In this document: piece by piece, positions 1 to 64,000 of the stretch
Position numbering within the stretch: position 1 is the first letter of the stretch
How the letters are laid out: each line of letters starts with the position of its first letter
Assembly (NCBI GenBank): GCA_963700635.1
Contig: CAVOYH010000004.1
Coordinates: 128,001 to 192,000, forward strand
Length of the DNA stretch: 64,000 nt
Direction of reading: 5' to 3'
Source: an uncultured Bacteroidota bacterium
Lineage (GTDB): Bacteria > Bacteroidota > Ignavibacteria > UBA10030 > UBA6906
The notes under the pieces: model-generated
What the model saw: the letters and a program-made list of their open reading frames with translations, nothing else
The model's database searches: none
Told to the model about the DNA's origin: nothing
Position numbers and translations under genes: made by a program

Positions 1-2
1 CC

Positions 3-809
3 CTCCCCATGGCCATCGAGTGTGTGCGGGAGCTGAACAACGAAGGTGTCTGTGCGACGATGGACGTGCTGGGGGAAGATGTAACCACCCGCGCCGAAGC
101 CATCGCCTCCCGTGATCAATCCATTGCCGTCCTGCACGCAATCGCAAAAGAGAAGCTGGATTCGAATCTCTCCATAAAGCTGACGTCTCTCGGCCTGAAG
201 ATAGACAGGACGTTTTGTGTTGACAATGTCCGTGAGATCGTGAAGGTGGCGGCAGGATACAACAACTTTGTCCGGATTGACATGGAGGATTCCTCGTGTA
301 CCGGCGACACCATCGAGGTGTTCCGGACAGTGCATCGTGATTTCTCCAACACAGGAATTGTTGTTCAGGCCTATCTGTTCAGGACAGAGCAGGATGTCCG
401 GCTGCTCGTGAAGGAACAGTCCAACTTTCGTCTCTGTAAAGGGATCTATAAGGAACCGGCCGACATTGCATTTCAGGGACGGGAGGAAGTACAGCACAAC
501 TTTACCACTCTCCTGACGATCATGATCGATGGTCAATGTTACGTCGGGATTGCCACGCATGATTCGGTGCTTGTGGATGCCGCATACGATCTGATCGCAC
601 GAAAAGGGTTGCGGAAAGACCAGTACGAGTTTCAGATGTTACTGGGCGTGCGCCCGGAGCTCCGCAGGAAGCTTGTCCGTGACGGACACAAGGTGCGATT
701 GTATGTGCCGTTTGGTGAGCATTGGTACGGATATTCCACGCGGCGGTTCAAAGAAAATCCGGCGATAGCCGGGTATGTGTTCAAGGCATTGTTTACGCGG
801 AACGCCTGA
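3..809 (+). CDS. Monofunctional proline dehydrogenase (5' end probably outside window)
   Basis: PRODH motifs DVLGE, SIKLT, RIDMED, QAYLFRT, RLCKGIY, IATHD, EFQMLLG, YVPFG and RRxxENP. The frame is open to the window edge. Confidence 0.92.
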   Translation, partial: LPMAIECVRELNNEGVCATMDVLGEDVTTRAEAIASRDQSIAVLHAIAKEKLDSNLSIKLTSLGLKIDRTFCVDNVREIVKVAAGYNNFVRIDMEDSSCTGDTIEVFRTVHRDFSNTGIVVQAYLFRTEQDVRLLVKEQSNFRLCKGIYKEPADIAFQGREEVQHNFTTLLTIMIDGQCYVGIATHDSVLVDAAYDLIARKGLRKDQYEFQMLLGVRPELRRKLVRDGHKVRLYVPFGEHWYGYSTRRFKENPAIAGYVFKALFTRNA

Positions 810-873
810 TCCATTCGGGCGCGCACCGTCTATTATAGCTCTCACACATTCCATCAATCAGGAAGGATCTCTC

Positions 874-2913
874 ATGGCGGACACGCATCATAAGTCGTAC
901 GTGCCCCCGGACACGAACATGAAGGAGTTCACCTTCAAGGCGCTGGTCATCGGGCTCATCATGACGGTCGTCCTCGGCGCCGCGAATGCGTACCTGGGAC
1001 TCAAAGCAGGCATGACGATCGCTGCGACATATCCGGCGGCTGTCATCGGGATGGCCCTGCTCAGGATCTGGCGGGGCAACATCCTGGAGGAAAACTTTGC
1101 GCGAACGGTGGGTTCGATCGGTGAATCCGTAGCTGCCGGCGCGATCTTCACGCTCCCCGCATTCCTTATAGCCGGAGTGTGGCAGGAGTTCTGGTCTCCG
1201 CAACACTATTTCGAAGCCACGGCAATCATGCTTGTCGGAGGAATCGTCGGAATTCTGTTTGTGACAATCCTCCGTCGTGTGATGGTGGACGATAAAGAGC
1301 TTCCGTTCCCCGAATCGGTGGCGGCGGCGGAGATTCATAAGGCCGGACAGGCTGGTGGCAGCGGCGCGAAATTCCTGTTCTATGCCATGGGACTGGGCGC
1401 CTTAATCCAGGTCATGAAGTCGGTCAAGGTGTTTGCGGCAAGCTGGGAACATTTTATCCCCTTTGTCGGGCGTAAAATGACGTTTGCCAATGGCGCCTCC
1501 GTGGGTTCCGGCGGCGGAGCCCTTGTCAGCACACCGGGTGTCAGCCCTGCCTACATGGGTGTCGGTTACATCATCGGGCCCCAACTGGCCTCGTTAAACT
1601 TTACGGGAGGCTTGCTTGCCTGGGGATTGTTTGTACCGCTGCTTCTGTACTTCCTCGGGCCCGAATTGGCGATTTCATTGCAGGCCGCCGGAGCGGACGT
1701 GGCCAGCGATGAAACCTGGATTGATATGGCGAACCAGATCTGGCGCTCGATCGTGCGCCCCATCGCGATCGGCGGGATGTTGATGAGTGCCGGATACACC
1801 CTGTTCAAAATGCGGACCAGTCTGGGTGCGGGCATCAAGCGTGCAATCGGCGACGTGAGGAAAGCTGCGGCGGGCAGTCATTCCGGAGAAATCAGGACCG
1901 ATCGCGACATCCCGTTCAAGTGGGTTCTTATCGGCATCATCGCTGCTACCATAGCCACCTTCATCATCTACAGCTATTTTGCCGGGGATACCGTTGCGGC
2001 TCTCGTCGCGACCCTCGTGATGGTTGTAGCCGGATTTTTCTTCGCGGCGGTGTCAGGCAATCTGGTCGGGCTTATCGGTTCCAGCAACAATCCCATCAGC
2101 GGGCTGACGATTTCGACGCTGATCATTGCTGCGCTTCTGATGGTTGCGCTCGGCGTCAGCGGAATGCCCGGTGTGGCGGCGGTGCTTGGTGTTGCCGCCG
2201 TGATCTGCGTGTCGGCTGCCGTGGCAGGTGAGATGCTGCAAGATTTGAAAGTCGGGCACATTCTCGGTGGAACACCCTGGAAGATGCAGACCGGCAATTT
2301 GTTCGGTGTTGTGCTTGCAGCAGGTGTGATGTTCTTCCCTCTCCTGATTCTGCACCAGGGAGACATCAATATGGGCGGGACCGGTCTGGGTGGAAAACAG
2401 TACCCCGCACCGCAGGCCAGTCTGATGGCGATCCTTGCCAAAGGTATCGTCGGGGGAGATATGGCATGGCCCCTTATCATCGTCGGGATGCTCATGGCCT
2501 TCGGTTTTATCCTTGTCCGCGTTAAAAGCCCCATGCTCGTCTGTGTCGGGATGTATCTTCCCCTTGAAACATCGTTCGCCATTTTTGTCGGCGGTCTGAT
2601 CAAAGGCATCCTTGACAAACTCGCTGCGAAGCGGAAGCTGAATAATGCACAGAAAGCCCGGTATGAGAACAACGGCGTGCTGCTGGCGTCTGGTTTGATC
2701 GCCGGTGAGGCGCTCATCGGTCTTGTCTTTGCGGCACTCGCGGTTCTCGAGATCAATTTTGAGGCCTGGTTGCCCGGACTGGTCACGGCGTTCCCGCTGC
2801 CGTTTGCTGTCAGTGCGCTGGTGTTCGTCGTGATCGCATGGGTGTTGATCCGGACACCACTGCGCAACGCAGGGCGCCCGGAGGAACCGGCACCGCCCAG
2901 TGCAATGGTCTAA
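874..2913 (+). CDS. OPT-family oligopeptide transporter
   Basis: AANAYLGLKAG, LPFPES, GSSNNPISG, LQDLKVG and PAPQA motifs with many TM segments. ATG 874 follows ggaagga. Confidence 0.92.
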   Translation: MADTHHKSYVPPDTNMKEFTFKALVIGLIMTVVLGAANAYLGLKAGMTIAATYPAAVIGMALLRIWRGNILEENFARTVGSIGESVAAGAIFTLPAFLIAGVWQEFWSPQHYFEATAIMLVGGIVGILFVTILRRVMVDDKELPFPESVAAAEIHKAGQAGGSGAKFLFYAMGLGALIQVMKSVKVFAASWEHFIPFVGRKMTFANGASVGSGGGALVSTPGVSPAYMGVGYIIGPQLASLNFTGGLLAWGLFVPLLLYFLGPELAISLQAAGADVASDETWIDMANQIWRSIVRPIAIGGMLMSAGYTLFKMRTSLGAGIKRAIGDVRKAAAGSHSGEIRTDRDIPFKWVLIGIIAATIATFIIYSYFAGDTVAALVATLVMVVAGFFFAAVSGNLVGLIGSSNNPISGLTISTLIIAALLMVALGVSGMPGVAAVLGVAAVICVSAAVAGEMLQDLKVGHILGGTPWKMQTGNLFGVVLAAGVMFFPLLILHQGDINMGGTGLGGKQYPAPQASLMAILAKGIVGGDMAWPLIIVGMLMAFGFILVRVKSPMLVCVGMYLPLETSFAIFVGGLIKGILDKLAAKRKLNNAQKARYENNGVLLASGLIAGEALIGLVFAALAVLEINFEAWLPGLVTAFPLPFAVSALVFVVIAWVLIRTPLRNAGRPEEPAPPSAMV

Positions 2914-2920
2914 TCACTGA

Positions 2921-2954
2921 AACGCCATGTCTGCGTTTTCGGCACCATGGCGTT
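2921..2954 (+). terminator. Stem-loop after the OPT gene (no U-tract)
   Basis: Inverted repeat aacgccatg (2921-2929) / catggcgtt (2946-2954). Confidence 0.35.
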
Positions 2955-3035
2955 AGGGATTTTCCCTCCGCGTAATCGCGGAGAGTACTCATCTATCTCC
3001 CCCTCGTGGGGTTGGTTGACAAAGAGGAGAACGTT

Positions 3036-4490
3036 ATGTCATCTGCCATTGAAGGTTTGAGGCCAATGCTCGTGTGGAAATACTTCGCGGAGATCTCCAG
3101 GATCCCGCGCTGCTCAAAACACGAAGAAGCAATGGTAACGTATGTGCTGGAAACGGCGAAGCGACTTGGCCTGGAGGCACAATCGGACAAATTTGGCAAC
3201 GTCGTGGTTCGTAAGCCGGCGTCCGCAGGACGCGAACATGTCGGCAGTATCGTGCTCCAGGGGCACCTGGACATGGTCTGCGAGAAGAATAAAGGCACCG
3301 TACACGACTTTTCAAAAGATCCCATTGAACTCGTCCGGAATGGAAACGTGCTCATGGCCAACGGAACCACACTCGGTGCTGACAATGGCATCGCTGTGGC
3401 GACGAATCTGGCGATCATGGAAGATCGGTCGCTCCAGCACGGACCGCTGGAGTTCCTGTTCACGGTGGATGAGGAAACCGGATTGACCGGCGCGAGTAAT
3501 CTGGGATCGGACTTTCTGGTCAGCAAGACCCTGCTGAATCTGGATTCCGAAGAAGAAGGTGCTGTCTATGTGGGATGTTCCGGCGGAAAGAACACGCTTG
3601 CCTCATGGAAACTTTCATTTGAAACTCCTCCGGCAGGGACGATGGTGGCAGAGCTGAAGGTCGGAGGTCTCAAAGGAGGCCATTCCGGTCTGGAGATTGA
3701 CAAGAATCGCGGCAACTCCATCAAGATCATCACCAGGGTGCTTGTGGCCCTATCGGACCTGGGCGCCCGCCTGGCAAGCCTGGAGGGAGGGAACAAACAC
3801 AACGCCATACCCCGGGAAGCCGAGGCACTTGTGTCGATTCCCAAGAAGAAGTGGGATGAGGCTATCACACTGGTTGCTCACTTCCAGGACGTGATGCGGG
3901 GTGAGCTCGGAAAGGTTGATCCGGATATCGTCCTGACGCTGGAAATTAAAAAGGGCAAGAAAGTGAAGGTGCTGAAGAAGGCGATACAGAAGAAGCTTCT
4001 CCAGACGCTCACTTCGCTACCCCATGGCGTCATTAAAATGAGCTCCGATATCGCCGGACTGGTCGAAACATCGACAAACGTGGCCACCATCAAGACAACA
4101 AAGAAGAGCGTCACGATGGCGACCAGTCAGCGCAGTTCCGTGGCGTCAGAAATCAAGGATACCTGCGCGACTGTGGGAGCGATTTTTTCTCTCGGAGGCG
4201 CTGAAGTAACAGAGACAGACGGCTATCCGGGTTGGAAGCCGAATATGGACTCCGCAATCCTGAAAGTGGCGAAGGAAACCTACCGATCGTTGTACGGGAA
4301 GGAACCGGAAGTAAAAGCCATCCATGCCGGACTTGAATGTGGTATTATCGGTGAGCGGTATCCGGGTATGGACATGCTGAGCTTTGGTCCGACACTTGAA
4401 GGGGTACACTCGCCGGACGAGAAGATCTACATTGACACGGTCGAAAAATACTGGAACTTCCTCCTGGGGATACTCAAGAACGCCAGGTAG
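3036..4490 (+). CDS. pepD: Aminoacyl-histidine (Xaa-His) dipeptidase, peptidase M20C
   Basis: QGHLDMV, TTLGADNGI, DEETGL, NLDSEE, GGHSG, HAGLECG and HSPDE motifs. gagga RBS before ATG 3036. Confidence 0.93.
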   Translation: MSSAIEGLRPMLVWKYFAEISRIPRCSKHEEAMVTYVLETAKRLGLEAQSDKFGNVVVRKPASAGREHVGSIVLQGHLDMVCEKNKGTVHDFSKDPIELVRNGNVLMANGTTLGADNGIAVATNLAIMEDRSLQHGPLEFLFTVDEETGLTGASNLGSDFLVSKTLLNLDSEEEGAVYVGCSGGKNTLASWKLSFETPPAGTMVAELKVGGLKGGHSGLEIDKNRGNSIKIITRVLVALSDLGARLASLEGGNKHNAIPREAEALVSIPKKKWDEAITLVAHFQDVMRGELGKVDPDIVLTLEIKKGKKVKVLKKAIQKKLLQTLTSLPHGVIKMSSDIAGLVETSTNVATIKTTKKSVTMATSQRSSVASEIKDTCATVGAIFSLGGAEVTETDGYPGWKPNMDSAILKVAKETYRSLYGKEPEVKAIHAGLECGIIGERYPGMDMLSFGPTLEGVHSPDEKIYIDTVEKYWNFLLGILKNAR

Positions 4491-4503
4491 AAAAAGGTGC
4501 CGG

Positions 4504-4548
4504 AACACAGGGCGCCCGGGGGAAGACCCTCCGGGCGCTCGTGTTTTT
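4504..4548 (+). terminator. Intrinsic terminator between convergent pepD and pit
   Basis: GC-rich hairpin gggcgcccgg...ccgggcgctc followed by gtgttttt. Confidence 0.65.
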
Positions 4549-4578
4549 CCAAGCATCGCCGCGGGCCGGGTATCCGGT

Positions 4579-6054
4579 TCATTTCACCCGGAACATAGAA
4601 TAGAGCGTCGAGCGCAGGAACGCCCGATTCCGGACCTCTGTCTCGGGTCCGGGTGGATTGGGGACGCGCCAGGAAGTATCGGCCTGCGCCAGTGCGTGGT
4701 CCAGCTGCCAGCGATGGGAGAAAAAGCGGCCGTGCAGCGCGTACAGTGAACGCCGCTGGGGTCGAGTTATGAGCCCCGGATCGAGAGAGCGTTCCGCAAT
4801 GAGGGAATCCACACGAAGCGAATCCAGTTCGGCGGACGAAAAAATTACGAGTAACTGCTTCTCCGTCCAGGGATGCAACGTTATGAGGCTCTCCCGGAAT
4901 TGAGAAGATCCTGCAATTTTTGTCTCAAGGATCGGACCGAGCGCGACGGTATCCACGCCACGACGGTGAATCTCTTCCATAACGTCGTGATTCACCGAAT
5001 ACTCCGTGAGGCTTACCACCTGCCGCTCAAACACGTTTTGCACAAAAAACAGGAGTATGAATGCAATCAGTCCTGCGGCCACCGGCGCTATGAGCCAACC
5101 GGAGGCGATTTTGAGCAGGACGGTGTAGTTGATTCCGCGTCCGCCTTTTGCCAAACCCACGCCGATCACCGCGCCGATAACCACCTGAGTGCTGGAGAGA
5201 GGGACCAGGGGGATGGTCGGCATTTCGAGGCGGAGAAGAATTCCCTCCAGAAATTCTGATGTAAACAGGAACAGCACAATCGTTTCAGCGAGTACCACGA
5301 CGAGACCGGCAAGGGGTGTAATCTTGAACAGGTCTCTCCCCACGGTATCCATAACCCGGTCGCCGTATGTGTACATCCCGACGGCAATCGAGAGCCCACC
5401 GATAAGAAAGAGTTGTTCCGTTCCGGAGACGGTCAGGACATCCCAGAATGTCAGCCCCTCAAGAGGGAAGGCGGGCACAAACATGCCCATGACATTGGCG
5501 ATATTGTTTGCGCCGAGCACGTAGGCGGCCAGTGCGCCGACAATCATGAGTCCCAAACGTGTAAAGGCATCAAGATGCAGAACATGCAGCTTTGCCCGTC
5601 TGAGAGATACGGTCAGGACGCGGAAGAGCAGAAATGCAAATCCTGCGGCGAGCACCGGACCCAGGACCCACGTGGAAAGTATTTTCGACAACGCAGAAGT
5701 GTCAGTTGGAGATCCGGTAAACAGATTCCAGCCGATGATGCCTCCCACCACGGCCTGCGAAGTGGACACGGGGAGCTTGAGTTTGGTCATCCAGGTTACG
5801 GTGATCCCGACTGCGAGCGCGACGGTAAAGCACCCTGCCATGGCATTTACCGCCCCGAGCGTGCCAAGCGTGCGCGTGGTTCCTGCTCCGCTCAGGACCG
5901 CCCCGAGCACGACGAAGATGCCGGCCACCACAGCGGCCAGCCTGAAGCGCACCATGCGGGAAGCCACTGCAGTGCCGAAGACATTCACAGCATGGTTGGC
6001 ACCGAGCGACCATCCGAGGAAGAGACCTGTGCTGATGTAGAGCCAGTTTACCAT
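4579..6054 (-). CDS. PiT-family inorganic phosphate transporter with a C-terminal extension
   Basis: Two GAN(H/N)xxN signature repeats, PVSTSQ and PLSSTQ. Lies directly after a DUF47 gene. Confidence 0.9.
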   Translation of the reverse strand: MVNWLYISTGLFLGWSLGANHAVNVFGTAVASRMVRFRLAAVVAGIFVVLGAVLSGAGTTRTLGTLGAVNAMAGCFTVALAVGITVTWMTKLKLPVSTSQAVVGGIIGWNLFTGSPTDTSALSKILSTWVLGPVLAAGFAFLLFRVLTVSLRRAKLHVLHLDAFTRLGLMIVGALAAYVLGANNIANVMGMFVPAFPLEGLTFWDVLTVSGTEQLFLIGGLSIAVGMYTYGDRVMDTVGRDLFKITPLAGLVVVLAETIVLFLFTSEFLEGILLRLEMPTIPLVPLSSTQVVIGAVIGVGLAKGGRGINYTVLLKIASGWLIAPVAAGLIAFILLFFVQNVFERQVVSLTEYSVNHDVMEEIHRRGVDTVALGPILETKIAGSSQFRESLITLHPWTEKQLLVIFSSAELDSLRVDSLIAERSLDPGLITRPQRRSLYALHGRFFSHRWQLDHALAQADTSWRVPNPPGPETEVRNRAFLRSTLYSMFRVK

Positions 6055-6062
6055 GACGGAGA

Positions 6063-6707
6063 TTAGAAGGTCCGCTTGATCGTGGCAATCGCCAGCCGGT
6101 CGCAGACGTCTTCCGCCTCATCGGCGATTGCTTCAATATGATAGGCGAAGTACCGCATGTGAATCTTTCTGCTCAGGTCGATGTCCATCTTGAAGACGGT
6201 CCTTTTGATCTGGTCGCCTACGGTGTCGGATTGTTTTTCGTAAAACATGGCCTTGGTGATGAAATCGCGCACCCGGTCGGGCTCGCGGAAGTACGCGCGC
6301 ACAGCAGAGACCATGGATTCCACGGTCAACATGGAAGCATCGGTAAGATCAAGATACAGCGGTCGTAACTCTTCGATCAGATCCGGCACTTCCACGTCAA
6401 ACTGCGCCAGTGTCTCTGTGATGCGGTTCAGCACGCGATCACTGCTCTCCAGTAATCCAAGGACATCACCTCTGGAATCAGGGATAAGTGTGTCCATATA
6501 CAGCCGGGTCTCGATGGATCTCCGGAGCGTGTCCGCATTACTTTCCGTTGATTCAAGGTCATGCATATGGAGTGCAAAATGTTCTGCCTGTCCCCTGAGA
6601 TAACACTTCATCCCTTCCTTGAAAACCAGCGCCCCACGAATCACCAGATCAAGGTATTCATCGATCTGTCTTTCCAGATTACGTGTCTTGCGCAAGAGAA
6701 CATCCAT
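6063..6707 (-). CDS. DUF47 / PhoU-like phosphate transport regulator
   Basis: ESNADxLRR, EKQSD and IADEAEDV helical repeats. Canonical pairing with pit. Confidence 0.88.
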   Translation of the reverse strand: MDVLLRKTRNLERQIDEYLDLVIRGALVFKEGMKCYLRGQAEHFALHMHDLESTESNADTLRRSIETRLYMDTLIPDSRGDVLGLLESSDRVLNRITETLAQFDVEVPDLIEELRPLYLDLTDASMLTVESMVSAVRAYFREPDRVRDFITKAMFYEKQSDTVGDQIKRTVFKMDIDLSRKIHMRYFAYHIEAIADEAEDVCDRLAIATIKRTF

Positions 6708-6751
6708 TGCCCGTATCCTTCCGGCGTTGTGCTGACAAATTGCTGAGTGAG

Positions 6752-6780
6752 AAGATACTGATAGTGAAGGGTTTCTTCAA
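6752..6780 (-). promoter_or_regulatory. Sigma70-type promoter for DUF47-pit
   Basis: Minus strand TTGAAG-17 nt-TATCTT. Confidence 0.55.
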
Positions 6781-6846
6781 GTGCAAATCGGAGGAGCGGG
6801 AATCCGCCGGGAACATCGTTCGCCGGGTGATCACAAGCGGCATTCT

Positions 6847-7761
6847 CTACACCCCAAATCGATCAGCGAGCAGCCCATGGCGCAAACCACGGTCACTGAC
6901 GAGAAAGGCCTCCTTGCGGAGTTTCTCCAGAATCGTTCTGACAATACACAGACCTCCGAGTATCACCTCGGCCCGCTCCGGTTGGAGGCCCACAATACGC
7001 CTGCGCTTCGCGGCCGACAGGGTTCGGTAGAGTTCGATCTGGCGGGTGAGCTCGGCGTGGTCGATGGTGGATCCGTGCACGGTGTCCGGGTCATACTGTG
7101 CAAGGCGGTGGCGCACGCTGGCGATGGTGGTGACCGTCCCGCCGATGCCAACAAGTGTATCAGGTGCGGGCGTGCCGTCCAGTCTCTGAAGATCGTTCGC
7201 GATCGCCTGGAGTGCTTGCTGAAGCCGTGCCGGCGGCACGGCGTTACCGAGACCGTATGTTTCCGTGAAGCGGATCGCTCCGACCTCCAGGCTGCAATGA
7301 TCCACGACCGCGGCATCCTTGCCAAACACAAATTCCGTGCTACCACCCCCGCTGTCAAATATCACGATGGATCCTCCCGGGAGACCGATCCCTGATTTCA
7401 CGGCCAGATAGGACAACCGGCTTTCCTCTTCGCCTGAAATTGTTTCGATGTTGACACCGCATTGTTTGCTGACCCGGGCGATAAACAGGCCGCTATTACG
7501 GGCAGTACGAAGGGCCATAGTGCCAACGGCGACAATTGCCTCGACGTCCAGCCGGTTTGCTTCCCGGACCATTTTGGTAATGGAAGCTGCTGTACGGTCC
7601 GCCGCGTCCGGTTGGATTTCACCGGTCTTGTGCAGACCATCTCCAAGACGGGTGATAACCGCCCGGTCTGCGACAACGCCCCAGGTGCCGTCAGCCCGTT
7701 GTTCCCCGATGTGCATCTTTGTGGAAGTGGTGCCAACATCTATCGCTGCGTACCGTGGCAT
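6847..7761 (-). CDS. ppx: Ppx/GppA-family exopolyphosphatase (short form)
   Basis: AAIDVGT, TRLG, TMALR, ISGEEE, DSGGGSTE, GIGGT and GLRHG. Start taken at MPRYAAID. Confidence 0.88.
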   Translation of the reverse strand: MPRYAAIDVGTTSTKMHIGEQRADGTWGVVADRAVITRLGDGLHKTGEIQPDAADRTAASITKMVREANRLDVEAIVAVGTMALRTARNSGLFIARVSKQCGVNIETISGEEESRLSYLAVKSGIGLPGGSIVIFDSGGGSTEFVFGKDAAVVDHCSLEVGAIRFTETYGLGNAVPPARLQQALQAIANDLQRLDGTPAPDTLVGIGGTVTTIASVRHRLAQYDPDTVHGSTIDHAELTRQIELYRTLSAAKRRRIVGLQPERAEVILGGLCIVRTILEKLRKEAFLVSDRGLRHGLLADRFGV

Positions 7762-7915
7762 GTACAGTCTCCTGAATCCCGGCTGTAATATACACAATCC
7801 ATCTGACGCGCGGGAGCGCTCACCGGATGCAAAGAATCATCGCCCGTATTATTTGATTCCACATAACCATTTTGTACATTCAGTGGTTCGCAGTTTCTCA
7901 CGATAACGAGGATGC

Positions 7916-9211
7916 ATGACCGTCGTCCCTGACGCACCTATTTCCTCAAAGCCCCCGCCGCCCCGATGGTTCCGATGGATGGTCCTCGTCCTGATCAGCC
8001 TGGCGATGTTTGGCAACTACTACATCTACGACAGTATCAGCCCCCTGGCGGATGTTCTGAAAGCCCAGCTCGGCTTTACTGATGGCGATATCGGCTGGCT
8101 CAATGCAATTTATAGTATTCCCAATGTCTTCATGGTGCTGATCGGGGGGTTTGTCATTGACCGGATTGGCATTCGTCGTTCAACGGCGATTTTTGCGGTC
8201 CTTTGTCTTATGGGAGCCGTCATCACCGCCAGTTCCGGTGTTCTGGAAACCATGGCGGCGGGAAGGCTGGTATTCGGCCTTGGCGCAGAATCACTGATTG
8301 TTGCAGTGACGACAGGAATCGCCAAGTGGTTCCGCGGCAAGGAGCTGAGTTTCGCCTTCGGGTTGAATCTGACCATCGCCCGGCTTGGCTCGTTTGCTGC
8401 ACTCAATTCGCCAAGTTGGGGAGGGGCGCTGTATGATTCGTGGCGCCTTCCATTATTGCTGTCCGTGGCCGCCGGTGTGATTTGCGTAGCGGGTGCGCTG
8501 ATCTACTGGATCCTTGAACGGTCAGGTGAAAAGCAGTATGATCTGGGAGGAGAGGGGAAGACGGACAAGATCGTGTTTCGCGACCTCCTCCGGTTCGGCA
8601 CTTCCTACTGGCTTATTGTTGCCCTGTGTGTTGTCTTCTACTCTGCGGTATTTCCGTTTCAGACTTTTGCCGTGAAGTTCTTTATGGAGGCGCACGGGAC
8701 AACCCGGGAGGTTGGAGGATTTCTGTCCAGCATCCTGACGTTATTTGCGATGATCGCCACGCCCCTGTTTGGTTATGTGGCAGACCGTAAGGGACACCGA
8801 GCGACGTATATGGTGTACGGATCGATTCTCCTGATCCCCGCATACCTCCTGATGGCATACACGTCAATAACTCTGTATGTTCCGATGGCCATGATGGGAG
8901 TGGCTTTTTCCCTGATACCTGCCGTCATGTGGCCGTCGGTTGCGTACATCGTGGGTCAGGAACGGCTCGGAACAGCGTATGGACTCATGACAATGATTCA
9001 GAACATAGGGCTCGCCGGATTTAATCTGCTCGTCGGCTGGGCCAATGACTCCTGGGCTGCAAGTGCAACACATCCGGAAGGATATATTCCCGGCATGTGG
9101 ATTTTTTCCGGGCTGGCGCTTCTGGGTATTGTCTTTGCATTACTTCTTCTCCGGCGTGAACGGGGTCCTGACCGTCATGGACTGGAGACCATCACCATCA
9201 CAAGTCAATAA
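7916..9211 (+). CDS. MFS transporter, MFSD1-like
   Basis: About 12 TM segments, with GGFVIDRIG, GRLVFGLGAES and WFRGKELSFAFG. Confidence 0.85.
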   Translation: MTVVPDAPISSKPPPPRWFRWMVLVLISLAMFGNYYIYDSISPLADVLKAQLGFTDGDIGWLNAIYSIPNVFMVLIGGFVIDRIGIRRSTAIFAVLCLMGAVITASSGVLETMAAGRLVFGLGAESLIVAVTTGIAKWFRGKELSFAFGLNLTIARLGSFAALNSPSWGGALYDSWRLPLLLSVAAGVICVAGALIYWILERSGEKQYDLGGEGKTDKIVFRDLLRFGTSYWLIVALCVVFYSAVFPFQTFAVKFFMEAHGTTREVGGFLSSILTLFAMIATPLFGYVADRKGHRATYMVYGSILLIPAYLLMAYTSITLYVPMAMMGVAFSLIPAVMWPSVAYIVGQERLGTAYGLMTMIQNIGLAGFNLLVGWANDSWAASATHPEGYIPGMWIFSGLALLGIVFALLLLRRERGPDRHGLETITITSQ

Positions 9212-9250
9212 CGATCCGGCGCCGCCAGAGGCCGGAAGGGGGAGGGTACT

Positions 9251-10918
9251 GTGTCACGTGAGTCTCGTGTCGTAGTGTTCGTGCATGATGCTACGGATGC
9301 AGAGATGATTGAGATGCAGATGCGGAAGGCACGCGTCCACTGTTCTATCCAGCGTATTACCGCCAAGGATCAATTGTTAAGAACTATACGGAGTGCTCCG
9401 CCGGATCTGGTGATTGCCGAAGGTGCATTTCCCAGGTTGGACGTGCAGAACATCATGGGAAAAGCGCTGGCGGCCGCGCCCGGCACACCCTGGATTATCC
9501 TGGCGGCGCCGCAGACAGAGGATGCCGTGGTGGGGTGGATGAAAGCCGGGGCCGAAGATGTGGTTACCCGCAAGAGCCTGTCACGGCTGGGGAGCGCCGC
9601 TTCAGCGTTGCTGGAGAAATCCACCGCCGCCATCCCGCCCGCTCCGAAGCCTTCCGTGACCGCTTCTTCCCAGCCGGTGCTTCCATCTTCTCCCGCTCCG
9701 TCGCATCCGTCTCCAGCGCCTTCGCCGGGTCCTCCGGATGCGGGGAATACTCTGCTCCGCGATCTCGTGAAGCACGCGCCGGATCTTATGACCGTGCTGG
9801 ATGACCAGGGTGTCCGCCTGTACAGCAATCCCGCGCACCGTGACGTGCTCGACAGTCCGGAGCGTCTCCAGGGTACGGTTGCGTTTGTGGATGTGCACCC
9901 GGACGACCGTCAACGGGTTGCGGAGACCCTCCGTGCCGGAATGGAGGAAGGTGAAGAAATCCGCCTGGAATACCGCCTCATGGACAACAAGGGCTCTGTA
10001 CGTGTGCTGGAATCTGTCGGTGCCACATTTATTTCCGCGGCATCCGGGAAGACCAACGCAGTGGTCGTATCCCGGGATATGACCGAAAGGGCACAGCGGG
10101 AGCATGACCTGCAGGCTCTGCTGAAAGCGCTGGGCCCGCTCTCCGGAGAACCGTTTTTTCATAATCTGGTGAGTGTTATCGGCGACACGCTCGCGGTCCG
10201 GTATGTACTCGTCTCCGAGTGTTTGTACCAGCCATGCGAGCGTGTACGATCTCTGGCATATCTGGCAAACGGAACATTTATGCCCCCCTTCGAGTATGAT
10301 ATCACCGATACCACATGCGAGGCGGTCTTTGCCACCGGGGCACCTGTCCACTACCCCGATAGCGTCCAGGAGCTCTTTCCCAAAGAGACTGCCCTTGTTG
10401 CGATGGACGCGCGCAGTTATCTGGGCGTTCCACTTATCGGCACCGGTTCTGCCATTGTCGGTCATCTTTTTCTGATCGATGACAAACGGCTGGCGGATTC
10501 CGCCAGAGCGCTGAGCATGCTCACGCAGGTGGCAAACCGGACTGCGATGGAGGTGGAGCGGTTTCGGAAAGACCGTAGCGGCCGTGCGGCAGAATTTCGC
10601 CTCCGCTTCATTCTCGAAAGTCTGGCCGACGGAGTACTGGTGACCGATTCACACGATATTGTCACGTATCTCAATGAACAGGTTGTATCCTTTATCGGCT
10701 TCAGCGGAGTGGATATGATCGGAAAACCGCTTATGCAGTTTCTTGCGCAGGATCAGGACCCTCCTCTCGAGACGCTGCCCGAAGATGGGGAAATCCGAGT
10801 CCGGCTCCGTTGCCGGGACGGTGATGTTCGGGGGGCTGTCCTTCAGGCGAAGCCGCTGAAGGATGGTGCAGGCAGGGGGCTGGGCACAGTGTTTCTCGTC
10901 CGCCCGGCCGCCGACTGA
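9251..10918 (+). CDS. Signal-input protein: degenerate receiver, Pro/Ser linker, PAS, GAF, PAS; no output domain
   Basis: REC-like N-terminus (PDLVIAE, KAGAEDVV). PAS/PAC (VHPDDR, EYRL, SRDMTER). GAF (TTCEAV, SYLGVPL, VGHL). Second PAS (ESLADGVLVTD, YLNE). Confidence 0.8.
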   Translation: MSRESRVVVFVHDATDAEMIEMQMRKARVHCSIQRITAKDQLLRTIRSAPPDLVIAEGAFPRLDVQNIMGKALAAAPGTPWIILAAPQTEDAVVGWMKAGAEDVVTRKSLSRLGSAASALLEKSTAAIPPAPKPSVTASSQPVLPSSPAPSHPSPAPSPGPPDAGNTLLRDLVKHAPDLMTVLDDQGVRLYSNPAHRDVLDSPERLQGTVAFVDVHPDDRQRVAETLRAGMEEGEEIRLEYRLMDNKGSVRVLESVGATFISAASGKTNAVVVSRDMTERAQREHDLQALLKALGPLSGEPFFHNLVSVIGDTLAVRYVLVSECLYQPCERVRSLAYLANGTFMPPFEYDITDTTCEAVFATGAPVHYPDSVQELFPKETALVAMDARSYLGVPLIGTGSAIVGHLFLIDDKRLADSARALSMLTQVANRTAMEVERFRKDRSGRAAEFRLRFILESLADGVLVTDSHDIVTYLNEQVVSFIGFSGVDMIGKPLMQFLAQDQDPPLETLPEDGEIRVRLRCRDGDVRGAVLQAKPLKDGAGRGLGTVFLVRPAAD

Positions 10919-10986
10919 GTGTTGTTCGGGTTTTCCATCCGGAACCCGGGTGAATGAGGTTCCGGACCATCGATGGGATCGTTAGC

Positions 10987-13017
10987 ATGGCCTATACACT
11001 CGTTTCTGATTTTTTGCCTGCCGGGGATCAGCCCGAGGCAATACGGCAATTGAGTGAGGGGGTCCTGCGGGGAGACCGGTACCAGACGTTGCTCGGCGTT
11101 ACCGGAAGCGGAAAAACCTTCACGATCTCAAACGTCATTGCCAAACTGGACAAACCGGTCCTGGTAATGTCGCATAACAAGACACTTGCAGCCCAGCTGT
11201 ACGGTGAATTTAAGACCTTCTTTCCCCGCAACCGCGTAGAGTTCTTCATCAGCTACTACGACTACTACCAGCCGGAGGCCTATGTGCCTTCGACGGACAC
11301 CTACATTGCCAAAGACGCTTCCATCAACGATGAAATTGACCGGCTGCGTCTGCGCACCACGAGTGCGTTACTCAGCGGCGACACGAATGTTATCGTTGTT
11401 GCCTCGGTGAGCTGCATTTATGGCATTGGAGCTCCCGAGGAATGGGCGAGCCAGATCGTTGTGGTGCGGAAAGGGGACCGACTTGACCGGAACGCCCTCC
11501 TGCGCAAACTGCTGAACATCTATTATGTGCGGAACGATTTTGAGTTTGTCAGGGGTACGATGCGGGTCCGGGGGGATGTCGTAGAGGTGATTCCAGCATC
11601 GGAGAGCGAGGAGGCGGTACGGATCGCATTCTTCGGCGATGAGATCGAGCGGATCTCGTATATCAACGCAATCGATGGTTCGGTGGTCGGAGAGACGGAC
11701 TTCGAGGTGATTTATCCAGCAAAGCAGTTTGTCACCTCGCGCGAGACCCTTGACCGCGCTGTGCGCGGAATTGAAGTCGAGCTGGAGGATCGTCTGTCCG
11801 AATTGCGCCTCCAGAACAAACTTCTGGAAGCGCAGAGGCTCGAGCAGCGCACGCGGTTCGATCTCGAGATGATGCGTGAAGTGGGGTATTGCTCCGGCAT
11901 CGAAAATTATTCGCGGCATATTGCCGGCCGGGCCCCCGGATCCCGGTCTGCCTGCCTGCTGGACTATTTCCCGAAGGACTACCTCGTGGTGCTGGACGAA
12001 TCCCACGTGACGGTCCCTCAGATCGGCGGCATGTACCACGGTGATCGGTCGCGTAAGGTCACCCTTGTGGAGCACGGATTCCGGCTTCCTTCAGCTCTGG
12101 ACAATCGCCCGCTGACGTTCAAGGAGTGGGAAGAAATGGCCCCGCAGGTGGTTTTTGTGAGTGCGACACCCGCAAACTACGAGCTTGAAAAATCCGGCGG
12201 AATTATTGTGGAACAGGTGATCCGCCCCACGGGCCTGGTGGATCCGGAAGTGGAAATCCGCCCCGTCAAAAATCAAATTGATGATCTTATCGCGGAGATC
12301 CGGAGCAGGGCCGAGCGCAAGGAACGGGTGCTCGTAACAACTCTGACAAAAAGGATGGCGGAGGATCTTACCGATTACCTGGTGGGTATAGGGATCAAGG
12401 TCCGGTACATACACTCTGAAGTCGGCGCCCTTGAACGGGTAGAGATTCTCAGGGATTTACGCCTGGGAGATTTTGACGTGCTGGTGGGGGTGAATCTGCT
12501 GCGCGAGGGGTTGGACCTGCCTGAGGTGTCACTGGTGGCGATTCTGGATGCGGACAAGGAAGGGTTCCTCCGGTCCGAAAGGTCCCTGATCCAGACTGCC
12601 GGCAGGACTGCACGGAACGTGTACGGCAGGGTGATCATGTACGCCGATACCGTCACCGGTTCGATGCAGCGTATGCTCGACGAGACCAACCGCAGGCGTG
12701 AAAAACAACGGCTCTACAACACGGAACATGGTATTACACCGGCCACGGTCTATAAGACCATAACGGAAGTGCTGGCTGCCACAGCGGTAGCCGACGTGAA
12801 GGCTCAGCGTGATGCCCGGCGTGAACGTGCGAAGATGCCCAAAGTTGCAGAACAGGTGATCAGGTACCTGACCTCGGACCAGCGTAACGATCTTCTTGAT
12901 GAACTCAAGACCGAGATGCAGAATGCTGCACGGGATCTGGAGTTTGAAAAGGCGGCCGATTTGCGTGACGAGATCGAGCGATTGGAGAAACTGGATCCTG
13001 CGCCGAAAAAGAAGTAA
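10987..13017 (+). CDS. uvrB: Excinuclease ABC subunit B
   Basis: [40 protein letters not shown] and a C-terminal UVR domain (LEFEKAA). Confidence 0.98.
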
Positions 13018-13044
13018 GGGCGGGGAATCGGAAATCGGCCCGGG

Positions 13045-13797
13045 ATGCGTGTACTTCCGGTACACGACTCCGGAGGCATTGTGCCGGTCGGCTCCTTCTC
13101 GCTGAGGGATGCGATACTCAGCTTCCTGTTTCCACCCGTCTGTTTTTGCTGCGCGTCCCTCCTTTCTTCTTCAACCCGCCTCCTTTGTCCGCCGTGCCAG
13201 TCCAGAATCCTGCCCCTGTTGCCCGACGATCCTCTCTTCTGCAGCACCTATCACCGGCTCTGTGACGACGGCCTGTGCGCTGATCTGGTCAGTGCATATC
13301 ATTTTGAGAAAGAAGGGCCGGTGCAGGCACTTGTGCATGCCATGAAATACCGCGGAGGTGTGGCGGTTGGCAGCCATCTCGGCGTCTGTGTCGGGCAGCT
13401 CATCCTCCGGCGGGCATGGGCTGCCTCAATCGACCTGATCGTGCCTCTCCCTCTCCACAGGGCTCGATTTCGCGAACGCGGATACAATCAGGCCGAACTC
13501 TTTGCCCGTGGCATAGCCGGGGTACTCGACGTGCCGGTGGTGCGTTCAGGATTACGCCGGGCACGATGGACTGACTCGCAGACGAAGCTCGGGTATGCCG
13601 AACGACAGGCGAATGTAGCATTCGCGTTTGAACTGCTTCCAAAGAAAAAATCCCCCCTGCAGGGAAAGAATATTCTTCTGGTTGATGATGTCATCACGAC
13701 AGGGGCGACGATTCGGGCTTGTGCTGCGGCTCTCTCCAGCGGCACGGGAAGCACGGTGTATGTCGCATCCATTGCCCTTGCAGAGCAGAATCCTTGA
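13045..13797 (+). CDS. comF: ComF-family phosphoribosyltransferase-like protein
   Basis: N-terminal Cys pairs, RGYNQA and LLVDDVITTGAT. Exact start uncertain. Confidence 0.88.
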   Translation: MRVLPVHDSGGIVPVGSFSLRDAILSFLFPPVCFCCASLLSSSTRLLCPPCQSRILPLLPDDPLFCSTYHRLCDDGLCADLVSAYHFEKEGPVQALVHAMKYRGGVAVGSHLGVCVGQLILRRAWAASIDLIVPLPLHRARFRERGYNQAELFARGIAGVLDVPVVRSGLRRARWTDSQTKLGYAERQANVAFAFELLPKKKSPLQGKNILLVDDVITTGATIRACAAALSSGTGSTVYVASIALAEQNP

Positions 13798-13822
13798 CAA
13801 TGGCACGCGCGCTTGGTAAATT
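13794..13822 (+). promoter_or_regulatory. Strong sigma70-type promoter of gap
   Basis: TTGACA (13794-13799), 17 nt spacer, TAAATT (13817-13822), with an extended -10 TG. Confidence 0.7.
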
Positions 13823-13896
13823 AATAAGAATATGTACAATTGAACCACCCTTAACCAAGCATACTCTCTTCATTTCTGGACTCACGGAGGATTATC

Positions 13897-14889
13897 ATGG
13901 CAATCAATATCGGCATTAACGGTTTTGGTCGTATCGGGCGGCTCGTGTTCCGACGGATGATGCAGACCGGCGGGTTTAATATCGTCGGGATCAATGATAT
14001 CACCGATGCAAAAACGCTTGCATACCTCTTGAAGTACGACTCAGTGCATGGCATATATCCCGGAACAATAACCGCGGAAGCGGATGGTTTTGTGGCGGAC
14101 GGGAAAAAGTACAAGGTGATGGCGGAAAAGGATCCCACCAAGCTTCCCTGGAAGAGCCTGGGAGCTGATATCGTGATTGAGGGAACGGGTGTGTTCACGA
14201 GCCGCGAAAAACTCCAGATGCACATCACCGCCGGCGCCAAGAAGGTCCTCCTGACCGCCCCGGCCAAAGACGAAATCGACGCCACAATTGTGGTCGGCGT
14301 GAATGACAACATTCTCACCGGCAAGGAAGTCCTTCTTTCGAATGCTTCCTGTACGACCAACTGTCTAGCGCCGATGGTAAAAGTGATTCACGAGACATTC
14401 GGTCTGGATCATGGTCTGATGACCACCATCCATTCGTACACCAATGACCAGCGCGTGCTTGATCTCCCGCACAAAGATCTGCGCCGTGCGCGTGCCGCCG
14501 CCCTGTCGATCATTCCGACGACCACGGGTGCCGCGCGGACGGTCGGCAAGGTGATTCCGGAGTTAAAGGGCAAGCTGGACGGTTTTTCGCTGCGCGTGCC
14601 GACGCCGGACGCTTCCATTACCGATCTTGTTGCCGTGCTCAAAAAGCCGGCGACAAAAGACGAAGTGAATGCCGCAATGAAGAAGGCCGCCGAGACCACC
14701 ATGAAGGGCATTATCCAGTACACGGAAGATGAACTCGTCTCCAGCGACATCATCGGCAACGAATATTCCTGCATCTTCGATTCGAAGCTCACGATGTCAC
14801 TCGGAAACACGATCAAGGTATTCGGCTGGTACGATAACGAATGGGGATTCTCCTGCCGGGTGATCGATCTGCTTAAAAAGATCGCGTAA
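13897..14889 (+). CDS. gap: Glyceraldehyde-3-phosphate dehydrogenase type I
   Basis: [17 protein letters not shown] and WYDNE. Confidence 0.98.
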
Positions 14890-14907
14890 TGATTGCAGTC
14901 CGGAAAC

Positions 14908-14954
14908 GCGGCTGCCGGTGTCCGGATACGGAAGCGGTGGCCGCAGTTTTTTTT
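14908..14954 (+). terminator. Intrinsic terminator/attenuator between gap and pgk
   Basis: gcggctgccg...tccg-gata-cgga...cggtggccgc hairpin followed by a T8 run. Confidence 0.6.
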
Positions 14955-14973
14955 GAACGAGAGGAAACCTTCG

Positions 14974-16170
14974 ATGACAACAAAGACGATTGATGATGTG
15001 AATCTGGCCGGGAAAAAGGTGCTGGTCCGCGTGGACTTTAATGTGCCGATGACTCCGGACCTCAAGGTGTCTGATGACAAAAGGATGGTCGAATCGCTGC
15101 CGACGATCAAAAAGATTCTTGATGCCGGGGGCGCGGTAATTCTCATGAGCCATCTCGGACGCCCGAAGGGGAAACCGACGCCGGAGTTTTCACTGAAGCC
15201 CGTTGCGCAGCATCTTGGCACGTTATTGAAGACCAGTGTGAAGTTTGCGGAAGATTGTGCGGGCAAAGTGGCGCGCGCTGCGGTGGACACACTCAAACCC
15301 GGCGAGGTGCTGTTATTGGAAAACCTGCGCTTTCATGCTGAAGAGGAAAAGAACGACGAGACCTTTGCGAAGGAACTCGCGTCACTGGGTCAGGTCTATG
15401 TGAATGATGCGTTCGGGACCGCCCATCGCGCCCATGCTTCCACCGAGGGTATCACGCGGTTCGTGAAGCCCTGTGTGGCGGGTTATCTCATGCGCAAGGA
15501 AATTGAATACCTCGGCCGGGCTGTGGCAAACCCCGTTCGGCCGTATATTGCCATCCTGGGTGGCGCGAAGATCTCCGGAAAAATTGACGTGATCCAGAAC
15601 CTGATGCCAAAGGTTGATGCCCTTGTGATCGGCGGGGGGATGGCGTTTACGTTTTTTCAGGCGCAGGGTATGGAAGTCGGAGATTCACTTGTCGAACAGG
15701 AAAAACTCGTTCTCGCGAAACAGATCCTCGAAGACGTCAAGGCAAAACGTATGCGCCTGATCCTGCCCGTGGATTGTGTGGTGGCGGACAAGTTTGAAAA
15801 TGACGCCCAACGCAAAGTTGTGCCCGTGAACAAGATTCCATCCGGATGGCGCGGCCTGGATATCGGGCCGGAAACTGTCAAGGTGATCAATATGGAATTA
15901 CGCCGTGCAAAGACCATCGTGTGGAACGGACCGATGGGGGTGTTCGAGATGTCCAACTTCGCGAACGGCACCATGGAAGTCGCAAAACTCCTGGCCGAGG
16001 CAACACGTGCCGGGGCGACAACGATTGTGGGTGGAGGAGACTCTGCTGCTGCGATTGCCCAGGCCGGATACGAAACAGCTGTTTCGCATGTCTCTACCGG
16101 CGGCGGGGCTTCTCTCGAATATCTCGAAGGAAGGACTCTTCCCGGTCTCGCCGCGCTCGACGTAAAGTGA
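14974..16170 (+). CDS. pgk: Phosphoglycerate kinase
   Basis: RVDFNVP, SHLGRP, LENLRF, WNGPMG, GGGDS and STGGGASL. gagga RBS before ATG 14974. Confidence 0.98.
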
Positions 16171-16222
16171 ACCAATCAGGCTCCGGCAGTGTTGAAGCCG
16201 TAAGGTAGGGAGGAATTAATCG

Positions 16223-17146
16223 ATGTCGTCATACGGATCCACCCGGTCCGGAATGTTCTACCGTCCCGGTTTTTTCGGGGGGTTCAGCATGTTCCCGCCG
16301 GTGATCAAAGCGCTGATAATCAGCAATGTTGTTGTCTGGTTTCTCCTGGACTTCCTTCTCGCTCCGTTTACGCTCAGCGGAATTCCGATATTCGGTATCC
16401 TTACAGAGTATCTTGCCCTGTGGCCGCTCGGGACAAATTTCTGGCCCTGGCAGCTTGTCACATACATGTTCCTGCATGGGGGGTTCCTCCATCTGTTTTT
16501 TAATATGCTCGCGCTCTGGATGTTCGGCATGGAGCTCGAGAACGCGTGGGGATCCCGGAAGTTCCTGATCTATTACCTGCTCTGCGGCGTGGGCGCCGGG
16601 GTGGCCAATGTTCTGATTGCACCGCTCATCGGTCAGGGAGCACCGACAGTGGGCGCTTCGGGCGCGGTGTTCGGGGTGCTGATCGGCTTTGCCATGCTGT
16701 TTCCGGACAGACCGATCTATCTCTATTTCCTTTTTCCCGTTCGCGCAAAGTACCTGATAGCCGTCTGGATCGGGCTGGAACTCTTCTTCGGCGTTACGGG
16801 AAGCTCCGATGGTGTCGCACATTTTGCGCATCTGGGAGGAGCTGCAGTGGGACTCGTGTACATGCTTGCGGAACTCGGCATTATCCCCGTGCGCGAGTGG
16901 TTGATCACGTTCAGGGGTGAAGAGGCGCACCCGTTCACCACCACGTCGCGCATCCGCAAGAGTGGAAACGAAGTACGCGATGCGCAGTTCTTTGACATCC
17001 GTACAGGAAAACCATCGGATCGAAAGCCGGAGGTCACTCAGGAAGATATTGACGCTATTCTTGATAAAATCAGCACCGGCGGGTATCAGAGCCTGACGGA
17101 AGAAGAAAAACGTATACTGAACGAAGCAAGCAAACGGATGCATTAG
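16223..17146 (+). CDS. Rhomboid intramembrane serine protease with a short soluble C-terminal domain
   Basis: HLFFNM, GASG and AHFAHLGG. C-terminal IDAILDKI..GY.SLTEEEK motif (DUF6576-like). Confidence 0.92.
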   Translation: MSSYGSTRSGMFYRPGFFGGFSMFPPVIKALIISNVVVWFLLDFLLAPFTLSGIPIFGILTEYLALWPLGTNFWPWQLVTYMFLHGGFLHLFFNMLALWMFGMELENAWGSRKFLIYYLLCGVGAGVANVLIAPLIGQGAPTVGASGAVFGVLIGFAMLFPDRPIYLYFLFPVRAKYLIAVWIGLELFFGVTGSSDGVAHFAHLGGAAVGLVYMLAELGIIPVREWLITFRGEEAHPFTTTSRIRKSGNEVRDAQFFDIRTGKPSDRKPEVTQEDIDAILDKISTGGYQSLTEEEKRILNEASKRMH

Positions 17147-17156
17147 GCAGGAGCGT

Positions 17157-18281
17157 ATGGAGATTCCGATACTGAACATGGCGGACGGTGCACAGGAGCA
17201 GAAACCTGAGGTACAGCGAACGCTGCGGCGCGCGACACGACAGGTCATGATCGGCGGTATCCGTGTCGGTGGCGCCGCACCGATTTCGGTTCAGACCATG
17301 ACAAAGACAAAAACCTCGGATACTGCCGGCACCGTGGCGCAGATCATTGCAGCGGCAGATGCCGGCTGCGACATCGTCCGTGTGACGGTGAACGACAAAG
17401 AAGCTGCGGACGCGATGAAGACCATCGTCCTGCAGTCGCCGATTCCCGTGGTTGCTGATATCCACTTTAACCACGTCTTCGCCCTCAAAGCCATCGAAGC
17501 AAATGTCGCCAAGGTACGCATCAATCCCGGCAACATCGGCAGCCACGATCGTATCCAACAGGTGCTGGGTGCTGCACGCGACAAGGGGATTCCCATCAGG
17601 ATAGGCGTGAACTCGGGCTCTCTGGAGGAAGATATTCTCAACAAGCATGGATACCCGACTGCAGAAGCGCTGTTTGAAAGTGCGATGCGCCACGTGGGTA
17701 TCTGTGAAGACTTCGGATTCAAGGACATCGTGATATCGGTAAAGTCCACGGACGTGCGCCTCATGATCGAAGCATACCGTCTGGTGGCCCAACGAACGGA
17801 CATTCCCCTGCACCTTGGCGTCACCGAGGCCGGCACCACGCGCATTGGAACAATCAAATCTGCCGTGGGCATCGGCACGCTGCTGGCAGAAGGCATTGGA
17901 GACACGATCCGTGTGTCATTGACGGATGACCCCGTGAAGGAGGTGGAGGTCGGCAAAGAAATCCTCCGCTCTCTCGGTCTCGCCACACGCAACGTCGAGT
18001 TGATCGCATGCCCGACCTGCGGGCGCCTCGAGGTTGATCTGTTTGCGATCATGGCCGAACTGGAGAAACGGCTTGAAGGAGTTAAAAAGCCGGTGAAAAT
18101 CGCCGTTCTGGGCTGTGTGGTGAACGGACCCGGCGAAGCGAGCGAAGCAGACATCGGGATTGCAGCAGGCAAGGGAGTGGGGATCCTGTACCGCAAGGGG
18201 GAGGTGATACGAAAGGTGAAAGAATCCGAAATCGTGGATGTGATAGTGGAAGAAGTTCATAAATTCCAGCCGGAATCGTGA
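17157..18281 (+). CDS. ispG: HMBPP synthase
   Basis: ADIHF, RINPGN, RIGVNSGSL, HLGVTEAG, CPTCGR and GCVVNGPGE. Confidence 0.97.
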   Translation: MEIPILNMADGAQEQKPEVQRTLRRATRQVMIGGIRVGGAAPISVQTMTKTKTSDTAGTVAQIIAAADAGCDIVRVTVNDKEAADAMKTIVLQSPIPVVADIHFNHVFALKAIEANVAKVRINPGNIGSHDRIQQVLGAARDKGIPIRIGVNSGSLEEDILNKHGYPTAEALFESAMRHVGICEDFGFKDIVISVKSTDVRLMIEAYRLVAQRTDIPLHLGVTEAGTTRIGTIKSAVGIGTLLAEGIGDTIRVSLTDDPVKEVEVGKEILRSLGLATRNVELIACPTCGRLEVDLFAIMAELEKRLEGVKKPVKIAVLGCVVNGPGEASEADIGIAAGKGVGILYRKGEVIRKVKESEIVDVIVEEVHKFQPES

Positions 18282-18315
18282 CGACCCTCCCTCACAGCAC
18301 CGGCCGGGTGATCCT

Positions 18316-19101
18316 ATGAATATCCTCTTCGTGGGCGACATCGTCGGCACTCCGGGCCTTGACCTGGCGACGGCGCTCGTGCCCGGGCTGGTAAAGAAGC
18401 ATGATGTTGATCTCCTGATCGTTAACGGAGAAAATGCGACGGAAGGAAAGGGGATCTCCGAAGACCACGCCAAAAAGATCTTCGGCTTCGGCGCCCATGT
18501 TATCACGACAGGGAATCATGTCTGGGATCGCTGGGACAGCAGGAAAGTGCTGGGCGCAGATCGCCGCATCCTGAGACCGCTTAATTATCCGCGCGACAAC
18601 GGGGGCAACGGGTTCCTCGTGGTGGATCTCGGGGAGAAGGGGAAAGCCGGTGTGCTGAATGTTCAGGGACGGGTCTACATGCAGGCCATAGACGACCCGT
18701 TCCGGTCCGCCGAATGGGCTGTGGCGAAGATTCAGGAGGAGACCAGGATTATCTTTGTTGATTTTCATGCGGATGCCACGGCGGAAAAAATGGCCATGGG
18801 ATGGTTTCTCGATGGAAAGGTTACCGCACTGGCCGGAACGCACACGCACACGCCGACAGCGGACGGCCGGATTCTTCCCCGTGGTACGGCGTTTATTACC
18901 GACGTGGGTATGACCGGCCCGTATGATTCCGTGCTCGGTATGCGCAAGGAAGCGGCCCTCAAACGACTCGTGCTGGGAACTCCGCATAAGTACGAGGTGG
19001 CCAGCAATGACGTCCGGCTGTGCGGACTCTTTGTCAAAGCCGATCCTGCAACAGGGCATGCCCTTGCCATGGAACAGATTATCTTTCCCACGTTTTCCTA
19101 G
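18316..19101 (+). CDS. ymdB: TIGR00282/YmdB-family metallophosphoesterase
   Basis: GDIVG, NGEN, TGNH, DFHA..T.EK, GTHTH and TDVGMTG. Confidence 0.9.
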   Translation: MNILFVGDIVGTPGLDLATALVPGLVKKHDVDLLIVNGENATEGKGISEDHAKKIFGFGAHVITTGNHVWDRWDSRKVLGADRRILRPLNYPRDNGGNGFLVVDLGEKGKAGVLNVQGRVYMQAIDDPFRSAEWAVAKIQEETRIIFVDFHADATAEKMAMGWFLDGKVTALAGTHTHTPTADGRILPRGTAFITDVGMTGPYDSVLGMRKEAALKRLVLGTPHKYEVASNDVRLCGLFVKADPATGHALAMEQIIFPTFS

Positions 19102-19105
19102 GACT

Positions 19106-19990
19106 ATGGCAGCTCGGCGAATTGACGGCAAACTGATCGCAGAACAGATCAAAGGCGAAGTCCGCGCCGGTGTGGAGCGCCTGATGAAGGAGCGCCAGAT
19201 CAGGCCGGGCCTGGGGTTCATTCTCGTCGGTGAGAACCCCGCTTCCCAGGTCTATGTGCGTTCGAAAGGAAAGGCGTGCGAAGAGCTGGGAGTGCGTTCG
19301 GAAACGTGCCGGCTGCCGGCTGACACGACCGAAGCAGATGTCCTGGCCCTGATTCGTTCATGGAATGCTGATCCCCTCATCCATGGGATTCTGGTACAAC
19401 TTCCCCTCCCGCGGCACATCAATGAACAATATGTGATTGAGGCCATCGATCCCCGGAAGGATGTGGACGGATTCCATCCGATGAACGTCGGACGTCTGGT
19501 GATCGGTATGGAATGTTTCAAACCATGTACCCCTGCAGGCATCCAGGAATTGCTTGTACGCAGCGGCCACGATCCGGCCGGAAAGCATGTCGTGGTCGTG
19601 GGGCGGAGCAATATTGTCGGCAAGCCCGTTGCAAATATCCTCCTTCAGAAGGCGAAAGGAGCAAACGCCATCGTCACCGTGGCCCATACCGCCGCACATG
19701 ACCTGGCGTCGCTGACCCGTGAAGCGGACATCCTGATTGCTGCCGTGGGAAAGCCTGAAGGGATTACCGGCGAGATGCTCAAACCGGGGAGTGTTGTCAT
19801 CGATGTCGGGATCAACAGGATACCGGATTCTGCCTCCCCCAAAGGATATCGACTTGTCGGCGACGTCGACTTTGTCTCGGCCGAGCAGGTTGCGGCTGCG
19901 ATCACACCTGTTCCGGGCGGAGTTGGACCGATGACCATTGCAATGCTCATGCACAACACCCTTCTGGCGGCGCAGCGGCTGACGGGCTGA
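19106..19990 (+). CDS. folD: Methylenetetrahydrofolate dehydrogenase/cyclohydrolase
   Basis: YVRSK, QLPLP, KDVDG, PCTP, GRSNIVGKP, IDVG and PVPGGVGPMT. Start at MAARRIDGK. Confidence 0.97.
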   Translation: MAARRIDGKLIAEQIKGEVRAGVERLMKERQIRPGLGFILVGENPASQVYVRSKGKACEELGVRSETCRLPADTTEADVLALIRSWNADPLIHGILVQLPLPRHINEQYVIEAIDPRKDVDGFHPMNVGRLVIGMECFKPCTPAGIQELLVRSGHDPAGKHVVVVGRSNIVGKPVANILLQKAKGANAIVTVAHTAAHDLASLTREADILIAAVGKPEGITGEMLKPGSVVIDVGINRIPDSASPKGYRLVGDVDFVSAEQVAAAITPVPGGVGPMTIAMLMHNTLLAAQRLTG

Positions 19991-20065
19991 GTACTTTCGG
20001 AGCCCCGCCGGCAGAACCCCCTTCCGCGCATTATCCCGTGGACACCCCCCGATAACCGCTGTTTC

Positions 20066-20094
20066 TTGCTAATCCGGTTCATTTTCCGTACCTT
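20066..20094 (+). promoter_or_regulatory. Sigma70-type promoter of pruA
   Basis: TTGCTA-17 nt-TACCTT. Confidence 0.5.
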
Positions 20095-20163
20095 TTAGTA
20101 CTTACGTTCTTCCTCCCACTGCGGAACCTTCGATTATTCGTACAATCACTTCACGAGGCACGT

Positions 20164-21723
20164 ATGGCGCTCCCGAAATTTAAGAACGAAGTCACTCTCG
20201 ACTTCACAAAACCAGCGAATCGACAGAAGCAGGCGGCGGCTCTGGCTCGGGCCCGTGCAGATATGGGCAAAGAATACCCCATTCTCATCGGCAGCGAACG
20301 TATCATCGTTGATGAGAAATTTAAGTCCTACAACCCTTCCAGGTCCGCCGAAGTTGTGGGAGTGTTTCAAAAAGGGAATGCGGCATTGGCGAACAAGGCT
20401 GTGGAGGTTGCCCTGGCGACCTTCGAGGAGTGGAAGCTCGTGCCGGCCAGCAAGCGCGCACAGTATCTTTTTAAAGCCGCCGGGCTCATGCGGAAGAAAC
20501 GATTCGATCTGAATGCGGTAATGATTCTTGAGGTCGGCAAATCCTGGCCGGAAGCGGATGCCGACGTCGCAGAAGCCATTGACTTTCTGGAGTTTTACGG
20601 TCGTGAGATGCTGCGGTACGGGGCAGACCATCCGGTCGTCAAGAATCCGGGAGAAAAAGGAAAGCTGGTCTATGTCCCTCTCGGCGTGGGCGTGGTGATC
20701 CCGCCGTGGAATTTTCCTCTGGCAATTCTGGCAGGCATGACGTCGGCGGCGATTGTTGCCGGCAATACCGTCGTCTTGAAGCCATCGAGCGACTCTCCCC
20801 GTATCGGGTGGGCATTTGTCGAGCTTATGCAGGAGGCCGGCTTACCCGCCGGCGTGTTGAATTTTTTGTCGGGTCCGGGAGGCGCCGTGGGGGATACCCT
20901 GGTCCTGCATCCCAGGGTCCGGTTTGTGACGTTCACCGGCTCGAAAGAGGTGGGTATTCACATCAACGAGGCGGCGGCGAAGGTGCAGCCGGGACAGATA
21001 TGGTTAAAGCGGGTCGTGGCTGAAATGGGCGGGAAGGACAGCATTCTTGTGGACGAAAGCGCCGATTTCGACGCTGCAGTTTCCGGCGTGGTCGCGTCCG
21101 CGTTCGGCTTTCAGGGGCAAAAGTGTTCGGCCTGCTCCCGTGCCATCGTCGTGGAGAAGATCTATGACCGGTTTGTTGATGCAACCGCCAGGCAGGTGGA
21201 GGCGTTGACGGTGGGTGATGCGGAAAATCCGGACAATTACATGGGTCCGGTCATAAACGAACGTTCCCGCGAAAGTATACTTGAATACATCCGGAAGGCG
21301 GTGAGTGAGGGAGGGAAGATTGTTGCCGGCGGCACAATCGTGGGCGAAGGGGGATTCTTCCTCCGTCCCACGGTCATCGCGGACGTTGATCCCCAGGCAA
21401 CAATTGCCCAGGAAGAAATATTCGGGCCGGTGCTTGCGGTGATCAAAGCCAGGGATTTTGATCATGGAATGCAGATCGCGAACAATACTGAATTCGGTCT
21501 CACCGGCGCAGTGTACACAAAGAACAGGAAGCGGTTACGACGCGCGGAACAGGAGTTCTTCGTCGGGAATCTGTATCTGAACAGGAAATGCACCGGGGCA
21601 CTTGTGGGCGTGCATCCGTTTGGAGGATTTAACATGAGTGGTACGGACTCGAAGGCCGGCGGACGCGACTATCTGCTCCTGTTTCTTCAGGGCAAATCCA
21701 TCGCCGAGAAAAACATTCACTAA
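20164..21723 (+). CDS. pruA: 1-pyrroline-5-carboxylate (glutamate semialdehyde) dehydrogenase, RocA/PruA type
   Basis: EAIDF, PWNFP, FTGS, EMGGK, GQKCSAC, EEIFGP and PFGG. Confidence 0.93.
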   Translation: MALPKFKNEVTLDFTKPANRQKQAAALARARADMGKEYPILIGSERIIVDEKFKSYNPSRSAEVVGVFQKGNAALANKAVEVALATFEEWKLVPASKRAQYLFKAAGLMRKKRFDLNAVMILEVGKSWPEADADVAEAIDFLEFYGREMLRYGADHPVVKNPGEKGKLVYVPLGVGVVIPPWNFPLAILAGMTSAAIVAGNTVVLKPSSDSPRIGWAFVELMQEAGLPAGVLNFLSGPGGAVGDTLVLHPRVRFVTFTGSKEVGIHINEAAAKVQPGQIWLKRVVAEMGGKDSILVDESADFDAAVSGVVASAFGFQGQKCSACSRAIVVEKIYDRFVDATARQVEALTVGDAENPDNYMGPVINERSRESILEYIRKAVSEGGKIVAGGTIVGEGGFFLRPTVIADVDPQATIAQEEIFGPVLAVIKARDFDHGMQIANNTEFGLTGAVYTKNRKRLRRAEQEFFVGNLYLNRKCTGALVGVHPFGGFNMSGTDSKAGGRDYLLLFLQGKSIAEKNIH

Positions 21724-21741
21724 ATGGAGAAGGCCTGAGCG

Positions 21742-22903
21742 ATGAAAGTCCACGAACACCAGGGGAAAGAAATTCTTAGACGATTTGATGTTGCGGTGCC
21801 CGCCGGACAGGTCGCGTACTCCGTCGAGGAGGCCGTCGGCGCCGCCCGGGCTCTGGGGGGAACGGTCTGGGTGGTAAAAGCTCAAATTCATGCAGGCGGC
21901 CGCGGGAAGGGTGGCGGTGTCAAGAGTTGCCAGGTCTCCGGAAGAGGTCCGGACCTTCGCCGGTCAAATGCTCGGCATGCGCCTGATCACGCATCAAACT
22001 GGTCCCGAGGGCAGAATCGTCAAGCGACTCCTGGTAGAGCAGGGTGTTTCGATCGCAAAAGAATTTTACGTCGGCATCACGCTCGATCGGGCCTCATCCC
22101 GGACGGTGGTGATGGCTTCGACGGAGGGGGGCGTGGAGATTGAGAAGGTAGCCGCGGAAACCCCCGAGAAGATACTCAAAGTGTTTGTGGACCGGAGTGC
22201 AGGGTTCCGCATGTACCAGGCGCGTGCTTTGGCATTCAGTCTCGGGCTTACGGGGGACGTTCTGAAAAACGCCCAGAAATTTTTTGTGGCCCTGTACCGC
22301 GCGTATGAAGAAATGGACTGTTCGCTCGCCGAAATTAACCCCCTTGTGGTCACCACGGAAGGGCGGGTGTTAGCCCTTGACGCCAAGATGAACTTTGATG
22401 ACAATGCGCTCGACCGCCACCCGGATGTCCTCGCCCTGCGGGATACCGATGAAGAAGATCCGCTTGAAGTGGTGGCGTCGCAGGCCAATCTCAACTACAT
22501 CAAACTCGACGGCAATGTTGGATGTATGGTAAACGGCGCCGGGCTGGCGATGGCCACCATGGATATCATCAAACTGGCGGGCGGTGAACCGGCGAATTTC
22601 CTCGATGTCGGAGGGGGAGCGAGCGCGGAAACGGTGGAAGCGGGGTTCAAGATCATCCTCGCCGATCCGCACGTGAAAGCGGTGCTGATCAACATCTTCG
22701 GGGGCATCGTGCGGTGTGATCGTGTCGCAACCGGAGTCGTGGAAGCTGCGCGGAAAGTCAAAGTCGAGATTCCGGTTGTGGTCCGGCTGGCAGGGACCAA
22801 CGCTGACCTTGCCGGGGACATCCTGGCAGAATCTGGAATGAATTTCCTTGTTGCCAAGAGTCTTAAAGATGCAGCACACCGGGTGACGGAAGCAATCGCC
22901 TGA
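21742..22903 (+). CDS. sucC: Succinyl-CoA ligase beta subunit, split by a +1 frameshift near 21925
   Basis: [22 protein letters not shown], then in the next frame [19 protein letters not shown] and NFLDVGG. Confidence 0.93.
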
Positions 22904-24378
22904 CCGGTCACGCGACATATGAAGCAGTCATCGGGCTTGAGGTGCATGCCCAGTTGTTGACCGCAAGTAAGGCCTTCTGCGGATGTTCTGCGGCGTTCGG
23001 GAATGCGCCAAACTCAAACGTCTGCCCCGTGTGCCTTGGTATGCCGGGGACATTACCGGTGCTGAACCGGAATCTGGTCGAATACATCGTGCGGATGGGC
23101 CTGGCGACAAATTGCCGGATCGCGGCCCGCTCGATCCTTGCGCGGAAGAACTACTTCTACCCCGATCTTCCGAAGGGATATCAGATCTCGCAATACGAGG
23201 AGCCAATCTGCACCGGGGGAAATCTTGTCATTGATCTGGATGACGGATCACGGAAGCACATCGGGATCACGCGCATACACATGGAAGAGGACGCCGGAAA
23301 ACTCATCCATGATCAGGGTTCAACAACGCTGGTCGACCTTAACCGGTGCGGCGTCCCGCTGATCGAGATCGTCACGGAACCGGACCTGCGGTCCCCGCGT
23401 GAAGCATACCACGCACTTGTGCGGATCCGTCAACTCGTTACGTATCTGGGCATCTGCGACGGGAACATGGAAGAGGGCAGCCTGCGCTGTGATGCAAATG
23501 TGTCCGTGCGGAAAAGGGGGACCGACACTCTGGGGACAAAGACGGAAGTGAAAAACATGAACTCCTTCCGGAATGTGGAGCGCGCGCTGGAGTTTGAAAT
23601 CGGACGTCAGATCGCCCTCGTGGCCGACGGCGGCGCTGTGGTACAGGAGACGCTGCTCTGGGATGCCGATGCCGGTATCGCCCTGTCCATGCGCAGCAAA
23701 GAAGAAGCTCATGACTACCGGTATTTTCCCGACCCCGACCTTGTCCCGGTTCTTGTGGAGGAACCATGGCTCACCTCCCTTCGTACCTCGATGCCCGAGC
23801 TGCCTGTGGCCCGGCGTGACCGGTATTGTGAGACGCTGGGACTTCCGCGCTACGATGCAGAAGTGCTGACGGCCGAACGCGAGATCGCGGACTACTACGA
23901 ACAGACGTTGCAGGCCACGACTGGTCCTGCTGCGCCGGCGTCCGGCGACCTGGCCAAGACGGTGAGTAACTGGGTGATGACGGACATCCTGCGCGTGGTC
24001 GGTGAACAGAACGCCGCTCTACCCTCCTTTCCGATTTCTCCGGAACGCCTGGCAGGGATGATCCGTCTTATCCTGGACGGCACAATCAGCGGGAAACTGG
24101 CTAAAGAGGTCTTTGAAGAGATGCTTGTTTCGAAAGAAGAACCGGAAACGATCGTCCGCCGCAAGGGACTGGTGCAGGTCACGGACATCGCAACGATTGA
24201 GGAGAGCGTAGTCCGTGTTCTTGAGCTTAACCCCGGGCAGGTGAAAAAATATCTGGAAGGAAATGAGAAGATCTTCGGGTATTTTGTCGGTGAGACGATG
24301 AAGTTGATGCACGGGAAAGCAAGCCCCAGGGTCGTGAATGACCTGTTGCACCAAAAACTTCACCTGATGAAGGGGTAG
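22900..24378 (+). CDS. gatB: Asp/Glu-tRNA amidotransferase subunit B (start non-canonical or uncertain)
   Basis: [13 protein letters not shown] from 22918, [32 protein letters not shown] and DYRYFPDPD. Confidence 0.96.
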
Positions 24379-24379
24379 C

Positions 24380-25294
24380 ATGTACGAATTCCACCGTATG
24401 CTGGTCCCGACAGACTTTTCCAAACATGCCGAAGAAGCGCTTGAGTACGCCGTGCTGCTTGGTGAACGTTATAAGCCGGACATCGTTCTGCTGCATGTTG
24501 ATGAGTTTATGGTCTCCCCGATCGGTGCCGGGGATGTGAAGGACGAGGTGGTGCAGGCATACCTGACGCGCAAGGAGAGATTTTTTGAGGAGCAGTTCGC
24601 GCGGATGCGTCGGGGCGTGGAGGGGAGATCCGTACACCTGATCCCGCAGGTGATTGCTGGCCGTGCATACAAAGTGATTGCAGAAGAGGGTGAAAAGAAA
24701 GACTTTGATCTTATCGTGATGGCGACACGGGGGCTCACGCATCTTTCTTCGGATCTTATCGGCAGCACCGTCGAGCGCGTCGTCCGGCTTTCCCGCCAGC
24801 CCGTCCTGACAATCCAGCAGGCTCCGAAACATGGAGGGAATCTGACATCAGTATTGTGTCCGACCGATCTCTCCCCCGCAGGCAATGCAGCGCTTTCCTA
24901 TGCGTTGTCCATCGCACGTCAGTACAAAGCGGTTCTCTACCTTCAGTATATTTCGGAACTCGAGAAGCCGGAAACTCTTGAGCAGGTCCTCGGCCGGCTG
25001 CCCGATCTGCACGAACATCATCCCCTGTTCAAAGACGTGAAATACGAACTGATCGTCGACCGTGATGTGGAACCCAGTAATTCCATCATCCGGTTCGCTG
25101 AAGACCGTGATGTCGGCATTATCGTGATGTCGACGCATGGCCGCAAGGGACTGAGACGCGTGCATATCGGCAACAACACGGCAGAAGTTGTGCGCCAGTC
25201 CGTCCGCCCGGTTCTTACCGTCACCCACCCATTCCATAAGCGGATATTCGCTCACCCCGTGACCGAGCAGCGACGATCTGGTGTTTCCACGTAG
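24380..25294 (+). CDS. Tandem-domain universal stress protein
   Basis: Two USP domains: LVPTDFS...DLIVMATRG...GST.E.V and LCPTD...IVMSTHGR.G...GN. Confidence 0.9.
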   Translation: MYEFHRMLVPTDFSKHAEEALEYAVLLGERYKPDIVLLHVDEFMVSPIGAGDVKDEVVQAYLTRKERFFEEQFARMRRGVEGRSVHLIPQVIAGRAYKVIAEEGEKKDFDLIVMATRGLTHLSSDLIGSTVERVVRLSRQPVLTIQQAPKHGGNLTSVLCPTDLSPAGNAALSYALSIARQYKAVLYLQYISELEKPETLEQVLGRLPDLHEHHPLFKDVKYELIVDRDVEPSNSIIRFAEDRDVGIIVMSTHGRKGLRRVHIGNNTAEVVRQSVRPVLTVTHPFHKRIFAHPVTEQRRSGVST

Positions 25295-25353
25295 TTCAAA
25301 GGATGTATTCGTTATCCATAAAGAATCCGTTCACCATTCGTGAGGTGTAGCAG

Positions 25354-26115
25354 ATGCGTACGATGATCATTGCCGGTAATTGGAAGATGTACAAGGACAT
25401 TCATGAGACAAAAGAACTGATTATGGCGCTCACGTCAGCCGTTCCTTCACTCCCGGGGCATGTGCAGTCAGTTGTCTGCCCCCCGTATCCGTCACTCGCA
25501 CTGGCAGGAGATCTCTTGCAGGGATCTGCCTTCCACCTGGGTGCTCAGAATATGTCCCAGCACGAGGAGGGGGCGCATACGGGCGAGGTTTCGGCAAAGA
25601 TGCTCAAAGCGACGGGATGTACCTACGTGATTCTGGGTCACTCCGAGCGCCGGCAATTCTATGGCGAGACCAACGAACTCGTAAACGCAAAAGCAAAAAA
25701 AGCGCTGTCTGCGGCTCTGCGTCCGATTATCTGCGTAGGTGAGACTCTGGATGAGCGGGAAAAGGGAGTCATGGCACAGGTGATTACCACGCAGATAAAG
25801 GGGGTTCTTGCCGGCATTTCTCCTCAGGATATGGCCAGATGCGTGATCGCGTACGAGCCTGTGTGGGCCATCGGAACAGGGCGGACAGCCACTCCTCAAC
25901 AGGCACAGGAAGTCCATCAGCTTATTCGTAAGCTTATTGCTCACCAGTATGACTGGGCTCTGGCGGAGAAAATCACCATCCAGTATGGTGGGAGCGTGAA
26001 GCCTGACAATGCGGCAGAGATACTGTCGCAAAATGACGTAGACGGAGCCCTTGTTGGGGGCGCCTGTTTGAAGGCGGACTCATTTTCTGCGATAATCAAG
26101 GCTTCGGGAGGATAG
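25354..26115 (+). CDS. tpiA: Triosephosphate isomerase
   Basis: AGNWKM, GHSERR, AYEPVWAIGTG, YGGSV and LVGGA. Confidence 0.98.
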   Translation: MRTMIIAGNWKMYKDIHETKELIMALTSAVPSLPGHVQSVVCPPYPSLALAGDLLQGSAFHLGAQNMSQHEEGAHTGEVSAKMLKATGCTYVILGHSERRQFYGETNELVNAKAKKALSAALRPIICVGETLDEREKGVMAQVITTQIKGVLAGISPQDMARCVIAYEPVWAIGTGRTATPQQAQEVHQLIRKLIAHQYDWALAEKITIQYGGSVKPDNAAEILSQNDVDGALVGGACLKADSFSAIIKASGG

Positions 26116-26129
26116 TGCTGGATTTCTGG

Positions 26130-26158
26130 TTGCTTTCCGGCGGTTTTCATCGTATATT
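26130..26158 (+). promoter_or_regulatory. Sigma70-type promoter of the GH2-smc-lpx operon
   Basis: TTGCTT-17 nt-TATATT. Confidence 0.6.
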
Positions 26159-26197
26159 AACAAGGATAGACTCGAAAAACCTACCGCACATCACACA

Positions 26198-28829
26198 GTG
26201 GGCTTGATTCCGGTTCACAGGTCGGCGTTCATAATACGTTGCGTATCCCTTCTCGGACTACTCGCCCTGCCGGTTAGTTACGCCGGAATTCCTAGATTTC
26301 TTGAGAATGGTACACCAGGCAATCCCGAGGTGAGAGGGTCATATCTCTCTCCCACCCCCACGCGAACAATTATTTGGCTTGGGGGGACGTGGAACTATGC
26401 CGTCGAAGCGGGGGAATCAGGAACAGTCACCGTTCCCGTTGCGGCCGATTTTGTAGGAAAAATCGATTTCCAGCGTGGATTTGAAGTGCCTGCTTTTGCT
26501 CTGGAAAAGTACCAGTGGCAACTTGTCATCTTCGGCTCAAACTACAACACCGACGTCTCCGTCAACAATGAGTTTATCGGTACGCATGCCGGCGGTTACA
26601 CGAGCTATATCCATCCGGTCCCGCGGGAGGTGCTTCAGCCGGGACGCGACAATGTACTCCGCCTTGTGGTGAACAACCAGCTCGATGGCCGGTCAACCAT
26701 ACCGCTGCGGCATCTTGTGTGGGGGTGGCACAACTATGGAGGAATCCACCGGGAAATCGCTCTCGTTGGAACCCCACTGCTCTTCATACGGGATGTCCAG
26801 ATCACCGCTGCGCCGGTCGGCCCGACCACCGGTGCGCTGCGGATTACTGTGGCTCCCCAGCTTGAAGGGGAGCTGGATAGTGTTGCGCGGCTCGTCCAGC
26901 AGGACCGGAAGTCAGTATTAGGATTTCAGGTTGAACTTGTCGAGACACTTTCCGGCGCGAGTGTGGGACGCAGCGTGTTGCAGCCTCTTCACTATGCCGA
27001 CAGAAAGTGGACGGGGGGGGGGAGCGGAGGTTGTTGTGCAGAATCCGCTTCTGTGGAGTCCGGATAAACCCGATCTCTACATGCTCCGTTGTCAATTGGT
27101 GTTTGTCACGGGTTCAGGCACTACGATCATTGACGAATATACCATGCCGTACGGGTATAAAACTCTTACGCTGGAGAAGGGCGATTTTGTCCTGAACGGA
27201 AAGCGTCTTGTACTCCGTGGTGTGACCTGGTACGAAGACCATCCGGTTTGGGGAAATGCTATGCCGTATGAGGAGCGCGAGCGAGACATTATCATGATGA
27301 AGATGCTCGGTGCAAATGTCGTCCGTTTTGCACATCATCCGCCGCATCCGGTAATGCTCGATTTGTGTGACCGGCATGGTCTGCTGGCGATGGTGGATCT
27401 CCCTGTTGTCGGAGCACCGGCCGCTGTCCTTACAAATGAATCATATCTGGACGGTGCTTCGATGATGCTGAGGGAGATGATTCAACGGGACCGGCACCAT
27501 CCTTCGGTGTTGGCCTGGGGACTCGGCGACGAGATTGAGGTATCCAGCGGCGGGGTAAGGCCTTTTGTAAAGTCGCTGGCACAGGTTGCGCGGTCTCTGG
27601 ATGCACGTCCGCTCTATCTCCCTCTCCGACTCGGAGTTCTGGATTCGGTGAGTGATCTGGTAGACATGGTCGCGTTAAGCATTTATGGGCACGATTTTAA
27701 GTTCCTCAAGGCTTCGATCGAACTGGTGCGAAGCAGTCATCCCGGCCGCCCGATAATCGTCGCCCGGATTGGCACAGAAGTGGATCCTGAAAATCTTCAC
27801 GGGTATAACGACCCCCTGTCGCAGCAGGCTCAGGCCCGGTTCTATCTCCAGCGTCTGAACCTGTTCCGATCACTTGATCTTGACGGTGCGATCCTCTGGT
27901 CTTTTAATGACTGGCGCGCCGACCGGCCGGCGCTTACGATACACACCGGGAATCCCTGGATACACCGCATGGGTCTGGTGAGCGACCGGCGGGAGAAGCG
28001 ACTGGCCTATGATGCTGTACGGTCGGTGTTTCGGGGGGAGAAGGCCGCACCCCTGCCGGCGGGATCACATGCGGTTGCGACGCCGATTGTCTATGTGCTT
28101 GCCGGATTCGTCATCCTTATTCTCCTCGCCTATGTGTACAACGCAAGCCGGAGATTCCGGGAGTCGGTGAATCGGTCCGTGATGAGCGCCTATAACTTCT
28201 TCACCGATGTTCGTGACCGGCGTTCAGTTTCAGTGATCCACACAACCTTTCTTGCGCTTATCGTGTCGGTGGCGACGGCCATTGTCAGCTCAAGCGTGCT
28301 TTTCCATTTCCGTGACAGCCTGTTTCTTGATAATCTTCTCTCGTACCTTCTCGTCTTTGATGATGTGAAAGCATTCGTGATCTTTCTGATCTGGGATCCG
28401 CTCCAGTTTATCCTGGCGGGATCGGCTTTCTTTATGGTTGTGTTGATTGTTCTCAGCGGACTGGTCCACGTAGTACGGGCCATGGTGAAGAGTCGGGTGT
28501 ATGCCTATCACGCCTACACTGCCACCATATGGTCCACGACGCCGCTTCTGGCGTTTATTCCGATTGGGATGATCCTGTTTCGTGTCATGGAAGGCAAGAT
28601 GTATGTGGTGCCTTCGCTCGTGATCATTGTCATGTTCGTGGTCTGGGTGGTGGCACGAATGTTTAAGGGAATATCCATTATCTATGATGTGTACCCGCCG
28701 AAGGTCTACGCTGTGGGGGGACTCGCGCTCCTGTCGGCCTTTGGCCTGCTCTATTTGTATTACGACATTGTACAATCGGCTCCGATGCATCTTTTATTCC
28801 TCTTCTCGATGGTAGGTAGCGGCCGGTAA
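26198..28829 (+). CDS. GH2-like glycoside-hydrolase fold fused to a roughly 6-TM C-terminal domain; +1 frameshift at G10 (27013-27022)
   Basis: Signal-like N-terminus. GH2 motifs HxGGYT, NYGGIHR, LWSP..P.LY, LNGK, RDRHHPSVLAWGLGDE and WSFND. Hydrophobic C-terminus. Confidence 0.82.
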
Positions 28830-31800
28830 TGTATCTCTCAAAACTCGAAATCCAGGGCTTTAAGTCTTTCGCCCAGCGTGTTACGCTGAATTTTGACAGC
28901 GGGATCTCCGCGATTGTCGGGCCCAACGGGTGTGGCAAAACCAATATTGTGGATGCCATCCGATGGGTTCTTGGCGAGCAACGCTACAGCGCTCTGCGCA
29001 GCGAGAAGATGGAGGATGTGATCTTTAATGGGACCAAATCGCGAAAGCCTCTTGGCATGGCGGAGGCGTCGCTGGTCATCGAGAACACAAAGGGCATCCT
29101 CCCGTCAGAATATACCCAGGTTACCATCGGACGCCGCATCTACCGTTCCGGCGACAGCGAATATCTGCTCAATAAGGTTCCGTGCCGTCTCAAGGACATT
29201 ATCGACCTATTTATGGACACCGGCATGGGAGCCGATGCCTATTCGGTGATCGAATTAAAAATGGTCGAGACCATCCTGAGCGACCGCACCGATGAGCGGC
29301 GGCGGCTGTTCGAAGAAGCGGCAGGAGTCACAAAGTACAAGCACCGCCGGAAAGCAGCCTACCGAAAACTGGAATCCGTTCAAACCGACCTTCTCAGGGT
29401 GAATGACCTCGTTGCTGAAGTCCAGAAGGCCGTGAACACCCTGGAGCGCCAGGCGCGGCGTGCCGAACAATTTAACGAGGTGAAAGACCGGTTGCGGATG
29501 CTCGAAATTGATCTCCTCGAGCGCGAGTACGCACAGGTGACAAGCCGGCTTGAACCTCTGCAAGCCCGGCAGCTCAGTCTCCGGACGCAGGGTAGTACCG
29601 CGGACGGCGATCTGGAAAGCGCGGAATCCTCGCTCGGGGTGCTGCGCTCCGCATTGCTGTCATCGGAAAAACAGCTGGCCGAAGCGCAACGTGACGCCAG
29701 CATGCACCGCGAAAAAGTCCATCGGGTCGAAGAAAAGAATCTCGTTGCAGGCGAGCGAACAAATGCCCTGCAGGAACTGATACAACGGCTGGATCAGGAA
29801 GAGAGTGATCGACAGCAGGAGCGCCTCCGGCAGGAGACCTTACGCGAGGCATCCCAGGTGCGCCTGCAGGATCTCCGCACACAGGAACAACAACTCCGGG
29901 CCGATCAGACGTTGCGTCAATCGGAATTTGAGGATACCGAACGCCGCCTTGCGGAGAAGAAGAGTGAAGTCAAATCCCTGAATGACTCCATGATCCTCCT
30001 CGTGCATCGCATCGCCGAGCGGCAGTCTGAACAGGACCTGGGTCAGGGGCGTATCGACACCATCCAGGCCAGCCTGGGCGAGGTCGAGGAGGAGAGCCGG
30101 TCCTACACCACCGAACTCCAGCGCCTTGCAGAGACGATTGCAGCCCTTACCGAGGAAGACCGCCAGCGCCGTCGGTCGTTCGCAGAAGCTGAAGTACGGT
30201 ACTACGACACAGAAAAACGCAAACAAGAACTCCGCGGCCACGCCGAGTCGCTCCTGCAAGAGCAGACAGGGATCCGGTCCGAGATCGAACGCGCGTCGGC
30301 CCGCATTGATTTCCTGAAAAGTTTGATGGAGAGCCGGGAAGGGTATGCCGAAGGCGTACGCTTCCTGTCCATGTCCGACCGCTGGCATCCCACGCGCAAA
30401 CTCACGGTTGCAGATGCATTACACGCCGATGAGCAGTACCGGATAGCCATTGAAGCGGCTCTTGGCGAGGCGGGTGGCCTGATGATCGTCGATCGCGCCG
30501 CCGATGCGGAGCTGGGTGTCATTCTGTTACAGGAGGAGCAGAAAGGAAAGGCAACCTTTGTGTGCCTCGACAGGCTCCCCCGGATTACGCGTGACTACCG
30601 GTTGCCCCCGTTGCCCGGCGTGCATGGGTGGGCTCTTGATCTTGCCCGTTTTGACCCGGAGTTTGCGCCACTGTTTGGCTTCCTGTTTGATCGTGTGCTG
30701 GTCGTGGATGATCATGCCACCGCCGAACAGGTGACTGCCATGGCAAGCGGGATCCGGTGCGTGACGTTGCAGGGCGAAATCAGCACCTCGGTGGGCGTGC
30801 TGCGCGGCGGGAGCCGCCGGCATGATGAAGGCGGTACAATCGGAAAACAACACCAGGTGGATGATCTCAAGAGCCAGATCGTGGTGTTATCAAGCAGGAT
30901 TGAGTCAGTGGAACACGATCGGACCGCACTGTTGGCCGAACATGACGGCATCGACCTGAAAGCTCTCTCCGAAGAGGTCAAGGCGATCGAAAAAGAGATG
31001 CACGGGGTGGAGATGCGTATCGCCCAGCTGGCCTTTGAACGGAAACGCGCAGAGGAAACGATCGAGGCAAATCATGAACACCGGAAACGTCTTACCGCCG
31101 AAATCGAAGGGCTGCGTGCAGAACGTGATTCGTTGCTCCCCGAACTTGAAGAATCCCGGAAAGAAAAACAGAGCGTCGATCAGCGTATCGAAGAGGCGAC
31201 AGGGGAGCTGGTACACCTGGAAGACGAGTGGACCCGCCGGTCACGAGTTGTCCAGGACCTTGGTCTTGCCCTCGTGCGCGTAAGCAATAACTACCAGACA
31301 GCCGAGAACGACCTCCAGCGCACCGGTGCGGCAATTGCCGGTATACTGGAATCCTCAGAGAAGCACAGGACGGACACAGAACATGCGCACGTAGCGCTTG
31401 TGAACGTTTCGGGAGGCGTGGAGGAAAATCGTCACGACCTCGAGCGTCTGTTTCAAGAGCTGGCCGTCCTTGAGTCCTCACGCGCTGATGCCGAAGCCCA
31501 AACAGACCGCATGCGTAATGAGATCCACGCAACCGAACTGCGCATACGGGACCAGAGACGTCTCCACGATGATGCGCTCCGGACACTTCACGACACGGAG
31601 CTGAAGATTGCTGATCTCCAGGCGCGCTCACACCATCTCGTGGACCGCGCCCGTGAAGAATTCGAACTCGCTCTTGAACTCAAGACCTATCCCGAGTCGG
31701 AGTTTGTGGATTTCGCAGTCCTGCGTGAGGAAATTCAGGGGCTCAAGGACCGTCTCCGGACCCTGGGAAACATCAATTTCGCCGCGTTTGAAGAATATAC

Positions 31801-32398
31801 CCAGGAAAAGCAGCGGTTTGATTTTATGACGACGCAGCGCAAGGATCTGCTGGAAGCGGAGAAAACATTACTGACGACGATCGAGGAAATTAATGCCACC
31901 GCCCAGAAGAAATTTCTTGATACGTTCGCGCTGATCCGCGCCAATTTTGTTGAGACCTTTAAGAGTCTTTTTGATCCCGGGGACGAATGTGACCTGAAGC
32001 TCGAAGAAGAAGTGGATCCACTGGAGGCACGCATCGAGATTGTGGCGAAACCGCGAGGAAAGCGGCCCACATCCATAGACCTCCTCTCCGGCGGAGAAAA
32101 GACTCTGACGGCGACGGCACTTCTTTTTGCCATCTACCTCGTCAAGCCAAGCCCATTCTGCATTCTGGACGAAGTTGACGCACCGCTGGATGATGCCAAC
32201 ATTGACCGGTTTACACGGATCATCCACAAGTTCTCCGCAAACACACAGTTTATCGTGGTCACGCACAATAAGCGTACGATGGAATCCGCCAATGCGCTGT
32301 ATGGCGTGACGATGGAGGAAGAAGGTATCTCCAAACTCGTAACAGTACGCTTTAATCAGGGCACACAGATCGCGTCCGCTTCCGTGGCAACAGCATGA
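28829..32398 (+). CDS. smc: Chromosome segregation protein SMC
   Basis: GFKSF, Walker A GPNGCGKT, long coiled coils, hinge (G.ATF), LSGGE and ILDEVD. Confidence 0.97.
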   Translation: MYLSKLEIQGFKSFAQRVTLNFDSGISAIVGPNGCGKTNIVDAIRWVLGEQRYSALRSEKMEDVIFNGTKSRKPLGMAEASLVIENTKGILPSEYTQVTIGRRIYRSGDSEYLLNKVPCRLKDIIDLFMDTGMGADAYSVIELKMVETILSDRTDERRRLFEEAAGVTKYKHRRKAAYRKLESVQTDLLRVNDLVAEVQKAVNTLERQARRAEQFNEVKDRLRMLEIDLLEREYAQVTSRLEPLQARQLSLRTQGSTADGDLESAESSLGVLRSALLSSEKQLAEAQRDASMHREKVHRVEEKNLVAGERTNALQELIQRLDQEESDRQQERLRQETLREASQVRLQDLRTQEQQLRADQTLRQSEFEDTERRLAEKKSEVKSLNDSMILLVHRIAERQSEQDLGQGRIDTIQASLGEVEEESRSYTTELQRLAETIAALTEEDRQRRRSFAEAEVRYYDTEKRKQELRGHAESLLQEQTGIRSEIERASARIDFLKSLMESREGYAEGVRFLSMSDRWHPTRKLTVADALHADEQYRIAIEAALGEAGGLMIVDRAADAELGVILLQEEQKGKATFVCLDRLPRITRDYRLPPLPGVHGWALDLARFDPEFAPLFGFLFDRVLVVDDHATAEQVTAMASGIRCVTLQGEISTSVGVLRGGSRRHDEGGTIGKQHQVDDLKSQIVVLSSRIESVEHDRTALLAEHDGIDLKALSEEVKAIEKEMHGVEMRIAQLAFERKRAEETIEANHEHRKRLTAEIEGLRAERDSLLPELEESRKEKQSVDQRIEEATGELVHLEDEWTRRSRVVQDLGLALVRVSNNYQTAENDLQRTGAAIAGILESSEKHRTDTEHAHVALVNVSGGVEENRHDLERLFQELAVLESSRADAEAQTDRMRNEIHATELRIRDQRRLHDDALRTLHDTELKIADLQARSHHLVDRAREEFELALELKTYPESEFVDFAVLREEIQGLKDRLRTLGNINFAAFEEYTQEKQRFDFMTTQRKDLLEAEKTLLTTIEEINATAQKKFLDTFALIRANFVETFKSLFDPGDECDLKLEEEVDPLEARIEIVAKPRGKRPTSIDLLSGGEKTLTATALLFAIYLVKPSPFCILDEVDAPLDDANIDRFTRIIHKFSANTQFIVVTHNKRTMESANALYGVTMEEEGISKLVTVRFNQGTQIASASVATA

Positions 32399-32985
32399 AC
32401 CGGGGTCTGCATATGTTCCTGGACGTTGGTGAACTGAACGCCCATGGAGATCCGGGTCCTCAGTCTTCCGCCCTTGCGCCCGGGCTGACGGCCCTCCTGA
32501 GCTTCTGCAAGGATCACACAATCACAGCTACCGTGTTCATAAACAACGGGGATGGCTCGCTCCTTCCTGCACTCCACCACCACGGTTATCCGGAGGTGAG
32601 GGTGGTCTCGGAAGAGCACCTCTGGTTACCCGCGGCTGATGGTCTCTCCATGCAGGAGTGTCAGACATTTGCGTATGCCAACACCGAATGTGACCGGTGT
32701 CCTCGCTGCATGCGAAACGTCATGCTGGGAAACACCGGGGAGGGGGATGTGCTGATCTATGTCGGTGATGGACACGCTGATCCATGTCCCGCAGAGTATG
32801 CCGATATCGTGATCGCACATGGCGCGCTGCAGACGTGGTGCCAGCGCCATAACATCACCCATATCGTCTACCGTTCGCTTGAGGATGTGCACCGGTGTCT
32901 TGCCACAATGCTTGAACGGCGGAAACTCCGACCGAGCGCGCGCGCGGGGAGAAAACGCAGAGAGGCATACCGGATAGAAGCATGA
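32395..32985 (+). CDS. Degenerate MtnX-like HAD-IB phosphatase homolog
   Basis: C-terminal IYVGDG..D.CPA..AD and Cys cluster typical of MtnX-like HADs. Motifs I and III are altered. Confidence 0.6.
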   Translation: MNRGLHMFLDVGELNAHGDPGPQSSALAPGLTALLSFCKDHTITATVFINNGDGSLLPALHHHGYPEVRVVSEEHLWLPAADGLSMQECQTFAYANTECDRCPRCMRNVMLGNTGEGDVLIYVGDGHADPCPAEYADIVIAHGALQTWCQRHNITHIVYRSLEDVHRCLATMLERRKLRPSARAGRKRREAYRIEA

Positions 32986-33584
32986 GTTCATCGTTCGACA
33001 TACGGGGCTGGATGTTCCGTTACAGAAGTTACACACCCCTTCCATTCCTGATTGTCATGGTGCTTTTTGCGCGGCCCACACTGCTCAGTCTGGGGATCGG
33101 ATTCTTCATCGTGGTGCTGGGCGAGTTGATCCGTTTTTGGGGTGTCTCCATTGTGGGTGCCGAGACGCGCACCACCGGAACCGTGGGTGGCACGTATTTG
33201 ATCACCACAGGGCCTTTTGCATTTGTCCGGAACCCCCTGTACGTCGGCAATATGCTCATGTATGCGGGGGTGGGGATCATGTCCATGGCCCTCTTCCCGT
33301 GGCTTCTCATTGCAGCCATCGTCTGGTTTTATGTACAGTATGCCCTTATCATTTCCCGAGAAGAAGAATATCTTTTCAGCCGGTTTGGGCCGGCGTATGA
33401 AGAATACCGCAAACATGTTCCACGTTTTATAATGCGGTTGACTCCTTACCGGACCAATGCGCCGCAGGTCAAACGACTGAATGTCCCGGAAGGGCTTGCC
33501 TCGGAACGGCGTACGCTTCAGGCGATGGGATTGGTAACGTTCCTGCTCATCGGTATTTATCTGGTCCGGGCGGTGTTGACCTGA
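32982..33584 (+). CDS. ICMT/PEMT-family membrane methyltransferase (LmtA-like)
   Basis: FRYRSYTP, LITTGPFAFVRNPLYVG, EE.YL...FG..Y..Y...VPRF. Confidence 0.82.
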   Translation: MSSSFDIRGWMFRYRSYTPLPFLIVMVLFARPTLLSLGIGFFIVVLGELIRFWGVSIVGAETRTTGTVGGTYLITTGPFAFVRNPLYVGNMLMYAGVGIMSMALFPWLLIAAIVWFYVQYALIISREEEYLFSRFGPAYEEYRKHVPRFIMRLTPYRTNAPQVKRLNVPEGLASERRTLQAMGLVTFLLIGIYLVRAVLT

Positions 33585-33586
33585 CG

Positions 33587-34720
33587 ATGGCCCGGCGCAT
33601 AATGGTCATAGCAGGGGAGGCATCCGGCGATCTCCACGGCGCCGGCGTGGTGCGCGAACTGAAACGGCTGTCGCCCGGCATCGAGGTCTTTGGCATGGGC
33701 GGGGCCATGCTGCGCGCAGAGGGGATGGAGATCCTGGTGGACATCCGCACAATGGCGTTTATGGGTTTTGTGGAAGTTGCGCAGAATCTTCGTACGATTT
33801 TGAAGACGGAGCGCATACTAAAAAAGTCTCTGGCGGACCGAAAACCGGATGCGGTACTCCTTATCGACTATCCCGGATTTAATCTCCGGTTTGCTCGTGC
33901 AGCGAAACGCGCGGGAGCGGCCGTCCATTATTACATCAGCCCTCAGATCTGGGCCTGGCGCCGGAGCAGAGTGAACACCATCGCGCGTGTTGTCGACAAA
34001 ATGCATGTGATCTTTCCGTTTGAAGAACAGATCTACGCTCAGGCGGGAGTCCCGGTGATGTTCGTCGGACATCCGCTGGTTGAACGGTTCACTCCGCTTG
34101 ACTCGGTTGCAGCGTGGAAGCAGGCACACGGGTTTGATCCGGGCAAGCCACTGCTCGGGCTCTTTCCTGGCAGCCGCACACAGGAAATCGATCGTATTCT
34201 GCCTGTGATGGTTGAAGCGGCACGCATGCTGATGAAGCGACATCCGCTGGAAGTGGCAGTCGGGCTTGCGTCAAATCTTGAGTCCGGGGTGATGCGGAAG
34301 AATCTACCACATGCTTCCGGGATACGGATTGTAGAACACGCCACGCACGAATTGATGCAGGCAGCCGATGCCGCGCTGGTTACATCAGGAACAGCTACCC
34401 TGGAGATTGGCTGGTACGGGACGCCGTTTGTTGTCGTGTACAAAACGTCACCCGTCACGTACGCCATCGGTCGAGCCCTGGTGGATGTTGAACATATAGG
34501 GCTGGTGAATATCGTCGCCGGCCGTACCATTGTACCGGAGCTCGTCCAGAGTGCGTGCACTCCGGCGAGGATGGTCCGGGAGCTGGAACCAATCCTGTTT
34601 GATCCGGCAGTCCGGCTGCGCGTCAGCAATGCATTGTCGGAGATCCGGGCAAAGCTCGGGGGACCCGGGGCATCCCGGAAGGTGGCAGAGTCCGTTCTCA
34701 CCTTCAAGGGAGCAGCATGA
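33587..34720 (+). CDS. lpxB: Lipid-A-disaccharide synthase
   Basis: AGEASGD, IDYPGFN, SPQIWAWR, FPFE, GHPL, PGSR and SGTATLE. Confidence 0.96.
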   Translation: MARRIMVIAGEASGDLHGAGVVRELKRLSPGIEVFGMGGAMLRAEGMEILVDIRTMAFMGFVEVAQNLRTILKTERILKKSLADRKPDAVLLIDYPGFNLRFARAAKRAGAAVHYYISPQIWAWRRSRVNTIARVVDKMHVIFPFEEQIYAQAGVPVMFVGHPLVERFTPLDSVAAWKQAHGFDPGKPLLGLFPGSRTQEIDRILPVMVEAARMLMKRHPLEVAVGLASNLESGVMRKNLPHASGIRIVEHATHELMQAADAALVTSGTATLEIGWYGTPFVVVYKTSPVTYAIGRALVDVEHIGLVNIVAGRTIVPELVQSACTPARMVRELEPILFDPAVRLRVSNALSEIRAKLGGPGASRKVAESVLTFKGAA

Positions 34721-35592
34721 ACACGAACGGTCCTGATGTGGCAGCTCGCAAAGGATATTCCTGGATTGTGCCGTCGGGATTCTTCCTGCTCTTCTGGGCG
34801 GCCGGCTGCGGATCCCCGGGGGAAGCCGGGCGCACGACCGCCGGGCCGAAGGACATGAGCAAAGAGGATATGCACCGCAAAGCACAATTGTACCAGCACG
34901 AACAACAGTATGACAGCGCGGTGGCGCTGTACGGCCGCGCGGGGTTGGTCGATTCGGCCTATGTTCAGCCGGTGCGAGACCTTGCCCAGCTTTATTACGA
35001 ACTGGCACAACGCGCCCCTGAAGAGAGCACGCTGCGGCGTGATCGCTTCCTGGCTGCCCGGGCACAGTATGCGCGGCTCGAGTCACGAGGGGTGTACGAT
35101 GCGGATCTGTACGATAGGCTCTGTGAACTCTCGGTTCTGCTCCACGACGACCGGGCATTCCTGTCATGGGCAAAAAAAAATGCGCAGCGGTATCCGTATG
35201 ATCGTCAACAGTATAATCTTGTCCGCGCATACTTTGATACGGATGATTTTCAGGGCGTGATCAGAACGGCAAAAGTCTCGCTGGAGAAGTTCCCGGATTC
35301 CCCCTATATCAGCAGCTTCTACCGGATCCTCGGACAGGCCTACATGAAAGTGGATCGGGATCAAACGGCTGAACGGATACTTACGGCAGGGGTGAGTGTA
35401 ACAGACAGACGAATCGCCGGACTGGGTGCGGAGAAACCGGCGGCGTACAAGACCACGGATCAGTATCGCCGGCTTCACGATGACAAAGTGTACATGTTGC
35501 TTCTGTTGAAGCAACTGCACACAACGTACAGGGCCCAGGAGAAACTACAACAGGTTGAGCGACAGCTGAAACAGGAGGGCTACGACCGTTAA
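34717..35592 (+). CDS. TPR-like putative lipoprotein
   Basis: Hydrophobic stretch ending in AAGC (lipobox-like), followed by TPR-like helices (AVALY, LAQLY, LGQAY). Confidence 0.65.
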   Translation: MNTNGPDVAARKGYSWIVPSGFFLLFWAAGCGSPGEAGRTTAGPKDMSKEDMHRKAQLYQHEQQYDSAVALYGRAGLVDSAYVQPVRDLAQLYYELAQRAPEESTLRRDRFLAARAQYARLESRGVYDADLYDRLCELSVLLHDDRAFLSWAKKNAQRYPYDRQQYNLVRAYFDTDDFQGVIRTAKVSLEKFPDSPYISSFYRILGQAYMKVDRDQTAERILTAGVSVTDRRIAGLGAEKPAAYKTTDQYRRLHDDKVYMLLLLKQLHTTYRAQEKLQQVERQLKQEGYDR

Positions 35593-35593
35593 G

Positions 35594-36631
35594 ATGCTCA
35601 CGCCCCTTTCGTGGGTGTACGGTGCGGGGACGATGATCCGCAATGCCGCCTACGACCTGCAGATTCTCCGGAGTATCACTCCGAGCGTACCGGTCATTGC
35701 CGTCGGCAATCTTACAGCCGGCGGAACGGGGAAGACTCCCATTGTGGGATGGATTACCCGGTACCTGCTCACATGCGGGCTCCGCCCGGTCATCATCAGC
35801 AGAGGGTATGGGCGCAGGTCGCAGGGGGTCCGTGTGGTATCCGACGGAAACACCGTGCTGGTACAGGCGGATGAGGGGGGCGACGAGCCCGTTCAACTCG
35901 CACAGACGTTTCCCATGGTGCCGGTCGTCGTGGGTGAACGACGCACGGAGGCAGCCAGTATGGCGCTCGAGAAGTTCCGTCCGGATGTCCTCATTCTGGA
36001 CGATGCATTCCAGCACAGGGCGATTGGCAGGCATCTGAACGTCATGGTTGTTGATGCGAGCGCCGATCTGACGCGCGAACCGTTATTACCGGCCGGACGC
36101 AGGCGGGAGCGATTACAAAGCCTGCGCAGGGCATCGTTGATGGTGTTTACGCATGTCCATGGTTCCCCGGGGACGGTGGAATGGGAACCCCGTCTCCGAC
36201 ATTGGTATGGCGGAGAAATCGTGTACAGCACCAGAAGGATTACGTCGTTTCGATCCTCTTCAGGACACGCTCTGGACCCTGATGCCTGCAGGGGTAAACG
36301 GTGTGTGTTGCTGAGCGGTATCGGCAAACCCCGGCAGTTCGAAGATGATGTACGTGGCCTGGGCATAACGGTTGTGAAACATCTCCGGTATCGGGATCAT
36401 TTCCGATATTCCCTGCAGGAAATTGAGACCATGGTGGGGGAGGCCGGACAAGCCGGTGCTGAACTGCTGTTGACAACGGAAAAAGACATGATGAGGTTGG
36501 CTGCCGTTGAGGGGGCTCTGTCCAGACTTGAATCAGCAATGGAAGTGTTCGCTGCCGTTCTGGAAGTACACGTTTCTCCCGCGGGTCGGTTCGAGGCACA
36601 TATTGATGCCTGCGTGCGGCGGGCCGCATGA
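35594..36631 (+). CDS. lpxK: Tetraacyldisaccharide 4'-kinase
   Basis: VGNLTAGGTGKTP, SRGYG, GDEP, LDDAFQH and TTEKD. Confidence 0.96.
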   Translation: MLTPLSWVYGAGTMIRNAAYDLQILRSITPSVPVIAVGNLTAGGTGKTPIVGWITRYLLTCGLRPVIISRGYGRRSQGVRVVSDGNTVLVQADEGGDEPVQLAQTFPMVPVVVGERRTEAASMALEKFRPDVLILDDAFQHRAIGRHLNVMVVDASADLTREPLLPAGRRRERLQSLRRASLMVFTHVHGSPGTVEWEPRLRHWYGGEIVYSTRRITSFRSSSGHALDPDACRGKRCVLLSGIGKPRQFEDDVRGLGITVVKHLRYRDHFRYSLQEIETMVGEAGQAGAELLLTTEKDMMRLAAVEGALSRLESAMEVFAAVLEVHVSPAGRFEAHIDACVRRAA

Positions 36632-37320
36632 AACCTGTTATTGGATTGACCGATCCCATGAGTTCGCCCGTGAAATCGGAACACTACAGAACATGGTTGT
36701 CCCGGTGGATCCCCGAAGCAGAGATACGTATGCTGTCGCACACCAACAGAAGCCGCGATCCGATCGCGGGATGTCATGCATTGGTACTCTCCGGCGGCGT
36801 TGACGTCAACCCGGCACTGTATGGCCGGCCGGAGGCGGTAGACATTACGGAGAAGCCGAATCCCGAGCGGGATGATTTTGAATCGGCCCTTATCACAAGA
36901 GCGATAGAACGGAGACTTCCTGTTTTTGGCATTTGCCGCGGGATGCAGCTGGCGAATGTGGTTCTGGGCGGGACACTGTTTCCTGATCTCGAGAAGGCGG
37001 GGCACTCCGATCACCGTTCGACCCGGGACGGTGACCGGCACCACGGGTTGATCGTCGAGCCCGGCACCCTCTTGTCTTCCATCGTTGGAACGGAGGGCGG
37101 AGAGGTGAACTCCGCGCACCACCAGGCGGTAGATCAACCGGGCAACGGTCTGCGTATTGCGGCGCGATCAGCGGATGGACTGATTGAAGCGTTGGAGTGG
37201 GCCGAGCCGGACGATCACCCGTATTGTATGCTGGTTCAGTGGCATCCGGAACGTATGCGCAACGCAGAACATCCGTTAGCGCGAAAACTCATTTTGTATT
37301 TGGCAGAAGCACTCAAATGA
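36628..37320 (+). CDS. Class I glutamine amidotransferase, PuuD/peptidase C26 family
   Basis: LSGG.DV.P..Y, GICRGMQ, VNS.HHQ and QWHPE. Confidence 0.88.
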   Translation: MKPVIGLTDPMSSPVKSEHYRTWLSRWIPEAEIRMLSHTNRSRDPIAGCHALVLSGGVDVNPALYGRPEAVDITEKPNPERDDFESALITRAIERRLPVFGICRGMQLANVVLGGTLFPDLEKAGHSDHRSTRDGDRHHGLIVEPGTLLSSIVGTEGGEVNSAHHQAVDQPGNGLRIAARSADGLIEALEWAEPDDHPYCMLVQWHPERMRNAEHPLARKLILYLAEALK

Positions 37321-37343
37321 CACATCACAAATAAGGATCACCC

Positions 37344-40130
37344 ATGAAGAAGTACGTGTATTTCTTTGGCAAAGGTAAAGCGGAAGGTCGTGCGGAAATG
37401 AAAGGCCTGCTCGGTGGCAAAGGAGCCAACCTGGCAGAAATGGTGAATATCGGCCTCCCTGTTCCGGCGGGCTTTACAATCTCGACAGACGTGTGCACCT
37501 ACTATTACGATAATAAGAAGACCTATCCAAAGTCGCTAACCGGCGACGTGAAGGCGGCCCTCAAGAAAGTGGAAAAGACGATGGGATCGAAGTTTGGTGA
37601 TCCCAGAAACCCGCTTCTTGTCTCCGTCCGGTCCGGCGCACGTGCATCCATGCCCGGCATGATGGATACCATTCTCAATCTTGGACTCAATGACAAGGTT
37701 GCGGAAGGTCTGGTCGCCCGCACCAATAATCCGAGGTTTGTCTACGATTCATACCGCCGTTTTGTGCAGATGTACGGCGACGTCGTGCTTGGCCTGAAGC
37801 CAGTCCATAAAGATGAAATTGATCCTTTCGAAGTTATCATCGAGGCGAAAAAGAAACAGAAGCGTGTCCATCTGGATACCGATCTCACCGCAGATGATAT
37901 GAAGGAACTTGTGGCGTTGTTCAAGGCGGCGATCAAAGAGAAGACCGGCCACGACTTCCCGCAGGATCCCATGAAACAGTTGTGGGGAGCGATTGGAGCG
38001 GTATTTGGTTCGTGGAACAACGATCGGGCCATTGCATACCGGAAGATGTACGACATCCCGTATTCATGGGGAACCGCGGTCAACATCCAGTCGATGGTGT
38101 TCGGGAATATGGGTGAAGACTCCGGAACCGGGGTGGCGTTTACCCGTGATGCGGCGACGGGAGAAAACGTGTTCTACGGGGAGTTCCTCATGAACGCCCA
38201 GGGAGAAGACGTCGTGGCGGGTACACGTACCCCTCTTCCCATCTCCAAGCTGGCCGAAGACAATCCGCGGATTTACAAGCAGCTGGACGCCATCCGGAAG
38301 AAGCTTGAAAAACACTATCGTGACATGATGGATGTCGAGTTTACGATCCAGCAGGATACCTTGTACATGCTGCAGTGCCGTGTGGGCAAGCGGACCGCGT
38401 TCGCGGCGATCAAGATCGCGGTGGATATGGTTGCCGAACACCTGATCACGGACAAAGAAGCGATCATGCGGATCGAGCCGGATCAGCTGAATCAGCTCCT
38501 CCGGCCGGTATTCGACCTGAAAGAGAAAGATACCGCAGTAAAGGGTGGACGGTTGCTCGCCAAGGGTCTGAACGCCGGCCCCGGCGCCGCCACGGGAAGG
38601 GTCGTATTTAATGCGCCTGACGCCGAGGAGTGGAAGGCGCGGGGTGAGGATGTGATTCTCACGCGCATCGAGACTTCGCCGGAAGATATCAAGGGAATGA
38701 ACGCGGCGGAAGGTATTCTGACCGCCCGCGGTGGTATGACTTCGCATGCGGCGCTGGTCGCCCGCCAGATGGGAAAGGTGTGCGTGGCCGGTTGTTCGGA
38801 GCTGGAGATGGACTACAACACCCACACCATGGTGGTGAAAGGGCGGACCATCCGCGAAGGCGATTGGATATCGATTGACGGCACCACCGGTGAAGTGATC
38901 GAGGGTAAGCTCCCAACAAAACCGTCCGAGGTATTGCAGGTTCTGATTGATAAAACCTGTGACCCGAACGATGCGCCGATCTTCCAGCAGTACAAGAAGA
39001 TCATGACCTGGGCGGACAAATATCGCCGGTTGAATATCCGGACGAATGCTGACCAGCCTGACCAGGCCCGGAACGCGATCGCGTTCGGCGCGGAAGGGAT
39101 CGGGTTGTGCCGCACGGAGCACATGTTCTTTGGCGAAGGCAAAATCGGACCGATGCGCGAGATGATTCTGGCGGACAGGCTGGAATTGCGGAAAGCGGCA
39201 TTGGAGAAGCTCCTGCCGCTGCAGCGTGAGGATTTTGAGGGGATCTTTGAGGCGATGAATGGCTGGCCGGTGACGATCCGCACGATTGATCCGCCGTTGC
39301 ATGAATTTGTGCCGCATGAGGAAAAGGCACAGCGGGAACTTGCGGCCCAGATCGGCCTTACCTACGAAAAAGTCCATGCGCGCGTTGAAAGCCTCCACGA
39401 GTTTAACCCTATGCTCGGGTTCCGGGGATGCCGCCTGGGCATCGTCTTCCCGGAAATAACCGAGATGCAATCACGGGCGATCTTTGAAGCCGCGGCAAAT
39501 GTCAAGCAGCGCGGCATAAAAGTTGAACCGGAGATCATGATTCCGCTTGTGGGGAACGTGAAAGAACTCGCCCACCAGGAGAAGATCGTTCGGCGCGTTG
39601 CCGGTGAAGTGATGAAAGAGAAGGGTGTGCGATTCCCGTATCTGGTCGGAACCATGATAGAAATCCCGCGCGGTGCGTTAACGGCCGACGAGATTGCCAC
39701 GGTTGCCGAGTTTTTCAGCTTCGGGACAAATGATCTGACCCAAACTACGCTCGGCGTGAGCAGGGACGATGCCGCGAGGTTCCTGATCCCGTATGTCGAA
39801 ATGGAAATCTACCCGAGAGATCCATTCGAAGTGCTGGATCGTGTGGGGGTGGGATCGCTGATGAAGATCGCCATTGAGAAGGGGCGCGGTGTCCGTCCGG
39901 GATTGAAGGTCGGTATCTGCGGCGAGCATGGCGGTGATCCATCAAGCGTGGAGTTCTGCCATCAGATCAATCAGAACTATGTCAGCTGTTCGCCGTTCCG
40001 TGTGCCGATTGCACGCCTCGCGGCCGCACGTGCCGCCCTTGCCGATACACCGGCGAAGAGTGGCGCAAAAGCGAAAAAGGCGAAGAAGACGAAGAAGGTG
40101 AAGAAGGCCAGCGTAAGACGGAAGAAATAA
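37344..40130 (+). CDS. ppdK: Pyruvate, phosphate dikinase
   Basis: [22 protein letters not shown] (phospho-His), [16 protein letters not shown] and GICGEHGG. Confidence 0.98.
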
Positions 40131-40145
40131 TCCTCCGTATTCCCG

Positions 40146-40176
40146 CCCGCGCGTTCCGTAACGCGGAACGTGCGGG
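40146..40176 (+). terminator. GC-rich stem-loop after ppdK
   Basis: cccgcgcgttccg / cggaacgtgcggg; no U-tract. Confidence 0.45.
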
Positions 40177-40208
40177 TGATGTGTATCATCTTTAGGAGTG
40201 TATGACGT

Positions 40209-41247
40209 ATGAAGCTCTCCGACTTCCGGTATCCTCTTCCCAGGAACCTGATTGCACGGTACCCCGCGAATCCACGCGACGCTGCCCGTCTGATGGTGAT
40301 CAACCGGTCGGAAGAATCGATCACCGGGATGCGGTTTAATGAGATATCCCAGTTCTTCAAGAAAGGGGACTGCCTGGTCGTCAATGAGACCAAGGTATTT
40401 CCCGCCCGCTTGTTCGGCCGGAAAGAAAAGACCAACGCCAAGATCGAGGTCTTCCTCCTTCGTGAGCTGAACAAAGAAGAGAATATCTGGGATGTTATCG
40501 TTGATCCCGCGCGCAAAGTCCGCATCGGCAACAAGATCTTCTTTGACGAAGGCCGGTTGTGGTGCGAGGTGATCGACAATACCACGTCACGGGGTCGCAC
40601 GGTGCGGTTTAATGCCACCGGTGATTTCTTCAAGATCATCGATCGAATCGGAAAGATGCCCCTTGCCGTACTATATCAAACGGGATCCGACCGAAAAGGA
40701 CAAGGATACATATCAGACGGTGTATGCACGGGTCATCGGCGCTGTCGCCGCACCCACGGCCGGTCTTCACTTTACAAAGCGCCTGCTCAGCACGCTGAAA
40801 CGGAAAGGCGTCAAGGTGGTTCCTGTTGTCCTGCACGTCGGACTGGGATCCTTCCGGCCGGTCGAGGTGGAAGACCTCACGAAGCACAAGATGGATTCTG
40901 AATACTATGAGATCCCGGAATCAACGGTAACGGTGGTGAACAAAAGCATTGACAGCAAGTGTAATGTGTTTGTTGCCGGCACGAGTACCTGTCGGGCGTT
41001 GGAATCCTGCGTCACCACGGATGGTCATCTGAAGTCGAACCGGGGATGGACGGACAAATTTATCTTTCCACCCTACGATTTCAAGATCACCGACAAGTTG
41101 ATCACGAACTTTCACATGCCGGAATCCACCCTGCTGATGCTGGTGGCGGCGTTCGCCAATCGTGATCTCATCATGAAGTCGTACAAAAAAGCGATCAAGG
41201 AGGGTTACCGGTTCTACAGCTATGGTGACGCCATGTTGATGCTCTAG
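40209..41247 (+). CDS. queA: SAM:tRNA ribosyltransferase-isomerase, +1 frameshift in CCCC (40659-40662)
   Basis: N.TKV.PARL, then in the next frame LPYYI, YQTVYA, AAPTAGLHF, LHVG, TNFH.P.STL and YRFYSYGDAM. Confidence 0.95.
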
Positions 41248-41269
41248 CACGGCGGGCTGGCCGGGATCT

Positions 41270-43105
41270 ATGAAACTCCTGATTCTCGGGCTTGTTGCCC
41301 TGACGGTGATCGGGGTCTTTGTCTGGCTCTTCCGGAAGAAGAACCTGCTCGCGTATTTCAGCGCCGGACGATGGTGGTTGACCTGGTTGTCCATCGCCGT
41401 GATCACCCTGATGGATGAGCTCACGTCGATCTTCTACGCGCCGAGCGAGGCCTTCCGTTTTATCGGGTCGCACGCAATCCCGTTTATTGCCATCACGTCA
41501 CTCCTCATGCGTTTTCTCTCTACCCGCATGGTGGAGATCGCGGAGATCCTCGAGCATCACAATATCAGAGGCGGAGGGGTGTATTCCTTTTCGTATCTGA
41601 CGCTCGGGCCCACCTTTTCGTTCATCGCTGTGGCGTCCATCATGGTGGACTACGTGCTGACCGCATGTATCTCTGCGGTCAGCGCCGTAGAAAACGGTCT
41701 CACGTTTATGGCGCTGAGTCCCACCCTCAAGCTGCTTATACAGTTTGCCGTGGTCTGGGGCATCGCCGGGCTTAATGTTCTGGGCATCAAGGATAACGCC
41801 CGGTTCACGTTCGGGGTGTTCTTTATTGTCGTGCTCGTGCTCGTGATCCTGCTTGCCTCAGCCCTCTTCGAGGCTCCCGCGTCGTCCTGGGCGGCAATCG
41901 GAAACAGCTACGAGGGAGCTGTGGAGCATGTCGCGGACAAAGGGTTCTTTGGAGGATATGCTTTCCTGATTATCTGCATATCCAGTTGTATTCTCGCCTA
42001 CTCGGGTATCGAGTCGGTGGTGCAGACTGCCGGACTCACAAAAAGCTGGCGTGACACCGGCCGGGCGTACATCTTTCTCGCGTTGACGACCGGTATCTTT
42101 ACCCCGATTCTGTCGGCTCTTGTTCTCAGTTCCGGATTAAATCCCGCGGAGCACGAAACCGACCTCATCACCCAGTTTGCCGCCTCCCTGAACGGCGTTT
42201 CATTCGGATTCGTGGTCGGCGGAATTGCCAGCGTCGCATTGATTATGGCAGTCAATACGGCTTTTGTCGCTTCCAGCGAGCTGATGGAGCGTGTGGCCCA
42301 GCGGTACAACTTCAACTGGATCATCAAACCGAACGCCCGACAGTCCCTGTACCGGGTTCACATCATCAATGCGGTGTTCTACTCTACCATCATTGTTCTG
42401 ACGGAGGGAAGCCAGAAGATCCTTGCGGAGATGTACGCCCTCGGCCTCGTGGCCAGCTTCACGATCAACATGGGCAGCCTGCTGTACTACCGGTATTTCA
42501 CCGGCACAAAGGAAATCAGGGCCTACCATACATCCCGCATAGGAACGGCGGTGCTGTTCGTTATCCTCCTGAGTTGCTTTGTCTATCTGGGAATGAGCAA
42601 ACCTTACGGCATTGCCCTCTGGAGTCTGGTTGCGGGATTTTTCCTGATCGTCGGATTCCGCGTGGCGAAGAAACGTGCCCCCGAAATTGCACATGTTGCA
42701 CAGACCGACAGCCCGATGCAAATGGTGTTTGCCCTGGCCGAGGTTCCCGATGACAGGGTGGATATTTTCTTCAAGCGTCCGCTGGAAGGCGTGGATACCG
42801 CCGATCCTCACGTCGCGTTCGTCACGTTCTATTCTCCCCGACAGGGTATTCCGAACCGGGTGGCGACCAACCATTACCGGTTTGCACAATCAGGTCAATC
42901 GTTGTTTGACAGTATCACCGAACTCCTGTATGTACTAAAATACGAACTCCCGCATAAGCAGATTACGATCCATATTGGCTGGCCGCGTTCTTCGTGGATC
43001 GACCGTCTGGCAATCGGGGTGATGGTGTTCAGCATGATGAAGTTGCCTGACATGTTTCCAGAATTTAACTTTCTGATCGAGTATGCCCCGCGCAAACACG
43101 CCTGA
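41270..43105 (+). CDS. APC-superfamily permease, KimA/YdaO-like K+ transporter candidate
   Basis: DELTSIFY, GGGVY, VDYVLT, AYSGIES and LAEMYA. About 12 TM segments plus a soluble C-terminal domain. Confidence 0.75.
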   Translation: MKLLILGLVALTVIGVFVWLFRKKNLLAYFSAGRWWLTWLSIAVITLMDELTSIFYAPSEAFRFIGSHAIPFIAITSLLMRFLSTRMVEIAEILEHHNIRGGGVYSFSYLTLGPTFSFIAVASIMVDYVLTACISAVSAVENGLTFMALSPTLKLLIQFAVVWGIAGLNVLGIKDNARFTFGVFFIVVLVLVILLASALFEAPASSWAAIGNSYEGAVEHVADKGFFGGYAFLIICISSCILAYSGIESVVQTAGLTKSWRDTGRAYIFLALTTGIFTPILSALVLSSGLNPAEHETDLITQFAASLNGVSFGFVVGGIASVALIMAVNTAFVASSELMERVAQRYNFNWIIKPNARQSLYRVHIINAVFYSTIIVLTEGSQKILAEMYALGLVASFTINMGSLLYYRYFTGTKEIRAYHTSRIGTAVLFVILLSCFVYLGMSKPYGIALWSLVAGFFLIVGFRVAKKRAPEIAHVAQTDSPMQMVFALAEVPDDRVDIFFKRPLEGVDTADPHVAFVTFYSPRQGIPNRVATNHYRFAQSGQSLFDSITELLYVLKYELPHKQITIHIGWPRSSWIDRLAIGVMVFSMMKLPDMFPEFNFLIEYAPRKHA

Positions 43106-43787
43106 CGTAGCAGTGATCATTGCCGCCGGAGGGACAGGCAAACGGATGGGCGGACGTGTGCCCAAGCAGTTCCTGCGGGCTGGAGCACACCCCGTTCTTG
43201 TCACGACCGTAAGAGCCTTTGAGGCGATCCGTTCCGTGCGGGAGATCGTGGTCGTGGTGCCGCGTGGATATGCAGAGTTCACCCACCGGCTCCTGACGCG
43301 TGCGGGGTGTCAGAAGATCGGCACGGTGATCGAAGGGGGCAGGGAAAGGCAGAATTCGGTGAGGGCAGGCCTGGATATGCTCTCCGGCGACCCGGATATC
43401 GTGCTTGTGCACGATGCGGTACGCCCGTTTGTGACAGGAAAGGTCATCCGAAAAGTTATCAAAGAGAGTGCGCGCTTTGGTGCCGCGGTGGTGGGTGTCC
43501 GCGTAAAAGACACCATCAAAAAAGAGGGGAAGCGGGGCTTCTACAGTCAGACCCTTCAACGTCACCTGTTATGGGCGGTCCAGACACCCCAGGGATTCAG
43601 GGTTCCTCTCTTTAAAAGAGCGCACAGAAGGGCACTCCTGGACGGGTTTCTGGGGACTGACGATGCGATGCTTGCCGAACGCCTTGGCATTCCGGTCCGT
43701 ATTGTGGAGGGACTGGACGCAAATGTGAAGATTACGACCCGGGAAGACCTTATTCTGGCCCGCAGGGTGCTCGGGAAGCGGAAATAG
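43083..43787 (+). CDS. ispD: MEP cytidylyltransferase
   Basis: AAGG.G.RM, PKQF, GG.ERQ.SV, HDAVRP, QTPQ, TDD and KITT. Confidence 0.96.
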   Translation: MPRANTPDVAVIIAAGGTGKRMGGRVPKQFLRAGAHPVLVTTVRAFEAIRSVREIVVVVPRGYAEFTHRLLTRAGCQKIGTVIEGGRERQNSVRAGLDMLSGDPDIVLVHDAVRPFVTGKVIRKVIKESARFGAAVVGVRVKDTIKKEGKRGFYSQTLQRHLLWAVQTPQGFRVPLFKRAHRRALLDGFLGTDDAMLAERLGIPVRIVEGLDANVKITTREDLILARRVLGKRK

Positions 43788-43794
43788 GCTACTC

Positions 43795-43823
43795 TTGCAT
43801 ATGGCCACACGGTTCGTTATATT
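43795..43823 (+). promoter_or_regulatory. Sigma70-type promoter of plsY-gpsA
   Basis: TTGCAT-17 nt-TATATT. Confidence 0.6.
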
Positions 43824-43860
43824 TTGACCGACGTGTCCGATCACAACAGCGTAAAAGGTT

Positions 43861-44557
43861 ATGATTCCTATTAGTATTATCGCCATCCTGAGTTACCTCA
43901 TCGGGTCGATCCCCACGAGTATTATTGTGGCTCGCAAAGCCCGGGGGATAGATATCCGGCACTACGGCAGCGGGAACGCCGGCGGGACGAATGTGTTCCG
44001 TGTGCTGGGATGGAAGGCCGGGGTGTTCGTGATCTCTCTGGATATGGCGAAGGGACTGATCGCGACAATGTTTGTGGCGCGGTTGATGGAGGGCGCCGAT
44101 TCCCTTTTCGAATGCCACCCCTTTTGATGATTTTACCGTTGTCCAGATCATTGCGGGTTGTTCTGCGATTCTCGGACACATCTGGACGGTTTTTGCGGGG
44201 TTCAAGGGCGGGAAAGGTATCGCAACGGCCGGCGGCATGCTCATCGGTATTGCGCCTGTTGAAGTCGCAGTTTCGTTCGGCGTGTTTGCCATCGTCTTCC
44301 TGCTCACACACTACGTGTCCCTGGGTTCGCTCAGCGCTGCCGTTGCATTCCCTCTGACGATGTTCTTCCGTGAAAACGTGTTTATGGTCGATGTCCCCGG
44401 CTACGGCACGCTCATCTTCTTCTCAATCGGCATTTCATTATTGATCATTTTTACCCATCGATCCAACATCGTCCGGCTTCTGCGAGGCAATGAGAACAGG
44501 ATCGCTTCGATCCGGCCCTTCCGAAAGAAGGAAGAGCGGACCTCGCACGCCGGCTAA
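43861..44557 (+). CDS. plsY: Glycerol-3-phosphate acyltransferase PlsY, +1 frameshift near 44095
   Basis: YLIGSIP, GSGNAGGTN and D..KG, then in the next frame GH.W..F..FKGGKGIAT, YVSLGS and HRSNI.RL. Confidence 0.93.
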
Positions 44558-44571
44558 CTCCTTCGGCGGAC

Positions 44572-45573
44572 ATGCACATTGCAGTACTAGGCGCAGGGAG
44601 CTGGGGGACCACGCTCGCGATCGTTCTTTCTGAGAATGGCCACACTGTCACGCTCTGGTCGTTTCTCGAAAGAGACGCCCTCCTCATCCGGGAAAGAGGG
44701 GAAAATCCATCGTTCCTGCCCGGCGTGGCTATCCCTCCGGCCATCAAGGTCACCAGTGACGTCCGTGCGGCGGTCGCCGGCGCAGAGCTGATCGTCGCTG
44801 CGGTCCCGGCGCAGCACCTCCGGGGGGTCATGATGCAGCTTCGTGATCTTCCCCTGCAGGGTGTGCCCGTTGTCAATGTGGCAAAGGGCATTGAGATGGG
44901 CACGTTGATGACGATGTCCGAGATGCTCCATGATACGCTCCCGGACCTTGACCCCAGGCATGTCTGTACACTCTCCGGTCCAAGCCACGCGGAAGAAGTA
45001 AGCCGGCATATTCCCACGACAGTGGTTGTCGCATCCACCAGCATAGAAACTGCGCGGACGGTCCAGTCTGCATTTATGCTCCCGTATTTTCGCGTATATG
45101 TCAGCACGGATCTCCGCGGAGTGGAAATCGGGGGCGCTCTGAAAAATGTCATCGCCATCGCGGCGGGAATAATCGACGGAGCAAATCTGGGCGACAACAC
45201 CAAAGCGGCAGTCATGACGCGCGGCATCGCGGAGATCGCCCGTATCGGCGTTGCGCTCGGTGCCCGGATTCAAACCTTCGGCGGACTCTCCGGCATCGGT
45301 GACCTCATGGTTACCTGTATGAGCAGGCACAGCCGCAACCGGTACATCGGCGTTGAGATCGGAAAAGGAAGGTCGCTGCAGGCGATTCAGGCTGGAATGG
45401 TGATGATCGCCGAAGGAGTCGCCACGACCCAGTCAGCGTTTGATCTCGCCCGGAAAGTCGGTGTAGAAGTGCCAATTATCGAACAGGTACACAGAATACT
45501 CTTCGAGGACAAGGATCCGTTAAAAGCGTGCCGGGATTTGATGACAAGGGACCCCAAAGGGGAGGTGTGGTAA
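44572..45573 (+). CDS. gpsA: NAD(P)H-dependent glycerol-3-phosphate dehydrogenase
   Basis: GAGSWGT, KGIE, SGPSHA, GALKNV, GDL..TC...SRN. Confidence 0.96.
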   Translation: MHIAVLGAGSWGTTLAIVLSENGHTVTLWSFLERDALLIRERGENPSFLPGVAIPPAIKVTSDVRAAVAGAELIVAAVPAQHLRGVMMQLRDLPLQGVPVVNVAKGIEMGTLMTMSEMLHDTLPDLDPRHVCTLSGPSHAEEVSRHIPTTVVVASTSIETARTVQSAFMLPYFRVYVSTDLRGVEIGGALKNVIAIAAGIIDGANLGDNTKAAVMTRGIAEIARIGVALGARIQTFGGLSGIGDLMVTCMSRHSRNRYIGVEIGKGRSLQAIQAGMVMIAEGVATTQSAFDLARKVGVEVPIIEQVHRILFEDKDPLKACRDLMTRDPKGEVW

Positions 45574-45620
45574 TGTAAACGGGAGAATATCAGGAATCAG
45601 TAGGGCAATCAGCTGCCAGG

Positions 45621-45657
45621 AAAAAAAAAGAGAAGAACGACAGTCGTTCTTCTCTTT
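45621..45657 (-). terminator. Intrinsic terminator of hppA (convergent with gpsA)
   Basis: Perfect inverted repeat aaagagaagaacgac-a-gtcgttcttctcttt. The A9 run forms the U-tract on the minus strand. Confidence 0.7.
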
Positions 45658-45718
45658 CCGTTTATGGCATATCGGTCGTGGTGTTACCGCCCGACCGGGC
45701 GCGGTGCCGGTATTCCCG

Positions 45719-47887
45719 TCAGATGAACAGAGGGGCAAGCACCAGGGTAATCGTGCTCAGAAGCTTGACCAGCACGTGGAGCGATGGACCCGCAGTATCC
45801 TTAAACGGGTCGCCGACCGTGTCACCCACCACTGACGCCTTGTGCGGATCGGAACGCTTTCCTCCGTACACGCCGGTTTCGATATACTTCTTTGCGTTAT
45901 CCCACGCCCCGCCGCTGTTGTTGAGGAACAGGGCGACGAGGATACCGACGATTGTTCCGACCATAAGGAAGCCGCCAACCACTTCGGCGCCGGTAGCGCC
46001 CGTGGGCGGAGCCCCTGTGGCATAGTAGAACCACCGGAACACCAACCCCACAGCCACCGGAAGAAGGACCACGAGGAGCCCCGGGGCGATCATTTCCTTG
46101 AGGGCTGATTTTGTCGCGATATCAACACACTGACCATAATCCGGTTTTGAAGTTCCCGCCATGATTCCCGGATTATTCTTAAACTGCTCCCGCACGTTGT
46201 TGATGATTGCCTGTGCCGCTTTACCCACAGCTTTGATCGCGAGAGAGGAGAACAGAAATACGAGAACTGCCCCCAGCATCGCGCCGACAAACACTTCGGG
46301 TTTGTTCAGATTGATGACCGGCTCAAAGGACGGCATATACGCACGGACTTCGTCAATATACGCGCTGAAGAGCAGGAAGGCAGCAAGTGCTGCCGAGCCC
46401 ACCGCATAACCCTTTGTAAGCGCTTTGGTGGTATTTCCGACGGAGTCGAGACGATCGGTCCGGTCGCGGACTTCTTTGGATTGCTGGCTCATCTCCACGA
46501 TGCCGCCTGCATTGTCGGTGATGGGCCCGAAGGTGTCCATGGCGAGGATATAGGCCGCTGTGGACAGCATGCCCATCGTTGCGACTGCGGTGCCGAAGAG
46601 ACCGGCATGCTCGAGTCCGGAACTTGCCCCGAGAAAGTAGGATCCAATGATCGCTGCCGCAATGACGAGTACCGGAATACCGGTGGATTCCATACCGATT
46701 GCGATGCCGCTGATGATATTTGTCGCCGGGCCGGTTTGTGATGATTCAACGATGGACAGCACCGGGCGGTAGCGGTAATCGGTATAGTAGATCGTGATAA
46801 GCACAAACGCGAGCGCTGTCAGGACCCCCACCATCCCGCACAGGAAGAAATTGAAGTAGAATTCGGGACCCAGGAGCCAGCGGGATGCGATGTAGAATCC
46901 GATCATTGCCAGGACGGTGGTCACGTAGTATCCCCGGTTCAGCGCCTTCATCGGATCTTCGGTATCGGTAGTGCGAACGATCAGGATACCGACCATGGAC
47001 GCGATAATACCAAAGGCGCGAGCAACGAGGGGGAAGAGCAGGACCCCGATGAGCGTAAGTTCGTGTTCGGCAAAGAGCGAGGCATTGGCGCGATACAGTC
47101 CGGCCGCAAGAATCATGGCGCCGATATTTTCAGCGGCGGTTGATTCGAACAAATCGGCTCCACGGCCTGCGCAATCCCCGACATTGTCACCCACAAGATC
47201 CGCAATCACGGCGGGGTTCCGGGGATCGTCTTCGGGTATGCCGGCTTCCACTTTTCCCACGAGATCAGCACCCACATCTGCTGCCTTTGTGAAAATACCA
47301 CCTCCCAGCTGTGCGAAGAGGGCGACAAAGCTGGCGCCGAATCCGTATCCCACGATGAGCAGCGGAATTTTTGAGATGTCTTCAGTGACGCCGGAAGCGC
47401 TGACCAAGGCAAAGAGTCCGGCCACACCCAGCAGGCTCAGGGCAACCACAAAGAATCCGGATGCGGCACCCCCGCGAAGGGCAGGCTGGAGCGCGCTGTT
47501 CATGTTCTTCATGGCACCGGCCGCGGTGCGGATGTTGGATCGGATGGCGACCCACATGCCCATGTACCCGGCGGCCACGGAACACGCGGCGCCGAAGACA
47601 AACGAGACGGTCGTCCACAACGCAAGGGCGCCGGGACCTGCGGGATCATGTTCATGATGTGCACGGGCGAATGCATACAGAATATAGATCAGACAGGCCA
47701 GGGCAATGGAGAGATAGATGATGGTGCGATACTGACGGGCAAGGAAGGCTTCTGCACCGGCCTTGATCGCATCCGAGATTTCACGCATCTTCTCGCTGCC
47801 GGTCTCGCGTCGGAGCACATTGCCGATCAGGTATAGTGCGAACAACAGCCCAAGAACACTGATACCGATAATGAGGGTGAGTTCCAT
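45719..47887 (-). CDS. hppA: Membrane-bound pyrophosphatase, K+-independent H+-pumping type
   Basis: DVGADLVGKVE, EDDPRN, GPITDNAGG, GNTTKA (Lys signature) and GDTVGDPFKD. Confidence 0.95.
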   Translation of the reverse strand: MELTLIIGISVLGLLFALYLIGNVLRRETGSEKMREISDAIKAGAEAFLARQYRTIIYLSIALACLIYILYAFARAHHEHDPAGPGALALWTTVSFVFGAACSVAAGYMGMWVAIRSNIRTAAGAMKNMNSALQPALRGGAASGFFVVALSLLGVAGLFALVSASGVTEDISKIPLLIVGYGFGASFVALFAQLGGGIFTKAADVGADLVGKVEAGIPEDDPRNPAVIADLVGDNVGDCAGRGADLFESTAAENIGAMILAAGLYRANASLFAEHELTLIGVLLFPLVARAFGIIASMVGILIVRTTDTEDPMKALNRGYYVTTVLAMIGFYIASRWLLGPEFYFNFFLCGMVGVLTALAFVLITIYYTDYRYRPVLSIVESSQTGPATNIISGIAIGMESTGIPVLVIAAAIIGSYFLGASSGLEHAGLFGTAVATMGMLSTAAYILAMDTFGPITDNAGGIVEMSQQSKEVRDRTDRLDSVGNTTKALTKGYAVGSAALAAFLLFSAYIDEVRAYMPSFEPVINLNKPEVFVGAMLGAVLVFLFSSLAIKAVGKAAQAIINNVREQFKNNPGIMAGTSKPDYGQCVDIATKSALKEMIAPGLLVVLLPVAVGLVFRWFYYATGAPPTGATGAEVVGGFLMVGTIVGILVALFLNNSGGAWDNAKKYIETGVYGGKRSDPHKASVVGDTVGDPFKDTAGPSLHVLVKLLSTITLVLAPLFI

Positions 47888-47897
47888 AACGGAGGGG

Positions 47898-48038
47898 TCA
47901 CTCCTTTCTCTGGTGGTTGGATTGAGTGTGAGAGTCTGACTTTCGTGGCGTGCGCAGCATTTTCAGAAAGAAATAGACGGAGAATCCGGTGACGATCCCC
48001 ATGGTCAGGACCATCATAAGAATGGCCGATAGGTTCAT
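47898..48038 (-). CDS. 46-aa single-TM protein, MetS-like NSS transporter small subunit (absent from the ORF track)
   Basis: MNLSAILMMVLTMGIVTGFSVYFFLKMLRTPRKSDSHTQSNHQRKE*. ATGA overlap with the transporter stop; aagga RBS. Confidence 0.75.
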   Translation of the reverse strand: MNLSAILMMVLTMGIVTGFSVYFFLKMLRTPRKSDSHTQSNHQRKE

Positions 48039-49708
48039 TGGGTGGATTCCTTTGCTGTGACATGTTTGCGTGCCGCAACATAGACCAGAGCGCAGATGCC
48101 GAGGAATACAACGGTCAGCAGGGTCCGCGCAGCATTAACAAGGGCAAGACTTTTTTCCAGATGCGCAAGCACAGCCGGATCGGTTGCCGCTGCGATCTGC
48201 TCGTGCAGGCCCGCATTGAGGAACATCTTGATAAGGGAACCATTGTCAAGTGTCCAGCCCGTTCCGGCAACGAGGCTGTTCCACGCTCCCGGCCAGTCGC
48301 CGCCATGCGGGGAAACCACCGATCCGACGAACACGAAAAGCAGGAACAACGGCGTCACATATTTGATGATGAACATGTACGGGGTGGGGACCTTCATATC
48401 GGCGCCGCTGGTAATTTCCGCCCATCCCTTTTTGATACCAAAGATCCAGGAAAAGACAATCGATTCGGCGAGAGCAAAGAGCACAAGGGAGACTGTTCCG
48501 GCCCAGTAGTCATATTCCGCATGGACGCCATAATTGTAGAAGAAGACGGTGGGAAGGCCCAGGACGAGGACAATGGCGCCGAACGACCAGGCCGATTTCT
48601 GCCGCCCCCAGTTGAACTCATCCTGCATAAATCCCATCCATGGTGTTCCCATAGCCAACGACGAGGTAATCCCGGCGAAAAACAAAAGTCCGAACCAGGC
48701 GATGCCGGCCATCGTTGCAAAAAGAGGTCCCCAGTTTTCAAAGAGGAACGGCATGGTCTGAAAGGCCATGCCAAAACCGGCGTTCTCTTTCACCCAGTCC
48801 AGGCCAAGATACCCTGCGGCAATCGGGATAACAATCGCACTGCCGAGCACGACTTCCATAAACTCGTTCATCCATCCGGCCGACATCGCATTGAGGGCGA
48901 TGTCGTCTTTGGACCTGACGTAGGCGGCATAACAATGGACAGTCCCCATCCCGACGGACAACGTGAAGAAGATCTGGCCGGCAGCAGCAAGCCAGACTTT
49001 AGGATTGGCAAGAGAGTCGAATTGTGGCGTCCACAGGAAACTGAGCCCGGCCCACGCATTGGCATCCGGATGGGCCTCGGTGGCGCCTGAGGTGCCGAGC
49101 GTGACCCCGCGGATAGCCAGGAAGATCCCGAAGAGGACCAGGAGCGGCATCCCGATCTTCGCTGTCTTTTCCACCCCGCCGCTGAGCCCACGCGACAGGA
49201 TCCACGTGTTTAACAGGAGGCAGAGCACATAAAAGATCGGGGCTTCATAGGGAATGCCGGTTGTTGTCGTCGAGATGTCAATGTAGTTGGTGAAAAACAT
49301 TGCCACTTCAGACTGGGACATACCCTCAAACGTACGGCCGATGGAGTGCAGGACGTACGACATGGTCCAGGATTCGATATAACAGTAGTAGGCAGCAACA
49401 GCCAGGTTCGTCCAGATGCCGAACACGCCAAAGTATTTCCAGAATTTCTGACGGGTCATACTTTGCATCATGAACGGTGCGGCGTGATGACCGTGTTTGC
49501 CTCCGAACCGGCCCATTGACCACTCAATCCAGAGCAGAGGGATCCCCATGACGAGAAAGGAGACCAGATAAGGGATAATAAACGCGCCGCCGCCGTTGTT
49601 GATTGCCTGGACCGGGAAGCGGAGGAAGTTGCCAAGCCCTACCGCATTCCCCGCCATTGCGAGGACTAATCCGAGGCGTGAGCCCCAGCGTTCATTAGTG
49701 ATAGACAT
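48035..49708 (-). CDS. Neurotransmitter:sodium symporter (NSS/SNF), LeuT-like
   Basis: RLGLVLAMAGNAVGLGNFLRFP, GGGAF.IPY, AAGQIFFTLS and FFAGITSS. Confidence 0.94.
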   Translation of the reverse strand: MSITNERWGSRLGLVLAMAGNAVGLGNFLRFPVQAINNGGGAFIIPYLVSFLVMGIPLLWIEWSMGRFGGKHGHHAAPFMMQSMTRQKFWKYFGVFGIWTNLAVAAYYCYIESWTMSYVLHSIGRTFEGMSQSEVAMFFTNYIDISTTTTGIPYEAPIFYVLCLLLNTWILSRGLSGGVEKTAKIGMPLLVLFGIFLAIRGVTLGTSGATEAHPDANAWAGLSFLWTPQFDSLANPKVWLAAAGQIFFTLSVGMGTVHCYAAYVRSKDDIALNAMSAGWMNEFMEVVLGSAIVIPIAAGYLGLDWVKENAGFGMAFQTMPFLFENWGPLFATMAGIAWFGLLFFAGITSSLAMGTPWMGFMQDEFNWGRQKSAWSFGAIVLVLGLPTVFFYNYGVHAEYDYWAGTVSLVLFALAESIVFSWIFGIKKGWAEITSGADMKVPTPYMFIIKYVTPLFLLFVFVGSVVSPHGGDWPGAWNSLVAGTGWTLDNGSLIKMFLNAGLHEQIAAATDPAVLAHLEKSLALVNAARTLLTVVFLGICALVYVAARKHVTAKESTQ

Positions 49709-49924
49709 AGTCTTCTCTTACTCCGGTACCCTCTCCGGGAGATCGTCCGGCTACGGACGGCGAGAGGTGATTTTTCACGCGGGATCGTTGCCTGCAGGTG
49801 GACTGCCCGACAACAATCAGAAGCGTGTACTTCGTGAGAGCAATGATGGGTCTGAGCATTACCGTGGTGTGTCGTTCAGCGGGGTTCGGGTGCGTTGATT
49901 CATTTTCTCTACGTTCATGCCGTT

Positions 49925-50578
49925 TTACGGTACGTGTGTAGTGTCCTGCGCATCAACCGGCACCGGAGTACTCTTTCCTTTTTCCGACCGGTGCTGGAGG
50001 TACTTGATGATTATAGGGAGAATAGACAAAAACACGACAACAATGATCACGTATTCGATATGCCGTTCGATGCCCGGGATCACACGCCCGAGAAAGTACC
50101 CTGTGAGCGTCATGCTCGTCACCCACCCGATTCCGCCCGTGATATTAAAGAGAGCGAACCGGCGATACTTCATCTCTGCCACTCCCGCCACAACAGGCGC
50201 GAATGTACGGGCGAAGGGCATAAAACGGGCGATCACAATTGTGATGCCGCCGTATTTATCGTAGAATGCCCTGGTCTTGATGAGGTGATCGCGACGGAAC
50301 CAGCGGGATTGGGGGCGGCTGTAGAGGGTATGACCAGCTTTGAGTCCGATGTAGTAGCCCGTGGCATCACCCGCAATAGCCGCGAAGATCAGGAGAACAT
50401 TGAGGAGCACGATATCCATCTGACCACGCGCGGCAAAAAGTCCCGCGGTGACAAGGAGTGAGTCGCCAGGCAGAAAGAACCCGATCAACAGTCCGGTCTC
50501 GGCAAAGATGATTGCAAAAAGGCCGATGTAACCTCCCCAGATAACAATCTCTTCAAGCGTCGGCAGTTGTTCGAGCAC
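49925..50578 (-). CDS. DedA-family membrane protein
   Basis: FAETGL..GFFLPGDSLL, GD..GY..G and ARF.P..RTFAP.VAG. Confidence 0.93.
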   Translation of the reverse strand: MLEQLPTLEEIVIWGGYIGLFAIIFAETGLLIGFFLPGDSLLVTAGLFAARGQMDIVLLNVLLIFAAIAGDATGYYIGLKAGHTLYSRPQSRWFRRDHLIKTRAFYDKYGGITIVIARFMPFARTFAPVVAGVAEMKYRRFALFNITGGIGWVTSMTLTGYFLGRVIPGIERHIEYVIIVVVFLSILPIIIKYLQHRSEKGKSTPVPVDAQDTTHVP

Positions 50579-50651
50579 ACGTCCTCGGGTTTTTGGCTAT
50601 TGGGACAAGATACAACCTTTGGTGAAAAGACACAACGTCAAAGTAGCCCGC

Positions 50652-50680
50652 TTGCGTGTCGATGAGCACCATCGTATCTT
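50652..50680 (+). promoter_or_regulatory. Sigma70-type promoter upstream of recG
   Basis: TTGCGT-17 nt-TATCTT. A divergent TTGTGT-17-TATCTT serves dedA near 50608-50636. Confidence 0.5.
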
Positions 50681-50820
50681 CTCTGACGGGGGTTCTCCCC
50701 GCAGTTTGTGTTCGTACAAATCTTCCGAGTCTGGGGAACATGCCGGCGCGGGCGTTATGGGCTGTGTTCTGCCGGACGGATATTCACTCTGTACTGGAAA
50801 CGTGTTATGATACGATCCCT

Positions 50821-53052
50821 ATGACTACCCCGGGACATACAACAGTGCTGAGCAGGCCTGTACAGTTTGTCAAGGGGGTGGGGCCGAAAAAGGGTCAAGC
50901 CCTGAGTGTGGTCGGCATCACCTCAGTCGGGGACCTCCTGATGTACGTGCCGCGGCGGTACCTCGACCGCACCACGGTTGCGACAATTGCACAGGTTCGG
51001 GGGATGACACAGCCGGACAATGCCTTGCCGGACACAGATGTCCGGCGTGAAGCGACTGTTCTGGGAGACGTTCGTTCCTTCCGGGTCCTCGGAGCCGGGC
51101 GCAGGGCCCGCTTTGTCCTGGTCCTCGGCGATGCCACGGGCTCTCTGCAGTGCGTCTGGTTTGGAGCCGTACACTACTGGAAGTCACGTTTCAAGATCGG
51201 CGACAGTCTCGCGGTGTCGGGGCAGCCCTCCCTTTTCGGCGCGGTGCTGCAGATGGTCCATCCCGATGTGGATTGGATTGAAGGTCGCGCGGGGGAGGAA
51301 CGCGACGGGACCACAGAAGGTGGCCTTGTACACGGTGACGGGCTTATCCCGCTGTATGCAAGCACACAGGAGCTGGCGCGGGTGGGACTCGACAGCGGAG
51401 GATTCCGGCGGCTGCTTGCGCATGTGATCCGTGAAGTTCTGGAAACCGTTGTGGATCCGCTTCCCGAAAGCCTTTTACACAAACATCGTCTGCTCCCGTT
51501 ACGCGATGCCCTTCGTACTGTACACTTTCCCAAGACGGGCACCGACATTGCAGAGGCGTTGCGCCGGCTCAAGTACCAGGAGCTGTTTGAATTTCAGCTG
51601 AAGCTGGCTCTCCAGCGGAACCGGGCCAAACAGGAATCCAGAGGGATCACCTTTGCTGTGCAAAGCAAGCTGGCCCGTCAGTTTGTGGACGGTCTCCCCT
51701 TTGTGCTGACTTCTGCGCAGGTGAAAGTGGTACGGGAAATTCTGGACGATATGGGATCCCCGCAACCGATGCACCGGCTTCTCCAGGGCGACGTCGGAAG
51801 TGGCAAGACCGTGGTTGCGCTCACGGCAATGCTGATCGCTGTGGAAAATGGTTATCAAGCGGCGTTTGTAGCCCCGACTGAAATTCTAGCGGAGCAGCAT
51901 TTCCGGACAATGCGGGCGCTCCTCGGGGCTCTTCCCGTACACCATCGGCTTCTTGTGGGAGCACAACGGTCGGCCCTGCGTCGTGATGTTCTCGAAGATA
52001 TCCGTTCCGGTGCCGCCCAGATTGTTGTCGGCACACATGCGGTATTCGAAGAGGATGTTGTGTTTGCGCGTCTGGGGTTGGCCGTGATTGATGAGCAGCA
52101 CCGGTTTGGAGTGTTGCAGCGTGCGCGTATCCGCAAGAAGGGGGAGCATCCGGATGTGCTGATCATGACCGCGACGCCGATTCCCCGGACACTCTCGCTG
52201 ACACTGTACGGGGATCTGGATGTGTCCGTCATCGAAGCGCTTCCGGAGGGCCGCCGTCCGATCCGTACCCTTCTGAAGTATGATGATGAGAAGGAAAGCG
52301 TCTATCAGTTTGTGCGGGAGCAGGTGTCGGCTGGCCGTCAGGCCTATTTTGTCTACCCCCTGGTTGAGGAATCCGAGGTGCTGGACCTTAAGGCGGCCAC
52401 CGTGCACGTTGAGCAGCTGCAACGGGACGTCTTTCCGGCATTACGGCTGGGACTCCTGCACGGTCGGCTCAGCGCCGAGGAAAAAGACGGCGTCATGCAG
52501 CGGTTTGTAAGCCGGTCCCTGGATATCCTTGTGGCGACCACGGTGATAGAGGTGGGGATTGACGTGGCGAATGCAACCGTCATGGTCATCGAAAATGCCG
52601 AGCGGTTTGGTTTGTCGCAGTTGCATCAGCTCCGCGGCCGGGTGGGACGCGGGAGCGACCAGTCGTATTGTATCCTCATGACGCAGCGCTGGATTGCCCG
52701 CCGTGCGGCACGGGTCCGGGCGGCGGGAGATGATCAGGCAGCGCTTGAACAGTATCGTGCAGCGGAGCGACGGCTCGCGACCATGGTACGTACGACGGAC
52801 GGATTTGAGATTGCGGAGGCTGATCTCGAGTTGAGGGGGCCCGGTGACTACTTCGGGACCCGACAGAGCGGCATCCCGGAGTTTCGCGTGGCGAATCCGG
52901 TGCTCGACGTCGCGCTCCTCTCGTCAGCGCGTGATGATGCCTTCGCGATCGTCGCCGACGATCCATCTCTCCGTCATGAGGCGCATCGACTCCTCGCAGA
53001 GCATCTCCGCTCCCGGTTCGAGAAGGAGACGACGCTGATACAAACTGGATGA
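50821..53052 (+). CDS. recG: ATP-dependent DNA helicase RecG
   Basis: KGVGP, PRRY.D, QGDVGSGKT, DEQHRFG, MTATPIPRT, QLRGRVGR and DGF.IAE.DL..RGPG. Confidence 0.97.
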   Translation: MTTPGHTTVLSRPVQFVKGVGPKKGQALSVVGITSVGDLLMYVPRRYLDRTTVATIAQVRGMTQPDNALPDTDVRREATVLGDVRSFRVLGAGRRARFVLVLGDATGSLQCVWFGAVHYWKSRFKIGDSLAVSGQPSLFGAVLQMVHPDVDWIEGRAGEERDGTTEGGLVHGDGLIPLYASTQELARVGLDSGGFRRLLAHVIREVLETVVDPLPESLLHKHRLLPLRDALRTVHFPKTGTDIAEALRRLKYQELFEFQLKLALQRNRAKQESRGITFAVQSKLARQFVDGLPFVLTSAQVKVVREILDDMGSPQPMHRLLQGDVGSGKTVVALTAMLIAVENGYQAAFVAPTEILAEQHFRTMRALLGALPVHHRLLVGAQRSALRRDVLEDIRSGAAQIVVGTHAVFEEDVVFARLGLAVIDEQHRFGVLQRARIRKKGEHPDVLIMTATPIPRTLSLTLYGDLDVSVIEALPEGRRPIRTLLKYDDEKESVYQFVREQVSAGRQAYFVYPLVEESEVLDLKAATVHVEQLQRDVFPALRLGLLHGRLSAEEKDGVMQRFVSRSLDILVATTVIEVGIDVANATVMVIENAERFGLSQLHQLRGRVGRGSDQSYCILMTQRWIARRAARVRAAGDDQAALEQYRAAERRLATMVRTTDGFEIAEADLELRGPGDYFGTRQSGIPEFRVANPVLDVALLSSARDDAFAIVADDPSLRHEAHRLLAEHLRSRFEKETTLIQTG

Positions 53053-53068
53053 AAAGTTCACTTTTTTC

Positions 53069-53096
53069 TTGACACAGATGCAGAATTGCTTATATT
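53069..53096 (+). promoter_or_regulatory. Promoter of the ATP-grasp/GNAT/KamA operon
   Basis: TTGACA (53069-53074), 16 nt spacer, TATATT (53091-53096). Confidence 0.62.
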
Positions 53097-53171
53097 AACC
53101 TGCAAGACAATTGAGTTTCACTACACGGACTGTTTCTGGTACCTCCTCATACAGCGCTTCCATCGACTGCG

Positions 53172-54290
53172 GTGACGATCGCATTGACCTACAACGTCAA
53201 GATGGAAGCAGGTTCTCTCCCTTCGACAACTCCCGATCAGGCAGCAGGCCCTTCATCCGACGCCGCTCTCGTTTTGTCCGTGGCGCATGCCGAACGCAAA
53301 CACGATCTGTACGCCGAGTGGGATACACTGGACACCATTCACGCGGTGCGCGACGCGCTTGCGGAACGGTTCACCGTTGAATTGGTTGAGGCCAATGCCG
53401 ATGCCTTCGAACGTTTGCGAACCATGCGACCGACTTTTGTGTTCAATATTGCGGAAGGTCTTGTGGGCGTATCACGCGAGGCGCAGCTTCCGGCAATGTT
53501 GGAATTGTTGCAGATCCCGTATCTCGGTTCTGATCCGCTGACGCTGGCGCTGTGTCTGGACAAGGGACGGACCAAGGAGGTGCTTGCGCATCATGGAGTA
53601 CGCACGGCACCCTTTGTGATGATTTCGTCGATGGAGGAACTGGACGATGCCCGTGTGCGCTTCCCGCTGATTGTAAAACCGCTTCATGAAGGATCGAGCA
53701 AAGGGATTTACAATTCGTGCGTTGCGCGCAACAGTGAAGAACTCGAAAGGGAAGTGAAGACGATTCTCGAGACGTACGATGAACCAGTGCTTGTGGAGGA
53801 ATTTCTTGCGGGAAGGGAGTTTACCGTTGCCGTGCTCGGGAACGGGAACCAGCTCACGGTTCTCCCCATAGTGGAGATCTCATTTTCAGCGTTACCCGAG
53901 GGGATGAATCCCATTTACTCCTATGAAGCGAAATGGATCTGGGACAAGGCGGAGAACCCGCTTGAGATTTTTTCCTGTCCGGCACACCTTCAGGAATCAC
54001 TTGCCGAAGAGATCCGTGCGCTGTGTACGCGCACGTACCGGGTATTACGGTGCCGTGATTGGTCGCGGATAGACGTCCGTCTTGACGGAGAGGGGCGTCC
54101 GCATATTTTAGAAGTAAATCCGTTGCCGGGTATACTTCCCCGGCCGGAAGACAATTCCTGTTTTCCGAAGGCAGCGCGGGCGGCGGGTATGACGTACGCG
54201 CAGTTGATAAATAGAGTGCTTGACATTGCGATGGCGCGCTGCGGTATCGTGGTCAGGGAACAACAAATCATGCACGACCAGATACAATAA
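53172..54290 (+). CDS. Ddl-like ATP-grasp ligase 1 (non-canonical)
   Basis: VFNIAEG, IPYLGS, DK..TK, KP..EGSSKGI, EEFL.GREF, RIDVR and LEVNPLPG. Lacks the Ddl GGxSxE motif. Confidence 0.85.
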   Translation: MTIALTYNVKMEAGSLPSTTPDQAAGPSSDAALVLSVAHAERKHDLYAEWDTLDTIHAVRDALAERFTVELVEANADAFERLRTMRPTFVFNIAEGLVGVSREAQLPAMLELLQIPYLGSDPLTLALCLDKGRTKEVLAHHGVRTAPFVMISSMEELDDARVRFPLIVKPLHEGSSKGIYNSCVARNSEELEREVKTILETYDEPVLVEEFLAGREFTVAVLGNGNQLTVLPIVEISFSALPEGMNPIYSYEAKWIWDKAENPLEIFSCPAHLQESLAEEIRALCTRTYRVLRCRDWSRIDVRLDGEGRPHILEVNPLPGILPRPEDNSCFPKAARAAGMTYAQLINRVLDIAMARCGIVVREQQIMHDQIQ

Positions 54291-54300
54291 CGGATATCTC

Positions 54301-55422
54301 ATGGGAAAAAAATTACGAATTTCTATTCTTTTTAACGAACCAGCGGTCAGCGATGAAAATCTGCAAAAACTCGTCACAGAGAACGGGCAGATCAGAAGCG
54401 ATCCGGATGCTCTATTAAAGAAGCTCGCGGCGGAAAGAACACCACGTTCCCGAAAACCGCCTCCTTCTGTCGATCTGTCTGAACTTGGCGTTATCGAGGA
54501 AATGGAAGATATCAAGATCGCCCTCGATTCCCTCGGATACAAAACCTCCATTACGAACGTCAACAGTGATGTGTACAGACTGATTGACTACCTCAGGGAA
54601 GAACGACCGGATATTATCTTCAATCTGGTGGAATGTGTCGAAAACGAATCCCTGCAGGAAATGAATGTGGCGGGACTGTACGACCTCCTGAAGATTCCGT
54701 ATACCGGAGCAGGACCTCTTGCACTGGGTACGGCCCTCAACAAACCGCGCGTGAAGGAAATTCTGACCTATCACGGCATCCGCACGCCCGACTACCAGGT
54801 CTTCCGCGCCCAGGATCGTATCGTGCTCAAAGAAGGGCTCACGTTTCCGCTGATCGTAAAACCATCACATGAAGATGGCAGCGTGGGAATTTCCGATCTG
54901 TCGATCGTCAACAACCTCAGCGAGCTCCGCAAACGTGTTCGGTTTATTCATGCAGAGTTTGAACAACCCGCCCTGGTGGAGCAGTACATCCTCGGCCGTG
55001 AGATGAACGTCGCCATCCTCGGCTCGTTACGTCCGCAGGTCCTCCCGATCTCCGAAATTGATTTCTCCGGGCTGCCCGCGGATATGCACAAGATTGTCAG
55101 TTATGAGGCAAAGTGGATGCACGGCACTGCCGCCTATGAAGGAACTCGCGGTGTCTGTCCGGCCAAGCTGACTGCGCGCCAGGAGGGGGAGATGAAACGC
55201 ACTGCGCTCACCTGCTTCCAGTTGATCGGGTGCAGGGACTATGCCCGCATCGATTTCCGCCTGACTCCTGAAGGAGTGCCGTACGTGCTGGAAGTCAACC
55301 CGAACCCGGATATTTCCGATGACGCAGGCTTCGCACGATCAGCCCGCGGTGCGGGGTATTCATTCCCTGAGGCAATAGGGAAAATCGTAGAATCGGCGGT
55401 CGAACGATGGCAGTCGAGGTAG
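54301..55422 (+). CDS. Ddl-like ATP-grasp ligase 2 (non-canonical)
   Basis: IFNLVE, IPYTG, KPSHEDGS.GI, EQYI.GRE, SYEAKW, RIDFR and LEVNPNP. Confidence 0.85.
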   Translation: MGKKLRISILFNEPAVSDENLQKLVTENGQIRSDPDALLKKLAAERTPRSRKPPPSVDLSELGVIEEMEDIKIALDSLGYKTSITNVNSDVYRLIDYLREERPDIIFNLVECVENESLQEMNVAGLYDLLKIPYTGAGPLALGTALNKPRVKEILTYHGIRTPDYQVFRAQDRIVLKEGLTFPLIVKPSHEDGSVGISDLSIVNNLSELRKRVRFIHAEFEQPALVEQYILGREMNVAILGSLRPQVLPISEIDFSGLPADMHKIVSYEAKWMHGTAAYEGTRGVCPAKLTARQEGEMKRTALTCFQLIGCRDYARIDFRLTPEGVPYVLEVNPNPDISDDAGFARSARGAGYSFPEAIGKIVESAVERWQSR

Positions 55423-55916
55423 TCACGGGAACCATACGGGCGCTCCGGCCGGCAGACCGTGAACCATTACATCGTCTGCTCGAACAAACCGGTGTCTTCA
55501 CAGACGACGAGATCGGGATCGCCCTCGAACTGATCGATACGGTCCTGCAAAAACCGGAGCAGAAGGACTATGAGATCGCCGTGTACGATGATGGCTCAGG
55601 CCCTCTCGGGTATACGTGTATTGGTCCAACACCCGGAACGGACGGGACGTACGATCTGTACTGGATAGCCGTTGCTCCCGCCCTGCACGGACGGGGTATC
55701 GGACGTGAACTCGATGCGCATGTCGGATCCACGGTGCGCGCGCGTCACGGACGCTTGATTGTCGCGGAGACCTCATCCACCCCGCGATACAACACAACAC
55801 GGATGTTTTATCAGCGCTGTGGCTACACTGAGCTTGCCCGCATCCCCGGATACTACCGGCAGGGCGACGATCTTGTAGTCTACGGCAAGTATCTTGTCTC
55901 ACAAGTAGGAGCGTGA
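55407..55916 (+). CDS. GNAT-family N-acetyltransferase
   Basis: LYWIAV.P..HGRGIG acetyl-CoA motif, ETSS, FY...GY. Overlaps the previous gene. Confidence 0.88.
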   Translation: MAVEVVTGTIRALRPADREPLHRLLEQTGVFTDDEIGIALELIDTVLQKPEQKDYEIAVYDDGSGPLGYTCIGPTPGTDGTYDLYWIAVAPALHGRGIGRELDAHVGSTVRARHGRLIVAETSSTPRYNTTRMFYQRCGYTELARIPGYYRQGDDLVVYGKYLVSQVGA

Positions 55917-55925
55917 CAGTCACGC

Positions 55926-57071
55926 ATGGAACTCTGGCAGGAAATGCTTAGGCAGAGTGTAGATAGCTCCAAAGACCTGGTTGAACGTTTTGGCTTTAAT
56001 GAGGAACTCTCCGAGAAACTCAACCGGCTGTTTCATATCCGGATCAACCCGTACTATCTCAGCCTGATCCGGTACCCGGGAGATCCCATCTGGCTCCAGT
56101 GTATCCCGGATGCCAAGGAACTGGAAGAAGATGGTCTTCCGGAAGATCCTCTCGCAGAGGACTCACACAGTCCTGTGCCAAGCATCGTACACCGATATCC
56201 GGACCGGGTGCTCTTCCTCACGACGAGCCAGTGTTCGATGTACTGTCGGTTCTGCACACGCAAGCGGAAAGTCGGCGATTCGAGCAAAATCAACATGAAG
56301 TTTATTCAGGGCGGTATCGATTACATCGCTGCGCATCCCGAAGTGCGTGATGTGATCATGTCCGGCGGTGACCCGCTGATGCTTACGGACTTCATGCTGG
56401 AAAAAATTATCTCGGGTCTGCGCGCGATTCCCCATGTCGAGATTATCCGCCTGGGCACAAAAATGCCCTGCGTGCTCCCGCAGCGGATCACTCCCAAACT
56501 CGTGAAGATGCTCAAGAAGTATCATCCGATCTATATCAATACGCACTTTAACCATCCATGGGAATGTACCACGGAAGCCAAACGGTCCTGCGAGCTTATC
56601 GCGGATGCCGGCATTCCCCTGGGTAACCAGGCCGTCCTGATGAAGGGTGTGAACGACGATCCGGATGTGATGCTCGAACTTATGCGCAAATTGCTCACCA
56701 TGCGCGTGCGGCCGTACTATCTCTATCAGGCCGATATTACCAAGGGGGCGAATCACTTCCGTGCTCCGGTCAGCGTCGGACTCGACATCATGGATAAGCT
56801 CCGGGGTCATACCTCAGGTCTGGCCATTCCGCATTTTGTGATCGACGCGCCAGGCGGTGGGGGCAAAATCCCGCTTCTGCCGCAATACGTCCTGGGCAGG
56901 AACGGAAATCAGATCATCATGCGCAACTATAAATACGACATCTTTACCTACCCGGACGTCGAGGAAGACCCAAAAATTCCGACTCCGACAGTCGAGCGCC
57001 GGTTCACCCGGAAGAAAAAAGGCCCGCGCCGGCTTATGCGCCGGATGAGGCAGGGGTGTAGGGGGGGGTGA
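55926..57071 (+). CDS. KamA-family radical SAM/PLP 2,3-aminomutase
   Basis: HRYPDR, CSMYCRFC, SGGDPL, HFNHP, NQ.VL, PYYLYQAD and FVIDAPGGGGK. Confidence 0.93.
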   Translation: MELWQEMLRQSVDSSKDLVERFGFNEELSEKLNRLFHIRINPYYLSLIRYPGDPIWLQCIPDAKELEEDGLPEDPLAEDSHSPVPSIVHRYPDRVLFLTTSQCSMYCRFCTRKRKVGDSSKINMKFIQGGIDYIAAHPEVRDVIMSGGDPLMLTDFMLEKIISGLRAIPHVEIIRLGTKMPCVLPQRITPKLVKMLKKYHPIYINTHFNHPWECTTEAKRSCELIADAGIPLGNQAVLMKGVNDDPDVMLELMRKLLTMRVRPYYLYQADITKGANHFRAPVSVGLDIMDKLRGHTSGLAIPHFVIDAPGGGGKIPLLPQYVLGRNGNQIIMRNYKYDIFTYPDVEEDPKIPTPTVERRFTRKKKGPRRLMRRMRQGCRGG

Positions 57072-57125
57072 CGTAGCCGGGAAGATCTGCCGGCAAGGCT
57101 GATCGATACGGTGATGCTGGATAAG

Positions 57126-57174
57126 AAACCGCCGGGTGGCGAGAGACACTACCCGGCGGTTTTTTTCTTTTTTT
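57126..57174 (+). terminator. Intrinsic terminator closing the KamA operon
   Basis: aaaccgccgggt...acccggcggttt stem followed by a long T-rich tract. Confidence 0.85.
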
Positions 57175-57210
57175 CCCGAATCCACCGCACGGCTTCAGGA
57201 CCCAAGCCAG

Positions 57211-57239
57211 TTGCCTCCGTATCCGGCTTTCCGTAGATT
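57211..57239 (+). promoter_or_regulatory. Promoter of dnaG (predicts a leaderless mRNA)
   Basis: TTGCCT-17 nt-TAGATT, ending 7 nt before ATG 57246. Confidence 0.5.
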
Positions 57240-57245
57240 ATCCCT

Positions 57246-59105
57246 ATGCGTATTCCCGAGACGACCATTGATGAGATCCGCAACGCAACCGACATCGTCG
57301 AGGTGATCGGTGCCTATGCCCGATTAAAAAAGCGCGGCAAGAACTACATCGGACTCTGTCCGTTCCATCAGGAAAAAACCCCGTCGTTTACTGTCAGCGC
57401 CGAGAAACAGATGTTCCATTGCTTCGGTTGCGGCGTGGGCGGGAATGTGTTCACATTTTTGATGGAGCACGACAAACTTTCGTTCATAGAAGCGGTTCGC
57501 ACACTTGCCGACCGCGCCGGAATCCGGTTGCCCGAAGAGGGAAGAGACGACCGGGAGGAAATCACCGAACAGGAGAAGCTCCTGAGCCTCTGCCGCGCTG
57601 CAGCTCTCCGGTTTCATGACAACCTGATGACAAGCGTTGAGGGAAGCATCGCCCGGGAGTATTTTCGTCACCGGGGCCTCACCGATGCGACCATTGCAGC
57701 ATTCGGCCTGGGGTATTCGATGAACTCCTGGGATGATTTCCTCTCCTATGCACGGCGGGAGGGGTTTGACCCGGTGTACCTCGAGAAGGCGGGATTGATC
57801 GTGCGCCGTGACGACGGATCCGGGTTTTACGACCGGTTCCGCGGGCGAGCGATGTTTCCGATTTTCTCGCCGACCGGCCGCCCGATCGCCTTCGGCGCCC
57901 GGAAGGTGCGCGAGGACGACCCGCTTGCCAAATATATCAATTCGCCGGAAACGCCGGTGTATAACAAGAGCCGGGTATTATATGGTCTCTCCCAGGCAAA
58001 AGACGCCATCCGCGACAAGGATTTTGCGCTGCTCGTGGAGGGCTATATGGACCTCATCACACTTCACCAGGCAGGCTTCCAGCATGTTGTGGCATCCAGC
58101 GGTACGGCGTTAACGACGGAACAAATTCAATTGCTGGGCCGGTACACAAAACACATTACGCTTGTCTATGACGCCGACTCTGCCGGCTCAAAAGCCGCAC
58201 TGCGGGGTGGAGATCTGGTTCTGGAACAGGATATTGATGTTCGTGTGGCCGAACTCCCTGCAGGCGAAGACCCGGACTCCTTTATCCGGAAGCAAGGACC
58301 AAAGGCGTTCCAGGCTATACTTGACGGCGCGGTGTCATTTCTTGAATTCCGGGCCATTCAGCTTGAAGCGGCGGGCGCGTTTTCCACGCCGGATGGGAAG
58401 GCGCAGGCAATCCGAACCCTGGTAGAGACGGTTGCGCGGATGCGAGATGAACTGAAGCGGACCTTTTTTATCAAGCGTCTGGCGGAGCAGTACGATATCT
58501 ACGAAAGTGTGTTGTTCCGCGAACTGGAAAGCGTGCTCGGAAAGCAACAACAGGCGAGCAGGGTTGAGCGAAACATCCCGCGCTCTGCTCCGGCGGAGAC
58601 CCCGCCGCCAGCTCACCGCGTGGTGCAGAACCAGAGTATCCCACCTGCCGAACGGGACCTTCTGAAACTGATGCTTGAACACGGCAGTGCCATGGTGCGT
58701 TACGTTCGGGAACTGATCGATCCTGCACAGTTCACATCCACGACCGCCCGGTCGATCCTTGCCGTGCTTCTGGATCACGACGAGGCGGGGGAATTCTGGG
58801 ATGCCGGTATGATTATGGATGATCTGCAGGATGCCTCGCTGAAACGTATCGTGACGGAACTGATGATCTCGCGCTATGAGATCAGCAAGGGCTGGCAGGA
58901 AATGGGTTCTGAACCTGCGCTGCCCGACCCGCGGAGCATGGCGTCTGACTGTATCGCCAGGATGCAGCTTCTCTCTCTGGACGAGCGTATTGCGGAAACG
59001 TATCGTCTGATGAAAGACTCTGAGCTGCGGGGGGAAGACAGCACGGAGTTCCAGCAGGAGATTATGCGGATGCAGCGGGCCAGGAAGGATGTGCGGGGGC
59101 GTTGA
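57246..59105 (+). CDS. dnaG: DNA primase
   Basis: CPFH.EKTPSF, CFGC, RFRGR.MFPI, KYINSPET, EGYMD, YDAD.AG and DPD. Confidence 0.97.
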   Translation: MRIPETTIDEIRNATDIVEVIGAYARLKKRGKNYIGLCPFHQEKTPSFTVSAEKQMFHCFGCGVGGNVFTFLMEHDKLSFIEAVRTLADRAGIRLPEEGRDDREEITEQEKLLSLCRAAALRFHDNLMTSVEGSIAREYFRHRGLTDATIAAFGLGYSMNSWDDFLSYARREGFDPVYLEKAGLIVRRDDGSGFYDRFRGRAMFPIFSPTGRPIAFGARKVREDDPLAKYINSPETPVYNKSRVLYGLSQAKDAIRDKDFALLVEGYMDLITLHQAGFQHVVASSGTALTTEQIQLLGRYTKHITLVYDADSAGSKAALRGGDLVLEQDIDVRVAELPAGEDPDSFIRKQGPKAFQAILDGAVSFLEFRAIQLEAAGAFSTPDGKAQAIRTLVETVARMRDELKRTFFIKRLAEQYDIYESVLFRELESVLGKQQQASRVERNIPRSAPAETPPPAHRVVQNQSIPPAERDLLKLMLEHGSAMVRYVRELIDPAQFTSTTARSILAVLLDHDEAGEFWDAGMIMDDLQDASLKRIVTELMISRYEISKGWQEMGSEPALPDPRSMASDCIARMQLLSLDERIAETYRLMKDSELRGEDSTEFQQEIMRMQRARKDVRGR

Positions 59106-59130
59106 TATTCAGCCGGAACGGGGGTATATT
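59102..59130 (+). promoter_or_regulatory. Promoter of the GT9 operon
   Basis: TTGATA-17 nt-TATATT, ending 6 nt before GTG 59136. Confidence 0.55.
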
Positions 59131-59135
59131 GTGGT

Positions 59136-60230
59136 GTGACGCACCCGGAGCCCCTTCTGTTGAGTGAACCTCAGAGAATTCTCATAGTCCGCACCGATCG
59201 CCTCGGTGACGTCATTCTTACCCTTCCGATGCTTGCCCTCCTGCGATCACGCTACCCGACGGCAGTTCTGGGGATGCTCCTGAGCACCTATACCGGCCAG
59301 CTTGTGCGTGGACACCGCCACGCGGACACGCTCATCTGGTACGATCGCGACGGTGTGCCTCGTCCGGCCCGTGAACTCCTCCGCGAAATCCACAGTCATC
59401 AGTTCGATACGGTGTTTGTGGTACATCCGACACCACGCCTTGCATGGCTCATGTATCGTGCAGGAATTCCGGTGCGCATTGGAACCGGGTACCGTTTCTA
59501 CTCGTTTTTGTTCACGAAGAGGGTATTTGAACACCGGAAGGATGCGAGGTTTCACGAGCTTGAATACAATGTTCGACTCCTCAAGGTCCTGGATCCCGAA
59601 TTTACGGAAGAGGGACTACAACCAGATTTTGGTATCACAGTCGATCCCGGAGCGGTCGCGGGTGTGCAGAGCCGGCTGGCTGAGCTCGGAGTCCGGCCCG
59701 GTGAACGCCTGGTGGTCCTTCACCCGGGCAGCGGGGGATCTGCCAGAGACTGGCCCCTGGAGAGGTTTGCTCTCCTGGGGGGACGTCTGGCCCACGATGA
59801 GGGTGTGCGGCTGGTCGTAACCGGAGGTAAAGGGGAGGAGTCCGTCACCCGAAATCTGGCGGATCGTGTAGGGGGTGCTACGGTCTCTTTCTCAGGTACG
59901 CTCACGCTTCCGGAATTGGCGGCGCTTCTGGCGCAGGCCTCGCTGGTGGTGGCGAATTCCACAGGCCCCCTTCATCTTGCCTCCGCCCTGGGCACGCCTG
60001 TGGTGGGAATCTACCCCCAGCTGACCGCGATGAGTCCGCGCCGCTGGGGACCGTATGGACCTGTGAAAAGAGTGCTTGTCCCGGCTGAACCGGCGGATTG
60101 CCGGAAATGCCGGAACGGCAAGCGTTGCACCTGCATGGACACGATCTCCGTGGACGAGGTGTACGATGTTTCACAAGAGATACTTCAACAGACTTCGAAC
60201 CAGGGAAGGCGGAACAGTGCACATGCGTAA
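59136..60230 (+). CDS. Glycosyltransferase family 9 (LPS heptosyltransferase-like)
   Basis: ILIVRTDRLGD, HPGS, W...F, NSTGPLHLA.A.GTP and a C-terminal Cys cluster. Confidence 0.92.
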   Translation: MTHPEPLLLSEPQRILIVRTDRLGDVILTLPMLALLRSRYPTAVLGMLLSTYTGQLVRGHRHADTLIWYDRDGVPRPARELLREIHSHQFDTVFVVHPTPRLAWLMYRAGIPVRIGTGYRFYSFLFTKRVFEHRKDARFHELEYNVRLLKVLDPEFTEEGLQPDFGITVDPGAVAGVQSRLAELGVRPGERLVVLHPGSGGSARDWPLERFALLGGRLAHDEGVRLVVTGGKGEESVTRNLADRVGGATVSFSGTLTLPELAALLAQASLVVANSTGPLHLASALGTPVVGIYPQLTAMSPRRWGPYGPVKRVLVPAEPADCRKCRNGKRCTCMDTISVDEVYDVSQEILQQTSNQGRRNSAHA

Positions 60231-61230
60231 GTTTGCCCGATCAGAGTTTATGCCTCGTTTGGTACGACGGGTGCTCCCTCTGGTTCTCGTAACAGCAGGT
60301 ATCGTGTTCTTTCTTGCTGCACAAACGCAAAAGACAACCCGAAAGCCTGTTCGCCCCGCCAGCCGTGCACAGGCTGCGGCAGCCAGGGCTGACAGCCTCA
60401 GACGGTTACACATTGCAGATTCGCTTCGCACCGTTGCACGCGCTGCATTTGTTGCTGATTCGGCGCGAACGGCGGATTCTCTTGTTCTTCATCAGGCGGC
60501 GCTCCAGCGCGCCTCCACCTTTCGCACGATTCGTAATGAGGCTTTCGGTGTGGGCGAACGGTTGGTGTTTGATGTGAATTTCGGATTCATCACGGCCGGC
60601 GAAGCCGTGATGGCCGTCGCCCGGTTTGATTCAGTCGCCGGGCGCAAGTGTTTCCGGATCGAGTTCTCGGTCAATTCACTCCCCAGTTTCTCCTGGATTT
60701 ACAAGGTGGAAGATCGGTATCTCACGTTTATTGATGTTGAATCAATCGCGCCCTGGCGGTTCGAGCAACATATCCGTGAAGGATCATACGTGCGCGATTT
60801 TGTGGCCGATTTTGACCATCGTAATAAGGTCGCCAGAACTACCGAGGGAGAATTTCCTATCCCTCCGTATGTGCATGATATCCTCTCCGCGTTCTACTAT
60901 GCGCGCACGGTGGATTACACAGGCCTGAAAACAGGCGACACGCTGATGCTCCATAACTTCTACAAAGACAAAAGTTACGAGCTCGTGATCAGGGTCCTGG
61001 GCCGGCAGGAACTTGAAGTGGGAGCAGGGACCTTCCGCACCATTGTGGTAGAGCCGCTCGTGAAAGAAGGCGGGCTGTTCAAGAGTGAGGGACGGATCGT
61101 GATCTGGTTGACCGATGACGAACGGAAGATCCCCGTCCGTGTGAACACGAAAGTCATCATTGGTTCCATTGATACAGAACTCCGGGAGTACTCCGGCATC
61201 GCAGGGCAGCTTCGTGCCCGGATCCGTTGA
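60223..61230 (+). CDS. DUF3108-like exported protein
   Basis: Signal/TM segment, AF..GE.L.F, DILSAFYYAR, V.AG.F.T and IWLTDD..KIPV. Start could be 60250. Confidence 0.75.
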   Translation: MRKFARSEFMPRLVRRVLPLVLVTAGIVFFLAAQTQKTTRKPVRPASRAQAAAARADSLRRLHIADSLRTVARAAFVADSARTADSLVLHQAALQRASTFRTIRNEAFGVGERLVFDVNFGFITAGEAVMAVARFDSVAGRKCFRIEFSVNSLPSFSWIYKVEDRYLTFIDVESIAPWRFEQHIREGSYVRDFVADFDHRNKVARTTEGEFPIPPYVHDILSAFYYARTVDYTGLKTGDTLMLHNFYKDKSYELVIRVLGRQELEVGAGTFRTIVVEPLVKEGGLFKSEGRIVIWLTDDERKIPVRVNTKVIIGSIDTELREYSGIAGQLRARIR

Positions 61231-61253
61231 CAGAAGTTCAGACAGGAGATAGT

Positions 61254-62213
61254 ATGGTACGACATCCGCGCGCCGATCTCTCACGGGTCCGGACAATATC
61301 CATCCGGGCGCGGAAGAGCAAGGTAACACCTGAGCAGTTCGCTGTTCCCTTCCAGAAGGACAAGGATTCCTTTGCCCGTTTTGTCAAGGGCATGCCGGAC
61401 ATTCTCGTAGCACGGGATTTGCGCCTTCTGGTGGACGACATTGTGCGCAGCGCGCGCAAACGGAAGCCGGTGGTTGTCATGATCGGGGGACACGTCATCA
61501 AGGTGGGCCTTGCGCCGGTCCTCATCGATCTGATGCGCCGCAAGGTCATAACCGCCGTGGCAATGAACAGCGCCGCGGCGATTCACGATGTGGAAACTGC
61601 GCTCTGGGGAAAAACATCGGAAGATGTGGCGGCGAACATGATGGATGGCCGGTTTGGCATGGCGAGGGAGACAGCGGAATTTATCAACGGGACGCTTCTG
61701 GAGGCCAGCCGCGGGCCGGATCAGGGGTATGGTGAGGCCCTCGGAGCCAGACTGGCTGCGGTAAAAGCACAATACCGGAAGGTCAGCCTTCTTGCAAGTG
61801 CCTATACCCTGGGCATTCCGGCCACCGTGCATGCTGCGATTGGAACCGATACGATTCATCAGCAGCCGACGATGGACGGTGGCGTCACCGGGGAGATGTC
61901 GTTCCGGGACTTCCGGACTCTCTGCGCAGTGTGCGGGCGGCTTACAAAAGACGGGGTAGTGCTCAACATAGGGAGCGCAGTGATCCTGCCGGAAGTGTTC
62001 CTCAAGGCACTGACGGTGGCCCGCAATCTGGGTGCGCGTGCGAAGGGGTTTACAACCGCGGTGTTTGACATGAACGCCCATTATCGACCCACGATGAATG
62101 TCCAACGTCGTCCCACACAGGATGGAGGAAAGGGGTTGTACATCATCGGGCATCACGAGATCATGGTGCCCTTGCTCGGCGCAATGATCGTTTCCAGAAT
62201 GCGCCATGAGTAA
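61254..62213 (+). CDS. Deoxyhypusine-synthase-like fold protein of unknown function
   Basis: GGHVIK.G, N.A..IHD.E, TSEDV, FGM..ET, TVH..IGTD, GSAVILPEVFLKAL and GHHE. aggaga RBS before ATG 61254. Confidence 0.65.
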   Translation: MVRHPRADLSRVRTISIRARKSKVTPEQFAVPFQKDKDSFARFVKGMPDILVARDLRLLVDDIVRSARKRKPVVVMIGGHVIKVGLAPVLIDLMRRKVITAVAMNSAAAIHDVETALWGKTSEDVAANMMDGRFGMARETAEFINGTLLEASRGPDQGYGEALGARLAAVKAQYRKVSLLASAYTLGIPATVHAAIGTDTIHQQPTMDGGVTGEMSFRDFRTLCAVCGRLTKDGVVLNIGSAVILPEVFLKALTVARNLGARAKGFTTAVFDMNAHYRPTMNVQRRPTQDGGKGLYIIGHHEIMVPLLGAMIVSRMRHE

Positions 62214-63126
62214 GAATCCCGGGGAACCACTTCCTGTGCACGAAGGCCCGACAAGGCCACTCCCATTTTTCCGCAGGATTCATGGTATTCCGTTCGTCCT
62301 GATTTCCCTTGCAAGCGTATTCTTCCTCTATCAGATTATCGCAGGGGGCGTAACCCTGCTCCTTGCAGGCGGGTCCATCACGGAGAATACCGTGCAATGG
62401 GTACGCTGGTCAACGCTTATCGGGCAGCTGCTGTTTATTCTTGTGCCAACGCTCGTGCTGACGCACCTGCGGTACGGGAGTATCATGCAGCCGTTGCGGC
62501 TCCGGCCGCCTGATCTGTCACAGCTTCTGGTCGTACTGGTGGGAATTTTCGCGTTGCAGCAGGTGTTGCAGGGATACATGCTGGTGCAGGACCTGATCCC
62601 GTTACCTGCCGGGGTGCAGCGGTGGGTGGACATGATCAAAGATATGTTTGAAGCGACGTACCGCCTGCTCGTCACGGCCAAGACCCCCGGGGAGTTACTA
62701 CTGGTGGTCTTCACCGTGGCCGTCGTCCCGGCGATTGCAGAGGAATTGCTGTTCAGGGGGCTCGTTCAGCGCGACCTGGAAACGCTGGTGAGCGGCAGGA
62801 CAAGCGCAGTGATCGCAGGCGTGATATTTGCCCTGTATCACATGAATCCGTTCAGTCTTGTCCCTCTTGTCACGCTCGGTATCGTGTTTGGCCTGATTGT
62901 CTATCGCTCCGGCAATATCACGCTTGCCATGGCCGCACATTTTATGAACAACTTTGTCGCGAGCATCGCTCTGTATCTGAATGTCGATGAAGATTTTCTG
63001 GTCACATCACCCGAAGGTGTGGGGAGTGCAGGCGACGTGGTGTTGAATACCTTCGTGTTTCTCATGGTTTTTGTGGGGGCAATGTACTACTTTATTCGCA
63101 TTACCAGGACATCTCACGCTGTTTAG
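62206..63126 (+). CDS. CPBP/Abi-family intramembrane glutamic/metalloprotease
   Basis: EELLFRG, FALYH and H..NN motifs with multiple TM segments. Confidence 0.9.
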   Translation: MSKNPGEPLPVHEGPTRPLPFFRRIHGIPFVLISLASVFFLYQIIAGGVTLLLAGGSITENTVQWVRWSTLIGQLLFILVPTLVLTHLRYGSIMQPLRLRPPDLSQLLVVLVGIFALQQVLQGYMLVQDLIPLPAGVQRWVDMIKDMFEATYRLLVTAKTPGELLLVVFTVAVVPAIAEELLFRGLVQRDLETLVSGRTSAVIAGVIFALYHMNPFSLVPLVTLGIVFGLIVYRSGNITLAMAAHFMNNFVASIALYLNVDEDFLVTSPEGVGSAGDVVLNTFVFLMVFVGAMYYFIRITRTSHAV

Positions 63127-63138
63127 GATGAGAAGCGC

Positions 63139-64000
63139 ATGGCAATCAGCAATCTTACAACACGGGTGCTTGTTGCACTTGTTGGCATTCCGGCGGTCGT
63201 CGTCGCCACGCTTATCGGAGGATACCTCTTTTTTGTGCTCGTCTTGACGATTTCACTTTTTGCCCTCAGGGAGTTTTATGCTCTGGCCCGGGCCAAAGGC
63301 TCCTCGCCGCAGCCGGTGCCAGGATACCTGATGGGGGTTCTCATGCTCTCAGTGTTCATGTACGATCGTCTTCATGTTGCGATACTCTCAGTGTTTCACA
63401 GCCGGGGTATGTCCGTTCCGTTTCCCACAATGGCGCAGGAGTTTCTGATTCTGCTCCTGATATGTGTTCCTCTTATTATCGTTCTGGAACTGTTTCGCGG
63501 CAAAGAACAGCCGCTGTTCAACATCGCCGTGACCATTATGGGAGCGCTGTACGTGTCCTTGTTCTTCGGCAGTCTGGTTGGCCTGCGCGAACTGTTTGTT
63601 CCCGCAGACTTCCCTGTGTATGCCCACTTTTCAATCATAGGAGCGGCTGTTCCGGCTGAGGTTGTCTCGACAATATACGGATGGGGGGGATGGACCGTTC
63701 TCACGTTTTTTATTGCCGTCTGGGTTTGTGATTCGGCTGCCTATTTTGCCGGAAGGGCATTCGGACGTCACAAACTCTTTGAACGCGTGAGCCCCAAAAA
63801 GACCTGGGAGGGTGCTGCTGCCGGTTTTGTGGGAGCGGTCGTGGCATTCCTGCTTATGAAGGCGTTAGTCCTGCCCTATCTGACCGTCACGCAGAGTCTT
63901 GTGTGCGGGTCCCTGGTCGGGCTCTTCGGGCAGCTCGGCGATCTTGCGGAGTCATTGCTCAAACGTGACGCAGGTGTCAAGGACTCTTCCACGATGATTC
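63139..64000 (+). CDS. cdsA: Phosphatidate cytidylyltransferase (3'-truncated by the window; absent from the ORF track)
   Basis: Manual translation: MAISNLTTRVLVA...WVCDSAAYFAG...SPKKTWEG...GDLAESLLKRDAGVKDS. Confidence 0.93.
   Translation, partial: MAISNLTTRVLVALVGIPAVVVATLIGGYLFFVLVLTISLFALREFYALARAKGSSPQPVPGYLMGVLMLSVFMYDRLHVAILSVFHSRGMSVPFPTMAQEFLILLLICVPLIIVLELFRGKEQPLFNIAVTIMGALYVSLFFGSLVGLRELFVPADFPVYAHFSIIGAAVPAEVVSTIYGWGGWTVLTFFIAVWVCDSAAYFAGRAFGRHKLFERVSPKKTWEGAAAGFVGAVVAFLLMKALVLPYLTVTQSLVCGSLVGLFGQLGDLAESLLKRDAGVKDSSTMI

Follow-up and report, generated by a model that had tools for sequence, protein, structure and literature searches.

Within the 64,000-nucleotide stretch of DNA analysed here (the window), four same-strand open reading frames, here called A, B, G and K, follow each other with intergenic gaps of 10, −16 and 9 nt in what is predicted to be a co-transcribed unit, with a promoter and leader on one side and a terminator on the other (Table 1). 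The RecG gene ends upstream at position 53052, the DnaG gene starts downstream at 57246, and no efp/epmA, kamDE, mur or fts gene adjoins the operon. In these respects the open reading frames and Pfam matches at the locus agree with an earlier, sequence-only reading of this DNA, which had placed four tightly packed genes between recG and dnaG with none of those partners beside them.

Table 1. Predicted features of the four-gene operon, in window coordinates.
Feature	Position	Strand	Basis
Promoter, sigma-70-type TTGACA-16-TATATT	53069..53096	+	Sequence scan; pattern in 62/66 relatives
5′ leader, ~69 nt, with conserved sequence motifs	53103..53171	+	Alignment of relatives' leaders
Ligase A, Ddl-fold ATP-grasp, 372 aa	53172..54290	+	Pfam Dala_Dala_lig_C
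Ligase B, Ddl-fold ATP-grasp, 373 aa	54301..55422	+	Pfam Dala_Dala_lig_C
G, small GNAT acetyltransferase, 169 aa	55407..55916	+	Pfam GNAT; orthologue of PDB 2r7h
K, KamA-family radical-SAM/PLP 2,3-aminomutase, 381 aa	55926..57071	+	Pfam Radical_SAM + LAM_C
Intrinsic terminator, long GC-rich hairpin then U-run	57129..57174	+	Sequence, folding

The proposed TTGACA/TATATT promoter is the top site of the promoter scan, with 11 of 12 positions matched; since that scan found 4 sites against 3.8 expected, the match in a single genome proves little. The predicted promoter is instead borne out by its conservation, as a pattern of this type lies no more than 200 nt upstream of A in the great majority of relatives with a full 5′ end and is kept despite leaders of widely differing length. 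The claim of a strong terminator also held up: the hairpin, with its stem at 57129–57159, folds at −30 kcal/mol (z −6.1), and none of 200 shuffles was as good. A simple terminator scanner did not list this hairpin on the + strand; its one entry here was a 5-bp piece from the − strand. Two candidate functions of the leader were rejected. For an RNA element, RNAalifold gave no consensus pairs among 33 leaders and an Rfam search of the leader returned two sub-threshold chance matches and no family; for a leader peptide or conserved uORF, stops break every frame in many relatives.

The aminomutase K passes the KamA-family model TIGR00238 (296.7 bits against a cut-off of 199.2) and is the sole KamA protein of the host genome. 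Aligned to 2a5h, it shows C125, C129 and C132 of the CxxxCxxC motif and the PLP lysine K337; the motif and Arg134 occur in all 117 sequences compared, Asp293 and Lys337 in 116 and Asp330 in 115. Arg134, Asp293 and Asp330 make the residues of K lysine-type, which backs the earlier KamA-type assignment as far as homology can indicate. K scores 462 bits on the lysine model, 414 on the glutamate model and 330 on the arginine model, so that of the two products named in the sequence-only reading, beta-lysine is retained and beta-arginine appears less likely.

That reading had also seen none of the usual KamA partners next to the genes, and for the host genome both the AblA/AblB pair and EF-P beta-lysylation can be excluded. 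In the former pathway, as given in the available part of PMC11337218, a lysine 2,3-aminomutase and then an acetyltransferase, encoded by an ablB of 870 bp, yield N-epsilon-acetyl-beta-lysine. The operon resembles it in pairing, on one predicted transcript, a lysine 2,3-aminomutase and a GNAT acetyltransferase, but differs in that two ATP-grasp ligases are core members, G does not match the AblB model TIGR03827, and K remains below the AblA cut-off (TIGR03820; 462 against 525 bits, the match ending at model position 363 of 417) and has Asp in place of Cys268. No AblB-family gene was found in the host genome, which is 97% complete, while the control was matched in 6 of 14. With the EpmA/EpmB system, as far as the accessible text of PMC2821294 describes it, the operon has in common a KamA-family enzyme as the supplier of beta-lysine; the host, in contrast, has no EpmA, its best genX match being a 508-aa protein read as LysRS (249 bits, below 286.9), its EF-P carries Asn at the tip instead of the modified Lys34, and K reaches 235 on the EpmB model against a cut-off of 369. 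The lysine 5,6-aminomutase family PF09043 had no match in the host genome, and its control matched nowhere either.

The two ligases have the Ddl ATP-grasp fold and its catalytic residues, with a ligase model at pLDDT 90 whose top Foldseek matches are all Ddl. They lie below all Ddl cut-offs (A and B score 200 and 162 bits against the curated 243) and are without the Pfam Ddl N-terminal domain. These scores, together with a true Ddl elsewhere in the host genome (446 bits, cut-off 262), bear out the view that neither is the Ddl of the host cell. The fold and the ATP, Mg and acyl-phosphate residues, the latter conserved at 100% or close to it in each clade, are common to A, B, Ddl and its re-tooled relatives (VanA/VanC, mycosporine MysD); what sets A and B apart is their apparent occurrence as a pair of diverged paralogues, the replacement of His63 by Glu (142/143 A, 128/128 B) and that of Tyr216 in the D-Ala site by Trp. 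The second-substrate carboxylate loop is lost and acidic residues are gained in B only, not in A: the Gly276 position is Gly in 205/209 A and Asp or Cys in 253/254 B, and a Ser281-type loop is present in 163/209 A versus 0/254 B, counts that overstate independence because the aligned sets are rich in kin. In the host, A has Glu95 for His63 and keeps G320 and S329 as the equivalents of Gly276 and Ser281, while B has Glu111 for His63, Asp337 for Gly276, no Ser281 loop and an extra Asp192. The roles of these Ddl residues (His63, Gly276, Ser281) and of those of KamA (Arg134, Asp293, Asp330) are taken here as background, and a literature search found no paper stating them.

The acetyltransferase G is an orthologue of PDB 2r7h (E 5e-35; profile E 3e-52), whose name, "Putative D-alanine N-acetyltransferase of GNAT family", is a guess of the depositors and on whose function a literature search found no paper. 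After 2r7h, the nearest solved relatives of the G profile are, weakly, RimI and N-terminal protein acetyltransferases.

The genes of the operon have stayed linked across several phyla of bacteria and also on DNA of archaeal appearance. All four are present in 72 of the best 80 loci, with 6 more cut by contig ends, and in a 301-genome phylum sample 60 of the 61 genomes with A also have G and K, 9 genomes retaining A, G and K though the genes are dispersed; in the single exception a contig end falls inside B. This linkage and co-inheritance substantiate the idea of a conserved functional unit. The gene-neighbourhood survey of the four families, which had been proposed as a check alongside a mention of similar sets in other phyla, found all four genes in 31/60 regions of the Desulfobacterota sample and 26/38 Acidobacteriota regions, in the orders A-B-G-K and K-A-B-G. 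A, B and K also share contigs on which archaeal markers are among the neighbouring genes, the taxonomy of these contigs being inferred. Within the host order the operon lies among housekeeping genes in 31/31 other sampled genomes. Fusions link K with A (K-A twice, A-K once), A with B (18/61 long representatives) and B with G (6 loci), although the genes fused are ones that adjoin anyway and a lost stop codon may account for some cases. A horizontal island was considered and rejected: the GC content of the operon (52–57%, against 55–61% around it) and synteny to recG in 58/80 loci, a clustering that also took in the host genome's own regions, indicate that it is not a recent insert. A search of viral sequences with G gave no match, and one with the B alignment gave 2 loci; at one of these a B-type gene stands alone.

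A possible link to polyamines emerges from the neighbourhoods. In 15 loci a pyruvoyl arginine decarboxylase lies directly upstream, mostly with an agmatinase and often with a deoxyhypusine-synthase-like gene; as these loci form one side of one branch (support 76), they may reflect a single old linkage, and independent origins are unsupported, since one origin suffices. No such neighbours occur in the 38 Acidobacteriota regions or the 20 other Bacteroidota regions, and the host genome has an arginine decarboxylase and two DHS-like genes far from the operon with no agmatinase match. Five loci, from two phylum samples, have a GNAT-deacetylase within the operon, the best solved relatives of this enzyme being acetylpolyamine amidohydrolases. 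On this genomic context a polyamine is a plausible acceptor. PuuD/C26 neighbours within 4 kb, seen in 7 loci, were given no weight.

In the model that we favour, and regard as probable, beta-lysine would be ligated twice and then N-acetylated to give a cationic amide metabolite, making the operon a cytoplasmic, non-ribosomal route to a small beta-lysine amide. K would turn L-lysine into beta-lysine, a step well favoured by homology. Ligase A would form the acyl phosphate of the beta-lysine carboxylate and pass it to an acceptor that retains a carboxylate, e.g. a second beta-lysine or lysine, following which B would form a second amide with a cationic acceptor devoid of a carboxylate at the Ddl position, the leading candidates being a di- or polyamine (putrescine, agmatine, homospermidine) or the growing beta-lysine oligomer. 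G would then acetylate an amine left free, and the acetylpolyamine-amidohydrolase-like enzyme of some lineages may take the acetyl group off again. Of the two forms of this model, an all-amino-acid product is a tentative choice, short of an even chance, and a polyamine acceptor a more doubtful one. The acetylated di/tripeptide or amide of the sequence-only reading is kept as an amide, which may be a polyamine amide or oligo-beta-lysine rather than a di/tripeptide. The likely role would be that of a housekeeping polycation or stress solute, with its charge tuned by acetylation.

Among the alternatives, each of which we judge unlikely, the least so is that the ligases add beta-lysine to a protein or other macromolecule in the manner of RimK, with G capping the tag like RimI. 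The fixation of the operon among housekeeping genes in the order, its conserved strong promoter, the weak affinity of G to RimI and N-terminal acetyltransferases, the small-substrate carboxylate loop lost in B, and a stand-alone B paralogue that adjoins a C39-peptidase-like gene in 11/80 metagenome loci would all suit such tagging, but the closest structures of the ligases are all small-molecule Ddl enzymes, no target gene or short peptide recurs beside the operon in the loci surveyed, the leader reading frame is unconserved and Asn occupies the modified position of EF-P. Somewhat less likely is that G acts first or alone as an AblB analogue, K and G making N-epsilon-acetyl-beta-lysine that the ligases extend, store or recycle. 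G and K do adjoin in the host order, joined by the deacetylase in the 5 loci, and an aminomutase with an acetyltransferase follows the AblA/AblB logic, yet G, at 169 aa, contrasts with the 870-bp ablB in the available part of PMC11337218 and has no match to its model. Moreover, the fusions observed, in a search not aimed at K-G fusions, join G with B and K with A, and the invariant Glu at His63 would fit a free charged side-chain amine.

Cell-wall modification, with the ligases either producing a different dipeptide or placing beta-lysine on murein precursors, is improbable. It draws on the Ddl ancestry of the ligases and on dispersed sets in which G is at most one gene from what we take, by its motif, to be a glutamate-racemase-like gene (4/5 loci); against it stand the host's separate true Ddl and the lack of recurring mur genes beside the operon, and the set on archaeal-looking contigs makes it the weaker option, such archaea not being known as makers of murein. 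A similar role is proposed, in the part of PMC5987646 available to us, for a Ddl-like ligase with an aminomutase in a lichen Nostoc. Least probable, by a little, is that K acts on arginine or on lysine already in an amide, so that the product would not derive from free beta-lysine. K passes only the broad KamA cut-off and one lineage has arginine decarboxylase and agmatinase neighbours, but the lysine model scores best, Asp293 and Asp330 are kept, a LysA-like decarboxylase lies inside the operon at one locus, and a stand-alone B in the host genome follows lysine-saccharopine genes.

Returning to the favoured beta-lysine amide, blasticidin S (BlsG/BlsI), glutathionylspermidine synthetase and streptothricin provide precedents. 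Together with bellenamine, they exemplify ATP-grasp ligation of an aminomutase-made beta-amino acid, an ATP-grasp enzyme with a polyamine acceptor, beta-lysine oligomers and beta-lysyl diamines; these systems differ, however, in using other ligase families or NRPS and in making specialised metabolites, whereas the operon is fixed in a whole order. Amidoligases were reportedly surveyed by gene neighbourhood in 2009 by Iyer et al., who may already have pointed to these four genes. Bellenamine and streptothricin are named in the supplement of PMC5987646, and the parts of that paper available describe the cluster of the Nostoc "D-Ala-D-Ala ligase 3" as containing a Ddl-like ligase, a lysine 2,3-aminomutase and SET methyltransferases, its authors proposing that a beta-lysine moiety is moved to an unknown acceptor. 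By this description the ligase without the usual N-terminal region, co-transcribed with a lysine aminomutase, is shared with the operon, and a single ligase, methyltransferases in place of a GNAT and a nearby efflux pump set that cluster, with its proposed function, apart. A negamycin preprint, in its accessible portion, presents a pathway without an ATP-grasp ligase, and the available parts of PMC12361552 and PMC8473136 are unrelated to the operon. The literature search found no characterisation of the operon and no described product, in keeping with the earlier statement that none was known.

Fixation in the 31 sampled genomes of the order and survival of dispersal suggest a core function, which would concern poorly studied microbes of sediment, soil and groundwater. 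More tentatively, and with less than even confidence, we suggest an ancient and undescribed route, common to several phyla of bacteria and to some archaea, to a reversibly N-acetylated beta-lysyl-polyamine (or oligo-beta-lysine) polycation. If true, this would be a branch of polyamine-like metabolism built from re-tooled cell-wall ligases, for which the name D-Ala-D-Ala ligase is at present a widespread mis-annotation. The way residues differ between A and B, with the chain of fusions, offers an experiment on four enzymes whose outcome would be easy to read, and two ligases taking beta-amino acids, if such they are, would find use in making beta-peptides and polyamides. In the databases, 7935 of 8000 scored candidates reached E ≤ 1e-50 for A, with members of the A and B clades counted together; thousands of proteins called "D-alanine-D-alanine ligase" fall into these clades, so that a whole pathway is hidden under the wrong name.

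The operon formed by two Ddl-fold ATP-grasp ligases (A and B), a GNAT (G) and a KamA-family aminomutase (K) belongs to a real and widespread pathway, apparently uncharacterised and built from known enzyme families, which, as judged from sequence, would be a variant form of non-ribosomal β-amino-acid amide synthesis, and it brings to light a large mis-annotated family. No study of the four-gene set was found in the literature searched, subscription journals and bioRxiv supplements being beyond reach; a 2009 paper by Iyer et al., reportedly a neighbourhood survey of amidoligases, may already note the gene cluster. A Ddl-like ligase of a lichen Nostoc, encoded with an aminomutase and methyltransferases, is proposed in PMC5987646 to transfer methyl-β-lysine to an unknown acceptor or to modify murein.

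The coordinates given in the sequence-only reading for the four ORFs, the promoter, the terminator and the recG and dnaG flanks were all borne out, and the strength claimed for the terminator agrees with its hairpin (folding energy −30 kcal/mol, z −6.1). For the promoter, a scan of the region returned 4 sites against 3.8 expected, so that the lone match at the operon is within chance. However, 62 of the 66 relatives whose match extended to the start of A have a TTGAC...TAnnnT pattern 5' of it, in almost every case TTGACA-16-TATATT. No recent-insert signal was seen in the base composition across the operon. In the leader (53103-53171), as in those of relatives L001-L080, a GGAG/GAGG motif stands after a conserved TGT-N3-ACA-like element and has a CTTCC-like partner at a fixed distance; these motifs gave no consensus fold, and may serve as an operator or, in this family, for ribosome binding ahead of a CTG start that is in frame at 53139. 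A peptidase C26/PuuD-like gene (36628-37317) lies among lipid A-type genes 16 kb 5' of the operon.

Genes of the operon in window coordinates
Feature	Position	Strand	Basis
Ligase A	53172-54290	+	ORF and domain match
Ligase B	54301-55422	+	ORF and domain match
GNAT G	55407-55916	+	ORF and domain match
KamA K	55926-57071	+	ORF and domain match

The four families co-occur elsewhere, in counts that come from kin-rich samples throughout and do not represent independent trials: 72 of the best 80 GTDB loci read A-B-G-K in order, six being cut by contig ends and two holding A-B only. In an even draw of 301 Bacteroidota genomes, 61 had A, 64 had G and 105 gave a strong match to KamA, with A present in 31/31 other genomes of the source genome's order. 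G and K were each found in 60 of the 61 A-bearing genomes, the lone miss being a contig that ends inside B, and the four extra G matches, which are the weakest, comprise one 3' of a cut B gene and three that stand alone. Nine genomes retain A, G and K although these are on separate contigs or widely spaced, and B was seen in the three where it was sought. A-like matches extend to 74/251 genomes of Desulfobacterota and 40/201 of Acidobacteriota (the phyla of L061 and L076), with all four genes, often ordered K-A-B-G, in 31/60 and 26/38 of the regions retrieved, respectively. Metagenome loci add a further layout, in which B is convergent on A-K and adjoins a different GNAT family; an archaeal prepilin peptidase is among the neighbours on those contigs, as is a phosphoribosyltransferase of archaeal type. 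At L130-L138 a two-component pair of histidine kinase plus response regulator, possibly a pathway regulator, sits between A and K-B. The order at L254 (5849-11954), whose contig also carries an SRP54/Ffh-like gene, is A, B, a weak MurL-like gene, a LysA-like decarboxylase and KamA.

The source genome encodes a single KamA, and none of its three known uses accounts for K. A role in EF-P β-lysylation (EpmA/EpmB, defined in PMC2821294) was rejected because the best EpmA match is below the cut-off and reads as a lysyl-tRNA synthetase, and because Asn takes the place of the modified residue in EF-P; a role in the osmolyte pair AblA/AblB (defined in PMC11337218) was rejected because no ablB was found in the genome and G gave no match to the AblB model. 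The placing of K outside known uses thus held for these two, while lysine fermentation, sought through kamD, is only weakly excluded. The orthologue of G is a structural-genomics entry, 2r7h, labelled ‘putative D-alanine N-acetyltransferase’. The genome also has a stand-alone B paralogue; a B-type ligase that stands alone at L081 (5376-9424; G000 C4, 289-293 kb) converges on a lysine-oxoglutarate reductase/saccharopine dehydrogenase-like gene pair, with ~230 nt between them.

That A and B are Ddl-like is upheld by their match to the Ddl C-terminal domain, albeit with scores under every Ddl cut-off, and the predicted structure of B has the Ddl fold (pLDDT 90). In a FastTree tree A (143 sequences) and B (129) form separate groups, with weak basal support. 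Since the ATP, metal and acyl-phosphate residues are retained in both, each looks active. In E. coli DdlB numbering, mapped by alignment, His63, which we take to line the donor side chain in Ddl structures, is replaced by Glu in 142/143 A and 128/128 B, and Tyr216 mostly by Trp in both. The Gly276 position is Gly in 205/209 A and Asp or Cys in 253/254 B, the Ser281-type loop, whose serine presumably binds the acceptor carboxylate, occurs in 163/209 A and 0/254 B, and B has an additional Asp192 (115/128). Taken with the site roles assumed for Ddl, the patterns at His63, Gly276, Ser281 and Asp192 suggest that the donor would be cationic for both ligases, and that A may take an amino acid as acceptor and B a molecule that is larger, cationic or free of a carboxylate. 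Fusions of K-A or A-K (3 of 11 proteins scanned), A-B (18 of 61 long representatives) and B-G (6 loci) form a chain in keeping with K, A, B, G as the order, though gene adjacency also governs which fusions arise and they can be artefacts. Double A-A fusions (L143, L144, P0125-P0167) have Ser at the Gly276 position of the first domain, a change reminiscent of B, and no G was found in the two such loci examined (L143, L144). Among other relatives, a ligase is fused C-terminal to a SAM methyltransferase domain (L172, 6469-8385), and a lone B-type ligase with its catalytic motifs lies on a 91-kb viral contig (L233, 7968-8906). Distant single ligases lie 5' of a CapA/PGA_cap family gene on the symbiosis plasmid pNGR234a (L098, 6773-9855) and other rhizobial plasmids, and, facing KamA, after a diaminobutyrate transaminase, sbnA and an ornithine-cyclodeaminase-like gene on a Thioflavicoccus plasmid (L099, 3557-9038), which we read as a diamino-acid variant of the ligase and KamA theme.

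A polyamine acceptor is a tentative lead and not a result. A pyruvoyl arginine decarboxylase gene lies directly upstream of the ligases in 15 loci, of which 14 also have agmatinase there and 8 a deoxyhypusine-synthase-like gene, and the polyamine-linked genomes tested hold G elsewhere in 5/5 and a KamA elsewhere in 7/7. In five loci from two phylum samples the operon includes a GNAT fused to a deacetylase; this fusion scores closest to acetylpolyamine amidohydrolases (253 bits vs 127 for HDAH). It is kept as a lead because one change on a 37-row tree suffices for all 15 loci (support 76), because polyamine-gene neighbours are absent from 38 Acidobacteriota and 20 further Bacteroidota regions, and because in the source genome neither the arginine decarboxylase nor either of two DHS-like genes is linked to the operon; agmatinase was sought there and not found.

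Protein tagging by the ligases, which we consider improbable, would be in line with the weak RimI-likeness of G and with the C39-like peptidase adjoining stand-alone B in 11 loci, but no target gene recurs. These metagenome loci (L252, L258, L259, L265, L266, L268, L271-L273, L275, L280), of which all three read have the pair divergent, are possibly a separate make-and-break system. That G acts first, as an AblB analogue, is at odds with the fusion pattern and seems quite unlikely. Cell-wall modification would draw on the Ddl ancestry of the ligases and on a glutamate-racemase-like gene neighbouring G in 4/5 dispersed loci read; it is rendered very doubtful by a true Ddl at a separate site of the genome (446 bits vs cut-off 262) and by archaeal-looking carriers. 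Least credible is that K acts on another substrate than lysine.

Among the profile models K is above the broad KamA cut-off only, scoring best on the lysine model (462 bits, cut-off 525), with 414 bits for glutamate, 330 for arginine and 235 for EpmB. Compared with Clostridium 2a5h, K retains the three cluster cysteines, Arg134, Asp293, Asp330 and Lys337, which we take to be functional positions of lysine 2,3-aminomutase, and lacks Cys268; in 117 neighbouring KamA proteins the cysteines and Arg134 are kept in 117, Asp293 and Lys337 in 116 and Asp330 in 115. The C-terminus of K (56990-57071) is a very basic tail reaching ~25 residues past the region matched to 2a5h.
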